DNA from: Oikopleura dioica
Taxonomy: Eukaryota; Animalia; Chordata
Reading direction: 5' to 3'
Length of the DNA stretch: 64,000 nucleotides
Assembly: GCA_907165135.1 (NCBI GenBank)
Contig: OU015567.1
Coordinates: 13,268,001-13,332,000 of the forward strand
This document shows, one piece after another, positions 1-64,000 of this stretch (positions are counted from its first letter, which is position 1; the number at the start of each line of letters is the position of its first letter). The position numbers and the translations under genes are program-made. The notes under the pieces were generated by a model. It was not told the origin of the DNA. It was given only the letters and a program-made list of their open reading frames with translations, and did no database searches.

Positions 1-718
1 TGTGGATACCCGCCGTTTTATTCTGACCACGGTTTCTCCATTTCTCCGGGGATGAAAAAGAGGATTAGACAAGGTATAACCTTTTACTGATGAAGATTTT
101 CCTAAGGCTTGCTCTAAGGTGAATACACTTTTCCCGACAAAGAATGGAAGAACATTTCACTAACGGCCAAAGATCTCATCAAGCGAATGCTGACTGTAGA
201 TGTCAACAAGCGAATCGACATTTACGAGTTTATGAACTCTCCTTGGGTGGCAAATGTTCGCGAAGTTCCTTCCACCCCGCTATTTACTTCGGCAAATATG
301 ATGGAAGACCCGGATTGCTACCGGTAAGTTCGTTTCCGAGAGCGGCTTTTTGAAATTGAAAAATTGTAGAGAAACGCAGCGGGAAATGGAAAGCGCGTTG
401 CAAACAATGCGAGTCGACAACAAAGTGAAAATCCGCGATGTGAAGCATTCAAAGAACCGTCTGATCGAGCGCCGCAAGCAGAAGAAAATGGAAGCTGGAG
501 CGGCTCCTCAGCAAAAAGTAACAGGTACGCCTTGCTCTTGATTTCCGCTCTAGAAACGCTTAGTAGCTCGAAATATCCTAAATCTCGCAGGTCCACGTCG
601 TAAAGTGACCACCTTGAAACTAGCAACAGGGACGAGCCAGGCGATCCCCGAGGAAAGCGAGGAATTACCCAACAAAAGTAGCCATTTTTCAATTTTGCAC
701 TGTCGCTCAAATATCTGA
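1..718 (+). CDS. MAPKAPK2: MAP kinase-activated protein kinase 2/3, C-terminal part (5' end outside window)
   Basis: Spliced translation CGYPPFYSDHGFSISPGMKKRIRQG|EYTFPDKEW...R|ETQREMESALQTMRVDNKVKIRDVKHSKNRLIERRKQK matches the MK2 kinase C-lobe and NES/NLS tail. GT-AG introns at 74-118, 324-369 and 525-590. Last exon and stop uncertain. Confidence 0.9.
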
Positions 719-964
719 TTAATCCCTGTTGATTTATGCCTTAAATTAGATCAGAATATGGTGGAATAATAACTTTATTTTCTTGATATTTCTTGTTCCT
801 TTTCGCAGGTTGCATTAAATTGGAAGCTTTGCATCGACAAAAACGATCACCATGGCGTTCGCCGTTGTCGGTTTTTCCCGTAACCGCCGGCAAAAGTTGA
901 AACTCAAGACGAAACGGGATTATCCCCCGCGCATAGGACGCCCTACCGCAAGAAAAATTACATA

Positions 965-2835
965 ATGAAGGTGATTGAGGGCTTTCAAGCAAAAAATACA
1001 GCTGCTGTTTTATTCGCAGGGGCAATATTGTGCATTTTTGTGCAGCTGAATGTCTCAGAGATACAGATAGAGTTACTGAATGCATCTGTAAAACCTGCTT
1101 ATCATGAGCAAACAGAGTTGCCGAGGGGTTCTTTACAGAAATACCCCGAGAAGAGGAAAGAAACGGAAAGTATAGAACAAGTGACAGTTGCAATCATGAC
1201 GACAGTGACTGCGTCGACAGAAACGAACAAGCGATTAGCCGTTATGGAGAAGTTAGAGTTTGAGCCTCAGAGAACGGCAGATGACGCTGATGAAGATGAT
1301 ATCTTCCCGGAGCTTCATATTGAAGAGCTCGAGGAAGAAATCGACCCGACAGAAGCACCAACTGAAGCTCCGGCAATTCAGTCAAGGGTGTCGCAAATCT
1401 TGCAAAACTTATCTCTAAATTATCCTTCTTTTTGACATCTTGTTATAAGAACTCTGTTCGTTTAGCCTGCCCGAACTTTACAATCGCCTGGGAAGACTCG
1501 ATAACACCAAAGTTCAACTTGAGGAAGGGTCACTTCCTGACCGCAGCATTCTCTTATGGACCGAACAATCAGCTCCGCGGTTTTCGTGAAACTGTAATGC
1601 TCGCAATTATTACGAATAGAACGTTAATTGTTCCTCCTTTTTACAAACACGGGCGTAATGATAAGTTGGCGGTAGAGGAGCCAATTGCTCAGCCAAGCTT
1701 GCGGGTCGACATCAAATCTCTTCGAGAGCTCATCCCTGTCGTCGACGGACATAAAGTTGCCAACACCTGCGATTATGCTTTCGATGCTCTCTTCATGGCA
1801 GGCAAAAATTACTGCAAAGATGGAAAGTTGAAGAGCATCGCTGACTTCACTGGATTTTTCAAATTTGGACCGATGCAGCTTGCTAAGAATACTGGAAAAC
1901 ATGATTGTTCAGTTAGAGTTCCTACTTATCCCACAGGCGTCGACTCGATGAAGAAGCCTTTGAGATATTCTCAGAACCATACGATGATCGCGGAGCTCTA
2001 TGACTCAAAAGAAAAGTGTCCACTTTGGTTATTCCCTTACAGAACTATTGACTTCGACAGGTAAGAACTTCCTTTAGACCTGTTTTTTACATTTTTTTCA
2101 AGGCTGAGCATACCCAACCCTCCACGCGAGTCTGACAACTTCAAGTTCCTTCAAAAAATTGTCTCGGCGACACAACGCCCAGAGTTCATTAGAAACGTTG
2201 CCGCGAAATTTCTTCAGAGATCAGATCTTGGGTCAGAATATATGGCGATTCATTGGCGATATTCTCATGGAGACTGGTTCAATCACTGCGAAAGGGGATC
2301 GCGGAAGAGAAGAGGTGATGACATTGAAGAGGATGGCGCATGTACGATGGCAAGAGTTTTGATGGATGAACCGGAGAAAGTCGCGGATTACCTTGCAGAA
2401 TATGTTCGAATGTCTTACGGAAGAGTGAAGTCGATATATTTTGCTTGTCCGCCGACAGAAATGGAGTTTATTCTCAAGATTAGGAAGATTCTCCGAAAAG
2501 ATGGGGTGAAAGTCTATACTGCGCGAGAGATGATTGGGTTTCTCGACAAGAATTTCGTCCACTGCGATGAGGTTTGCATGGATGATTTCGAAATCATTAG
2601 TATCTTTTAGTTTGCGATGAACAAATACGAGCTATTAAGTCTGATCGAGCAAGAGATCTGTTCTCGTTCTTCTACCTTTCTACGCGCTTCTGGGAGCAGC
2701 TGGAGTCTTAATGTTCACTACGAGCGAATTCTATCTGAAGATGGCTTAGAATACAAAAAGACCGACATGCGAAATATGGACTTTTTTAGGTCACAAATGC
2801 AAAAATCCTCTGTTTCTTCTCAACCTACTTTGTGA
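965..2835 (+). CDS. GDP-fucose O-fucosyltransferase family (POFUT/O-FucT-like), type II membrane protein
   Basis: N-terminal TM (AAVLFAGAILCIFVQL) and acidic/Thr stem; YGPNNQLRGF...TLIVPPF motif; YMAIHWRY; C-terminal LIEQEICSRSSTFLRASGSSWS typical of the GT-B O-FucT fold. Small introns near 1390-1450, 2061-2102 and about 2570-2610. Confidence 0.8.
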
Positions 2836-2886
2836 ATATATGTTTATTTTCTTTGATTTTCATGCATTATCTTGAATAGGGTGTTT

Positions 2887-4005
2887 TTAAGTTGAATTAC
2901 GTCTTGATGAATATGAGGCAGAGACTTTGTTCGAAGCTTCTTTGCTACAGAAACAGCAGTGAATGAAACTTGTGCTCATGTTGAGACAGATTCCAGTTAT
3001 GACGACCCAGAAGCACCAGCCGAATTCTGTCGCGAGTTAATAAATAAGTCTTAGATATCACACTGATAGTTGTTGATTGTTTATTTACTAACGCTTCCTG
3101 AGTCTGGAAAGTACTCGTGAAAGTCCCATGATTGCGTATCATTCTTTAGACTTTCTATTGGCGTAATTTTCTAAAGAACTCTTGTGACTTTAAGGCTCAT
3201 AAAACCTGCTATAAATTGTCTTTTAGAAAAATGCTATTTACCTTTTCACCAATATAGTAGGTCAAATAAGTTACCAGCGATACCAGAGCAAATAAGCCAC
3301 TTGTTGCTTGGAGAACATAAGCACCAAGCTTATTGCCACAGCAGACTGAAAATAAAATTTTATGATTTATGGCGGCCAGGATTTCCGTTGTAGATTTTTT
3401 ATGATTTTTTATGAAGAGGCTCTTAGATAAGAGTTACTGTAGCGTACGCGTAGCGACGGCGAGTAAAGGAAGAAGCCCTGCTAGAAGCATAGAACCAGCA
3501 GCGAAGCCGTGCTGCATAAGAGTAGGAATATCCATCACGAGTTGATTCGGAGCCAGAGTTTCTCTGATGTTGGTTAGAAAATGGTTGTTGACAAGGGTAA
3601 CAATACCTGTCAGTGAAAATTAAGGCGCATTCTTGATCTCGATGAGTACAGCAGCGAAGCCAGAGTCCTTCGTTACAGTAATATTCGGAGTTGTGTAGAA
3701 TGTCATCGATGCCGTCGACAGTATTCGTGGACTTGGTACGGTTTGCGACTTAAACAACAGTGGTTTCGGATAAATTCAAGCAATAACTTTGATTAGTAAG
3801 AGATCGAAGCAAAAGATTCTCATTTTAATAAACCCACGCTAGATCGGTTTATATTATGGTTTTTATTCTTTAATTAATTCAAACATAACTAGAGAAAGAA
3901 CTTACAATTCCAAGTTTGTCCGATATTACCAACTGCAAAGCATGCCCAGCTTCCGAGGTAGCTCAAATTCAAAACCAATTGAATGACCCAACTTACGAGT
4001 CCCAT
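2887..4005 (-). CDS. Claudin/PMP22-family tetraspan membrane protein (about 6 exons)
   Basis: Manual splicing gives MGLVSWVIQLVLNLSYLGSWACFAVGNIGQTWN|F...YCNEGLWLRCCTHRDQEC (claudin W...GLWxxC...C signature), then TM2 HGFAAGSMLLAGLLPLLAVAT, TM3 LGAYVLQATSGLFALVSLVTYLTYY and TM4 FGWCFWVVITGICLNMSTSF. Confidence 0.8.
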
Positions 4006-5829
4006 TTTGCTCTTATAAATTTCCAACGGTATCGATTTCTCCTTCGTTGATTTCTGACTCTAATCTCTATTTGCCTTTTCTTTGGAGTGCGAAAAGAAAT
4101 TTGGATTAGCCTGGAAGGAGAAAAGAAATTGGCTTCAGGAAGGTCATCATTTATAACCACATGTGGCGCGAATAGCAAATAGATTCTGGATCAACAAAAA
4201 AGCCTTTATATTAATCTCATGATAATGGATTCTTGAGTGCGCAAGACGTCCTATAGCAATTCATGTTACGATTTACGTTTATTTGCGTTAGATGAATTGT
4301 CTTGGCATACGAATTTTGAAATGCAGGAATCGTTCGAAAACAAGCGTTTCCGGGAAGCACTTGTTTGAGAAAAAAAGACATCCGGTGAGTCCAAATGTTC
4401 AGATCGCAGCTGGAGATGATTGATCCTATGAGCCGATATCTTATTGTCAAAGCATGCTCCCAGTCGCTAGAAACTGATTCAGCTGGGCGATATGTAGTGT
4501 TTCGCACTCTCTATCGCTCTTTTTCGATATAAAAGGACTCAAGAATCCCCAAACACAAACAGTATCTGAACTCACAACAAACAAATATGAGCCTCCTTGA
4601 TTTGATGATGTCGTCCTCCACCGAACCAGAAATGAATTCATCTTCATGCAAAAGAGTCCGCTTGTCTATCCGAGATGAGCTCAAGCCACTGAAGACCTTT
4701 GCAAACACGAAACGACGACTGAAAAATGCCAAGATGCAAGCCCTTCATTCAAGAAATTTCTAAGAAAAAATTATTCAACCCAAAACATCAAACTCGAAAT
4801 ATGCTACCTTACTTGATTGTTGATATTTGCTATCTACTAAATTATAAACTCGTGAAAAAACAAACAAGATTGTGTGATCGAAGTCTTCTTTGATTTCAAA
4901 AATTATAAAAAGAATTTTTAATCCAACATCATCCTAGTGCAAATTCAGAGCTCTTCTAGACAAAGCAGCCTTCAAGAATATCTTCAACATTTCTGATTAG
5001 TCTTGACAAAGTCTGCTAGAGAAATTTAAGACCTCAGAGCTTCAGAATTGCAGGTTTATTTTAGTCTCAACTTCATAATTACGAAGATAGGAGGAGCCTA
5101 CATAAGCTGTGAGCGCCTGTGCATTCGATAGTGAGGATGCGCATTTGTTTGTTTTATTTTCATAAATAGGATGTTATCTTTTTCGCTTTCCAAGACAAAT
5201 AAATTTTGCTCCCGAAGCTATTATTTTTTATAATTTTTCTAAAGAAGAGGGGGATAGTCTACCCCGGATAGAGAAATATCAACATCACTTTATCAATTTC
5301 TTCTTTTTGCTGCGTTCGCAATATAATAAATTTTTATTTATATTTTACACTTTAGATTTTCGACGTTTCGGTTACTCTCGTTGACGCCTCTCGATGAATG
5401 AGTATAATTTTTTGAAAGAACGATTCCGGGAAAGGGTTGAACTCGAGGCAATGGCGGAGTAAGAAACTCGGCCGCCTACTTTCTCGGAGGAGCCAGAAAT
5501 GCGCCGCCTTAGGCGCAAAAATGGCGCATGTTCCATCCATCGACTGCTGGAGGAAGACCCGACGTAGACAACTGAAGACGAATAATAAAAGAAAACAATA
5601 GAGAAAAAATAAATTATGTGCTCAGAGTCTGGTGGATCAGAAAATAGCTTTACAAGTGATATTTGGCTAGAAGAAAGGATTATAAAGGGAAATTGGTTGA
5701 CAATCTTTAATGAATGGTGGTAGTAATTTTTTTTTTCAATTTTTGATTTTATTATTTATACATATCATAATTTTGAGTTGAAACATTTGCGTAAGTATTT
5801 TACGGGCAATACTATTTTTATATAGTGCC

Positions 5830-6820
5830 ATGGTTCTTGCGTAAGAATTCAATAATCTGAAATGCTACCATTCTTTATATTTTTGGCAACCAAGTCGAAA
5901 GGCAATAACCTACTCGGACGAAAAGCTTTTGAAACACTCACTAAAGACTTACAAAAGAGAAAAGAAAGAAATTAACGATGGCCTTATTCTTGAACACGCT
6001 GTTCATCTCGCCAAGTCCAAGGTAAAAATCCTTCAATTTTCAAATCAATAATTGACGGTATTTTACCGTTCAGTTGAAAGATATTCAACTTAATTTTTTT
6101 TATTAAATTTCGTGCTAGAAAAAACATTTGTTTATTTTTTCAAGATTATCCATTAATAATTAATGCTAGGAAGTGAAAATGCTGATAAAAGCAGGACTCG
6201 ATCCTTCATCTTTGAATGCGCGAGGACTGAGCGCTTTGGACCAGTGTTTGATCGAGATGGCCCCGCTTATTGGGAGCGAAATCGACGAGTGGCTGGACAT
6301 CGCGTTGTACCTCTCAAAACGAATTGTGTCCAGAACGCCTTACACGACCAAACTGCTCTCTCTTCAACGAGATCCTCGAGTATCGAGCCAGGTTCAATGG
6401 AGTTACCTTTACCATCAATCCCAGACTCGAAAATATTGACATTTTTATAGCTGCTGAAACCAGTTCAATCTCCTCCACTACTGCTAACTACTTGTTTACA
6501 TTCGCTTCGCCGTTCAAACATTCCAGCATTGCTTGAATCAAGATTCCTCGTAAGTCGCCGCGCCCTATCTCTTGTCCAAGCGCTAATCCTTTTTTAAAAG
6601 ATCCGTAAGGCTGACCGCGGGTCTGACGACGAGGTCGAGTTCAACTCGAGCTTCATCCAAGAGATCAACCGGAAGACGCGAAAGAGGCGGCGGAAGGACT
6701 CGCTGAAGAACTGGGACCTCTTCACGGGAGCACTCGCCGCCCGAGAGAAAATCTCGCCCTTTTACGACTTCATTGAACTGCCCGCACTGCATTAACTCTT
6801 CAACTACCTCACTGTGAAAC
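5830..6820 (+). CDS. Ankyrin-repeat-like protein (exon structure of 3' half uncertain)
   Basis: MVLA|RKAITYSDEKLL...LEHAVHLAKSK|EVKMLIKAGLDPSSLNARGLSALD resembles an ankyrin repeat. The first two introns are canonical GT-AG and in phase; downstream exons are not resolved. Confidence 0.5.
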
Positions 6821-6874
6821 GATTACATGACACATAAACAAATCTGACAATGATCGATTTTTTTCTTTCCTAGA

Positions 6875-7930
6875 ATGGAGGCGAGCTTACCGAGACGCGC
6901 TTTTGCAGAAGCCATCGGAGTTTTCATTTTGTGCACTATTGGAAACGGCTCTGTTGCTGAATTAGTTGTGGCAAAAAGGAACAGTCCTAAATTATGGAAC
7001 AGATTACTTCTCAGATTTTTCTGTTGCATTTAAATTTGATTCCTCTCTTTTTGAACTTGAAAAAGTGGAACATGGCTCGGTATTAATCTTTGCTACGGAA
7101 TAGCCGTTGCATTGGCCGTTTATGTTTGCGGAAAAGTGAGTGGTGGTCACGTAAACCCCGCAGTTACGATTGTTGAAGCAATTGAAGGACGCTTAGCAAT
7201 CAAGGAAGCTTGCTTCTATGTTATCGGCCAGGTAAAACCATTTCTAAAGCTCATGTTTTACTGGGATAGGTTATTGGAGGTTTTGTTTCTGGAGGCGCTG
7301 TATACATGTTATACGCTGACATGGAGAAGACAGCTGAGACATCGGGCATTTTTGCGACTTATCCGAGAAACGACGTGTCGATGGCGCAGGGTTTCGCCAA
7401 CGAAGTTATTGGAGCCTTATTTCTTCTTCTTTTTGTAAGATCCGTTACCGACAAGAACAACAAGTAAGCACGCCATCGTTGTTTTTGCCAATAAAATGAA
7501 ATCAGTGGCGCTCCAGCTGGATTAGAGCCATTCTTCATCGGCGGAATCGTCTTTGCCATCGGTGCTGCATTGGGTGTCAACACTGGATACGCTCTCAACC
7601 CTGCTCGAGACTTGGGACCTCGATTGTTCACTTTTGTTGCTGGCTGGCCTACAGTGTTTACGAGAGGAAATAACCTTTATGAATGCCACTTTTGGATCCC
7701 TATCGTTGGCCCGATTGTTGGTGCCGTTCTTGGATCAAAGGAATTGTCTACAAAGTTTTATATTTTCTTTATTTTTAATTCAAATTTGTAGCAATCAAAA
7801 GTTATACTCCGTTTCTATCGGGACTGAGCTTGAGCGACAGCAGATTTCAGCAACCGAAGGAACCTACCGGAAAGTATCTGACTCTAGACGAGATGAGGAA
7901 GCCAAAATCAACGAAGAAAGTGATATTTAA
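6875..7930 (+). CDS. Aquaglyceroporin (AQP3/7/9/10 class)
   Basis: [10 protein letters not shown] and [16 protein letters not shown] (Asp after the second NPA marks a glyceroporin), [21 protein letters not shown]. Two GT-AG introns and two GA-AG introns (6979-7065, 7741-7801). Confidence 0.95.
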
Positions 7931-8289
7931 AACGCATAATTTTGAATCCCTGCCATTTGCGCGCTTTAACTTAGTACAAACTAAAACCATACTACCTTCA
8001 TGTCTTGACTAGTTTGTGAAACATCGCAAAATTGCTTCTTTCCTGTGACACCTCATGATTTCAGAAGAAAAACTCTTCTATTTACCCAGATCAAGAATCC
8101 ATTTAAATAAAGTAATTTAACCACAGTTATTGCGTATTCTCTATTTTGAGCAAACTGGGGCTTCAGATTGAACCTCTAAATAGCAATTCAAAAATAGACC
8201 ACATGATGAAAAAATAATTTCTAACGGGGATATAAAACGTGAAAAGCGGAAAATCTATCAGAGCTTTCTGAAAAACGAAATCGAGTAAA

Positions 8290-9855
8290 ATGAACTTTTT
8301 GCAAGAATTTAATGCAAACGAGATTTTTCATCGAGTCGCTGATCTTTTGCAGCTTCCAATCACCCTCGTTGTTGGTGCATTGAGCGATGCTAGAGATGCG
8401 TTTCATAGCCCAAACCAGACTCCATCAAACACTACCAGCTCACCAGAGAATGAAGGCTCCGGAGCTGATCAACCACTTGAACCAACAACAGAGCTTGCTC
8501 CTACGACTTCGACCTTTCTTGAATACAATCCGATTAACGTCCGCGTGAAAATTCCTCTCGCCGCTGACTCCTTGGACTTGCGAGAGAGCGACATTGAGAA
8601 AAGAGTCAGTAATTATCTACGGTCTTCTGACTCGCCCTTCGACTTAACGGCGAACGTCGTCCGTGTCACAAAGTATCGCAACAGACCTTCTGTAGTTCTG
8701 AAACTTCATACAGCAGACGACGAATGGACACTTCGCCAGAAGATCAATTTGACTAGACAGGCGTTACCCAATCTTTTCTCGGAAAACGAGCCGCAGGAAA
8801 GAGCTTTGGAATAATTTCTATCAAAAGAAATGAAATTAACATTGATCTATTGCTGATCCATCTTTCTTTTCTAAGCTCAGAGCAAGATTATCCCGCAGAC
8901 AATTTCACCAACGATGGAAAGCTCAACAATTGCCTTTTATGAACGATTCGGAGAACATATCGAGCAACTTGAAGATAACTCAGAAGATCGAGACGCTAAT
9001 CCCCTTCGTGTTGCGCCATTAGGAGACGATGAAGAATGCCCCAGTAAGAATTGTTGGACGAAAGTACAAATTAATGGCAAGACTTTCTGTCAGCTGAGTA
9101 ATTCTGCCGACTGTGCGAACATACAGTGCTCTGAATCCGGACTTGATGCGTTCATCTCGTACGATGTTATGGGACTCCAATACCGAAAAGGAGGAGGATC
9201 CCTGAAGCAGAGATTTGGTAGAGGAAAGAAATGGTTGCAAGGTAAATCTAGCAAAAATTGCTCTCGTTTTGAACAATTTTCAGTGGGAGATGAAAACAAA
9301 GAAGAATGTCTTGTCAAATTAGATATCGAAGCATCAGGATTCTACCTCTCAGTCGGACACGCTGCTTGTGGAGGCAAACTCACGAGCTCTAAAAAGAATT
9401 TTCTCACAATCCAACACAGCCTGAGGTACCCATTTAACGATGCAGTGCGACGCCGCTTCGGAGACAAGAAGGAAGTCAACTCGATCGACCTTGTCTGCAA
9501 TTATCCGAGAAAGTTCAACATCAGTAGCGCCGTATTAGTCGAAAATTCGTTTCATCCAGGTTTGGAATCAACATCGACACTTGAGCCACTGCTCTCAATG
9601 AGCACGCTCGAGGAAAACTACAACAAAAAGAAAATCAGTGTCGACTTTGAAAACCCATTTTCTGACGAGTTAGAGTTTCTCATCGAGAACTGTCGCTTTC
9701 AAAACTCAACTGCCTCGGCGGAGATGAGTCTTTGCAAAGGAACTAGAAACCACTCGCTTCCCTACATCTTTGAATACGACCAGAACTCTAACTTTTCGAT
9801 GGACTGCTCGATTAGACTATGCCAAGTAAACGAAACCTGTTCGCAGGTCTGCTAG
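8290..9855 (+). CDS. Secreted zona pellucida (ZP) domain protein with N-terminal Ser/Thr/Pro linker and an alpha/beta domain
   Basis: ORF 8914-9855 has a ZP-like Cys pattern (LVCNYP, LIENC, FEY...MDCSIRLC). It joins ORF 8290-8814 in frame through a GA-AG intron at 8797-8880. Possible signal peptide MNFLQ|LPITLVVGALS if 8305-8352 is spliced. Confidence 0.7.
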
Positions 9856-10410
9856 AACTCTCTGAAAACGCGCTTGTAAATAAACGAAAAGACAGGATTA
9901 AACTTTCACATTTAAAATTTTTATTTGAATATGACACCATTTTGAGGAGTTTTTTGTGGCCCAGTTTTACTGAAGGCGCTTGATGAAGCGGACGAATGAA
10001 TCGACTTGAATATTTTTGAAAATGAATAAAATAAAGTAAAAAAGTACGAAAGAGCTATGTACAGGGGTACTTTTTGAGTTATTAGAACGAGAGGAACTAG
10101 AAGTTTTTTAGTTTTGTCTTTTTCTTTTTTTTTTCATAAATGAGGAATACATAAACCTGATTATTCCGTAGAGCATTTTAACACTTCGATAAAAACATAC
10201 AGCAAGTCAAATTTGTCTTCGATGGACCATCGACGATGGTTTCTTTTCTATATTGTATAAAAATAGAGTGTAACGAAGGATACGTTTATCTGTTAAATTG
10301 AAAAAGGGAGAAAAAGGCCTGTTTTTGTTTCTTCTTTTTTTGATTTTTGAACACCTTTGGGTAAGCGAATTTCGGAAAAGACAATAATAAAAAAGAGGAG
10401 CAATAAACAA

Positions 10411-13400
10411 TTAGGACAACTGAGACTTTATCTCGTCCAGCCGCTCGTGGATTTGCCTCTGATACATTCCCAGTTTTCGCTTGTCTTCTTGGCAATCTGT
10501 TAGCTGGTAGATTCCCTGAAAATCCGGAGTTATTGACAAATTACAAACAAAATAATTTATTACCTGTAGTAAACTGGCTGCGGTCTCATATCGCTGAATG
10601 ATATCTTCGTGCTCAAGGTCGCCATTCGAGTCGCCTTCTGCGGCTTCTTCGGCGTGTCTGATCGCGAAGTTATACATGATTCGTTCAGCGCTGTCGAATT
10701 TTGTATCTTTCGGAGCCATGCTTTCTGTAACTGAGTGTCGCAGGTCGCTGCAGTAACCCCTGCACTCCTTGTACTTCGAGTTCAATTCCATTAGGATCGA
10801 TCTATAAAAGTAATTGAGCGGAGAATAGCTAATTAAAAATTACCGAAGTTCGGGCGAGGGCCCCGTTTCGTCGTAAGAGTTCCTAGCTGAGTGCAGCGCG
10901 GAGGCGATCACCTGGAGCCCTCGATTGAAGAGCAGTAACCGTTCACCCCGGCGTCTGTAGTTCGTGCCTTGATGTAAATCCGCCACTTTGAGAATAGCGC
11001 AGCCGAGATTCATCGCAAAGTGCAGACGCGAAATGAGAGTATCTTCGACAACCTCGACGTTGTTATTTTCCTCGATGAGCGGCTGCAGACTCGAGCAGAC
11101 AAGGTTGCTATCTGGGGAAGGTGTGCCAACGGTGAAGGCTCGTTGACGAGTTCGATGGTTATGCGAGGGTATTCGACGGATAGGTGTTGCGTTTTGCTGG
11201 ATTCGCAAAAGCGGGGTCGAATTTGTTCGCACTAGAATTGTTATGTGAATATCACTAGCTCACATAATGATCAAGAAATAATTTATCAAGAACTTACCAA
11301 TTTCTCGATCTCTGTGGTTGAACTCTGGCGTGACGAAACCGCGCTCGATGTGTCTTTCTCTGGGCGAGTGTTGCTGGTGCTCGAAGCTCGGTGAGCGGCG
11401 GTGGTGGTGCCGCGGCGACATTTGTCGACTTGGTGCTGAATAGCGAGGAGAATCAAAGACCGGCGAGCAGTTGTCGTATTCAGGCGTGCGATTTAGCTCG
11501 TTGAGATTACACCCAATCTTAAAATGTCATGTGAATGATACCCCGAGGGTTGTTTTCGCCAATGTCTATGCACACTGTCATATGAAGGAGGAGTGGCGCA
11601 ACGCTCGGGCGAGTCACGCGACCATTTCCTCTTTTTTAGAAAGATAACAAAGGCACTTACAGTAACGGCGCGGCGGCGTGGAGCAGGGATGACGACGAAC
11701 TCCTCCGAATCGTCAGATGTTTGGACCAGGAGCTCACCGTCATTGTCCGTCTGCAGGACGGAGTCAGTGTTGTCCAAGCTCATAGCAGGTCCAGGTGAGT
11801 GCGAATCGCTGCGCACTTTGGCGTCAGGAATTGTTGGGCTCGAGTTGTAGCCCTAAACAGTTGTAAATAAATCTTTAAAAATGCTGATTTGCACTCACCC
11901 TTCTGGCGGAACCAGAGCGGGTCTTGATGAATGCGTGGCGGAAAAAGTCGCTCGGGCTGAGCCGATCTCGTGGATTGCGGATAAGAAGCGAGCAGATGAG
12001 GTCTTTTAATGCGGCCGAAGTGGTATTGGGGATGGAGGGCTTGAGCGTGTGCGTCCTCTCGTAGAAGGCACGTAATTCGGGGGGAGTAGAGGCGTGGAAG
12101 GGTGCTCGACCAGTCAAGCACTGATAGACTGAAGCAATCTTAGAAACGATAATTGATGACTGCTTTACCTATAGTTCCTATCGAGTAAAGATCAGCTTTG
12201 GCGCAGTAATTGTGACCCATCAAGACTTCTGGAGCCATGTACATGGGACTTCCACAAAGCGTGGCTGCCATGTCGGTGCCTTGAAGATGTCGCGCAAATC
12301 CAAAGTCGGCTGAATGAAAAGATTCAGATCTTGGACAGAGGCCAATAATCTTTTGTGCGCCTTCTGAGCCCACTCTCAGACGGCCATAAATCAAAGCCTA
12401 CCTATTTTAACTCGGAGTCGGTTGTTGTCGCTCGAGTCGCGATTCAGAAGGATGTTGCCAGGCTTTAGGTCACGATGGATGATGCCTTTTTCGTGCAGAA
12501 CCTTCATAGCAGCCACAATTTGCTGGAGAAACGTACGAATCTATTCACGGATCGATTTTATAACCGGAAATAGCCCAAATAAAGCCAGCAAAAGGCATCA
12601 ATCAATGATGGACTCCTAATTTAACTCAAAGTGGCAAAACTACTGTTTCTTTGGATATTTTCAAATGGAAAGTCGTAAATTGAAAGCCCGTGTTAATCGT
12701 TCTTGAGCCAGATTGCGTTCAGAGTTGACGCGTGAGCTCTAGAGGCGCTTTTTTAGACAAACTTTGCTAATCAGATGCTTGGAGCATGTGATGGTGGCCA
12801 CACGAGCCGTATTCGCTCGCTTGTGCAATCCTACTAGTGAAAGTAGACAAAAGCTATTCTTGGAGGGGCGTTGACCTTGACATTTCTCTATAAAACTGGA
12901 AATAAAACTCTAAGAAGAATCAGAAAAGGAAAGATTCTTCTTTAGAAGTTTTCTTAGAAATTTCATCGTAGCTTGAGGCCAATAAAGATCGAACCGTTCC
13001 GTATCCTCGGAGAGGGTGCCCTGCTTCTGTAGATATTCAGCAAGATCACCGGCATTACAGTATTCCATGACGAGCACGATTTGGTCGTTGTTTTCTTCAT
13101 AGTCGAGTAAGGAGACAATGTTTTCGTGCTTTTGGAGGGCTAATTTCCTTTCAACATGTCTTTTGAAATAAATTTAGTGAATATGCTTCGGCTGGATTAG
13201 CTGGCCCCGCGCCAAAAAAAAGAGGACCGAAATATATCGGCAACGCGCCTTCTGTGCCCCGACACAGCCAAAAGGTCGACGAAAAAACGAGCCCCTTCCT
13301 TTAACGATTTTAGAATTTCGATTTCTTTTCCAAGCAACTTGTCCGCCGGCTTGCCGATCTTTGATCGCTGGATCACCTTGACAGCGACCGATTTCTTTTC

Positions 13401-13876
13401 CTGAATTAACAATTAGATAACTTTTATAACTGAAAATATTTTTGGCATCAATAATTTTTTTGGCGTGAGAGATTTTTTATGTTTACGAAGTTAATTTTTG
13501 AGCCCGTAAATAATGAAGGGATCGACCCATTCCACCCAAAGTCATTTGAAAGCGCTTGGGGTTGTTTAGACGTTTGAAAACATCGCGCTGAGCTGGAAGA
13601 TGAGCTCATCCTTACGCGATATTGTTTACGTTCAAAATACACGACTAATTCGAGCTTAACACTTCCCCAGAATTCATCATCATTTTTTTCGTAAAATCAT
13701 CGAATAAAAGAGCTGTCTCAAAAGATTATCCCTAAGAGCAAACGTTCAAAAGTTCGTCATTACATAATTAATAACTGTACCTGTCTGTGTTTGCCCTTGA
13801 AAACGATCGCAAAAGCTCCATGTCCGATGAGATTCTTCTTTTCATATTCATAGCCATTCGCTACAGTAATTGACAT
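10411..13876 (-). CDS. ULK: Serine/threonine kinase ULK1/2 (Atg1)
   Basis: [52 protein letters not shown]...[12 protein letters not shown], Ser/Pro-rich linker and C-terminal MIT-like domain ([10 protein letters not shown]...QIHERL). Confidence 0.93.
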
Positions 13877-14229
13877 AAACTGACTGTCGATAAAGGGTTG
13901 TTCCAAGTTTCTTTTCTTTTTCCTCTTTTTTTTCTTCGCTACTTTCTCAGTGTTTCTTCTGTATTTTTTGATTGATTAGGATTCTAGAGAATTTTTTCTT
14001 TGAGAAGCTTTTTTCACTTTCTGTCTCTGACCGCGCCTTTTAGCTTCGGCCGAGTTTTTTGTTGTCTGAGTCTTTGGGAGACCAGCGAGCAACTCGAGGG
14101 GGCACTCTCAGGCGCTGAGCTCGTGGGCGGCGCTCGCCAGCAGCTCATTCGCCCTGCTCACAGCTCAGTCCAACGTCATGGTCATCAAGACACCTCATGT
14201 CATCTCAAGAAGGGTGGTGTTACGCAACG

Positions 14230-15130
14230 ATCAACCGGTCGACTGTCCCAGATTGATCCGGTTCGTTGTAGGAATAAACATACGACATCGTAAAATCAAT
14301 GATGAATGCATTGATTCTTCGATTTTCAAACGAAACTGTTCTTCGATCATCTTTATTCGAAAAATCATCCTTCAATCACGCACTTCTTTTGGGTTCGATA
14401 TAGTTTCGACAGAGTTCGACAGAGTTTGAGTTTTATTACCATTCGGAAAAGCTTGCTGAGCTTTCCTGAAGAACAAATAGCTTTTCTGGTCTTAGATTGA
14501 TGGGAATGTTCTCCGCTGAACCTGTCAAACTCAAGATGAACTTAGCTAAAGTAAAATTACGGAAAGTCACGACCCGTTATAATTATATTGTCGGCAGCTA
14601 TAACTAACTAACCGCGACTGATTGTTACGACTTCAGTCTGAGTTTGGACCGTTAAACTCTCCAAAGTTTCCTCGACTAACTTTATCCATCAGATGTTTTT
14701 GTCAACGAATGATAAAGGAAGACAATCACAGACTGTGTTTTTGATAAGTTTGGTTTCCTGGGAGAGTCCCAGCGTGTTTTTCACTGAACGTAAATGGCGA
14801 CTGTGGATTCTCACTACCTGGACAATATTTTTTCACGCTTGAGACATGCACTGTCTGGAGACAAGGCTCTGGAAACGCGTGTCTGAACTTCATCAATATT
14901 TAGAGAGTTGATAAACTCTCTCGCGTTCTTCTCATTTACTAGGACAAATAGAGTCTTCAAGACGACTGCAGTTCATTTCGGATTCATATTGTCGAACTCG
15001 CAAACGTTCAGAGTTGTTTACGATGCAAATTTTGCACCCTTCGATCAGCAGGCCGGGCTGGTTTCTAATTGAGGAGCGTCACATCTGTCCGATTTCGATC
15101 GGCCCTAATGATTTTAGCCTCCTGGGGTAG
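14230..15130 (-). CDS. Possible multi-exon gene of unknown function
   Basis: Chain of short open segments flanked by GT/AG on the minus strand (NEKNAREFINSLNIDEVQTRVSRAL; KLVEETLESLTVQTQ; KFILSLTGSAENIPINLRPEKLF). No recognisable homology. Confidence 0.3.
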
Positions 15131-15687
15131 TATTTTTCCGGCCAAAAGTAAAATATTGTTATCCATAAAAACATGCATCGGCTTGGATCACACTCGAGTA
15201 CGAATCTTTGCGTCAGCTCGTTGATCTGTGCCAATTCGAAATTTTACGCCACTACGTATGTTTTTTTCGTCATCCTCCGTATTTTTTTTGAGAATTCTGC
15301 CAGGGGCGCGGTTGAACTGTCACAAGGCAGAGCTTTTTTGAACGCACCTTCTATTGCCAAAAGGCTAAAATTAGAACTGTGCACACGTGACCTGAATTTT
15401 TAGAAGTTCTTTTCCCCAAGAGCAACTCTGACTCAGAATTTACTAAATAAGATTTGGAAGGGAAAAGTTGTGTTTGCGATAAAACTTGATGGCGATGACA
15501 TCGTCAACTGTATTTACCAACTCAGTGCGTCACCAAGTGCTTGCTTCCTGTTCAATCAAAGCTCCATTGTCACGTCACTTTATGTTTTATTAATCGTGTT
15601 TGTATTTCAAAGATTGCTTTGTACAGTGCGTTGATTGAGGAGTTGAAGAAAGGGATTAAGAGCAAGCATTTTTAAGTTTTGAAGCAT

Positions 15688-18600
15688 TTAATTATTGGCT
15701 TTGAACTCGACTTCTGAGTAGATTCGTTCTGGCTCTCCATCGCGAGGGATCACTGTCAGGCCATTGTTGCGACTCCCTGTAGCGAGATCGAAGCCTCCGC
15801 CTGCGTTTGGCTAATTCAAGATGGTCATTAAAGTCACTTTGTAAAGACTAACCTGGCTAAAACTCTGATTGGGAATGGAACCGATGTGGGCACCTTGAGC
15901 CGGAAGTTTTGGAATGCCATTATTGTCTGAAATTATGTATCAAAGAATGAATCAATTTCGAAAGCTCACCTCTAGAATACATGCTTTCAGCGTCGTCTCC
16001 CTGTGGCAGTGAAAATTTCTGACCAGTCCAGACGTTGGAGTTATCGACAACGACGCGAGGACGTTGCCAAGAGTGTCGTTTCTGGTAGAGATCTTCCAGA
16101 TCTTCGTGAATTTCAAGCACTTCATTCTTACTCGTCGCTGTTGCCATTTCATGGAGAATCTGCGCGTCACGATACGGGTTCTCGATTTCGATCTCTACTG
16201 GTAACTTCGCTGTGGAGTCTCCGATTCTCTAAACAGGAATAGTTCATTTATCAACAATTAACGACTAAACCTTTAGCTCGCTGGGGTCAGCACTTTCTAG
16301 TTTTATCAGATTCGTGACCGGTTCTTGCTGGTTAGTAGACTTTTCCAAGATCTGTTGTTTCATTTGATCGATTCCGTTATAAATGTCGTCCACTTCATTC
16401 TCATCGTCATAGTTTTCCTCCCCGTCATCAGCTGTTGTTAGCCGGGTTGTTCTTCCTTCTTCCACTAACAAAGCTTTCAAAACAAGAAATCTAGTTATTT
16501 TACCCACCTTTTGTGACTTGCTCAAGTTGATCAGCATAAATGCTCGCGCGGAGAGCATCCCAGAAGTAAAAAGTTTGGCGACCGACATCTTCAACTGGAT
16601 ATTGGATAAAAGTCTTCTCAGCCATAAGAATCTTCAACGCATGAGGCATAGAATTCCACGGGATTGGTTCGAGGACAACAAGGACTATCCCATCCTAAGA
16701 AAAATAGAATTGAATAAATAAGACTCATCAAACCTTTCTATTTCTTCTAGTTAAGTCGTAAATAGCTTGCAAGCAAAACAGACAAGCGTCAGAAGAAGCA
16801 AACTCAGTCGTAATGATGATGATAACGCGTTTGTTCTGTTCAACGCATCTTCTAAGCTTTTCGTTTTTCACTTGCGACTTGATGGTGAAGACGTCGATGT
16901 AAAGCTTCTCGCATCGCAGTTGGCTCTCTTGAGGTTTCTGCTTTAATGTCGGCAGCATTATATCAGTTACCCACTTCTGTGAATTGATGTGGCAGAGAAT
17001 AGCTGCGTCGTTCTTGACAATCTTGAGATTCTTTGCCGCGACGCCACCAGAAGTGACTACTTTGTCGCCAACGCCAATTCGATTGCGCCCACTCAGGTCT
17101 TTCATCTTCATTCGATGACGACGGTTCTTCGAAGCACAGAAAACTACTGTTACGACGATGCCTAGAATGACAACGATGGAAATAGGCGCGAGGATTGACA
17201 AATAGCGGAATTCGTTTTCGTCCTTTTCATTTTCGCAAACAAGCTTGTCCTGTGTTAACCGCAGCAGATTAAGGTTGCCAAGAAGGCGCGGAATTTGACA
17301 TTTGTAGGTGTTTTGCGCCTGACGAATTCCAACTATTTTCACTCGACCGGGCTCTTGAACAAATTGGACGAATTTTTTCAGTTGACAGTCGCACTGGAAT
17401 GGATTGAATCTTGCGTCAAACTGTTCTAGGGCTCCATAGAGATACGGATCAACGGATGTTCTTATTTGGTTTTCAGAAACATCGAGCATTCTCAAATTAG
17501 GCAAATTGGCGAAATTCAACTCTTGAATCGAGTTCTTGTGGAGATCCAGAACCTTTAATTCTCGCGCGAAGCTGAAAGTATTTCCTGGAATCTCTGTGAT
17601 CTGATTCGACGAAGCATTGAAGAACTCCAAGTCTTCTAGGTTGACGAAGTCGTCGATGCAAAAATGCGTGAACTGGTTCATCGAAAAGTCAATGCCACGC
17701 AAATTGTGGAGATTCTTTAGCTTGGAACCTTCCAATGCAGCTTTTCCCGGTTCCGGAACGGAGTAAAGTGAATCTGGTGGCCGGCAGATCTCTTGTAGGT
17801 TCGTCAAATGATTATTGTGCAGGATGAGCTGATTGAGAGATACAGGGAGCTTTTCCGGAATAGATTTGATTGCATTTCCGCTCAAATCTAAATGTTCCAG
17901 ATTGCCAGCTTTCGACAAGACTCCTCGGTCCAGGTGAGTAATTCGTCCTCGCTCACGGAGGTCAAAATTTAAACATCCATGAATTATGAGTTTCTTGAGT
18001 CCAATTGCACTCTCCAAGTTCCCACTTTCAATTCGTTTTAATCTCGTGCAACTTTTTAATGGCTCAAAACTGCTCATGAAATCAACGAAGAGAGTTGTCT
18101 TTTCAAGCCATTCCTGAGATGTAGTTCTGTCAATGTCGGAGGAAAGTTATCCTCACCCAGATCTTCTATTGGATTTCTTGTGAGCGAGATTTTTTCCAAC
18201 GTCAAAAAGTATCCTGATTCGTCCTTGAAGCTGGGAACAGTGGTAAACTTGTTGAATGAAAGATCTATCTCAGAAAGGCTTCTCATCGCACGAATGTCCA
18301 GTTCGAACAGTTTGTTGAAGGAAAGGTCCAGAGTTTCTGTTCCGTGAAGTGAGGCAAATGCGCGTTCTTCGACTTTTGCCAAGCCGTTACGAGAGATGTT
18401 GAAAACGCGAACATCACCGAGCCCAGAGAGTTCGATTTGGTCAATGTTTACAATTTTGTTCTCGGCGAGTTGAACGAGATAAGCATTTGAGGGAATCTCT
18501 CGGGGAATAGAAGTAATCAAGCTTCCGCGCTTGTCGCAGAAAACGTCTTGCATGTCGTCTTCCTCATCCGAACTATAACAACGGCAAGACTCCGGACAGC

Positions 18601-19023
18601 TTCGAGTTGTGCGCTCAATTTGAGCTGACTCCGCCGCCAGATCAGCAGCTTCTTGTCGACGAACAGCATCAAGATCAATTGAAGATGTCTTAACATCCCT
18701 AACGCCAGTTATTTTAGGTCCACTGGGCTCGTATGGCGAGCTTCTTTCTGGTTCAGAAATAGTCGGCTGATTTAAGTTTTCAAAAAATAAAATGAAATAT
18801 TAGAGCACATTCTACATAGTAAAAATTATCGATAATTATCAAAGTTAAAATTTCATCAATCTCAGTGAAAACTGTTTTCCTTGGATTTACTCGATCCTTG
18901 GATGCCTGTCCATCTTTTTTCCTCTAGCTCAGCGGGGCGCCCTTGTCCGTAGATAATAGTGTTTTGCTCATTAACCTGTGCTAGAGCCAGCGTGAGCACG
19001 CTTAGAATGCTTGCAAGGCCCAT
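15688..19023 (-). CDS. Toll-like receptor (signal peptide, LRRNT, LRRs, LRRCT, TM, TIR, long C-terminal tail)
   Basis: MGLASILSVLTLALAQ signal; CPESCRC LRRNT; many LxxLxLxxN repeats; NPFQCDC LRRCT; TM YLSILAPISIVVILGIVVTVVFC; TIR-like DAAILC..SQKWVTD...RVIIIITTEFASSDAC...VVLEPIP...FYFWDALRASI. Confidence 0.88.
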
Positions 19024-19464
19024 CTTCTTATATCATGTTCTCTTGTTCTTAATCCCTAGCTTTGAAATATTGAGTGTCACTATTTTTGCGTCAGAAGGGA
19101 GCGCATTCCGCCTGCTGCGCGCAGTCTTTGCCCGCGGTGCTCCCAGTGCGCCACTATTGGGTACACGTACCAGCTTCAGCAATAACAGAAGCACCACCAC
19201 CGCCAGAAAACTCCAGAGTGATATTTCAAATGCGGTCGTGGCGCCGATCATTAGAGAATTAATCCGAGTGCTTCAATAATTTCTTACCAAGGACAACTTT
19301 CTTTAGATACTGTTAATTTGGTCGACATAGTTTATTGTCATCGATAAAAAGATCATTGTTTCCATGCAAATGAAGATTTTGAGTTGTTGTTTCAGGTATT
19401 TACAGTTAATAAGACAGGAAAATTTGGAAAGTACTCGATATTTTACAAATAAAGAACGGAAAAG

Positions 19465-21861
19465 CTAGTTTTTCTCGTCGCCCGAAGTTTCGATTTCAAG
19501 TTGCGGGGACTGAGGATTGTGTTCCGGAGAGGAGGGAACTTCGCGTGGCTGAGAAACGCTTTGGGCAGCAAGTTGAGCTGCACTCTGAGCAGCAAGAAGA
19601 GGGTTGAGATTCGCAAGACCGGTAGGATAGGCTGCGGAGACTGCTGGGTTCAAGGCGGAAGCAGCAAGACCAGGGAGGCCAGCGGGGTTAGCGCCTAAGC
19701 GAGCGCTAGCAGCGAGAAGACTAGAGTTTTGTTGGGCGGCGAGCTGAGCTGCCAAAAGTGGAGAAGGAGCTAAAGATTAAAATTGAATACTTGTTCAACA
19801 ATTATTGAATCTCGAAAGCATTGACCATTCGTAAAATTCTTACCGCTTCCAATCGCTGGAGGAAAAGGCCATCGAGTAGCTTGCTGAGCAGCGAGCTGTT
19901 GCATCATCATGGCGATGAAGTTGGGATCGATCGGCCATTGAGTGGCTTGTCGCTGTCGTTTGTCTTTCATTCGTCGGTTCTGGAACCAAACCTGAAAACA
20001 AGAGTTAACTCTGATCAATCGGAACGAAAAGCTTGAAATGTCAAATCTGCGCTCTCCAATTGAGGCTCATCTCACGACATATAATTGGCGAGTTTATATC
20101 GCTGCTCTCGATGAATTATATCAATATTATTCCGAACTGAAAAATTCATGGGCCAATTATGCAGTCACGCGGGGCTCGGTTTTGAGCTCTAACTAGCACG
20201 TTTATTGAAGCTTATTAGACAGCTTATGCATCGATTCCGGCAATAACGGGAGTCCTGGGAGCACTAGCCACATTATTAGCAAATATCAGCACAAGGATGC
20301 ACTAATAAACGCTCATTTTCGACGATCTTTGGTCCGTATTTCGTTGAGGTCACGAGTTCACTCAGGATGCGCGAAAATCAACATTTTGTATATCTTTGAA
20401 TATCTCCTGTAATTGCCCTGATTAAAGTTGCCTTAGAAAGGAGGGGATGATCTACCAGGGCAGGTGCAGGAAACGGGTGATTTTAGCTTATATGGAGTAA
20501 TAATTGGACGCCGGGCACGATCAAAGCGCTTCACCGGAAGTTTGAAAATCGATGAGCTCGAGGGGTGATAATAGCTTTTGAAATTAATGTGATCAAAGAG
20601 CCGTAATTTTCAAATAAATTATGTTACTTTCAATGTCGAGCGTTTACAACGCGTACTGAAATCATCATCAATGATAATAATCGCCACTTTTTGTTCATAA
20701 ACTTGGTTTAAATCTTTCCTTTCTATCTCCTACGTTACCTTAATTGTGCCTTCTGGAAGATCCAATTCATTCGCGAGTTCGCATCGTCTGTGCCGGCTGA
20801 CGTAGTTTTCTTTGAAAAACTCCTTCTCCAGCTTTCCGAGTTGCTCCCTGAATAAACTGCTCACAATCGGTGTTACAGTAAAGCTCGCTTACCGAGTGAA
20901 AGCAGTGCGATATCGCCTGTAGCAGCTGTCTTCTCGCGACATGTGATGGTTCTTCTCGTTGATTTCAGGCGACGAGGTTCGTGAGTGAGTTTCAAGACCC
21001 TCGTTTTTCGACTCTAAAATGTGAGTTGACTAATGATTGGGTATTGTCAAAATTGAGGATGTGATAATGACAATTGGGAATTCAAATGAATAAGCTAATC
21101 GAAGGCTCATTCTCCGATTAATCAGCAGCCTCCAATAAACCTGAGTGGGAAGGCGCTCGCCCTATAGGTGGGACCCGACGCGGCTTCCGGCGACGAAACG
21201 ATAGCATGATCCTTCCTTGCGGCGAAGGTGCCAAAACGTTTGATCCCGCCCTCCCATGATAAGCGGAATTCAAGCAATTTCGATTAGCGGGTTGGGAATT
21301 GAACCTTCAATGAAATGTTCGAGACACGCTGGCGTGTGATCGAGAGGTACAGTTGTTGAAACTGATACAAAAATGGTGGAGTTCAAAAAGAGCAAACTGA
21401 TCGAAAAATCATCGCATCAAGCAAATAAATGATAATTTCTTCTGTTCTGAGTCAGCAGATCATTCCGATATGATTATTTCCACCAAGAATTTCAATGAAA
21501 AAATAACGATACATTTCGCTTCACGAATAATCGAGAACATCAAATTATTACAAATCAAAAGAGGTTCAGTTAAAAATTCCCCGCGAATACCCTCTTAGAG
21601 GAAAATCTCCAATGAAATCTAAGGATGCGTGGTTGATTTGTTTGAATTTTCGAGTACTCTTCTATGATTTCAAAATTATCCAAAAAGCTCAAACTTACCG
21701 AAAGAAGTAGACGTGGAGCTGCTTACATCTGGTGTTGGAATTTGATGCTCGTGATCACTCTGAGGTGACCCAGAGGCTTTCTGTGCGCCCTGTCGGCTCT
21801 TTGAGTTGATGATGTTTTCAACGGAGAAGGGAGAACTGAACTGGGATTGAGCAGTAGCCAT
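19465..21861 (-). CDS. Evx: Even-skipped homeobox protein
   Basis: Homeodomain RRYRTAFTR|[36 protein letters not shown]|[14 protein letters not shown]; N-terminal eh1-like FSVENI; Ala-rich C-terminus. Confidence 0.95.
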
Positions 21862-23226
21862 TTCAAAAAGAAAGTGTTTTAGTCTCTGAATCTCTTTGTA
21901 ACAAGGAGAAGGATGTACTGATGAGCGACTGTGTGTTATGATTTGTCGATGATCTTCGTCGGGCCCCTGCGCCCGTGATTTCTTTCAAATGGCGCCATCG
22001 CGCGACCCCGTAGCTGCGCCACCTTCGAGCTGCAAATTTCTGCCTCGATCGTCTTTGATCCTCGCCGCCGCGGATCAGACGAAGAGGCAACGGCAAATAA
22101 CAAAAGAAATGGGTAGCCGAAAATCGGCTCTTGTCGCAAAGCTATGTTTCAGGGACAAGATATTGATGTTGATTCCGAAAATGGGTACTTATCCGATATC
22201 CTCTTTCATGTTTTCCCAAATTTCCTTAAATTTTATCGGAGATGTAAAATAATGAGATTTAATTTGAGACAGAAATAATTAATACTGATTTGATGAAAAG
22301 GTCTTGTTCAGTTTGATATTCTTGGCTGCTGAAAAGATCACCGGAAATCAAGCGCAATAACAAAATAAGCTGGCGAATCATAAATGTGCCAGGAAGCTAA
22401 TTGATCGAGCTGGAGTTTTCCAAAGTGCCAGTCGGAAGTGATTAGCAAATGATGGTTTTTGGACTTGTCGCGGCTGCTGCTAAATTGAACCTATTGATGG
22501 CCCCTAATCTTACTGGATGTGATCCTACTGAAACTCGAATTTTCACACATTTAGAACTCCGGCTCAACAAATTAAAACCCTCATAATTTTGTCCGACCCT
22601 CTTCTTGAGCTTTACGAGGACGTGAGGAGGACAAACAAATCTGAACATAAAATTGAGAACTATTAATTATAATTTTCGTTCAGATTTCAGCTTATCAAAT
22701 CCTCATTTTTGCACAGCGTGCAGCGAAGAAACAGTAACATGTCGATTACGCCGGGCGATAGTATTTGATGTTTTTGTGTATTGTTTTTTGGTATCAGCAT
22801 CGTCAATATGGCCTATTACTTGCGATAGGCTCTCGAGTCCTTTTCCGCTCAAGCAAAATCAACATCGATGAACTTATCGAAAAGAAGAAGAAACAAACTC
22901 TCAACCCAGTTCAGAAATTGAAATGGCGCCTTTGAAGTCTCAGAATTTTCGAATGATTATTTTCAGCATGTGATTTGTTAAAGACATTCCGAAATTTCTT
23001 TGTCGACTCACTTCGATATTCATGAAATTCTTCACAGTATTTTCTTGCGAGAATCGTTTACATAAAATCTTCTCGCGCTAATGAATTTGCCCCCGCGGAA
23101 GTATAAATTTCGCACAGCAGCGCGTAATGCATGTACAGTCACGTATCTTTCTGAATGGCTCAACTTTTCATGGGCAGTTTATGAAAGCATATAATTTCCC
23201 ATCAATGCGATATCAACTTTTGCGAA

Positions 23227-24444
23227 TCATTCAGATGAGCCGCGGCGCGTTGTAATAAAATTTACATCACTGCACCCCAAAAGAAGTGTTTTTTGGACGT
23301 TACTATAATCTTTATGCGCGAAGAATGAGAAGAAACTGAAAGCTATAATAACTCGCACGAGGCTTTCATCTGCGTAAAAAACGACGCGAAAGTAAACTTT
23401 AATTCTGGAATTTTTGAACGATTCAGAGATCATCAGAATTGAGTCTCGAGTAAATTTTGTAAGAGAAAACATCGGACTTCAATAAAATTGAATTATCATA
23501 AAAATTGGCTTATCCTATCTGATTCCCCGTACCATATTTTTGTGACACTTTGATTCTTAAAATTATGGAAAGCCAGTGGCAGATCAGAAGACGCGGCATA
23601 GGGCCATTTACATGTCGTTAAAGTGCGATGAATCGATATTTTCCGAAATCCTTTTTTTTCAAGTAGACTTATCGGTAAAGCGTATAGCTCGATTTCTGTC
23701 CGATTCGTAAAAATTACAATTGCCTTTGAAAATGAGCGGCGGCAGATTACGCGTTTCTTGAGACATTGCCAGTTGAAGGCGGCGATCGCTTTCATCTTCT
23801 TCTGATAATGCTTTTCCGAAAGTTGTAATGCGTCTCAATTGGAAGCAGGTAAAGAATTCGTCGAGCAAATTATGATGCAGTTTACAATTATTATTGTTCT
23901 GGGAGAAAATTGCTCGTGAAAAGAAGGAGCAGCTTTTATATCATAAAATATCAAGTTATGTTAAAAGGATGAGTCAGGAGCGAAAATTAAAGCCGCATCC
24001 TATCATTTTGAAATGAAAATTAACAGATGGTCAAGTAGAGCGGTAGTTATGGCGGATTATTACTCGAGATTTCAGCTTCCAAATCATAGTGAAATCCAAG
24101 GGGACTCAAACACATGCTCAAGTGGCAGTCACTTCTCCTTCTTTTCAATTTCAATCGTCAGGGCAAAATCAACATTTACGAACAAAAATAGACCATCAGT
24201 CTTATCAAATTTGTCTGAAAAGCTATTCACAAAGTGGTACATTTTTTATGATCATTTGATTTTCGTCTGATTCCGAGTGATCAATATCCATTTTGATTAT
24301 TTTCACGACTTGATCAAAGGAGCCAAAATCCAGGATCAACTTCGAGATCATCATCATCCATCATACTCCGACCGGGACTAGAATCACGAGCTCGCAGTTG
24401 TTTCAAGACATTCCGGAAATCGTCTGATATCAACGAAGAGAATA
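23227..24444 (-). CDS. Possible unannotated multi-exon gene of unknown function
   Basis: Consecutive minus-strand open segments (24444-24314, MDIDHSESDENQ near 24290, ORFs 23659-23868, 23496-23795, 23227-23472) in otherwise ORF-poor DNA. Splicing not resolved. Confidence 0.3.
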
Positions 24445-25836
24445 CTGTGTAAATTAAACTAAAAATATAACTGAAAAAGTCACGCTAAAATGAAAGACGC
24501 CGCTCTTTTAGAATAAGTTAATTTGTAAGTTGGGCAATGAAATGTTTGTGAATTTGCGATGGTGTTGATATTCCGTAGCTATTATAGCTGCATTAGTCCT
24601 TGTTATTAAGTGCTTCGCGGAATTGATCTCTTTCGCGCGAAGATTGAAAGATTAATGCTGGCTTATTGCGAGATCCTGCGTCCTTTGCTAAATCCATAAG
24701 TTTTGGAGAACGATTCTAATTGTTGTTTGATCTTCGAGTGCCAATCGCGCGCATCAACAACTTCCAAAAAGCAGAAAATCGATTGTGGCAGCTCACACCC
24801 TTACGTCCGGTAAGAGGCATCCAATCCACCTGCTAAGATACCTCCTAATAGAGCGGATTAAGGTGCTCTAGTTTCACATGCAAGTTTCTTCCACAATTTG
24901 TTCAAAAATAAAGAGGGTTCCCTAGTTATGATCAGGCAAGCTTGTGCTCCTTATCTTACAACTTCCGTAAAAATGAGTGGGACGGCCAAAATTTTAATTG
25001 ACGGAATAATTTTTCCCTAAAAGCCGGAAAAATAAATGGAGCAGGGGACTGAGAAAAACTCGCATCAAAATTGGCTAAAGTGTGTTTCCGGCCTTTTGAG
25101 CTGTCTGGTATGAATAGGCTGTTCTTTAATGATTTTGATTTGGCGACTCTCAGGGTGCAATCATGGCTGTAGTATAAACTATAAAATGAATTTTCAATGG
25201 CGTTTGATTTTATTCAAAATTCTCGTCTGACTGGGTTATGGGATACGCGGAAGTTTTAAAATTTATTTACTTATTTGGAGATCAAGGGTCCTCGCCGCCA
25301 CGCAGGGGCACACAATTCGCGCCTAAAAGTGTGTGCCCGAACGGGATATTAAAAATATTATAAAGGCGCTTTGATAGGCGCAAATTTAACCCGGCTGGAT
25401 CAATTACTGTTTTATATCCCAAATCCCGGTGGGGCAGCTTCCAGGAGAACGGCACAGAACTTCCGACTCAGCAATCGATCTTTGCGGTAATTAGAGGTCA
25501 CTTTTAATTACAAAGGATGTCAAAAAGAATTCGACAAATCATATTCGGATCTATATGTTTAGCGATCTATCCGATCTACTGTCGGACATATTTCGACGCA
25601 ACTGAATCGCTGAATTTTTAAATGCAAATTTTGCTGATCTCAGTGCATTCTATTTATTTTAGTAATGACATTGAGCTTTGCCCTCCATATTTTTCGATGA
25701 CTGCACGTTTTTTTTATTTTTATAATCATTCTGACAGTGACGCGTAATTCTACTGGCTCGTCGATTTTCCTTCTTCGCGTTCCTTCTTTTTCATTTCGAA
25801 AACCGTACTAAATCGGATAAAATATTTATCCCGATT

Positions 25837-26342
25837 TCAACTAAAACTTGGACTTGTTGTTATCCGGCTCCTGAGAAGATCGTGGAAAGTATCCTCATTT
25901 CCATGATGAAATACGTACGGGACAAATTCTAGCGGACGATCGCCCCAGTGTCCACCGCGTTTTTCAACGAAATATGCGCAAACGAGGCCTGAAAATGATT
26001 TCAAGGAGAGAGAGATTTATTTCGGGAAAACGGCTCGTCGAGCGGCGCGGCTAAGTGACGAGCTCCAAAATTACGTTCTCTTCGACCATGTTTGGCTAGA
26101 CTTTAAGAACTGATTTTGGATTAAAGGCAAAACAGACAGTGACCACTGTCACCACAATCGCTATCGTCTTTGAGAATCTTGGGACGAAATTTCAAAGTAA
26201 ACAAGTTATGGTTTTTAGTAAAGAGGTTCTTTTTCTCTAGAAACGACTTTAAAGTCATACCGTAGCAACTCAGCACGGTGAAATAAAGAGCAAGAGCTGA
26301 GGAATCCTTACCTAGGAGAAAGAAAATCGTATAAGTTTGCAT
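25837..26342 (-). CDS. Small secreted prepropeptide B (neuropeptide-like)
   Basis: Exon 26342-26312, GT-AG intron 26311-25989, exon 25988-25837 give MQTYTIFFLLG|LVCA-YFVEKR-GGHWGDRPLEFVPYVFHHGNEDTFHDLLRSRITTSPSFS* (60 aa): signal-like N-terminus and a KR site. May splice further at the GT at 25853. Confidence 0.6.
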
Positions 26343-26730
26343 AACTCTTTTTCTGTTAAAATCTGCAAAGACTTATTTACCCACTGCGAAAGCTGAAAAC
26401 ATCTCCCTGCAAATACTTTAAGGAGCTTTGACGCCATCACGCGCTTGTGCGAAATATATGTAACGATCTTCTTAGGCGTCAATCGTAATCATCGACTTTT
26501 TAATTGTCTTCTTAGATTCTAAGAACGAGAATATAGACATAGCAATTGACAGCTTGATTTTGTATTTTTTATTTAAAATGCGAGTGAAAATATGGAAAAC
26601 ATCAATAAGTGACTTTTATCGGGAAGAATTTAGAAGGCTGCGCCAAATACGGAGGAAAGAAGATCGTCTTTTATCGGATGCAATGATATTTTTGAGTTTT
26701 TCAACACTTTACCCCTATTAAATCTCATTT

Positions 26731-26991
26731 TCAACCCCTTGCATCCATATTCTGCTGGTGGTTGTCACTAAAGAGGTCGGAGGAAATGTCGTCAAAGTGG
26801 GACCGTTTTTGGTATGGCCTAAAAAAATTTTATAAAAACTGAAATTTTAATATTTCTAAACCTTAGTAATGGGAATCCCCGTTTTCCGTAGAAGTCGAAT
26901 CCTTGAGGAAGAGCAGCAACTAGACCTGAAGCTCTCAAGTTCTCTTCTATGCTATCATGTTGTCATTACCTGTAAGAAAAAGAAGCTTCAT
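26731..26991 (-). CDS. Small prepropeptide A (neuropeptide precursor-like, amidated peptide predicted)
   Basis: Exons 26991-26970, 26925-26862, 26818-26731 with GT-AG introns of 44 and 43 bp give MKLLFLTG|LVAA-LPQGFDFY-GKR-GFPLLR|PYQ-KR-SHFDDISSDLFSDNHQQNMDARG* (57 aa). TATATAAG lies about 45 bp upstream. Confidence 0.75.
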
Positions 26992-27035
26992 CCTAATAGT
27001 TGTCTCAAATCTACTGCCAAGCAGTTTGCGTTTTG

Positions 27036-27043
27036 CTTATATA
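27036..27043 (-). promoter_or_regulatory. TATA box of prepropeptide A
   Basis: TATATAAG on the minus strand about 45 nt upstream of the ATG at 26991, with an Inr-like GCAGT roughly 25 nt downstream of it. Confidence 0.55.
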
Positions 27044-27383
27044 CCCAAGTTTAATTCGGCGAATTGGTTAAAGCTCCCCCAAAACTCGAGATGAGCTAAT
27101 TGCAGAAGCAATAGGAGTTTCCTCTAAATTAGCAATCCTTCTTTTTAATAATCTCATGCACTTGGGCGCGTATCATGCTGACCTAAGACAATTAGTAAAA
27201 TTATTTCGAGGAGTCTCTAGATGAAATGAAAAATTTCTCTTGAGCAATGATTCTCGTGAATCGAGAGTCCAGAAAATAAACAGTGCCATTGTGAGAGAAG
27301 ATGTGGCGTCTCGGAACTGCAGGTTACAACAGAGGATCTCCCAAACCAAAAAACGGTTGATTCAAAGCTTTAAGATTAAGACA

Positions 27384-28102
27384 ATGCAATTCGAAAATTC
27401 AGGATCGCAGAATGGAAGTAGCAGCTGTAGCACATGCAGTATGAAGAAGCCGAATCCTGCCGAATCCTGTGCTGCTCTCAGTGAAGAACTTTCAGAGATA
27501 ACAAAGAGAGGAAAAGCTTTATCATATGAAATTTTGAAGAAAAAGAAGAAGGTGAATGAAATGAAGACAGAAATCAAAAGTTTAGAAAATCAGCGGAAAC
27601 AGAACAACAGAAAAATGAACCGAGTCATTGGTAAGATCATTTAAAAATTTCAAGAAAAAATGCTCTCTTCTGCAGAACAATTGAGACAAACAACAACGTC
27701 GTGGAATATCTCACGACTTCAAATTGATGCTACAAAAGAACAAGATTTATCAGACAAAAACGACGAAATATCAATGATCGAAGACATGGTAACTTGATTT
27801 CTTCTTGATTTTTATCTTTTTTCATATAATTTCAGGAGTCGACCATATCTACACCAGAACGATCCCCGTTTTCTACTGGAACTGACTATGAAATTTCTTC
27901 TGAAATCGAAGATTCAGCTGTTTGGCGATCTCCATTCTCGGTGGAAAAAGTAAAGACGTCGTCTCTCGTCCCCCGAAGAGCCAGCAAAGCCTCCAGTCAT
28001 GACCCCTGCTTTTTCAAAAGTGGCCAGCGTGCTTCCCGATTCTCATCTGACAACGACGACAAGAAGCCAGTCATAAAGTTCCTTGGATATCACAACTCCT
28101 GA
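27384..28102 (+). CDS. Coiled-coil protein of unknown function
   Basis: ORF with heptad-rich LSEELSEITKRGKALSYEILKKKKKVNEMKTEIKSLENQ, followed by two GT-AG-flanked exons. Confidence 0.55.
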
Positions 28103-28390
28103 AGAGTTCTTTCAGTGAAGTTATCTGTCCATTATTTATCGAAAATAATTAACTGCCCCATTTATCAAAATTCCAACTCTTAAATAAAAGTCACTGACCT
28201 TGAATTTTGCACGCGTGTGGTCATCAAAGCTTAGCACGCGTTCATCCTCTTTGGCTGATACTAGATTGCTGAGACTCTTGCAGAAATTTTGCGCCCAAGA
28301 ACTCCCGAAAGCAGAGAGTAGAAGGTTAGAGAGAGAGAGAGTTGAGGAAAAAACAAGAAAGAATGCGCTGAAGAAAAGAAAAAAAGAAAA

Positions 28391-30137
28391 ATGGGTCAGT
28401 CTGGTTCGAAAGTTCGAAAAGTCTTTGCAATATGTTGCTGGGCTGAACTTGTTCTGGGAATAATTGGTTTTGGAACGGTCATTTGGATCAAGACCAGTGG
28501 CATCAATAAAAATGTAAAAGGTTTGAAAAGATGCTCCTCCTTGATTTTCATCGCGAAGAATTTGTTATTCCTGAGAGTTAAGAATTTCTTAAGATTATGT
28601 TTTGGGAATAATTGGGGCGCTATATTTTATCCTTTGCTCGGTGCTGGGAATTCTTGGCAGCTCATGCTCGTCCAGTTGTCTCCTTATTCACCACGCCAGC
28701 TGTGCCATCCTGTCTGCAATGATTACTTCTGCGGTGACTTGTCTCTACTTGATCGGTACCGTACTTCCGCTTGCTATTTCGAAATACAACAAGCTCCTTT
28801 TTAGATGATACAAATTTATCCGGCTTCAAAAGAGCCCCAGAATCTTGGCAAAACAGCTTGATTATTTTGGGAAGCTTGATCATGACTATATGCTTTTGCT
28901 TGTCAATTCTCGGAGCGTATTGGGTCAGAAATGGAATAATCAGAGGCGCAGTGATAAAAAGTCGAGTGACTTCTCCGACTGTTTTCGTATGAAATGGTCC
29001 TCATGAAACAGCTTTTGATATTCTTTAGTCGGGAACACAGCAGGGCAAAGACTACAGGATGCGGATTCCAGAGTTTGAAGGAAGAGAAAGAATAGAGCGC
29101 GGCTTATCACCCGTCGGAAGATCAGGAAATCAAAGAAATCATTTGGAAACGCGCTCTGTCATTTCTTTCCGCCCGCCATCGACACGACAAGGTACTGTAC
29201 TCTACTGCAGCATTGAAAATTAAATTTATCAGGGGCAGCTTATTCTCGTCTTGAAAACATGGATCGTCCGGAATCGCGCATAAGCATGGCATACAGAAAC
29301 ATGGAAGGAGGAACTTTTGATCGTTCAGAAAGTCGACTATCTCGTCGATCACTAGGTCCTCCTCGTCCTCCACCGCCAAGATCTCCCCGTCCAGAGTCTC
29401 CAAGAGTCGAGACGACGGATCTCAGCCGTTTGGGATCTTTAGGTAACAACTGCGGATATACAGTATGTTTTACGATACAGTATACAGTGGCTTTATCGAA
29501 TTGATGACCGAGAGCTACCTTAGATTCGCCAGATAAAGTTTCTAAAAGGAGGCTTTATAAAAGAAGCAACACATCGCGAATTGAAATGATTTCAGATCGT
29601 GAAATGGTTCGCCAAACTTCCAAGCGCGCGAGCATGATCGAAGAAGAAACAAGAAAGGTAAGAAAGGAAAGAGGAGTTCCTCTTTTCAAGGGTTTCTCTA
29701 GCCAAGTTTTTAGATAAAAGTAGAAGAAGCTAAGAAAGTGTTGGAAGAAGAAGCAAGAAGAAGTCGGGATGAAACGCAATCTAATCAATCAGAGTTCGGG
29801 TCCGAAAAATGATATATTCGGTTGACAACAATAATGATGTAAATGAAACATTACGGTTTAACAACAGTGGCGCCTAAAAAGATCATCGCCATGTTGTCAA
29901 TAAACAAGGTCCGACCCCGAAACGGAGAAACGTATTGAGCCAATAACGCCACCTTCTATGCCGCAGCGGGTGATCCACCAAGACCCCTCAATCGCTTCCT
30001 TCAAACATTCGACACATCACGTCCCGTCCGGGCGAATTACATCCGGCCCGAGTTTGGACACTTTAGACAAGATTCTTTACGACGCAGAGGATGGAAAATC
30101 GGATCACGGGAAGAGCACGTTTTCTGTCAATTATTAA
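28391..30137 (+). CDS. Tetraspanin-like four-TM protein with a long cytoplasmic C-terminal tail
   Basis: Four hydrophobic segments (FAICCWAELVLGIIGFGTVIWI; VLGIIGALYFILCSVLGILG; LLIHHASCAILSAMITSAVTCLYLIGTVL; LIILGSLIMTICFCLSILGAYWV). The GILGSSCSSSCLL loop resembles tetraspanin TM2-TM3. Followed by several Pro/Ser/Arg-rich exons. Confidence 0.6.
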
Positions 30138-30855
30138 CCTATCTAACCTGCAGCATGATTTTGGACAATAAACAAGCAGTTTTTGTTAAATAAATAGCGG
30201 ATTTATATTTTCACAAGTTCTACAGAGTAATAGTAAGTATGAGTTAAACCGTTGGATCATATAAATGTATGTTTGGAACAGCGCGTAGTTAAATATTTAA
30301 AATACCAGAGAAATTATACCGGCCCAACTTGAGCACAGTTAATTTCGCGTTGGATTCCGCAAAATCGCCAAAACCAAAACCTGGGTCAAGTCGATTTGGG
30401 AAGACATATCTACAAGAAATTATAATACATGACTGAATAATAATGTTGAAAGAGAAAATTGAACTGGTAAAGCAACAAGGCAAAAGAATTTTATGCTGGT
30501 GGTGGTTTTTAGCAAGAATGTTAAAAACAGAGTAAAGGCAACTTTGTTGGTAGTTATTTAGGACACTGGCCGGCAGTGAGCGATTGTTTTAGTTTTTAAT
30601 TGGAGATGAATTAAGAATAGAATATTAGAATATTTCTCGATTGAGTGAACACTTTCATCTGAAAGTCGTTTCATTGAAGTTTTAGAATAGTACCGTTTTT
30701 GATAGGGCGTAAATGTTAGAAGGAAGATACAAATTCTGTAGCTTGGTAAAGTAGCGTTTTTAATAAGCGTTATAAATTCATATTCTGAAACTGTTCTCTC
30801 TACCGCAATAATTGAAGGCAAAAGTACGTAGGAATTTTTTGTTCATTCACTCGGA

Positions 30856-33600
30856 TCAAGCATCAACCTGGATTTCTTCGTCCTCATCGGTAAGATGTTC
30901 ACCTTCACTCACAGCGATGGTGCCCTGATCCTGGATGATATCTTCGCGTTTAACCAGCGGCGTCTGTTCTACTGTAAGCTCTCGCTTTGGCAGGACGACG
31001 GCAGGTTGATGTTGAGTGTGGATGGGATGCGCGACTGTTGAACCATTGCTGGCAGATCTATCAATTACTACGGGCGGAGTGACAGTAACTGGCTTGAAGA
31101 GTGGCATAAATCCTCCGGGTGCTTTGATTTCGATCTTCGCCGTCGTCGGTTTCTGATCAGGCTGGGTATACGCAAGGACGTACTCGGGCTGCTTCTCAGT
31201 CTTTTTCGAAACATTTATGGAAGAAATCATGGTGGAAGAAGTTCTAGGGCTGTGTTGATCGTCACTCTGTTTTTCAAGGATGCATCGGCGTTCGATACAT
31301 TTTTGCTTCAAACGACCGGGGCCGCCAAATTTGGGTTTATCCAAGCAGAAACGACAGCTTTAAACATGATTTGATTTCTTACACTAAAAGGACTAGAATT
31401 ACCTTCCACAATCTGGTGCACCGCAGGGTTCACACTTGTGGCATTGAAAAGTAGGCCGTCGTCTATAACTTCCTCCTCCTTCATTCGGACTTTTCGGCGG
31501 GGTTTTCTCAATGCGAGCAATTTCCCCTTTCTGGTCGATGATTCCGATTTGCACGCGCTTCTCATCTCCATTTTTCACTTCGTAGCTTGATTCGGAGTCC
31601 TTTCGCGAGCCTTAATTTATTTTGTCAATTTCCGCTGTCATTTACAAAAGATGGGATAATAGAAAGCTCAATCCTTTTTAGGGTGATCAGTTTAGACAAT
31701 CCGTTATTCAATTTTTATCGATTCGTACCTGTAGAACCAGTGCTCCTGCGACAGCCTCGAATCTGACTCTGGCGATAATAGACGCACGTTCGGAGACGAC
31801 ATTTGCGCCGCTTGGTGTTTGGCCCGCCGAACTTCGGCTTGTCGAGACAGTAATCGCACTGACCACAGTCGTCTAGGCGTTGACAACGGTCGCATCGCCC
31901 GCAAGCCTAGATATAAGTTTAAGCACAGTTGTTGAAGAAGCAATTTTTTTTAGAAAAAAATTCATCAAAAATTGAACTGACATAAAAATCAATTGATTAT
32001 TATGAAATGTGCCGGGAATAAGGAAATTCCATTTCCCCTCGCATAACAAACCTGCTTCTTTTCAACGGCTTTGGCGAGTAGCTGTTCCCTCATGTTTGGG
32101 CGATCTGCGGTGAGCGGCATCCGCGCCGCTGCCGAATCCGCCAACAATGACAGTCCAGAGGTCATGTGACTCACTTTCACTGGGGGTCCTCCGTTTCCTT
32201 GACTTTGGGCTTGGATTTGGTGCTGACCGTTAGCACTAACCGCCTGGTTTACCCCATTGATCGAGGAATCACTGCCGGATACTTCGATTTTAACGGAAGC
32301 TTCTTGATGTCTCCGCTTTTTTGGGAGAAGATCATGTCCAGCCTAAATCAAAATAATCTGAGATACGAACAATTTATATCTAACTTATCGATTAAAAATC
32401 TTAGATCTACAAGCGGCTCTAAATTTTCCTTTGTTCTTACCTTTTTTTCGGGGGAAAATCCATTTTCTTGAGAAAGTTGTGCCTGAAGTCTGTGATGATT
32501 AGTTGGGGCACCATTTGGCGTTGTTTGCGCGAGTTTTAGAGAGATCTGCGGGCTCCCGTTCTGTGCAACAACTGCTCTAGGCTTCGGTTTCAGCGGCTGT
32601 TGCTGCGGTGTTGCTGGTGGCGTCCATCTTTCACACGCCAAGCATTTCACTCCGCCAGCCTGGACGATTTCGCAGTCGACGTGCCGGACCTGTAATTTCA
32701 GGATTAAAAATTATAAAATTTAAATTGCACGTTTTCCGTTCGAACGATTTCCTTACAGATTCGGTGAAAATATATCCTATTTATATATAAATACAAGCTT
32801 TGAATTTGAAATTTTATCCACTTAGGAGTGGGTTTGTGCGCAGCGTCTTACCGTTCTGGAAAATCTATCTTCCACCGCGACGCGATTATTGTCATTATCG
32901 AGAAAGACCGCTGTGCCGAGCGTTGAAATTGATCGGCAAATATTCTCAGCGACTTGAACGCCCGGGCAAATTTTGATTTTCAGCACGCTGCTGAAGAAGA
33001 GCTCCGCGGTATCGTGTGTCACGCGTTCGGGAAAGTTTGGAAGGGCCAGTTCCGGGCACACTTTTCGCCCGTGAATTGTTAAGTCCCAGAGTAGATCTTT
33101 GTAAATGTGGATGATGTAGCTGGCGGAGACATCGAAGATCGGGTCTTCAGCGAGTTGCATGAGTCGGACAAATTGGACCTGAAGAGAGACGTTTATGTAT
33201 TTATGTCGTTTATTACTGAGTCGAAGAGGCTGAGTGTCAGACATGAAAGAAATAGAGACACGAGCAGCAGCTGTATCTTACACGCTGCGTGGAGTACAGC
33301 CCCACGCGGCGTTATTGCCTTGGCTAAGCGGTTTTCGCACAAAAGGGAGCTCGATTGGATTATTACAGGCAGCCCTTGGAGAAACTTTGGCTCCCGCGGT
33401 CGCCGATTCGACACAGCTAGACACACGGCTCAACAATTAGGCCGACTTACTCTTTTATCATCGACTTTTTCGGGAGAATGAACGAGGAGAAATCCATGGG
33501 GTGCGGCGACGGAGCAGATTTTTGCAATGGTGTTTATCGCCGTCTGATTCTCGATCTTCTGTGCTTCCTGCTTTACGGAGTGCTCTGTCTTATGTCCATT
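30856..33600 (-). CDS. Protein with two CXXC zinc fingers plus an N-terminal Cys/His domain (5' end uncertain)
   Basis: CGRCDRCQRLDDCGQCDYCLDKPKFGGPNTKRRKCRLRTC (about 31770-31905) and CHKCEPCGAPDCG|SCRFCLDKPKFGGPGRLKQKCIERRC (about 31285-31445). Upstream WDLTIHG...KICPG...|VRHVDC...KCLAC. Confidence 0.85.
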
Positions 33601-34027
33601 TTGAACTGTTTGAGGTGGCTGGTCGGTTTGGGAAGAATCGTGCAGCTGTGGCTATAATTGCTGTTTAGAAATTGGAGGTTTCTAAGGAAAAAATCCAACT
33701 TTCCGCGCTGGTTCACTAATCAAAGATGAGTACTCTCGCCAAAGAACTCCGAGAAGTCCGAAGAAATAAGTTTCAAAAGCGAGTCCTTGGAAATTGAAAC
33801 CTGCGAAAAATCCTTTCATGACTAAATCGAAAAGCTCTCTTTACAGTGGACTACGAAACAGATTGATATGTAAGAATTTCATCTAGAGAAATGGTGAAAT
33901 CGAATGAAACGATCTCTAGAATCAAACAAGAAACCCGATTTCCAGTAAGAGGTTCTTTTTCCTTCGAAGGGGATTGACGATTCCGGATTGTGGAAGTGAT
34001 TAATTGTAAGGCACTGTAAGCCATTTA

Positions 34028-35000
34028 CAGTGAAACCCCAACTTAAGGCCCAGCAACTTAAGGCCACTTTTTTGAAAAAACCCCAAAATCTGTCATCCGA
34101 AAAAAATCCAACTTAAGGGGGTAGAACTAGATTTTCGGAAAAACCGTGATTTTCGGAGGGCACTTTAAATAAGAAAAACCTGTTTTTACTTGTGATTACG
34201 CAATTTCCTCAAAAATGTTGCTAGATAAATGGTTAAACTATCTTAAAATGAGATTTAAAAAATTTGGCTGGTCACGTGACTCGATATATTTGAGGACGCG
34301 AATACGCAAAAATTGCGATTTTCGAAGAGATGGGTTGACGTTTCGCTCTCTAGCGCCAAAATGTGTTGACGAAAAAAAATTTTAAGAAAAATGTTGTTAG
34401 ATCTAAGTTTGTTCTTTCTTCAACCGAAGAGAGAATTTGAAAATCTAAGCTCTCCTCGCTTTGAGCGCCGGTCTAGAATCGGCTATTTTCGAAAAACCTA
34501 GTTCTACCCCCTTAAGGCCACTTTTTTCCATTTTTATTCACAGTAAGTAAATCGCAGGAAAACAGGCGAGAAATGGGGAAGATAAGATATTTTTCGTAAA
34601 AATTTTCTTGGAATTTCTTTCAAATATAATATAAAGAAACTTTTATAGTTGAAACTGTCTGTAGACATGATAATAACGAGAAAAAACTTCTAAATTTTGA
34701 TTCATCAAGGAAAAATTTAAACCGTGAAATTTTAGTTTACAGGCCTGCAAAGCCTGTGAAACCCGAAAAAACAGGACCTGTTCCTGTGTTTTTTATCCTG
34801 TCCTGTTTCCTGTTTCGCAGATGGGCCAAAAAATAAAATCCCTGTTCCTGTGTACAGGATTCCGAGGCCAGATTCAGTCCCTTGCTCCAGAAATAGAAAA
34901 ATTTTAGCGTCATCCAACTTAGTTGGAGAATCACCCAACTTAAGGCCACTTTTCAAATTAGCTGTCATCCAAAAAGTGGCCTTAAGTTGGGGTTTCACTG
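34028..35000. mobile_element. Non-autonomous Tc1/mariner/pogo-type element (MITE), 973 bp
   Basis: Perfect 23-bp TIR CAGTGAAACCCCAACTTAAGGCC (34028-34050 and 34978-35000), TA on both sides (34026-27, 35001-02), several subterminal AACTTAAGGCCACTTTT repeats. Confidence 0.92.
34117..34511. mobile_element. TTAA-target MITE (Kolobok-like termini), 395 bp, nested in the Tc1-type MITE
   Basis: 14-bp perfect TIR GGGGGTAGAACTAG/CTAGTTCTACCCCC with imperfect extension; TTAA duplication at 34113-16 and 34512-15. Removing it restores the host repeat CCAACTTAAGGCCACTTTT. Confidence 0.9.
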
Positions 35001-38000
35001 TATACTGCAAATACGCTGATGTGAAAATATAAACCGAGCTTCTTACATGAAAACGCCTTGTAATTGAAGTTAGAATGAGCGATATAAAAATAGCCAAGCA
35101 TGAAATCGTTGAAGAAGAAACAACTGGCTCGTTTAGAACGAACTCAAAGAAAGGGTAATGCGTTGGATAATTCGCCCTCCGCTGCGAGAGGCCCTTAAAA
35201 CGAGCGCATCGCGCATGCGCGCAGTGCAGCTACCCTAAAGCTCGCTTTCCCCGTCAGAGAATGAAAGCTTTACTGCACAGCGCGCTTTACCACACCCGCC
35301 GCTCAAGTTCATGATTTCAGATGTTTTTTTCTGAAACATTCTATTAAACACTCTTACAGTTCCAGTAATTCAACAATTAGACTACTGATCATTAGATCTC
35401 CATATCATCTAACTTCATGAAAAACATCGAGTGTTTTAAATCCTTCTGAAGAGCGTAAATCATTGAGTTTAGTTTTCTCATTGAATGTACTCGAAAATGA
35501 CCACCGGAGCCTTTAAAAGTTGCTCTGTGTTTCTTTCTAGTGCTCACGATAAACAAGAAAGGCTCATTAACATGTGTAAAAATTCCACCTTTAAGTTTAT
35601 GAAAATTCAACTTTTGGAGAGGTCGTCCACCGCGCGCTCCATTATCGCCAAAGTAAGCGCCTTCGGTGGAAAAAAGGGCAGCGCAAATTCAATTCGCAGC
35701 GCTGCGGCGGAGCGGGGCAGCGTATAACGCCACGGCGGACTTGACATCCTTAATTTTGGCGAGGCTCCCTAACTCACGGGACTTGCTACTTGTACGGAAC
35801 GCGCGCGCGTTTCCCGAGAGCGGCGAATAGTAATTATACAGACACGCGTTGAAAAACTGCGTTCTTGGCGTTAATGGATATTCAGGAACCGGGGTTTATC
35901 GGGGGATGAATGTTTGTCTCGAAACCCGTAAATATCGACTAGAGGCTGAATATGACTGTAACAATTAGAGTACTCGAGTAGATCTGAATAAGATCATCTT
36001 CAGTAAACTTTGAAACAACAAAAATTTGCCACAAAGATGAGGAATTGTTGTTTGAATGTGGCGGTTGTCTTAACGCCAGAGCTAGTCGTATGGATAGTTC
36101 CCAGTGTGACGTGCGAGCGGTCTGTCGGGCCGAAGCGCGTTTCTACCCGCGCCTTCCAAAAGTCACGTGGCCACCCTAGCTTAGAGCTGCGCTGGAGCCA
36201 TACTGCGTGCACTCGCGCTCAAACCCGCTACTAACCACCCTAGACTCCAACCAACTCAACTCAAGACCGGTCAGCTTGCTTTTTAGCGGATTACCGCCGG
36301 TAGTTTCCACTTGAGACAAAATTTAAGAGACGACGGGATGAAATCTGATGTTTACTGTAAACTGCATTAAGCACATGATGGTATTTTGTTTCCAAAGGGT
36401 CTTCATAAATCATCCGACATATTTTTTATAATGAAAAGCTCGAGAATGGGATTAAAATAGATATCCCGTACTTTGGGAGACATAGAAGATTACCACAGAT
36501 GTGTGGGTCAAAAAAATGTTTTACCTCATCTTGTACTGGCGCTGGAGTCGAAATGGGTTGCGTTACGATCGGCTGGACAGCTACACCATTCATTCTATTT
36601 TTCTAGCGCTTCTAATCTTCGTGGAATCTCTCGAAAACCGCCAAAAGTGCGATTTTCGTACTCAAAACAACCAGCTATCGCCTTCTTCTTCGTCTAGAAA
36701 TCTTCGTGGGGTCGAGGGAAACCTCTCTGTGTTGAAAATTTGGTCTTGGAAGGAAATTTATTTTGGGAAATAATTTTTGTTCCTTTTGCGCGATTTCTGC
36801 GCGTTGTGGCGGGGTGTTTAGCGTGTCGGGCGGGCGGCGGTAGCGCATCGGGACGGGTAGCGGCCGAGCGCGAGCTCAAACCAAAAAATTGAGAATTCAC
36901 AGGCTTAGCTTGCTCTAACCGAGCTCAAGATCTGAACGAGGGTCTTTTTTCATCATATTAATTTAGTTGAACCAACATTTGTTTCCAAGGATTCTTCGTA
37001 ACGAAAAATATTTTGTTGGTCAAATTTAATTTAGCTTCAATTATTTACAGAAATGAGCTGTCATCATTTCTGTTTTCCATTCAGATTTTTATTTACTTGA
37101 CTTATGACAGTTTTCTTTTGTTTCGAAAAATACTGTTATAAAGATATTTTGGCTATTTACTGAATTTTGATAAAATGGGTTGATAGATCAAATAAGACAT
37201 TGATTTTTCAATTGAAAGTAATAAATACGGAAGTTTGGATTCTTGCGATCACCCTAAAAGGAATCCTTTTTGAATTGAGTCCGCAGCGGCAGCGGCGCTT
37301 TCTGGCTCTCTCGCGCGTTTGTGTGACGACCGCGGGGCGGCAGCGCAAAACGACGCGCTTCTCAGATCTCAGAAGAGCTCTTTTATGCTTCATCCTCACT
37401 TTTTGGCAGCTTTCTCGGTACGATACAAATTCATCTCTAAATCGAGAATCGACTTCATACATTCTAGCAGAATACATGTCAATTGCAAACTACAAATTTA
37501 ACTGTGCAAGATACGAAGTTTAAATGACCACAAATTTGGTTCACATGTGAAAATGAGTTAATCTCTAAAATGCGTTTTCCTATGCAGATTTTATATCGTA
37601 ATTTCCTTATTTTCAGGCTCTGAAGAGTCTTGCTAGTAAATATCGATATGTTTTATAAATCGTACACGTTGAGAAAAGCGAGTTTATCTACGTCAGACTC
37701 CGTATCTGCAAGTTCTAGCAGACGATAAAAGCCAATCTCGCTCTTGAAGTGTTCATTTAGCCTTGCTTGAGTGCGCAGCCCTGTTCAAACAAGCGATTTT
37801 TTTCTAGCGATAAATAAAGTGAGCGTAATAAACAAATGGCCTCAAATTTCAAGCTTGGATTCATTTAACCCCAGCGTTCATATTTACTAGATTTTTGTCA
37901 CCCTTGTTAGGGGTTTGAAGCTGGGAGCTTTTTATATGAGTATTGGAAAATTTCAGCCATCTTTAGTGCGTCATTTACGGTTCCGTTAAGTCATGCAGAG

Positions 38001-40521
38001 CTCATAAAAACTGATCCGGTCAGGAACGAACGCCAAATGTCTCACTGCTCCTAATCCAGAGATATTTTAAGAAAGCAACCACTTCAAGCTAAGGGCGTTA
38101 TTTTTTTGACCTGCTCGAACAATACCAATATTTCCCGCCGTAATCCTCCCAGCAAGCCACTTGCAAAGTGCCCGCGATTTTTTAGAACAGCCAGAAATGC
38201 AAAAAGAGCAAGGGCGTTGGCAACACGAAAAATCTTTCAATAAAGAATCTGAAAAATATTTCATTTATAAATTATAAAATAAAGTAAACGCGTCTTGAAT
38301 GAGCAGTAAATGGCTTGTTTGTTGTTTTAATATTTATGCATCGAAAATGATGAGAAAGGAAAAGAGAGGAGCTACAACCAAGAGCTTGACATTCCGCGGT
38401 ACCCCAGTCTTGAAGTCTTCCCTCAACGCTTCCGGCCCATTAGAAAACCAAGGCTCGAGAGCCGATTCATATGTAGAGCTGGCTATTCCCAAAACAACAG
38501 CGCATCCTGCTTACTGTAATCAGACTCTCTTTTAAAAATAATCAATCGTAAATTTTCCATTATTTTATTTGTTGATTGTTCAGATCATCGAAAACGATAT
38601 CGGAAATACGAGTATGGATTTGAATTCAGCCATTTGAGTTGAAGATATATTTCTCCACGCACCCTAGAGCCTAATCTTCAGTTGATTGTCATTGAGTAGC
38701 TACGGAATCAGGGCGGTTTTGGCGATTTCGGGCGGCGAAGGGGCCTCGCGCTCTACAGCGTCACAAGTGGGCCGCTCGCCGAGCGCTAACGCTTAGTTGT
38801 TAAAATCGCCCATTTTGGTTATTCCTCGCCCTAATTTACAACCCTCAAATATAAGAGGTGTTCTATTTGGATAAGTCAAAATATAAACAGGATTCACAAT
38901 AAATTATTCTCACATAATAAGTTACTCTCGTAACTCATCAATTAATTATTGATATTCAATGTTAAACAAATCGGTTAGAATTTCTTTGAACATTTTTGAA
39001 AGCGCGGCTTAAATACCGTATTTCTGAAAAAAAAAATCGGGAGCGAAAAAAGACTAAAATATGAATTGAACTTGAAAATTGAACCGTGGCGACCCTAGAC
39101 GCTATTAGCGCTGGGGCCCGCTGTGTGGATCTTGTACCACACGCGGTAAATACCTTTGGCCAAAGATAATACTGTTAAAACGAAGTTTATTCGAAGTAAT
39201 TGCTCGAATATCAACCAGTTAAAGATAAGAGTATGAAGGCCTTATCTTTCAGTATTCTCGAGAAGAAATACAATTTGATTAATTTCATGAATTCTTTTAA
39301 AAAATGAAAGCGTAAAAGGAGAATTGAGATCTTTATCGCAGCTTTTATACATCATCAAAGAAAAAGAACATTATGAGAACTCTTGAGAATCTTTAACTTC
39401 ACTTTTTGTATCATTTTAAAATTCATAAGAAAAAAGTTTACAGATTTTTTTATCAAAATTGTGGATGACACTTGTCAATTAAGAGATTTAACTTTTTAAC
39501 TGTTGAGAAATCTGCCTTTTGCGTTTTGGTATCCACAAGGTGGAGCGGGTCGTTGGAGGTGTTTTCCTCAGTCAGCAGATTGGCGCGATGCGTGTTTCAG
39601 CGAAGTTGCGCGGAGGTGCGCGCTGGTCTGGTGCTCCGCGGCGAGGAACGAGGAAACATGCTGCAGTAGGGCGGAGCTAAGCGCGCTCTCCGCCACACGC
39701 CCAGCAGTGTGGTGCCGCCGCGGCTAAAAGATCGCTCAAACCCGCACTCCTCCGCCAAACAGTATCCGCTTTAGCCCTACTCCAGCCACAATTCAACTAA
39801 AGCGACTCAGCACAGATTCACTGTAACACTTCAGTTCTTCTCTGTGTTAAAAAGATCAATAATTGGTCTCTGAACTGGATAATCTTCCACCTAAAAAAAT
39901 TTAAGCAAGAGGATGTGGTTTTCGTATCGTGGTTTTTCTGCGAGAACTTCTTTTTCAACAAAATTTTTCAATGAAAGATCTGAAGTGGAGCGCTCTTTTC
40001 TCAGAGTATTTTTGCAATAACGATAAAATTTCAGAGCCGCGACCGCTAATTCTAGTGTGCGGAAAAACTGAGCATAAAAGCATCTTAACGATAAATGAAA
40101 AAGCCAGGGGATCTTTTTACGATGTAGTTCTGGAACGTGAAACTTGTCAGGATTCAGACGTTTTGTGGTTTTTGTAGATCTATTTACGTAAAACTATAAA
40201 ATGTATTGTCAAAATAAGCATCTGACTGTTTTTAACAAGTAAGATCAAGCAAAGATGTCTCTCTTCCATGATTTCAAAGATGAAAAAAAAATAAAAATAT
40301 ACATCTTCTTATGCCAAAATTGATAAGTAATAAGGTTGACAATTGGGAAGGTGTAAACGAAAAACTTCTTTTTTTACTTTTAAAAGTACTCAGCGCGCGG
40401 AGGAACATTGCACAACGTAAATATTGAATCGATCCTGAAGAACAACGCAAGTTTTTCATTGGCTGGAACCGAGCCAATAGTCCTTCGATCATTATTTTAG
40501 AATTCCTCTCCACAACTAGAG

Positions 40522-42948
40522 ATGAGAAGGAATAAAAATAAGAAACATTTTTATATAGCCAAAGCTTTGGGTCCCAATTGGTCGAAAAGGATAAAAAAAT
40601 CCATCATCTCTGACTGGCTGTTTAAACTTCTACCAACGCTGAAGAGAAATACAACTCGCACTGAAAAATGCAGACTTATACTTTCTGTTGAAAGAGGCGA
40701 GTATCCTGGCGCGGATTATGCTGCTATTTATTGGACCTTTTTCAACTTTGAAACTCGCGAAGTAGGCTCACTTTGGAAGATAAACGATGGAGAAGAAGAA
40801 AAACTCGCTAGTTTCTCGACAACAACTTTTCAAAAATATCTTCTTGACCGCAACCCGAGATTCATCAATACAAAAATTTTCCGAGAGGAACTAAGGCCTG
40901 AACTTGGTTCTTGGGACACTTCTTGTAGGGACAGTTCCGGTGGAGAATCGATAATTGGCAATGAAAACGACCAATTTGATGCTTTTTACCGAGTTCAGCA
41001 TTTCGATCCGTGTCTTTTTACGTCTGAACTTCAAGCTGACGATCTTGAATTTGTTATTCACCAGCCTAACGGTAAAATTATAAAGGTTTTCTATCCATTT
41101 ATTAAAAAGTTAAGAATACAGAAAAGCGACTGGAACTGTAAGGTTCTTTGATCATTTAGCAATAAATCCATCTGACTTGGATAACGAAGATGACTGCATC
41201 CCAATTCATCCAAATGTCATCAAAAACTTCGCGAATATCGAAATTTTCTTGAAGTCGGATTCTGATAAAAGCGATTGTCTCGGATGGATAACGATCATGG
41301 AAAGAGGACAAAACAGAAATTTAAGAAGCCGTTTGCGATCTGAGTCTTTGACAATCGAGCAACGACGGGAAATCGCGATACAAGTACGGGCAGGACTAGA
41401 CTATCTGGCACTTATTGGGATAAAACATTGCGATCAGAAACTTGAAAACATTGTTCTCGTTGGTCGAGATCTAACTCCTAAATGGATAGATTTTGGCGTT
41501 GTTTACGATCACTCGGGCCGCACGGGATATCGAGAAATGGGTTATGTTCGAAGAGGAGACAAGTTCCGATACTGTCAGAGTCTCTCAGCTGCGACTCCAG
41601 GATTTTGTAGAGTCAGTAAAGTTTTGGGAAACCCGAAATACAATCATCGTGATCGTCCCATAAATAAGACTCTTATTGAACAGTTCGATCAAGAAATCGA
41701 AAAATTTGATTGTGGCATGGACTATTACTGGTATCATGATCCCCTCAGAGACATAGACAGATATCACACTGGGAAAATTGAAATACCGATTTTAGTTTTT
41801 CTTTTCTGTGATTGGAAGACAGCATGGAATCTTCTTTTCCGACCAACAACTGAATTAGAAGATGCACATATTCTCACACTACTTGAGCGTTGTAATCTTT
41901 TCTGGCTTGTTCATTTATCTCCAGACTCGAATAATATACCCGATGCGGCCTTTAGAAGTGTGAGTTCTGTTTTTTCTCTCCCAAGAAATGATGCAAGTTT
42001 CGTTCTGGACAGTAATATCACGAAATCAATTCAAATGTCAGAAATGAAGTTTGAATTTACGACGTTCTTCCACGAAGGTTTTCAGAATATCACAAAGCAT
42101 GTTGTTGATCAAAAAGACTCAGCTTTATGTGTACCAGTATGTGTGGCAAATCTACTCTGTAGTGCGATTCTAGAGTGCGTTAAAACGAAGAGACTTCCTA
42201 GCTATCTTCATGAAGATTGTTTTGATGTTGAAAAAGTGAAAGAAGCTTTCAGCTTCACAAGAATCTTTCACTTCATAACATTTTTGATATATCCAAGAAG
42301 CCTGGCTGGCATGAACTTGAATCCTAATCTTGATGAAATTCAGAAGCAGTATTCACAGCGTATCGAAGGTATCTTGGAAAGTTTAAAGAATGGACCTTAT
42401 GCCCGAATGCCTATGTGGAATTGGATGTTGGGCGCCATTGGAAAGCATTATCTAGATCGTCATTTTCTTTTTGACAGTAAATTGATTTTTCATAGAGGTT
42501 TGTGAAAAAAAAATTTCTAATGATTATTATTAATTTATATTTTTCTTAAGTTCAGTTACACAGAAGATTCAAATTCAAACGCCCACTTACTGTTACCGCC
42601 GCTCTCAAAGACGAAAATGAATTAATACAGCATCAAATGATCATTGACAGGGTGGAGGATACGGAATATGTACTACAAAATACCCAATCTGACGAAAATA
42701 ATGATGTTGAGATCCGTATTCCGTTATCTCGAGAATACTACAGCGAAACTTGTACTCACGAAAGATTTCCCCGAAAGGTAATTTCTTTCTTCGCCATGGA
42801 GCCAAACTGTTGGTACCTCTATCCGTACGCTTATTCTATTGAAATCGAGTTGGACAAAGAGGAATCTTCTGACGAAGGCTTACTTTTATTTCAACATACT
42901 CTCCGACTTCTTCATAATCTCGCCGAAGAAGACGACGAAGAAGAATGA
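40522..42948 (+). CDS. Divergent protein kinase fused to a C-terminal papain-like (clan CA) domain, 776 aa
   Basis: Exons 40522-41071, 41115-42497, 42551-42948 (GT-AG, in frame, 2331 nt). Kinase motifs HPNVI, HCDQKLEN, IDFG. C-terminal DQKDSALC, HQMII and YVLQN. Confidence 0.8.
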
Positions 42949-43086
42949 GCAACTTTTTCCTGCAAAATAAAAATGAAAATCCGATTTACTTTGCTATTAT
43001 TTTCATTAGTAAAGTTACCCGCGAATTGTATAAAAATAATCTCTTTATTATAATAAAATATTGTCGGTATAAATGAAAAGCTTAGT

Positions 43087-44335
43087 TTATGAAACATATT
43101 GAAGAATATTACAGTTGGATAGCTTTAGTTTCTGCACAAGTTCTGTTGCGCGAGTCTTGATCGAGTCGTTCGGTTCACCGATTCGTTCGCTAAACCAAGC
43201 CAGGGTTGTGAGTGCTTTTGCGGTGCTCTGAGACTCGGCTGAGATTGATTCCATCGTCTTAAAATTGATATGAGTATTTGTAAAAGAGTTATAAAGTTAC
43301 TTCTGCAATCGCCTTGAGCATGTTAAAAGTCTCGCCCTTTTCTAACACCGGAATATCCAAATTCTCATCTGCCAAAAGTTGAAGCCAGCAGTCGAGCGTC
43401 CTCTCGTAGAAACTAATCGCAACTTGCATCATTCCTGGATTTCGGGCGGCCATATTCGCCAAGTTGAAATATCCACAAGCGGCGCCGATTGATTCTGTTC
43501 CAGCCCACAGCGAAGCGTAAAATACTTGTTCTGCGAATAGTCTTAAAAACCAAATTTGTCTATCTTTTGATATCCCAAAATTACCTTGATGCATCTTCAG
43601 TATTTCCCTTGGCTGCTTCAAGCAATCCCATGGCCCGGTAAAGCCGAGAAAAGACTTGGTTAATTGTCTCATCTTCTTGATTACGTTTGATAACCCAGTT
43701 CGCTTTTTGCAGGTGCTGGTCCGCTTCACGGTGTTTGTTAAGTCCGATGCAGATTTCCGCCAAAAGAGTGTACGCTGGTATTAATCGCAAATCGTTCACT
43801 CCGTAAATGTCGCCCGCTAGGACGAGAAACTGTTGAGCTGCGAGCAAGGCATGAGCGTGATTTCCTGACTGTAATAATGCTGAAAACAGTTAGCATTAGA
43901 ATTCCGAGGCCTCAGAATACCTAAAGCTGTGACGGTAGAAAGCTCCAATATTTTTTCCTGTTTCATTAGTAAATTCTCTTGATTCATTCTGGCTTTTGTT
44001 GATGATGTGATAAATGTTGTTGCCTAAAATAATCGTCTAATCTGCCGTTTTCTTCCTTGTTTTCAGTGAGTAAGTTGAAGACTTACTGATGTTTTGATAG
44101 ATGAAGTTTTTTTCTTCTCAGCAAAGGCGGCCCGGGAAAGTAAGGATTCCAAGTACTCGGGATACAACTGCCCGATAGCTTCTCCTATATTCGTTTCACC
44201 CAGGGCCTTGGTTTCGCCCAAGATTTTGGTCAATTTCAAAAGGCAGACAGATGCTTCTGCCAATCGGCGCTGCTTAACTGTCCCATCTCTTGCTTGTCTA
44301 ATGCAGTGATTTGCGAGTCCCTCATCGAAAGTCAT
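43087..44335 (-). CDS. ZMYND12: ZMYND12-like TPR/helical axonemal protein, apparently lacking the MYND finger
   Basis: LLQSGNHAHALLAAQQFLVLAGDIYGVNDLRLIPAYTLLAEICIGL...HLQKANWVI...SRLYRAMGLL...VFYASLWAGTESIGAACGYFNLAN parallels vertebrate ZMYND12 as recalled (LYGLSSVELVPAYLLLAEASLGL...SLLHRNLGLL...GGYFHLAN). Confidence 0.75.
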
Positions 44336-44431
44336 TCTGAAAGTTAAACATTTGAAGGAGAGAAAATATAATTGTTGAAAATAGATTATATTTATTATAA
44401 AAATAGAGATTATACAGGTGAAATAAAGGAA

Positions 44432-47400
44432 TTAGTAATCAAGAGAACACATGAGCGCAGTAGCGCGTCGAATCCAATGATTTTCGTCCTTGTCGGTCGG
44501 CAGCTCGACTGGCATGACGAAGTTGGTGGAGTGACCAGTCGTCGAAAGAGTACCAGCTCGAGTGATGGTCTTGTAGATCGGACAGGTGTAGATTCCAGAT
44601 TCTTTCTTTTTGCGATTTGGAACTGGGATCAAATGCATCGCAGCCATATCGGTGTAGAGCTCCTTTGGACGCGATTCAGCAAGCTAAAACGATTGATTAA
44701 AACCGCTCTTGCAAATCTAAATCTTACAATCTGTTTGTCTACATCCCAAATAGCCGCTTCCAAGAACAAGCCTCTGATGTAACATCCATCATCTGGCGCC
44801 TTCTGAACACGCTCCCATTCATCAAGCGGACCGGGAAGGACAGCAAAGTCGAATCCAATCGTATGAATAGATACTTGCACTTTTCGTGCAAAGTTCTGAA
44901 GAGTACCAGTGATGAAAGCTTGTGGGAAGAAGAATCCGGAGATCCAGAAGACAGCTGGGGTACCGTTGTCGACCCAATTTTGGATAAACTGGCATCGCTC
45001 AACAAGATCTTTTACCCATGCACCGAGGGGCTTGAGGGATGGATACGCGCATTTTGACCAGTTCGCTGGGACTTGATTGTCGAAGAGAGAGTTGAACATC
45101 TTTTCAAGTGCATCAGACATAACAACGAGACCTAAAATAAATTATCAATAGAATAAGATGTTAGTTATGAGCTTCAAGTAATTGAGATTTTACATTTGGT
45201 ATTCTGTTTTCATGCTTATTTTTTTATAATTGGTGGTGGGATTTGTACCGAGCATGGTTTATCCGGAGCGATGACACCCCCAGAAGGGGAACACTGCCCA
45301 GAACAGGAATATGCCCGGCTGGCGGCGACCGTGCTTCCGAAGAAGCAGGGAGTCGCCACACGTTAATTCTCGAGACTGCGACCTTGACATCACATGTGGT
45401 CTTAGATTTGACCGACGCCAAATTGCCGCTCGGGCAGACTCAACGAACAGTTCAAGCTCGTCGAGGGCACACCCTCGCCTCGAAAGCTTATTGGCCAAAA
45501 ATAATTAGAAATAGTTCAAGAACATATGCCGATTATGGTTTCTAGCGTTTTACTAATTTATCATAGCTTTTACTTTTTAGGCCGACATTAAATTTAAAGA
45601 CGCACGCTGTTCTCACAATAAAGCTAGAAATTTACCTTTGATAGCCATTTGCATCTGGCTGAGCGAGCTCTTCATGACATTCAGCAATTTATTGAATCTT
45701 TCTGCTTCTTGTTGCAGAACAGTATTCATGGATTCTTCATACATGACTGGGTACTTATTCATGATTCCTTCCAAGTCGAATACAGGTGGTAACTGGCCTT
45801 GAATCTCCGTTGCAAGCTTGGAAACCACGTCTTCTCGTGAAATACCACCAGAAGCGGATCGCGGCTGGAGGGCGAGAAGAGTGTTGAGGAGGAACATAGT
45901 CTGATTGTTGGCGTAAGCGATATCAGCGTTATCGTGAAGGCCGAAAACATCTGGCTTGTCGTTGATCGGCAAAGTTCTGTAGTAATTCATGTAGTCGGCG
46001 AACTCGGACTCGGCTGGATCGATTTGAACGAAGATTTCGGACGGATCGAAAATGTAGCCTGTCTCGAGAACGGCGGGCTTGTAGAATTCACCAAGGATGG
46101 ACATCATGCATCGTCGATCCCAATCGTCAGTAACACGACCTAAACAAGAATGTTATGTGTTGAAAGAATTGTGGTTTCTTACCTCCGTAGTTGATGTGAC
46201 CGGCTGTGTAAGTCAAAACCTTGTAAGGCACTTCTGGCTCGTATTCATCCAAGAACATTCGCAACTGCGACTGACAGATTCGAAGATCTCCATCCGTAAA
46301 TTCGTACGGAATGTTGAAACCGAGGGAGCCATACTTTCTGCGCTCAAGGAGAACACCGTGCACCATGCAAAGAGAGAAGAGGAGAGTCTTGAAGATATTT
46401 GGCGTCTTGCACGCTTCGAGGAAGTCATCATCGACAACCATGGTCGTGTACGCCTTGAGCAGATTGGCTTTGATTCCACGAGGAGGCTCCATCGTCATTT
46501 TAGAGCCATTCTGCAGGACAGAGACCGGGAACTTGTTCGAAGGCATCGAAGTCAGCCAAATTCGGAAATCGCGATGAACAAATTCAGGGGAGATGTTTTC
46601 AATCAGTCGTTCCAAGCTAGGCATCCAAGATGGCGCCAAGTGACAGTTCTGGAAGAATACCCACTGTCCTCGTTCCATCGCTGATTTCATCAAAGCTTCG
46701 GCGATCGGGCCCTGACCTTGGCCGAGCGAGATCGAATTCATTTTCTTGGTGAATTTCTTTGCCTCTGCGAATTTGTGCAAATCAGCAGCAGGATCTGTAC
46801 CGGACGAGAGGACGAAAATAAGAGCCGATGTTGGGGAGGATTCTGCGAATACCTCAGCCAAATCAGTGCTCTGCGGCTCGATGAATCGTTGGCCAAGATT
46901 AGCTGCGACGTAGTCTTGAACTGCGTTCGTAATTTTGTCCGACCGAAGCATTCTCAACACGATCATTTTCGCGAGGCCATCGTTGAGTTCTTCTTTGACG
47001 GGCATGTCCATTTTGTGCGGGTTCGGGTTTTCATAAATTTGACGCCAGACGTCTTCTTTCTCAATAAACTCTTGCGGGAATCCTTTGAATCGATCAATCG
47101 AGTATTCCATTTGAAGAAGCTCCATCCATGATTTGTCTGGAACCCATTCGGGCTTTTTCAACTCCGATTCGGGCAACGCAGCTGAGCCTGCAAGAAGATA
47201 TCGGAATTCCATAGGATTGATGACTGCATCGTTGAGTTGAATGCGAATGCAGACGAGGAAGGCAAACATGAGCTTGTGTCTTTCGAAGAGGGATCGACAG
47301 ACGTTGCAATAGAGCGAGAATGTCATGAACGAGTTGATATTTGCAATTCGCTCGTCGATGTCGTCTGATCGCTCGGCGTTGGCGATCGCGTTGACGAAGA

Positions 47401-50400
47401 TGTTAACGTACCAATCAAGCGAGTATTGGTACATCGGATCGACGTTGGACAAATCGGAGACGCAGAAGAATAAGATCTGCGATCGGACAGCGACGGGGAT
47501 GTATTTCATTCGAGTTTCGTCGATTTCCTTCTCCGTGATTTCTGCCGCAGCGACCTTGGCCTTGATTTCTTTAGATTTGGCGTTCGAGGCTTCTAGCGCT
47601 TGGATGAGATCCACATCGTCGACTGGGTTTCCTTGCGAGTCGGAAAGACGTTGGAGAATTTCGTCCTCGATCGACTTAAGTTCTTGCTTCATATTCGCAT
47701 TTTGCACGATGAGCTGGTTCTTGGCTTCTTCCAAATCCGGTCGTTCTTCTGCCACAACGCGGCCGAGCAGCTGATCTTCCAGTCCAGACGGAGCAAGAGT
47801 AAAGTTAATGACGGTGACCTTTGTGGAAATTTCGGGCGTGTAGTGAGGATTGGGGAGCTTGGAGGTGAGGTAAAGCTTGAAATCGTCGTGGTAGGGAATC
47901 ACAGCATCTCCCAATTTGATCGCGTTCCATCCCTGCTGCTTGAAAATCTGCTTCAGTAGAATCGGCTCCAGCGCAGGATCGAGTTCTTCTTGCACATTCT
48001 CTAAGAGAACGGGCTTTCCGAAACGCACGGCGTTTTCGAGGGAGCGGAGAAAGTCCTTGTCGGTGAGTTTTAGCACGTCGAGTTGGTTCTTTTTCTCCAG
48101 TTGCTTGATCCATTTGTTGGCTTGGCCCTAACGAAGAGTTGAAATATTGGATTCACTTTTCAGTGTCTATATTATTTCGTTTTTAGTGAAAAACTTGTCT
48201 GGTTTTTTCTTTATAAAGAAAATTATTGACGAGAAATTCTGAGTTCGCAAATTTACTACTCCTTTCCTGAGGGTCGATGAATAGCGGCCATCGCTTTGTA
48301 TACTGCGCAACAATGGCATTTGCCGTCGACAAAGAGTCCCTCGGCAAACCGTAGATCTGCCAGTTGCGGATTTTCACTGGGTCGCCATAAGCAGCGACGA
48401 GATCGGGTTGATCCGTGCGGGGCACTCCCCGCTTGTCGATGAATTCAGTCCATTCTTTGACGAGATCAGCTCGGAATTCACCCGTGAAGGGGCCAAGATA
48501 GGCGATTGTTCCGGCAGAAACGAGGACATCTCCAGCCAAATGATCAAGTTGATGATTCAATCTGAAGAGGAAATGTTTAGCTCCCTATTTTAAAATGAGG
48601 AAAAACAGTAGCCTCTGGACGAAATGTGTCACTGGCCAGATACAGCCGGAGTCCAAAATAAGGGACTTTTTTTGGTCCCGAATTTTCGAAAAAAAGTCCC
48701 TTAAATTGGTTCAATTTAACATAGAAAACATACAAATCGGGGCGCAGATTTTAGGCATTTCGAGCCAAAAAGTCCCTTATCTTGGTGTCCCTTATTTTGG
48801 ACTCCGGCTGTAGGTGTGACAATAAGGTCACAAGACAGTTAAGGTCATTTCTATATAAGTGGGACAAAATATCCATCAGGCGCAAAAAGCGTGATCTTAG
48901 GGAAGCGAATTCTAGTTTTTACGGTTCGAACCGGCTCGAAACGGATTTTCGTATTTCAACGAAAAAGTTCATTGAACGCAAATATGAAAATGTAACATAA
49001 GATACAGGTAGAATGACCTCTGAACAAAGTCGAAGAAGGAATTTAAAAATATTTGAACGGCTTTCAAAATGGAAAATTCCCAAAGTTCAACAGTGATTCT
49101 TTCTTTTCTGTACATTTTTGGAATCTTAAGAGATTTGGAGTAGATAAAAAGAAAATATTTTTATGATTTTTAGAAACGAAAATCGATTTGTTTTGACAAA
49201 ATGCTCGATTATAAGAAAAATAATTAATAAGGAAAGCTTTGAAATATAATTTTAAAAGATAAAAAACCGAAAGTATTAAATTTGCTAATAGAAATATGAA
49301 AAAAAAAATTCAGTATAGAAAATTTCACTTCTCAAAAACATTCTTGAATTTTCCATCGACTGGGTATTTTCCATTGAAACCAGTTGGGACTAGTCTCGTT
49401 GAGACGGGCCAATGAGCGTTCGAGTTGAGCGCGAACTACCAGACCGGCGCTAAACGCGCATTTACCAGACCAAAAAATTACCAGATCGACTCTGGTCCTC
49501 AGTTGAAGCAGTTCATAAATAAACGCACGAAGACCTTATCCTCATCCGCAGAAGAAAAAAATCAGATCGTGGGAAAAACCCTCACTCGACAACCTACTGC
49601 AGTCATAAAACAACTGTAAACCACAAAACAAAAATAACACCAAGAATATCTTCAGAAGGCAACAAAGTTCGCAAAGTTCGAAAATTCGAATAGAGACAAA
49701 AGAGAAAGAAGCAAAAGAGAACTTCGAAAAAATGTGCAAGATTTCGAACAAGATGATCAAGCTCTCGAAAATGTCCAAAACCGACGTTCAAGTGTTTTTG
49801 ACGAATCGACGATTCGAGGAACATTTGGTGAGTTCTGGTTGTTTTTTTAGACCGAGCGGGTGGGTTTTATCGAAATTTACTGAAGCGAATCTTTGCCGAT
49901 GAAAATAGAATTGAGGCAAATATGAAAATTTTTCGTCATTTTTGCTGAAAAATCTGGCTTATCGCCAATGTAAAGTGTGAACGAGAGTTTTTATACCGGT
50001 ATTGTTCAAATTTACTGTAAAAAAGCTTTTATTTCTAATTCGCAAAATTCTTAATTGACCGGAATGTTGAGCTCATCAAAAGTCAACCGAGATGAACCCA
50101 TCTTTTTTGTTGATAAAGCGCTATGTCTAAGTAATAAATCATTATTGCCCCCTTCTGTTTCTTGAATAATTTTACGAATTTCCATATTTAGGAAGTATTT
50201 CGAAATTGCAACGGATCGACGCTTCTGAAGCTCCCGCGAAAGTTCATCATCGACAAGTGCGGCGTTGCTGATGGAATTCGCCTCTACAACATTTTGCAAA
50301 CGCACCAGAAAAATGAACAGCTGCGGAAAGCGGCTAGAAAGCGGTCAGAGTCCTACAGGCCTTACAATAATGAAGATCCGATGAGCTCTTCCGACGAGTC

Positions 50401-53400
50401 TTCGGATGAGTTCGAACCGATGGAGTTGGTTGAAGCGTGTGAAGAGGTGGAGAGCTCTTTTGAAAAACCAAAGTATCAACTTCCTGGAGTGAAATTGAAG
50501 GTGGATGTGATACGAACCCGACTGGCTCGGTTAACAGGAGCTACTGAGACGGAAATTGGTCGCATCGTCGAGGAAAAGGTCAACCCGGAAGGAGAAACCG
50601 TGAAAGTCATCCTCACTGACGAATATCTTCAAAAAGATCACGAAAATGTCGAAAATCGAATTTTCAAGTTTTAATGAAAAAATATCTACACTGTGTCATA
50701 TTTTCCAACTTCTGTAGCCTTATATTCTTTACCCCACAACAAAAAAGAGACAATTCTTTATTTCTTTCGGTTGTAAATATACTATTGCGCTTATAGAAAA
50801 CATTAGCTTTCTCGGCATTTTGAAAAGATCAATCTCTTGACTGGAAGATTCGAGCTTGGGAGAAACATGTTCTAGACAAGTCTCGGAGAGACTTGACAAA
50901 AAGCTGCTATCGTGTTAACATAATTCGGAAAACAAGTTTTGGCGTGGACATCCCCACTGCCCTAAGGGTCCTCAAGAGGAATCATCTGCTTTTGATAAAC
51001 TAATGAACAACAACTGTTAGTAGTGGCTTACTTTGTGATAGATTCGGCCCATCTGACCTTCTCCCCAGCCAGACCGCCGATGAGTTTATCAGCTCGGACC
51101 AATCTGTCCTGACACAATTGCGTGTTTCTCTCCAATTCTTCTTTCTTGGCAACGGTCGCATGAAGATCCGCATTGAGCTTGTTCAAACCGGCTTCGACCT
51201 CGGCCAATTTCGCCTGAGCAGATTGAAGAATTTCTTGAGCTTCAGCGAGTTCCGCTTGGGCGCCAGCGAGAGCTTGTCGCTTTGGCTCGACGGCTTTGGC
51301 GACGTGGTGGTACTTGTCCATGGCTCTGACCCACATACAAATCGAGGTACAGGCTTTTGAGGCTTTCGCGATTGCAGCGGGCTGGAAGTCTTCAGATTCG
51401 ATGTACGGGGCGATTTTCGTAATGACATGTTCGGGAATGTTGTCCTTGTCGTATTTGAAAAGAGATTCCAAGAACTTTGGAGGAGCTTGAAGCAGGGCTT
51501 TGCCAGGTTCCCAGTAGTCCGCAACCTTTTTACCAGGCTGCTCTCCCGCCACCATTTTAGGCTTGATCTCGAACATAATACAGACGGCTTCGATGACCAT
51601 TCGCACACCAGGTGGTGGACGCTGCATGGCTCGGACTTCGACGACATCAGATGTATTGAGAGACTAAAAATAATTTTCATAAAGAGGTTTTCAAAGTTGA
51701 AATAGCAGTTCGTGGGAATCATGGAAGACTTACTTTTAGCGATTTAGTGGCGGCTTCAAGAGCTGGCAAAGCTTCATCCAAATCTCTTTGGGCGTCTTCT
51801 GCAATTCTCGAAGCTCTTTCAGCGGCAACTGCCGACTCTTGTTCTTGCACAGCAACAGTTGCTTTTGTCTCGTTTGCAATGATTGTATCTTTTCTATCTG
51901 CACCATCGTCTCAGCCGTCTTTTCCTGAGCAATTTTCAACTCGGGTTGCATTTCTTCGAGCTCGACTTGCATAACTGCGACGTCCTCGGCGGTTTTGAGG
52001 AGTTTGTCGAGACCGACCTTCATTCGATCACGCTGAGTTCGGACCTCATCGATCTTGATTCCGTAGAGTTTGTTGAAAAGGGCGAGAAGATCTAGATATG
52101 CTGTTGGTGTGACGTAGTTATGACGCTGCAGCTCAGCCTTGAATCTTTCAGAAGCTACGGCGACGGATTGATGCATCTGCATGCAAACGTCGATGATTCC
52201 TTTGAGCACATCTTCTGTAACAGGAGTGTCAGCGATGAAAGTGTTTGCGACCGACCGCAAGGCTTCATCGGGCCACTCGGTGAACCAATCGATAGTACAG
52301 CACGTGATCAATGAAGGGAACTGTCGAAGACGCGCTCGGAAGATGTCACCAATTGGAGACATGCATACGACTGTATGCAAATTAGCCTTGACCCGACGTG
52401 TGTAGACGCTGAACATGTTCGATTTTGTAGGGACAAGACCGAGACTAGCGCATTCTGATTTCATTGCATTGTAAATTTTATCTAGCTCATCTTGGGCATA
52501 GATGTTGGGAACATCACCAGAGTTGAGAATACCGTTGATGTCTTCTAAGAATGACTCGTCTTTGATTTGAGTATCTGAGAAGAGGAAGACTGTAGCCTTT
52601 TGTTGAAGACCTGCTTGCATCATTACTTTTTTGATGTCTTCTCGCCATTCGTTGACGCCATAATTTTTAGCGAGCTGAATCTGGAAGCACTCGTAGTCAG
52701 ACAAGTGTGCCGCGAGACGAGTGAGTGATTGTCGACCAGAACCACCGAGACCGAGGAGAAGAGCGTTTCCAAGTGGCTGTCGAATGATTCGACTGATTCT
52801 TGAGACGTGTTGAGCAGCATCCATGAAAAGAACAAGTTTCATTTGCGCTTGGGAAACTTCATTGTAGTCTTCCAAACTCTCTGTCATTACGTTGATCATT
52901 TTCTTGTGATCTTTGACAAATTGATAAGCTCCGTTGTTGCTCACGAAATCTGCGAAGATGACAGGCTTATGAGGAGCAACTTCATTGAAATCGAGGCCAA
53001 ACGAGTCATTGATCTTTCCCTTGAGCTGGTCTTCGAACCAAGTTCGATCCTCGTTGTTGATAAGACGATCAGAGAAGACTCGGCAAGCTTCGTGGAACCA
53101 AAGCTTTGTGAGAACTTGCACATCCTCGATTTCTTTAGGAGCATGCATAAGCATACCTTGGAATACCTTAGCTAGATCTCGAAGATTGAAAGTGTAGTGG
53201 GACTTTGCTGGCGTGGGCAAGAGTGACTTGCAGACTGTTCCATAAACATCAATTGTACTATTGACAAGAGGATCTTTGAATTCAAGAAGGCTTTCTGGAA
53301 GCCAAGAGTCGAGAATTTTACCGAAAATACGGGCCTTTGATTTGTCACCCATTTCTGTAAATGCAAGTTGGTTAAAATGACGAAGAAGTCGAGCGGTGAC

Positions 53401-56400
53401 TGGATTACGTCCACCTCCAGGGGGACCCATAGCACAGACGAATCCAATGTCGACAAGATTTCGGAAAGAGCCAATGGCTTTTCGATCGTACCAACCCTTG
53501 TAGTCCATCCATTGTCGAATAATTTCAATGGGCGGTTGAGCACCATATTCTTCAAGCGCTGGCATATTAAAGTCATCGATGAAAAAGACGGCATATTTAG
53601 AAATCGGTGGGCCAAAGATACCCTTTCGTCGCTTGTCAAGCTTGCTATCTATAAGATCTTGAGTTTGATTTGCGGAAGTCTTTGCGGAGAAGACCACGAC
53701 GTTTGGAATGAATTTGTCAGACATGCCGGTCAGAAGCTTATCAGAAATGACGACGGATTTACCAGTACCGGTGGGACCAACTGCGAGAACTTGTTTGTTG
53801 CAGTTAACAAGTTGACCGAGAATGATTGATTGACGAATTGTGTCGATAGTTGGGACCAAGATTTCTGTAAAGTTTGCGCCTTCAGGAACAGTGTATTCGT
53901 CGACCTTAGTGAGCCATGAAACCCACTCTGGTGTGAAGTCATCTTCTTCATCGTCATCCTTGTCTAAGCCAAGAGAGTCGTCAGCGAGAACAAAGTCGTA
54001 AATCTCCCCATCTTCGGGGAATTGGAATTTCGCGCCTTTCTCAGCCATGAGTTTTCGGAGGAACTCATCAAACTTCGATCTTCCTTCAGAATCAGTGGTT
54101 CCACCAATTGACCAAATGAGTGAAAATATGAACCAAGGCTCAGCAAGAAGATCGAGCCGTTTTCTCGCAACAGGTGAGATTCGCTTCATGCTCGTAGAAC
54201 TTCGAACAGCTGATGTTGTGGATCTTCTCACGGAAACTCGCTTTCCGCCTTCAACGCCCATAGCTGGCATACCAGTTTCTTTTGGTCGCAGTGGCTCAAC
54301 AAAAGTATCGAGCAAATTAAGAAGAGAAAATACCAAGTTTCCATTGACACTGGTCACGATTTCTTTCAGATTGCGTCTGACAAAATCGATACTTGGCTCC
54401 ATGTATGTATCAAACAGATCCTTCAAGCATGCTCGATCGACTCCAGGCGGAAGTTGACTAATCCAGCAGTCTACAAATGGCTCGAGTCCGATTCCACCGG
54501 GCTCGAGGTAAACCATACCACACCGTGATACAGTAGCAGGAGAAGCCACAGCCAAATCAGCGACTTCGAACATCATCGTCATATGTGGAGTCAGTTTGAT
54601 AATTTCACCAGAGGAAAGACAAAGTTTTTTGTTATCATCAAGCACAGTATTCATGTTTTCAATCCAAACAGCGTCGACTGGACCATCGAACATGTACCAT
54701 CTTTTGTCACTGTTAGTTGCGCCGCAGCCCTGGCGAATAAGAGTTGACAAAATACCGTCGGTCCATTCGTGAGTCATCGGATCGAACTCACCATAGAGCT
54801 GACCCATTGTAATTGACTTGGGATTCAAACAATCAATGTGTACTTCTTCGTAGACACCACCTGAGATGGAGTCTTCTCCTTTGAGTGACGTAAGCGCTTT
54901 TGCAAGCACTTGTGAGCATTTTGTCTTTCCAGAAATAGTGGGACCAACCAACATAAGACCGTGTCTAACAACAGTCGTTTCGTAAAGCTGAATGCATTTG
55001 TTGACGAAGCCTTCAACTGGTTTGATCTTGTCCTCGTAACAAGCGTTTTGAATAGCTTCAAGAAGTGAGCCGTAGTCGACTTCTTCCTCCTTGATTCCAG
55101 GGAACAAATCGCTGACAATACCGCGGAAGAGCTTCAAATCATCGAGCAAGAATTTTGGAACGTTAACATCCCGAATAGCTCGGAGACAGATCAACTCTTC
55201 GTTCATCTCTGGGTGTTCTCGTTTCAAGTTACCAGCAGCGGAAATGACCGTTTTGACGGCTCTCATACCGAAATCGTAGTGATCTTGGGACGATAGCTGT
55301 TCGGAAGAAAGCTTGAAAGTAGCGGTGATCTTGTGTGCAAGAACCTTCGCTTCATCGAAACCGAAAGAGTACAGAGAAATCTCAGCAATCATTGTGTAGT
55401 TCGGCACCATCATGGCGACTGGACGGAAGAGAGCCTTGAGATTATCGGGAAGCTCGGTACGACCAGCATAACCAGGGTTCATAGTAATGAAAACGGCGCA
55501 AGAGTTGATCAATCGGATTTCCACACCTTCGAAGATGAATGTCTCAGCATTAGCGATCTGAGCCTTTTGGATCGTCATAACCTGTTGGGCGACGACAGAC
55601 AACACTTCAATGTCGATACGGTTAAACTCATCAAAACAGGCCCAGGCACCAGTAGAAGCAAGACCCTTCAAGAATTTACCCATGGCCATGAAATCGAGCT
55701 GATCGGAACAGTTGAAGACAACACACTGGACAGCGAGCGCTTTTCCAAGATCCTTGGTTGTTTCGGTCTTTCCAGTACCAGCGGGCCCAGCAGGAGCGCC
55801 ACCAAATTTAAGATGGAGAGCACCAGTAAGTGTGAGGTAGCATCGATCAGTAAGAGGAGTGATGACAAGACGGCCAGAATTACCAAGATATTCATAGCCG
55901 TATGGAAACTCGGCATTCACAGCTCTGATGAAGAGTCCTCCATCGTACCAGTAGTAACGAAGCTGTGAGATCCACTCGAAATCATTAACAGATGCGATAT
56001 TTTGTTCGTTCAATTCCAGTGTGACATCTCGAGCGTGCACCTCAATGACGATGAGAGCTGAGAGAATCATTCGCTCAAGCCCGGTAAGTTTTCCTCTGAC
56101 TAGATGAACGAGTCCGGAAAGTGCTCCGTTGTACACTTCACAGAAATCGGACAGTGTTCCAGTTTTGATAGCGTTTTCAACGTCTTGAGCCCAGTAGGTT
56201 TGACATCCGGCAATGACAACTTGGCCAGGCCATTTGAGAACCCACTCGTTTCGATCCATTTGTGGATAAGCTTCAACAGCGATTCGGAGGAATTCACGGA
56301 CAGAAGCGCCCATGACACGCTCCACTTCTGTGAGCCAATCTTCGACATTTCCTCGGGGATAGATTTCTTCAGAGAAAGCAACAGTTTCGCCTTCAGCAGA

Positions 56401-59400
56401 TGTCATTTCAGTCATTCGCAAGTCGTCACCGAATGTGATACGAGCAATGTTTTCGAAACACTTTCGCAAGTGAGGTTGAACAGCCGTTGGATCTTTTGTC
56501 TGTGAGAGAATTTCCAAAAGCTCGTCGTCTGAGAGGAAGAAAAAGCGAGGAAAGCCCATTCGCTTTGTCTCGAGATATTCTGAGAGACCCTTTTGTACTT
56601 GCTCGAGGAGCATGTTGCATTCTTTGAGCTTGTCGCAAAGACGCTGATCAGCACAGATTTCGATGACTTTTGGATTGTCAAACGCATTCTTCATGATTTT
56701 ACGCCATGCTCGGTCCATAGTCTGATATCGCTTTGCTTCAACGGGAAGTTGTCGATTAATGTCGTCAGATGAGAAGATTGGCTCCAAATATAGCCATGAT
56801 CGCTGGCAGGTCAGCCACTCGTCGAGCACATCCTGGGTTGTTCGGAGTGTGAGTTCCCATTTTTGGATTCTTTCTTCAAATGGCTTCTTGAAAGGAGAAA
56901 AATTCATCGACTGGGTCATGACTTAATTAAAAGATATTAATTTCGAGCACGAGGTAGAGTCTAGTAAACGAACCAGATTAAACCAGTTTATTTTGTGGAG
57001 TCATCTGCTCTTGAGTTCAATGTTAGAATTTAGCCATTGAAAACAAGGAAGACTATCGAATTAAAAAAAATATTTAAACTTACCGATATGATCATCGAGT
57101 AGCTGTGAAGCTTCATCTGGTGATTTGATGATGTAAGTACCAGTATCTTTGTAATCGAGGACTTCGAAGAGAATCGGTCTCCATTGCTCCTCCATTTTAT
57201 CGAGTGCCGTTTCAATAGCGTATTCCTTAGCAGCCACTTCTGATACCTTGTTGATTTGCTCAGTATATGTATCGAGCTTCATATCCAAGCACTTCTGGAA
57301 AGTGAGTTCTTTCTTCAGAGAGATCTTGAAGCCGAGCTCTTCTGAAAGCTGCTCCCAATGACGGATTCGCATACCCTGGTTTCTCAGACCTTGAATAAGG
57401 GGGACGTAAGGCTTGAACGCCTCGACGGACTGTTTGAAATTCGAAGCAACATTCAAAACAGCCGGAACATCCTTGAAAGATTTCTGAGCTTTGTGGAAAG
57501 TTCTAAAACATTCATCGACTTGTTTCTCGAGCAATTCAGGGTCAATTCCAGACAAGCTGTCATTAAACCAAGTATCGGACCATCGCGACCAGTCAGAACC
57601 GGCAGACCACAAGTCTTTGAAAGGTTGAAATTGGCGCTGCAATTTTTGAATCTTTGAGTAGTCGGTGACAGGCATTTCGAAAAGACGTTCTCGCGCATTG
57701 TACTTGTTTGCAGATTCTTGACATTCGTTAAGAGACTTGACAGTTCTTCGGACTTCGTTGGCAACTTCGTTAGCTTTTGCTGGATCAGTGTAGGCAGAGA
57801 AACCGGCAACAGCCATCTGCATGCTCTCAAGTTTCTCGTGAAACTCGCCGGTATCTTTCATCTGAATCTTCTTCAGGTCTTGCTCGATCACGTCCAAAGT
57901 GCCATAGGTTGCCTCCAACAGTTTTTCTAATTTACCCGGGAAGAACACAGCTTCCCATCGAACATTAAAGTCGTCTTGTGACAGCGGATAGTAGAATTCT
58001 TCAATCAGATCGTAATCATTGACAGCATCTTGTACTTCAAGTGTGAGCTCTTCCAACTGAGCGGGTACGGTTTCCATGTATTCTCGCATATCGGCCAGAT
58101 CTTCAATCGTCATAGGTTTTTCACCAAGTCTGCGCTGGATGTTCTTGCACAGGTTACAAGCTTCGTCTCCTTGGGTTCGAAGCTTCTGAACAAGCAGCTC
58201 CAAAATTGCATCTCCAAGCTGTTTATGTTTCTTAGCGATATTTTGACGAACACTTTCGACAACAACGAAATAAGGTCCAATAACCAGGTTCGACGGAAGC
58301 TCAGCAAGTACTTTTTTCGACAACGCGAATTGCTCATCAACTGCAGCTTTAATATCTTTGGCACTCATCTCATCGAGATTCAACGTTTGGAGATACTCTG
58401 GAATCTTCAAATTGAAAAACTCCAGGAACTGGTTGAATTCTTTGGCGTAAGCCTTGAGCATATCGAGAGACTCGCCAAGTTTTTCGGTGATCACTTCGCG
58501 CATTTTGATAATGTGTGGTTCGTTCTTTCCAACGCTCTCTAGCAAGGAGTTTCCTTTCCAAAATATTTTGTCGACGACGCCTCGCTCAATATGTGGAACA
58601 GCTTGAGTTCCGTTGATCGCTTGATCGAAGATTTTGATGATTGTTTCGATGACATCATCGTATGGTACTTTGTAGCTGACTTCTTCTTTTCCAAGTTGGA
58701 GTTCCATCAGCAGGAATGGAGCACGCTCAGGAACAAAGTTGGAAATCTTCAGCTCAGGACCCCATTCGAAATCTTGGGGGATATTTTGGATAGGGTCGCA
58801 GCAGTCTGTGATCATTTCGACAAAGTTCGTACAGGACCCTTCGACAAGGTAGCGAAGAGCGTCTTGCATGTTAAATCGAATCACATTTAGTAGCAGGAAC
58901 ATTTTCGATTGAGAGTAAGTGTGGTAGTTATTCTCTTTGAGATTGAACCAGCCCTTGCCCATGTACTGAAGAGCACCACGGACGCCACCTTTAATCGCTG
59001 ATACCCACGGGTCACCAAGATAGAGAGTCGTCGTCGTACAAGAGCTCATTTGGCTCTGCTCGAATTCGTTGATTCTTAGCGGCTTTCCAGTGTTCGTGTT
59101 GAAGAGCTGCATGTCGATGACTTTGTTACACTCTTCTCTCACGCGTCCGAGGGCATCAATGACTTCCGCACGAGTCAACAAAGATGAGAAGTTGAATTCG
59201 TTCTTCGCTTTTTGGAAAAAATATTGCGGCTTTTTCGGAGGGTTCTTTTTCGCTTCAGCAAGTTTTTGCTGATATCTCCAGTGGAGAGCCTCGAACAAGG
59301 CAGGGTTGGAATCTGATTCTGCCTGGTACATGATTGAGTTTTCCGCCCGCTGCATGTTGATCTCAACTTCAAATGCAATCTCGTCGGCATATTCTTCCTC

Positions 59401-60783
59401 GACGTTGCGATGAACAACCTTAATCATTTGATCGTCGAGAATTGGTGCACGTTCTCGTGGCATCGAATCGATGTAGAGCTGCTGTTGGAGCAGTAGCTCA
59501 GTTTTCTCTCGAGCGTGATAGGCTTCTACGAGGCGATTGACGAAGTGCATTGGATTCTCTGCGTGGAAGAGGACCAAGATTCTAAGAAAAATGTGAGTAC
59601 GATTGCCGATAAATGGGGGATTAGTACCTTGGTAGTTCAACTTGACCAACTTCACCGTTTTCTTCGATCGCCACTCTCCAGTCGCCGCTATTTCCCGGAG
59701 AGGCCGAACCCTCAACTAGTTCTAGCGCAGCCCCATCGCGCCAGCCGAGTTCTTCGATGTAGACACGGCAGGGTAGGGGGCGCAGCTCGTTCCACTCCTC
59801 AGGAGTTCTCTCATCCCAGTCGTTATTGTCGAATACTTCAAGCGGTAAGCAAAACTTTTCCAATGCTTCAGGATCAGGATATATTTTTTCGAGGTTTATA
59901 TTGCTAAAAATTGTTCTAGAACAGCTCTTGTTTACTTTTTTGAAGTCAAGGAAGATATTTCGATTACTTTAGGGAGTTATGCAGAGTTAATCCATTTGGA
60001 TTAAGTCGACATTTGGATTAACTCTGTACTTGGATTAACTCTGGATTTGGATTAACTCAAGCCCTATCAGGGACTTACTGTTTTTCTAGTAATGAGTTAA
60101 GTTTTCCTTCTTCAATAGTACCACGACAGTCTCTGTACTGTCTCTTCCGTCTTTCTATAGCCAGTTTTCGCGGCTCCTGCCCAGGTGGAATGTACCAGGG
60201 CGTCTGTACTTTTGGCAGCGAAGATTGCTCTGCAAATTGTGACGGAATCGTTCGGCGAGTGTCTCGCCCGTGGCTTTTCATTTCAGGAATATTATCGACC
60301 TTCGGGGTCTCTCCCTCAGTGGATGATGCCCACTAAATACCTTCTAAGGCCTCTTTTCTTCAAGAAATAAATACCTGTAGGGATTGGTTGAATTCTGGGC
60401 ATTTTGAGTTATCCACAGTCGGAGCGTTTTCGTTGAGTACGTCGGAGAAGTATCCCTTCTGCTTCGGCTCAAAGCCACTCATCGTTTTTGGACGTTCCAC
60501 GGGTTCCCCCTCTTCAAAGGAATTCGTGGGTGCGTCCTGCAGTCTGAAAACGGGACAACTGATCTTACCAAAAATAATTGTCTTATCTTGGCGACGCTCT
60601 AGAAACTTTTCATTTTTTGAAAAATGTGATTCAAAAAAAGATAAAAACAAGCGCGTTCAAGCAAAAAATCGATAAATACGTATTTACGAAAGCAACAACA
60701 CAACAACATCACATAAAATTTTCAGTACAGTTAAACATCCTCAATTTCTCTGTAAACCAAATTTAAGACCCTGATGTACTCAT
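44432..60783 (-). CDS. DNAH1: Axonemal inner-arm dynein heavy chain 1 (complete, about 4000 aa)
   Basis: P-loops GPAGTGKTET, GPTISGKT, GPTGTGKS, GLGGSGRQS; stalk and MTBD; DNAH1-type N-terminus PKVQTPW.IPPGQEPRKLAIERRKRQY and PLEVFDNNDWDERTPEEW; C-terminus HWIRRATALMCSLDY*. Start MSTSG at 60783. Confidence 0.95.
45240..45490. other. GC-rich multi-hairpin element inside a DNAH1 intron (candidate ncRNA or TE remnant)
   Basis: Not dynein coding, because the flanking exons join as AIKG|LVVMSDAL. Hairpins at 45278-45289, 45324-45357 and 45462-45477. Confidence 0.35.
48643..48810. mobile_element. Tc1/mariner-type MITE, 168 bp, in the large DNAH1 intron
   Basis: Perfect 24-bp TIR CAGCCGGAGTCCAAAATAAGGGAC (48643-66 and 48787-810) flanked by TA on both sides. 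Confidence 0.92.
49520..50674 (+). CDS. Nested antisense gene: TFCP2/LSF-like SAM domain plus C-terminal domain (start unresolved)
   Basis: GT-AG intron 49828-50191 joins KTDVQVFLTNRRFEEHL|EVFRNCNGSTLLKLPRKFIIDKCGVADGIRLYNIL, similar to the TFCP2 SAM as recalled (EAQQWLHRNRF..FTRLFTNFSGADLLKL....ICGPADGIRLFNAL). C-terminal VKVILTDEYLQ resembles TFCP2 IHVLISDEMIQ. Confidence 0.75.
59984..60058. repeat. Short tandem array of TGGATTAACTC (about 17-bp period) with one inverted copy, in a DNAH1 intron
   Basis: Copies at 60014, 60031 and 60048, a variant at 59997 and the inverted copy GAGTTAATCCA at 59984. Confidence 0.8.
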
Positions 60784-60805
60784 TGCGTGCCCTGCTCTCC
60801 TTTCG

Positions 60806-60819
60806 ATAACCATGGCAAC
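60806..60819. promoter_or_regulatory. RFX X-box upstream of DNAH1
   Basis: ATAACCATGGCAAC (13/14 match to GTHNYY-AT-RRNAAC) about 23 bp upstream of the inferred DNAH1 ATG. X-boxes are typical of ciliary gene promoters. Confidence 0.75.
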
Positions 60820-60893
60820 GAGGGAAAATTGAAATCAAGGAAGAGAAACTGAGACAATAAAAATCATTAGCGCGTAGAAAATCAGTTCATTTA

Positions 60894-61184
60894 TTGGCTC
60901 AGCTTTTAAATATTTTTTGTGTTTTTCAATATTTTATTCTTGATATTTTGTGCCGTCAAGAAGAAACAATTTTCGTGACAATTTTTGTACAGTGGAATGA
61001 GAAAATATATGATACTAAGGATCTGCCCGTATCGGTAAAGGAAACGACATTGAAGAAATGCGAATGTGATTTTAAAAGCTTTAATTTTGAAATCTACGGA
61101 AGAAAAGGTTCAAGTGAAGGCTTCGGTAACCAAAAAGATAAATCGGTCCTGGCTTTTAGAATTCAAGAAAGTAAAGTTCAGTAG
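60894..61184 (+). CDS. Possible small divergent ORF of unknown function
   Basis: 96-codon open frame with a non-ATG start and no recognisable motif. Confidence 0.2.
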   Translation: MAQLLNIFCVFQYFILDILCRQEETIFVTIFVQWNEKIYDTKDLPVSVKETTLKKCECDFKSFNFEIYGRKGSSEGFGNQKDKSVLAFRIQESKVQ

Positions 61185-61257
61185 AAACGTGAAAGTATTA
61201 ACAGTAGAAAAGTAAGTTGGAGCAAGTGGGTGGCGGGAGTTACAGAATCAACAAGAC

Positions 61258-63346
61258 CTATTCCACAGTTTGGATGATTGGGATGTCGTCTGGGTCGGTT
61301 TCAAGGATGTGTTTTTCATCTGTCGGCTCGGCGGGTGTATCATCCACGATGTTGTTCATTTCCTCGACGGTTCTTTTAAGCTTCATGAATTCGAACTTCT
61401 CGCGTTCGAGAGCAATCCTCTCTCGTTGAAGCCTGTTGCTTTCTTCGGAGATTTTATTCCGTTCCGTCAAGAGCCGTTCCATTCGATTGTTGTGCTCGCG
61501 CATTTCTCTGTGCCACGAGTCCATCATGCAGCCGATCTTCAGAAGAATCTTCTCAACGGCAGTTTGCGGCGCTGAAGGAGGAGTTGAGTTACGGACTGTA
61601 GCTTGAGTATCCGAAAGATGAGGAATCCCAGAGAGTGCTTTTTTAACCGGAGGCGAGAGGGTTACATCAGTCTTGGTCGAGACGAGCTTCACTTTTTTGT
61701 TTTCAGCGTTTTGATCACCTACAAGATAGTTATATATTGATTGAATTTTCTTGTTTTTTGCTTGATCTTCTATTTTTCTTTTGCTATTTTTAGGCATATT
61801 TGATACAAATGATATAACAAATCCTTCTCGTCTGTATTTATATTAAAAGTTACGTAAGAATTTATATAACTGAGTTTATAGCTTCATGTGAAGGCTTCAA
61901 TGTGAAGCTTTTACCCGTCAATAGTTACATCAACGGATAATTATTTTCAGGAGGTTACGTTAATGCTACTAGCCTTTCTTTTTTGACTTTTCCTTGGTCT
62001 TCCAGGGCTGCCAAATTTTCATCTTATTATTTAAATCGCTGGTGGACATAAATACGCACATCATTCATAGGAATTTCTTTTATGCCTTCTGTTATATAAA
62101 ATTTAATGCAATAATGACTGACATTGTTTTTAATTGCTGTTATATAATCATTTATATAACATTTGTAATAATAAGATGCATTCACGGATGAATTGGCAAG
62201 TTAAATTACCTATGTATTTGCTGATTTGGGCCAGGAGTTCTTCTGTACGGAGTTTTACCGCGTTGTTTCCGCCAACAACAATAGGAATGACATTCTCTGT
62301 GATGCCTTGGCCGGATTCTGAGGGAGGCTCACTTTTCGTCTCCGGAGATTCTGAAAATAAATAAGTTGAGAAAAACAAGGTTCTTCTTGTTTACCGTCAT
62401 GAAGATGAGTTGGCGAGGTGTAGCTAGAATCAGGGCTCTCCATCGCTCTTTCATCACAATCTTCATTCACGAGAATTTCCTCGATGCCGATTTCGGGCTC
62501 TCTCTCCGTTTTGACGTTGGGATTTGTTGGACTCGGGCTTGCTGGATTGACGTGCATTACGTTTTCTGCAACGGCAAGATTCGGGATCAAACCGGGAACG
62601 ATAGACAACCCTGCTTCGCTGATAAATTGCGAAGGACCAGTGACGACTTTTGTTGATTCTTGAAGAACTGTTGAGGAGAGGTCTTCGATTTCTTTGAATT
62701 GGTTCTGAAACATTTCATTATACTCATAGAAGGAAAAAAATGCATACCTTATAGCTGAATTTGCGAGAGTCCTTCTGCTTGGAAATGTGATAGACCTTCT
62801 TGAGATTTCGGTACTTTTGCGCGCAGAGTTGATGCGTAATCGTCACTGTTTTCAGCCACTCGCTTCTTGCATCTCCCTAAAAAATAAATGAACGGGGATA
62901 AGAAAAAGTTGCTTTCTACCTTGTTGATGATGTCGGCGACGATTCTCTTTAGAATTTCTATCAAGTCAAGCCAGTCTTCTTTGAAAAGCGTGAGATTTGG
63001 CTTTCGCTTCGCCGCTAGAAAATTTTGGAATTATTCAAGTGAAAAGTTTCAAGAGCCAGCTCCCCAAAAATAAGGGAGCGTGACCCCTTATTTTCTTTCG
63101 GAGACACCAAGACTTACTGATATCGTCGATAAACTTGCGCCTTGTTCTCTGAACGCAGAATTCGACGAGTGAGCTCTCGAGAATGCCCCCCTGGACTCTC
63201 CAAATCTCTCTGTTATAGTTCGAGTACGATCTCGAAGCGCTCTTTTCCGTTTTCACCGCGCTTTCAGCCGGCTCCTCGCTGCCTTGGCTTTGGCCCTGAG
63301 AAGATATTTGATTCATCAACGCGTTGAGCTCGACGCCGGACATCAT
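61258..63346 (-). CDS. Trihelix Myb/SANT-like (MSANTD-type) protein with a C-terminal coiled coil
   Basis: KRKPNLTLFKEDWLDLIEIL...|GDARSEWLKTVTITHQLCAQKYRNLKKVY (QCxxKxxNLKKxY-like), acidic/Pro linker, then in-phase splice I|GDQN to RLQRERIALEREKFEFMKLKR. Confidence 0.6.
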
Positions 63347-63812
63347 TTTCCACCACGCAAATGAGCTACTGTTATCTTATCGCTTCGGCTCAAGTCTCAC
63401 GCTCTAGTAATTATTTTTTCAATAATTAAAAAAGGATGAAGTTTCAATATTTGGTTTTTATCAATAAACAGACAGAAACTTGAGAAATTTTTAAAGCGAG
63501 ACAAACAGACATGATAAAAAATCACTTATATATTAATTAAAATGGCAAGGTATCGTTGATGAGATAAATCGGCCTGTGGAAACGAACACTGTACTTTGAG
63601 GGTTTCAGCTAACGATAAACTTTCAATTACTCTTCGTTTTTCTATGCTTAATTTTAAATAATTAAATTAAAGAATGAAACTATACAAATGTGAAATCAAA
63701 ATACGGAAGGAATTCTGTTTGCATCAAATATATTTTATACAGCGGATTGGTTTTCAATAATTATTAAATATTTAGTTGCGATTTGTACAAAAAAAGATCT
63801 TCATGTTTTTTT

Positions 63813-64000
63813 TCACTCATTTTTGGATTTAGCAGCTGTTAGAAGTTCATTTTCCCGCAGCTCGGTCGTGTTCTGGTTCTCCTCGGGCGGCTCAGTCACG
63901 ATGTCGACTTTCCAGAGATCCCAGAAAGACCACATTATGTAGCCGAAACTGAGGAATGCCCAGAACCATTTAATGTGGACGGGGAAGGGCATGCTAACCG
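63813..64000 (-). CDS. C-terminal exon of a membrane protein (5' end outside window)
   Basis: VSMPFPVHIKWFWAFLSFGYIMWSFWDLWKVDIVTEPPEENQNTTELRENELLTAAKSKNE*: one aromatic TM helix and an acidic tail. Confidence 0.6.
   Translation of the reverse strand, partial: VSMPFPVHIKWFWAFLSFGYIMWSFWDLWKVDIVTEPPEENQNTTELRENELLTAAKSKNE

Follow-up and report, generated by a model that had tools for sequence, protein, structure and literature searches.

The DNA analysed here, a 64,000-nt stretch of the Oikopleura dioica genome (GCA_907165135.1, contig OU015567.1, positions 13,268,001 to 13,332,000; hereafter the window), raises the question of whether a short region of its minus strand conceals a spliced gene for an amidated peptide. 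An initial annotation had proposed a precursor at positions 26731-27043 that releases LPQGFDFY-amide. We asked whether such a gene is real, which parts of its product are maintained by selection and whether the product can be assigned to a known peptide family.

Results

A three-exon gene hidden from ORF lists

Read on the minus strand, the locus contains a gene of 57 codons in three exons, with the ATG at 26991, the stop codon at 26733-26731 and two GT-AG introns of 44 and 43 nt (Table 1). Each intron contains stops in frame, so that a plain ORF list misses the gene and reports only fragments of it. The initial annotation had described a TATA-preceded, 57-residue gene with introns of these lengths that was invisible to the ORF track; the minus strand indeed reads in this way, and the orthologues presented below back the splice frame. 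The precursor has 57 residues, no cysteine and one copy of the peptide. No paralogue was found in the DNA and protein searches of its own genome (64.28 Mb, 19 contigs), which makes this a single-copy locus.

Table 1. Features of the locus and of the adjacent small gene, in window coordinates.
Feature	Position	Strand	Description
Conserved promoter block	27044-27125	-	Upstream of the TATA box; shared ...TGTGCAAT...TTTTGG...CTTAA.CAATT..GCGAATTAA... in the three-way alignment
TATA box TATATAAG (tatataag)	27043-27036	-	52 nt upstream of the ATG; GGGTATATAA invariant in 3/3 genomes
Exon 1, coding part	26991-26970	-	MKLLFLT and first base of the split Gly8 codon; signal-peptide-like start
Intron 1, 44 nt	26969-26926	-	GTAATG...TTCAG; phase 1, inside the Gly codon
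Exon 2	26925-26862	-	LVAALPQGFDFYGKRGFPLL and two bases; putative signal-peptide end LVAA, then LPQGFDFY, GKR and the start of the variable spacer
Peptide LPQGFDFY	26911-26888	-	Within exon 2
GKR	26887-26879	-	Inside exon 2, directly after GFDFY
Intron 2, 43 nt	26861-26819	-	GTTTAG...TTTTTTTAG; 12% GC
Exon 3, coding part	26818-26731	-	PYQKRSHFDDISSDLFSDNHQQNMDARG and stop; PYQ is the end of the spacer
Second KR	26808-26803	-	Exon 3
Acidic C-terminal peptide, 23 residues	26802-26734	-	Exon 3; conserved
Conserved block, presumed 3' UTR	26642-26680	-	AAAAGACGATCTTCT...GTATTTGGC; blastn 84.6% to L026 1820-1857
Conserved CACTCGCA motif, then AATAAA (26573-26568)	26568-26590	-	Presumed polyadenylation signal, about 160 nt past the stop
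Downstream small gene	26342-25837	-	Exon 1 26342-26312 (MQTYTIFFLL and G of a split Gly), 323-nt intron, exon 2 25988-25837 (LVCAYFVEKRGGHWGDRPLEFVPYVFHHGNED...)

Intrinsic features compared with chance

As a null expectation, every ATG-started model with at most two GT-AG introns of 38-60 nt was collected from simulated copies of the window (third-order Markov, 100-400 copies). Per simulated 64 kb, a spliced ORF of 40-150 aa with a signal-like start was opened by about 33 ATGs, and about three of these also possessed a G-[KR][KR] motif together with a second dibasic site. When a TATA box was added, 0.06 models remained per simulated 64-kb window; when splice scores at the level of the candidate itself were added, the value was 0.0075 per window, which amounts to several per genome. 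The intrinsic features alone are weak and do not place the gene clearly above chance.

Mini-introns that join ORFs, taken from 264 kb of the genome, served to train the splice matrices, with GTAA donors as the seed; the resulting modal intron length was 42-46 nt. Unseeded EM was rejected as a way to obtain the matrices, as it settled on coding decoys. The donor of intron 1 scored among the top 0.8% of GT sites and its acceptor among the top 7.5% of AG sites, and the acceptor of intron 2 among the top 0.01% of AG sites. The donor of intron 2, GTTTAG, scored poorly on this matrix, which is biased by its GTAA seed against GTTT donors. A survey of donors was suggestive only.

Orthologous loci on metagenome contigs

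A degenerate DNA pattern for GFDFYGKR/S detected 52 metagenome loci, and 51 of them were compared with the window, leaving out L068, which lies on a contig labelled as human-gut metagenome. Matching flanks were present in one of the 51, the marine metagenome contig Ga0115008_10012571 (6,921 nt; hereafter L026); the remaining 50 had unrelated flanks and were rejected as relatives. L026 runs colinear with the window from 25.8 to 31.9 kb and is oriented alike; its flanking genes are strongly conserved and its intergenic DNA is unalignable. On its minus strand, the TATA-box sequence GGGGTATATAAC is followed by ATG AAA CTT ATT TTT CTT GCC G and by an intron 1 of 50 nt (GTTTGT...TTTTAG) placed in the same split Gly codon as in the window. 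Beyond this intron L026 has one uninterrupted exon, FAAALPKGFDFYGKRVPFLQPANRMSKRSHFDDISADLFSDNQKENMDVWI, followed by the stop, and intron 2 is absent. Since L026 reads the exon 2 part straight into the exon 3 part, the splice frame predicted for the window is confirmed. Moreover, the frame beginning KRSHFDD is conserved, and thus in the window it can be reached only by removal of the 43-nt intron as predicted. In the reciprocal search of the whole 64-Mb genome, the L026 protein matched only exon 3 of the window (E = 4.7e-6).

A third version of the gene was recovered by an exhaustive profile search with exon 2, in which the top match was P0008 (E = 2.8e-11). This 46-aa gene call comes from a pair of short ENA metagenome contigs, L076 and L077, of which L077 lies entirely within L076. 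P0008 is the unspliced read-through of this version. In L076, exon 1 is identical to that of the window (in L026 it encodes MKLIFLA and carries synonymous changes as well), and intron 1 is 45 nt long, open in frame and located at the same position and in the same phase as in the window. Exon 2 reads LVAALPPGFDFYGKRGFPI, intron 2 (44 nt, donor GTTTGA) occupies the same site as in the window, and exon 3 reads PMHKRSHFDDISSDL, where the contig ends. P0009, another match of the exhaustive search, was spurious, being a repeat protein matched on SLPAGLT.Y.

The 5' splice sites of the GTTT type are GTTTAG in the window (26861-26856), GTTTGT in L026 (2229-2224) and GTTTGA in L076 (618-623). These introns are real, because the conserved reading frame fixes them, and consequently splice models trained on GTAA donors would miss some of the real introns here.

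Conservation also extends to the non-coding surroundings of the gene. The 90 nt ending with the TATA box are 71% identical between the window and L026, against a mean of 58% and a maximum of 64% for shuffled sequences, and the identity of the promoter block to L076 is 85%. The block in the presumed 3' UTR sits in a flank that otherwise cannot be aligned with L026. Positions 1775-1741 of L026 carry the same CACTCGCA motif, again followed by AATAAA, and this hexamer would serve as the poly(A) signal in the window.

Purifying selection on the spliced frame

Codons were compared exon by exon, and synonymous and non-synonymous changes were evaluated with the Fisher test (Table 2). Between the window and L026, with 30 synonymous and 114 non-synonymous sites, 21 of the 34 differences were synonymous, and the synonymous sites were saturated (pS 0.70). 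GFDFYGKR is identical in the three genomes and differs from L026 by five synonymous and no non-synonymous changes; the exon 3 block, 25 codons long, differs from it by 11 synonymous and 8 non-synonymous changes. The identity to L026 was at the shuffle level in intron 1, in the 5' UTR and in the 3' flank.

Table 2. Synonymous and non-synonymous changes in the spliced frame.
Comparison	Codons	Synonymous/non-synonymous	dN/dS	p
Window and L026, all aligned	48	21/13	0.06	5.5e-10
Window and L026, without the 8 codons fixed by the search pattern	40	16/13	0.10	1.4e-6
Window and L026, without exon 2	33	14/10	0.04	3.3e-7
Window and L076	35	6/1	0.045	8e-4

Exactly this spliced frame is, as the codon comparisons indicate, under strong purifying selection, and the observation lies far beyond chance. 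On the same grounds the locus is almost certainly a real coding gene. The divergence falls into two levels, with dS of about 0.3 at one and above 1 at the other. Cryptic lineages of O. dioica have been reported to have split about 7 and 25 Mya, and high intron turnover is cited for them (PMC11067885). Both the splits and the turnover fit the two levels of dS and the presence or absence of intron 2.

Unequal constraint along the precursor

In the three genomes the N-terminus reads MKL[LI]FL[TA]G[LF][VA]AA, with variation in residues of the h-region (L/I, T/A, L/F, V/A), and residues -3/-1 of the proposed signal cleavage site are V,A or A,A in each of them. The start is composed of M-K, a run of 11 hydrophobic, uncharged residues (mean Kyte-Doolittle about 2.6, calculated by hand) and V-A-A or A-A-A before Leu-Pro; with 12 residues it is unusually short. 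The layout of this hydrophobic start, whose shortness the initial annotation had already pointed out, is retained in both orthologous loci.

The peptide and its processing signal read LP[Q/K/P]GFDFY-GKR in all three genomes. The pyroGlu-GFDFY-NH2 variant that had been considered fails as a conserved product, because the orthologues have K or P instead of Q at position 3 of the peptide (Q15 of the precursor). G21 is the same in all three genomes, with the codon GGA or, synonymously, GGG in L026, and the dibasic pairs K22-R23 and K33-R34 are kept in the window, L026 and L076; loss of GKR or KR from orthologous loci, which it had been suggested to look for, was not observed.

The least conserved stretch lies between the KR sites, where GFPLLRPYQ, GFPIRPMH and VPFLQPANRMS (9, 8 and 11 residues) differ by indels of whole codons. 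This stretch looks like a spacer at the sequence level, and the earlier suggestion that GFPLLRPYQ is a second bioactive peptide appears doubtful given its low conservation and its indels. After the second KR, the sequence SHFDDIS[SA]DLFSDN..NMD is nearly invariant, and the acidic C-terminal 23-mer ranks second in constraint among the parts of the precursor. It had been expected that other genomes would show conserved peptide cores with divergent spacers; the GFDFY core is kept and the stretch between the KR sites diverges as anticipated, but the acidic part, which had been labelled a spacer as well, is conserved. Under a simple spacer model the acidic tail would not be expected to be so strongly conserved, and the 23-mer may be either a second product or a sorting/pro-region.

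Neighbouring genes and conserved blocks

The small gene downstream (26342-25837) is found at 1036-1555 on the minus strand of L026, where its intron measures 358 nt, and shows a dN/dS of 0.14 over 51 codons (p = 8e-7). It resembles the GFDFY gene in having a Gly codon split in phase 1 and followed by LV. A recent tandem duplication as the origin of the two genes was rejected, as their DNA similarity did not exceed that of shuffled sequences; an ancient paralogy is possible, given the shared Gly split and the LV after it.

Two short blocks near this gene are shared with L026. A 35-nt block (window 26408-26442, L026 1620-1654) is 88.6% identical amid unalignable DNA, lies about 70-100 nt upstream of the ATG of the small gene and is probably a promoter element. 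The other block (window 26033-26085, L026 1312-1366; 85.7% identity) is located in the long intron of the small gene and contains the inverted repeat GCTCGTC...GACGAGC; its RNA fold was not better than that of shuffled sequences (z = -0.69) and no Rfam match to it was found.

The divergent neighbour on the other side, a 134-aa ORF at 27240-27644 (plus strand), shows only weak similarity to L026 (32% over 37 aa), whereas the genes at 28159-31908 share 68-82% DNA identity with it. It is either a fast-evolving gene or not coding as read. An Evx-like homeobox gene of four exons occupies 19465-21861 on the minus strand (protein motif at about 19971-19988), and the two peptide genes are situated 4-5 kb upstream of it. 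In addition, an LRR/TIR-type gene is present at 16265-18553 (minus), whose full-length products P0001 (99% identical) and P0002 (90% identical) occur on short ENA and JGI contigs. These identities imply that marine meta-omic data contain transcripts or genes of this and of a sister lineage.

Availability of the processing route

Exons for Cu2_monooxygen domains were detected at three loci of the genome (G000:C4:3930677-3930892, G000:C5:4794948-4795181 and G000:C4:12417801-12418233). For the two loci that were tested, the best match among solved structures was PAM/PHM (peptidylglycine alpha-amidating monooxygenase), and the genome may contain more than one PHM-like gene. Exons for the P_proprotein domain of convertases are present at about six loci. 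Thus, with PHM-like and convertase exons at hand, the processing route is available in this genome. In four RNA runs carrying the same species label, 0 reads mapped to positions 26000-28400 of the window (2.4 kb), the neighbouring gene being empty too.

Comparison with known peptide families

All searches with the gene's protein were conducted exon by exon. The precursor had no match in Pfam at E values up to 10, and Rfam gave nothing usable. Its neighbours in a protein language-model space (ESM Atlas) included several peptide-hormone clusters, only at chance-level scores of 0.79-0.81, which are below the reliable range. A word search of 5.8 billion proteins with a 47-aa frame around exon 2 returned no match; as the neighbouring 134-aa ORF was also absent there, this collection hardly covers the genome and the absence is uninformative. 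No related locus was found with the octamers AALPQGFD and FYGKRGFP; in the true orthologues, single substitutions interrupt both of them. The literature searched contained neither the string GFDFYG nor a study of Oikopleura or larvacean neuropeptides.

In its general layout the precursor resembles amidated neuropeptide and peptide-hormone precursors, which are processed by PC2/PC1, carboxypeptidase E and PAM: it is small and hydrophobic at the N-terminus, with small residues at -3 and -1; its invariant core is followed by G-K-R, the spacer up to the second K-R is variable, and the flanking peptide is acidic. It differs from them in having a single copy of the peptide, a very short putative signal peptide of 12 residues and an unusually conserved C-terminal flanking peptide.

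The initial annotation had pointed to a loose likeness to CCK/cionin GWMDFamide and to echinoderm NGFFYamide of the NPS/CCAP family, and the defining features of both families are missing here. The CCK/gastrin/cionin family is characterised by a C-terminal W-M-D-F-amide and an upstream sulphated Tyr. Although a short amidated peptide with Gly-aromatic-x-Asp/Phe near its C-terminus in a tunicate is reminiscent of it, we rejected the assignment, as these two features are absent and all three genomes have G-F-D-F-Y before G-K-R, so that the amide would be on Tyr. Pedal peptide/orcokinin peptides combine an FDEID-like N-terminal and a GFGF-like C-terminal motif in one peptide, present in multiple copies. 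SHFDDIS presumably recalls NFDEID, and GFDF presumably recalls GFGF; here they belong to separate peptides, in the reverse order and in single copies. With the NG peptides/NPS/CCAP the peptide shares an aromatic-rich, presumably amidated C-terminus and a Gly before the aromatic run (x-G-F-D-F-Y versus N-G-F-F-Y). Membership in this family (NGFFFamide, NGFFYamide) was nevertheless rejected, as the Asn-Gly is missing (Q, K or P precedes Gly) and there is no neurophysin domain and no cysteine. O. dioica has been reported to lack both the receptor and the precursor of the NG-peptide/NPS/CCAP system (PMC4422128).

The nearest analogy in kind may be offered by the Ciona Ci-LF and Ci-YFV/L peptides: these are likewise short (about 5-10 residues), restricted to tunicates, aromatic or hydrophobic at the C-terminus and devoid of relatives outside tunicates. 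They are named for their non-amidated C-terminal LF or YFV/YFL. Membership in this group was rejected on a comparison of motifs, as the peptide described here has FY at its C-terminus and an amidation signal after it. Presumable O. dioica sequences fall in the urochordate LF-receptor clade (PMC6475428), which implies that orphan peptide receptors of such a kind exist in larvaceans. Judged by its sequence, the GFDFY-amide precursor most likely belongs to no described family, and it appears to be lineage-restricted and unreported.

Discussion

We propose, with a probability of roughly 0.7, that the locus is a true gene, maintained by selection, whose 57-residue prepropeptide is secreted, processed and amidated. 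Transcription would start about 30 nt past the TATA box, and both mini-introns would be spliced out. The 12-residue signal peptide MKLLFLTGLVAA would be cut after V-A-A. A prohormone convertase would then cleave after K22-R23 and K33-R34, and a carboxypeptidase would trim the basic residues. The peptidylglycine alpha-amidating enzyme would use G21 to produce LPQGFDFY-NH2, in which the GFDFY-amide core is invariant and position 3 is free. The acidic 23-mer (SHFDDISSDLFSDN..NMD..) would represent a second product or act as a sorting/pro-region. We infer the secretion, cleavage, amidation and receptor signalling of the product from the conserved sequence, and we consider the chance that it is a neuropeptide in the strict sense to be slightly below even.

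One alternative is that there is no gene, and that what was taken for one is either a spliced ORF that arose by chance or conserved non-coding DNA, for instance an enhancer of Evx or the plus-strand neighbour's promoter. Random sequence does yield about three comparable ORFs per 64 kb; with the TATA and splice filters added, 0.0075 still remain per window, or several per genome. However, 21 of the 34 differences from L026 fall on the 30 synonymous sites of the frame (p = 5.5e-10; 1.4e-6 without the searched codons), introns and UTRs are unalignable, the spacer indels comprise whole codons, the position and phase of the intron are conserved, and the orthologue in L026, having no intron there, reads through the predicted junction. 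Comparison of these sequences excludes a chance ORF or a non-coding element for practical purposes, and this alternative can be regarded as effectively refuted. It is very unlikely, too, that the gene encodes a micropeptide that is neither secreted nor processed and acts in the cell or at a membrane, with the hydrophobic start and the KR pairs bearing no relation to the secretory pathway. The hydrophobic stretch of about 11 residues, the predicted signal peptide of only 12 and the highly conserved tail would agree with such a protein. On the other hand, the start has an n-h-c layout whose small -3/-1 residues are kept in the three genomes while the h-region varies, as in signal peptides, and the Gly and both dibasic sites are invariant even though the spacer between the pairs varies freely.

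A secreted product that is neither neuronal nor endocrine is a more serious competitor, though still an improbable one. Such a small protein or peptide might function in the house-building (oikoplastic) epithelium, in antimicrobial or other defence, or as a gamete factor or pheromone, with furin-type maturation at the dibasic sites and with amidation incidental or absent. Conservation shows only that the protein matters, the acidic 23-mer is conserved as much as the GFDFY core, and no known neuropeptide family matches. What speaks for the amidated signalling peptide instead is the classic layout of such precursors, namely an aromatic core that does not vary and is followed directly by G-K-R, another K-R further on, a tiny precursor and a TATA-type promoter; moreover, with eight residues the mature peptide would be too short to fill a structural or antimicrobial role of the usual kind.

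Starting from the amidated prepropeptide as the preferred reading, we tentatively suggest that GFDFY-amide might found a larvacean-specific neuropeptide family and might form, together with the gene at 26342-25837, a peptide cluster upstream of Evx. It could be the ligand of an orphan GPCR from one of the urochordate-only clades, with the acidic 23-mer as a second, non-amidated signalling peptide.

Genes so small and split by mini-introns escape ORF scans, and the locus demonstrates that, where RNA data are not at hand, models of tiny eukaryotic genes can be validated with contigs from environmental metagenomes. It also provides a clean case of intron presence and absence between cryptic lineages and shows GTTT-type donors used in real introns here. 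The brain of Oikopleura, a chordate, consists of very few cells; for this animal, a conserved orphan amidated peptide would be a concrete ligand with which to map expression in situ, perform knock-downs and deorphanise receptors.

What the first reader, a model, noticed from the sequence alone, without database searches (positions are those of the whole stretch)
40522..42948. Protein kinase fused to an apparently intact papain-like cysteine protease
Seen after splicing: the kinase domain (HCDQKLEN catalytic loop, DFG, TPGF in place of APE) is followed by D-Q-K-D-S-A-L-C (Q 42110, C 42128), then H-Q-M-I-I (H 42631) and Y-V-L-Q-N (N 42679). Established: papain has Q19/C25 (6 apart) and H159/N175 (16 apart, YILIKN). 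Both spacings are reproduced exactly here, with Cys and His about 150 aa apart. There is no signal peptide or propeptide, so the protein would be cytosolic. I know of no animal kinase-C1 protease fusion. It could be a lineage-specific signalling or defence enzyme, or TE/virus-derived.
Basis: partly seen in the sequence, partly recalled or inferred. Interest (0 to 1): 0.78.

Follow-up and report, generated by a model that had tools for sequence, protein, structure and literature searches.

The report
Kinase fused to papain-fold protease
This three-exon gene of an Oikopleura-type tunicate joins an unusual protein kinase to a very divergent cysteine protease of the papain fold in one chain; it is an intact, conserved member of a large undescribed gene family seen only in Oikopleura and marine metagenomes, and no experiment has tested its function.

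Summary
All motifs sit at the stated coordinates. The kinase C-lobe and the Cys-bearing half of the protease lie in one uninterrupted exon, so the fusion is not a gene-prediction artefact.

- **Introns:** Intron 42498-42550 is supported by comparison with a 95%-identical metagenome orthologue and by the same position and phase in two paralogues. I place the first intron at 41072-41114, giving a 776-aa protein. RNA reads gave no test.
- **Family:** The gene belongs to an Oikopleura-restricted family: 34 hits in the word search and 192 clusters in the exhaustive search.
- **Protease residues:** They are almost invariant across the family: Gln 89/91, Cys 89/91, His 88/92, Asn 102/112.
- **Protease fold:** AlphaFold models of paralogue P0003 put the Cys at a helix N-terminus and the His in a beta-strand. 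At least 45 of the 50 best structural matches are clan CA cysteine peptidases (C1 Z up to 10.2, C39 Z 9.3). No sequence model (Pfam, NCBIfam, PDB profile) detects a peptidase, so C1 membership is not supported.
- **Kinase:** It has a true kinase fold and keeps HxD, Lys, Asn and DFG, but always has Arg at the beta3 lysine position.
- **Origin:** I found no support for a transposon or viral origin.

The scan has already reported this family on other DNA of this genome. Function is untested.

The parts
40522..41071 (+). Exon 1 (ATG 40522). It encodes an N-terminal alpha/beta domain with the family motif T-R-T-E-K-C-R-L (40654-40677), then the kinase N-lobe: G-loop S-G-G-E-S (40936-40950) and beta3 F-Y-R-V with Arg codon 40990-40992.
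   Evidence: An in-frame stop lies 8 codons upstream. tblastn with P0003 covers 40573-41046.
41072..41114 (+). Intron 1 (43 nt, GT..AG, phase 1). This is my placement.
   Evidence: Same position and phase as intron 1 of paralogues P0003 (41 nt) and P0023 (40 nt). The acceptor at 41114 restores the conserved [DE]-[YF]-x-K-A motif as E-Y-R-K-A. A 1-nt indel against three metagenome contigs falls inside it, and 41111-41215 is 105/105 identical. No RNA confirmation.
41115..42497 (+). Exon 2, one open frame of 461 codons. It holds the rest of the kinase and the N-terminal half of the peptidase domain.
- Kinase: HPNVIKNF 41207-41230; HCDQKLEN 41426-41449; DFG 41489-41497; TPGF 41594-41605; a 45-aa insertion specific to this gene and its metagenome orthologue, about 41651-41791; CDWK 41807-41818.
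- Linker: about 41990-42106, conserved, with N-I-T-K at 42014-42025 and 42086-42097.
- Peptidase: Gln 42110, Cys 42128.
   Evidence: Kinase and peptidase share one exon, so the fusion is physical.
42498..42550 (+). Intron 2 (53 nt, GT..AG, phase 1).
   Evidence: 71.7% identity plus 5 indel bases against L001, compared with 95.5% and 91.5% and no indels in the flanking exons. The position and phase are conserved in P0003 and P0023. The joined reading aligns to paralogues without gaps (and inspection).
42551..42948 (+). Exon 3: the C-terminal (beta-sheet) half of the peptidase domain. It carries His 42631 and Asn 42679, the terminal strand C-W-Y-L-Y-P-Y-A-Y-S (42808-42837), an acidic tail (about 42850-42945) and stop TGA 42946-42948.
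40921..41985 (+). Atypical protein-kinase domain (approximate limits, interrupted by intron 1).
   Evidence: Pfam PF00069 scores 32.8 bits against a cut-off of 31.7. The P0003 model matches kinases with Foldseek E about 1e-6 and VIA Z 9.2-11.6. Catalytic residues are invariant in the family.
42107..42849 (+). Clan CA (papain-fold) cysteine-peptidase-like domain (interrupted by intron 2).
   Evidence: Models of paralogue P0003. Structural matches are to C1, C39, C47, C78 and C54 peptidases.

Best explanation
This is an intact nuclear gene of three exons and 776 codons. I read it as a cytosolic protein with two enzyme domains, belonging to an Oikopleura-restricted paralogous family.

Domain order: a small N-terminal alpha/beta domain; a divergent, non-RD, Ser/Thr-type protein-kinase domain; a conserved Ser/Thr-rich linker that is predicted to be disordered; and a clan CA (papain-fold) thiol peptidase domain.

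Shown:
- the architecture
- the two folds, modelled on a paralogue
- family-wide conservation of both catalytic sets
- purifying selection on this copy

Inferred mechanism:
- The Cys at 42128 sits at the N-terminus of the central helix and acts as the nucleophile.
- The His at 42631 activates it, oriented by the Asn at 42679.
- The Gln at 42110 forms the oxyanion hole.
- The domain therefore hydrolyses peptide or isopeptide bonds.
- The kinase domain keeps the catalytic Asp, Lys, Asn and DFG, with an invariant Arg where kinases have the beta3 Lys. It binds nucleotide and either phosphorylates or senses.
- The two activities are coupled in cis, most plausibly through the conserved linker just before the catalytic Gln/Cys.

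The substrate and biological role are unknown. The size of the family, its fast divergence and its lineage restriction fit a signalling or defence role.
For: - **Architecture:** Kinase and protease halves lie in one ORF.
- **Kinase identity:** Pfam Pkinase scores above its cut-off. The full-length model of paralogue P0003 has pLDDT 78.2 and pTM 0.79. Its residues about 148-421 match kinases.
- **Kinase residues:** HxD Asp 33/33, Lys 33/33, Asn 33/33, DFG Asp and Gly 33/33 (Phe 32/33), beta3 Arg 33/35.
- **Protease fold:** In the C-terminal model the Cys starts a helix and the His lies in a strand. By their titles, 45 of the 50 best chains in an unbiased structural search are clan CA peptidases.
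- **Alignment register:** Ervatamin C gives Z 10.2, and the papain alignment runs 37..276 to 15..212. That register puts the family's Gln and Cys on papain Gln19 and Cys25. ComA aligns 41.. to 11...
- **Protease residues:** Gln 89/91, Cys 89/91, His 88/92, Asn 102/112 plus 2 Asp.
- **Selection on this copy:** The orthologue in Tara metagenome contigs keeps all four residues. Codon differences are 28 synonymous against 25 non-synonymous in exon 2, and 17 against 11 in exon 3, with no exonic indels. By inference that is a dN/dS of roughly 0.2-0.3.
- **Intron positions:** Both are shared with paralogues.
Against: - No RNA evidence for this copy.
- The fold evidence comes from models of a 39%-identical paralogue, not from this protein.
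- Structural Z scores of 9-10 are only modestly above the tool's background of 7-8.
- Foldseek alone was weak (best E 0.05).
- I could not measure triad geometry because no coordinates are returned.
- No sequence model recognises a peptidase.
- Lys-to-Arg at beta3 is a classical kinase-inactivating change, and the APE motif is absent.
- This copy carries a 45-aa insertion in the kinase alphaEF-alphaF loop and a 14-aa insertion after the catalytic helix.
- A few family members have lost the His (P0201) or the Asn (P0115), so non-catalytic use exists in the family.
Confidence: 0.8

Rival explanations
1. The C-terminal domain is a ubiquitin- or ubiquitin-like-specific isopeptidase, or a Gly-Gly-specific processing peptidase, not a general papain-type endopeptidase. 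The kinase would target or gate it. This refines the best explanation and does not exclude it.
For: The protein is cytosolic, with no signal peptide, propeptide or disulfide-rich C1 features. The structural neighbours include many Gly-Gly-specific clan CA enzymes: C39 PCAT1, ComA and LahT at Z 8.8-9.3, UfSP at 8.3, ATG4 at 7.6, ZUFSP at 6.4-7.2, and viral USP and PLP2. An earlier, unchecked scan note reports a paralogue with a UBA tail.
Against: C1A plant and lysosomal proteases score slightly higher and align over more residues (150-167 against 120-130). No ubiquitin-related domain appeared among 50 family members scanned. There is no sequence similarity to any DUB family.
Confidence: 0.3
2. 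One or both domains are pseudoenzymes. The protein would be a scaffold or sensor: a pseudokinase with Arg for the beta3 Lys, and/or a papain-fold binding module such as SERA5 or the HlyB C39-like domain.
For: - The beta3 Lys is replaced by Arg in 33/35 members, and APE is absent.
- Pseudokinases (ULK4, IRAK3) are among the best kinase matches.
- Pseudo-proteases (SERA5, C39-like domains) are among the fold matches.
- Some members have lost the His or the Asn.
Against: Near-invariance of Gln, Cys, His and Asn, and of the kinase Asp, Lys, Asn and DFG, across members that are only 25-50% identical overall is what catalysis predicts. A pure scaffold would not be expected to keep them.
Confidence: 0.2
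3. The papain-fold domain is a thiol enzyme of another chemistry that uses the same fold, such as a transferase, amidase, deamidase or phytochelatin-synthase-like enzyme, and is not a protease.
For: Fold matches include phytochelatin synthase Alr0975 (Z 7.5-7.8), pseudomurein endoisopeptidase PeiR (7.9), and CdiA-CT toxin and CtaG entries.
Against: These rank below the true peptidases. To my knowledge, the Gln-Cys-His-Asn set with Q-x5-C and H-x15-N spacing is the peptidase arrangement of C1 and C39.
Confidence: 0.1
4. This copy is an unexpressed or decaying paralogue, or a transposon- or virus-derived gene.
For: No RNA reads covered it in four RNA runs carrying the species label. It diverges faster than its downstream neighbour (95.5% and 91.5% against 98.0% identity to L001). 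Other copies in this genome are reported broken in unchecked scan notes.
Against: - The frames are open with no exonic indels, and non-synonymous change is depleted relative to the orthologue.
- Splice sites are kept.
- It is a single copy in the window and syntenic over 3.47 kb with the metagenome contig.
- Only a marginal, short (30-nt) similarity to the kinase-loop insertion occurs elsewhere in the window.
- The viral structure library gave no match with E <= 0.001.
- The RNA runs may come from a divergent lineage, so their silence is no test.
Confidence: 0.07

Closest known systems
Papain family (MEROPS C1, Pfam PF00112), e.g. ervatamin C, papain, cathepsin S
   Same: - Best structural matches: Z 9.3-10.2, 150-160 aligned residues, with a register that places the family's Gln and Cys on papain Gln19 and Cys25.
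- Same residue order, and the same Q-x5-C and H-x15-N spacing.
- Similar domain size (about 240 aa).
   Different: - No detectable sequence similarity.
- No signal peptide, no I29 propeptide, and no Trp after the Asn.
- Cytosolic context, fused to a kinase.
C39 double-glycine peptidase domains of ABC exporters (ComA, PCAT1, LahT)
   Same: Tied in the structural search (Z 8.8-9.3, rmsd about 3). The register of the ComA (41 to 11) and PCAT1 (41 to 15) alignments fits the same Gln-x5-Cys and His-x15-Asp/Asn arrangement; the C39 catalytic residue numbers are my recollection. The ESM Atlas shape search gives mostly C39 clusters (TM 0.38-0.43 by query).
   Different: C39 domains are about 130-150 aa, bacterial and attached to ABC transporters. 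There is no sequence similarity. The tunicate domain is about 100 aa larger.
Divergent or pseudo-kinases of the ePK fold (PINK1, ULK4, IRAK3/4, BRAF)
   Same: The kinase fold, at Z 10.3-11.6 over about 200 residues. HxD, Lys, Asn and DFG are retained. To my knowledge, Arg at the beta3 Lys position also occurs in the mammalian KSR pseudokinase.
   Different: - No sequence-level affinity to any kinase group; the best PDB sequence match is CDK9 at E 6e-5, covering only beta4 to DFG.
- It is a non-RD kinase, and APE is replaced (T-P-G-F then no A-P-E).
- It has an extra N-terminal domain and a C-terminal peptidase.

Membership tests
Clan CA (papain-fold) cysteine peptidases | Two-lobed fold with the nucleophile Cys at the N-terminus of the central helix and the His on a beta-strand of the second lobe | tested here: met
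   Models of paralogue P0003: the helix starts at the Cys, and the His lies in strand 614-626. At least 45 of the 50 top chains in an all-against-model search are clan CA peptidases, Z up to 9.6 and 10.2. The test was done on a paralogue, not on the window protein itself.
Clan CA (papain-fold) cysteine peptidases | Catalytic residues in the order Gln, Cys, His, Asn/Asp, present and conserved | tested here: met
   Window codons 42110, 42128, 42631 and 42679. Family counts are 89/91, 89/91, 88/92 and 102/112 plus 2 Asp. The residues are unchanged in the orthologue.
Clan CA (papain-fold) cysteine peptidases | Cys-His ion-pair geometry, and thiol-dependent hydrolysis that E-64 or alkylating agents inhibit | not testable with these tools
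   The tools return no model coordinates or PAE, and no biochemistry is available.
MEROPS C1 / Pfam PF00112 (papain family) | Statistically significant sequence similarity to family members | tested here: not met
   No PF00112 hit even at E 10 for the window pieces or for 10 diverse family members. The family profile against all PDB sequences found nothing relevant. NCBIfam found nothing. The only hint is embedding similarity to C1 clusters at 0.91.
MEROPS C1 / Pfam PF00112 (papain family) | Secretory zymogen organisation (signal peptide and I29-type propeptide), and the Asn-Ser-Trp motif after the catalytic Asn | tested here: not met
   There is no N-terminal hydrophobic segment and no Inhibitor_I29 hit. 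The Asn is followed by T-Q-S here and by N/T-Q-F in paralogues.
MEROPS C39 / Pfam PF03412, PF13529 | Sequence similarity to the family, and fusion to an ABC exporter | tested here: not met
   No Pfam hit. The architecture is kinase-linked, and no ABC domain is present. Structural similarity alone reaches Z 9.3.
Eukaryotic protein kinase superfamily (Pfam PF00069) | Profile match above the curated cut-off, and the bilobal kinase fold | tested here: met
   32.8 bits against 31.7 for window exon 2, and 35.9 for P0003. 33 of 50 members match. More than 500 Foldseek matches at E<=1e-3, and VIA Z up to 11.6.
Eukaryotic protein kinase superfamily (Pfam PF00069) | Full catalytic set: G-loop, beta3 Lys, alphaC Glu, HRD Asp, Asn, DFG, APE | tested here: inconclusive
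   The Asp, Lys, Asn, DFG and a G-G-E-[AS] loop are invariant. The beta3 Lys is Arg in 33/35 members, the HxD middle residue is never Arg, and APE is absent. Whether phosphotransfer occurs cannot be told from sequence.
Deubiquitinase and UBL-protease families of clan CA (USP, UCH, OTU, Josephin, ZUFSP, UfSP, ATG4) | Sequence or close structural similarity to one of these families, or an associated ubiquitin-binding domain | tested here: inconclusive
   Only fold-level matches at lower Z: UfSP 8.3, ATG4 7.6, ZUFSP 6.4-7.2. No Pfam hit, and no UBA or UIM in 50 members.

The most novel reading that the evidence does not exclude
The family is a previously unknown class of self-contained kinase-gated thiol (iso)peptidase switches. 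It would have been invented and expanded in appendicularians, with phosphorylation of the conserved linker just before the catalytic Gln/Cys turning proteolysis on or off. It would serve as a lineage-specific signalling, cell-death or innate-defence system in an animal that has lost many conventional pathways.
Probability: 0.15. Interest if true: 0.85.

Novelty: new variant of a known kind. Interest (0 to 1): 0.62.

Why it matters
Both domain types are familiar. I found no description of a kinase covalently joined to a papain-fold peptidase in an animal. The peptidase domain is invisible to Pfam, NCBIfam and PDB sequence searches, so public records call these proteins only 'protein kinase domain-containing'.

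The family has dozens of paralogues in a chordate model with a very compact genome, which suggests a biological role of some weight. If both activities are real, it offers a natural single-chain coupling of phosphorylation and proteolysis. It would also define a new clan CA family, and it gives a kinase lineage in which an invariant Arg replaces the beta3 Lys while the rest of the catalytic machinery stays conserved.

Tried and rejected
- **First intron 1 model:** I first took intron 1 as 41072-41159 (88 nt). I also considered 41138-41189 (52 nt) and 41138-41159 (22 nt). I rejected all three for 41072-41114, which alone fits the paralogue intron position and phase, restores the [DE]-[YF]-x-K-A motif, places the 1-nt indel in the intron, and puts the perfectly conserved 41111-41215 almost wholly (from 41115) in the exon.
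- **Hidden intron in the kinase loop:** I tested whether the 45-aa kinase-loop insertion is an unrecognised intron. The GT at 41616 with the AG at 41795 is 180 nt and in frame. Removing it would leave only 4 residues where paralogues have 19-22. The other GT/AG pair shifts the frame. Rejected.
- **Repeat or transposon in the insertion:** Only a marginal, short (30-nt) similarity occurs elsewhere in the window.
- **Sequence-model searches for the protease domain:** Pfam at E 10, NCBIfam and a PDB profile search all came back empty.
- **Foldseek against PDB:** With the C-terminal model alone it was weak (best hit staphopain, E 0.05). The exhaustive aligner was needed.
- **Viral structure library:** Nothing significant.
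- **Rfam on 36000-44000:** Nothing.
- **RNA reads:** Four runs gave no coverage of this gene.
- **Literature:** Six searches found no description. PMC3927609 mentions both Pfam names, but only for an unrelated cathepsin H example.
- **MAFFT artefact:** With separate exon rows, MAFFT mis-paired the end of exon 2 with the start of exon 3. Checking by length showed that the spliced reading aligns colinearly.
Full report
**What is in the sequence**

- HCDQKLEN at 41426-41449
- DFG at 41489-41497
- TPGF at 41594-41605
- D-Q-K-D-S-A-L-C at 42107-42130 (Gln 42110, Cys 42128)
- His 42631
- Asn 42679

The kinase C-lobe, a linker and the Cys-bearing half of the second domain lie in a single open frame. 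The fusion is therefore physical. It does not come from merging two gene models.

**Gene model**

Intron 42498-42550 (53 nt, GT..AG, phase 1) is supported in two independent ways.

First, three marine-metagenome contigs (L001-L003, from three ENA assemblies, one named TARA) carry a 94%-identical protein. L001 aligns to window 41100-44568 at 95.3%. In that alignment exon 2 is 95.5% identical and exon 3 is 91.5% identical, both without indels. The intron is 71.7% identical and has 5 indel bases. GT and AG are kept.

Second, I mapped the annotated paralogues P0003 and P0023 onto their own DNA (L004, L005). Both have an intron at exactly the homologous codon and phase: KFEK|I|LLH and EYIK|V|TLN, against IFHR|V|QLH here.

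For the first intron I end at 41072-41114 (43 nt, phase 1), for four reasons:
- The donor matches the position and phase of paralogue intron 1: NFEK|D|YEKA and LIS|D|FKKA, against HQPN|E|YRKA here.
- The acceptor restores the family's conserved [DE]-[YF]-x-K-A motif.
- A 1-nt length difference from all three metagenome contigs falls inside the intron.
- The stretch 41111-41215 is 105/105 identical.

The coding sequence is 550 + 1383 + 395 nt, which gives 776 codons.

RNA could not confirm this. Four RNA runs carrying the species label gave no coverage. The only reads were 19 from a paralogue on 41212-41246, at 90-95% identity and with foreign flanks. That shows a relative is transcribed and says nothing about this copy.

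**Family**

The word search with exon 2 found P0001 and a set of Oikopleura dioica proteins at about 37-40% identity, named only 'protein kinase domain-containing protein'. Searching with the C-terminal part of the full-length paralogue P0003 found 34 proteins.

An exhaustive profile search of 1.84 billion representatives with the C-terminal domain found 192 clusters at E <= 0.001. Most are exon-sized metagenome fragments. Among the 20 representatives I looked up, every cluster member that carries a name is O. dioica, and the rest are unnamed marine metagenome pieces. The 42 weakest hits were not listed, so distant relatives elsewhere are not excluded.

The window holds one copy.

**The C-terminal domain**

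No sequence model recognises this domain. I tried Pfam at E 10 on the window pieces and on ten diverse members, NCBIfam, and a family profile against all PDB sequences.

I therefore folded the paralogue P0003, with the window's exons as separate alignment rows. Two models resulted:
- The C-terminal model has pLDDT 63.7 and pTM 0.66.
- The full-length model has pLDDT 78.2 and pTM 0.79.

In both models:
- The conserved Cys is the first residue of a long helix.
- The conserved His lies in a beta-strand.
- The Asn follows the next strand.

Foldseek alone was weak (staphopain, E 0.05). The exhaustive aligner gave a list in which at least 45 of 50 rows are clan CA cysteine peptidases by title. The rows include C1 calotropain at Z 9.6 over 153 residues, C39 PCAT1 at Z 9.3 over 129 residues, and then C47, C78, C54, C10, C66 and ZUFSP entries.

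A second look raised ervatamin C to Z 10.2 and papain to Z 9.3. The papain alignment runs 37..276 to 15..212, and ComA aligns 41.. to 11... These offsets put the family's Gln and Cys on papain Gln19 and Cys25. By my recollection of ComA's catalytic residues, they also fall on ComA Gln11 and Cys17.

The ESM Atlas shape search and the embedding search point to C39 and C1 clusters.

These Z values are only modestly above the tool's stated background of 7-8. The weight of the argument lies in the uniformity of the list, the register, and the residue conservation.

Conservation across family rows that cover each column:

| Residue | Count | Exceptions |
|---|---|---|
| Gln | 89/91 | 1 Glu, 1 Phe |
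| Cys | 89/91 | 2 Ser |
| His | 88/92 | 2 Phe, 1 Tyr, 1 Asn |
| Asn | 102/112 | 2 Asp, 4 Met, 4 others |

Overall identity among these members falls to 25-30%. A Pro (96/96) and a Trp (97/100) between the Cys and the His are also near-invariant. A few members have lost the His (P0201) or the Asn (P0115). Apparently kinase-less members exist (P0157, P0200), though these may be partial gene models.

**The kinase domain**

Pfam Pkinase matches above its cut-off, but only over profile positions 75-149. The best PDB sequence match is CDK9 at E 6e-5.

The full-length P0003 model matches hundreds of kinases: Foldseek E about 1e-6, and VIA Z 11.6 for PINK1, 11.4 for ULK4, 10.9 for BRAF and 10.3 for IRAK3. 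There is no group affinity.

Family-wide counts:
- G-loop G-G-E-[AS]: 32/32
- Catalytic-loop Asp, Lys and Asn, and DFG Asp and Gly: 33/33 each (DFG Phe 32/33)
- beta3 Lys position: Arg in 33/35
- HxD middle residue: never Arg

T-P-G-F stands at the P+1 position and no APE follows. The window copy has all these features. Strict conservation of the catalytic loop argues for some nucleotide-dependent chemistry. Lys-to-Arg argues against ordinary kinase activity. I leave this open.

**Selection and integrity of this copy**

Against the orthologue there are 28 synonymous and 25 non-synonymous codon differences in exon 2, and 17 against 11 in exon 3. There are no exonic indels, and none of the catalytic residues changes. 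Non-synonymous sites are about three times as numerous as synonymous sites. By inference this implies a dN/dS of roughly 0.2-0.3, which is purifying selection.

The gene still diverges faster than the downstream neighbour, which is 98.0% identical.

This copy has no hydrophobic N-terminus. A subgroup of paralogues (P0003, P0004, P0014, P0016) does have one.

**Interpretation**

Three parts do not stand.
- **C1 family assignment:** C1 membership fails at the sequence level. The spacing argument is not specific to C1, because it fits C39 domains equally well, judging by the register of the ComA and PCAT1 alignments and my recollection of their residues.
- **Canonical kinase:** The kinase is not canonical.
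- **Mobile or viral origin:** Nothing supports it.

The most likely mechanism is a Cys-His-Asn thiol hydrolase acting on peptide or isopeptide bonds in the cytosol. It would be coupled in cis to an atypical kinase, possibly through the linker. That linker is strongly conserved yet predicted to be disordered, is rich in Ser and Thr, and lies directly before the catalytic Gln. All functional steps are inferred.

**Relation to earlier notes of this scan**

After I had reached this reading, a word search of the scan's notes showed that the same family has been reported many times on other DNA of this genome (28 notes). Those notes reach the same conclusion. Two notes describe accessory UBA or ankyrin-like parts in other copies. 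I saw none in 50 members. These are AI notes and do not count as independent evidence.

**Literature**

Six full-text searches found no description of the family or the architecture.

Noticed in passing
window 41990-42106 (P0003 residues 430-468): The linker just before the catalytic Gln/Cys is among the most conserved parts of the family (L, D, N, T, K, S and similar at 90% or more). Both models nonetheless predict it to be disordered (pLDDT under 50). It carries a repeated N-[LI]-T-K motif: two copies here at 42014-42025 and 42086-42097, and three N-x-T in P0003. Candidate roles are phospho-acceptor sites, a pseudosubstrate or a propeptide-like segment. The motifs are also N-glycosylation sequons, which would matter only if the protein is not cytosolic.
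   Followed up: partly
window 41651-41791: A 45-aa insertion in the kinase alphaEF-alphaF loop: 64 residues lie between TPGF and FLFCDWK, where paralogues have 19-22. The metagenome orthologue shares it. It is in frame, has no indels, and only a marginal 30-nt similarity to it occurs elsewhere in the window. I did not assess its effect on the kinase.
   Followed up: partly
window about 42158-42199: A 14-aa insertion (C-S-A-I-L-E-C-V-K-T-K-R-L-P) directly after the helix that carries the catalytic Cys. It is absent from all paralogues aligned and present in the orthologue P0001.
   Followed up: no
L001, L002, L003 (start of each), equivalent to window 41096-41100: Three contigs from three different metagenome assemblies all end within 4 nt of each other, inside intron 1 at an A-run. 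This suggests an assembly break, such as polymorphism or a repeat just upstream in that population. Exon 1 could therefore not be compared.
   Followed up: no
window 41212-41246: 19 RNA reads from three oligo-dT RNA-seq runs match only this 35-nt conserved HPNVIKNF-coding stretch. They match at 90-95% identity and have different flanks, so they come from a transcribed paralogue.
   Followed up: partly
P0003, P0004, P0014, P0016 N-termini: A subgroup of paralogues starts with a strongly hydrophobic 18-residue segment (Kyte-Doolittle 2.2-2.4 over 15 aa), possibly a signal peptide or membrane anchor. This window's copy and the deep-branching members P0195 and P0201 lack it.
   Followed up: partly
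P0201, P0115, P0147 (family members): P0201 has Phe in place of the catalytic His, and P0115 has Met in place of the Asn, so both are likely non-catalytic. P0147 joins the C-terminal half of the domain to a DnaJ domain, which is probably a merged gene model.
   Followed up: no
L004 2732-2769: The annotated model of paralogue P0003 needs a GC..AG intron of 38 nt. Its other introns are 37-78 nt long. The window gene has only two of the paralogues' four or five introns.
   Followed up: no
window 43289-44568 against 41160-42948: The downstream neighbour on the minus strand is 98.0% identical to the metagenome contig. The kinase-protease exons are 95.5% and 91.5% identical, so this gene evolves several times faster than its neighbour.
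   Followed up: partly
window 34000-40500: About 6 kb upstream of the gene has no ORF above 121 aa. It includes a G+C-rich patch at 39470-39760 that is open in several frames on both strands. Rfam found nothing in 36000-44000.
   Followed up: partly
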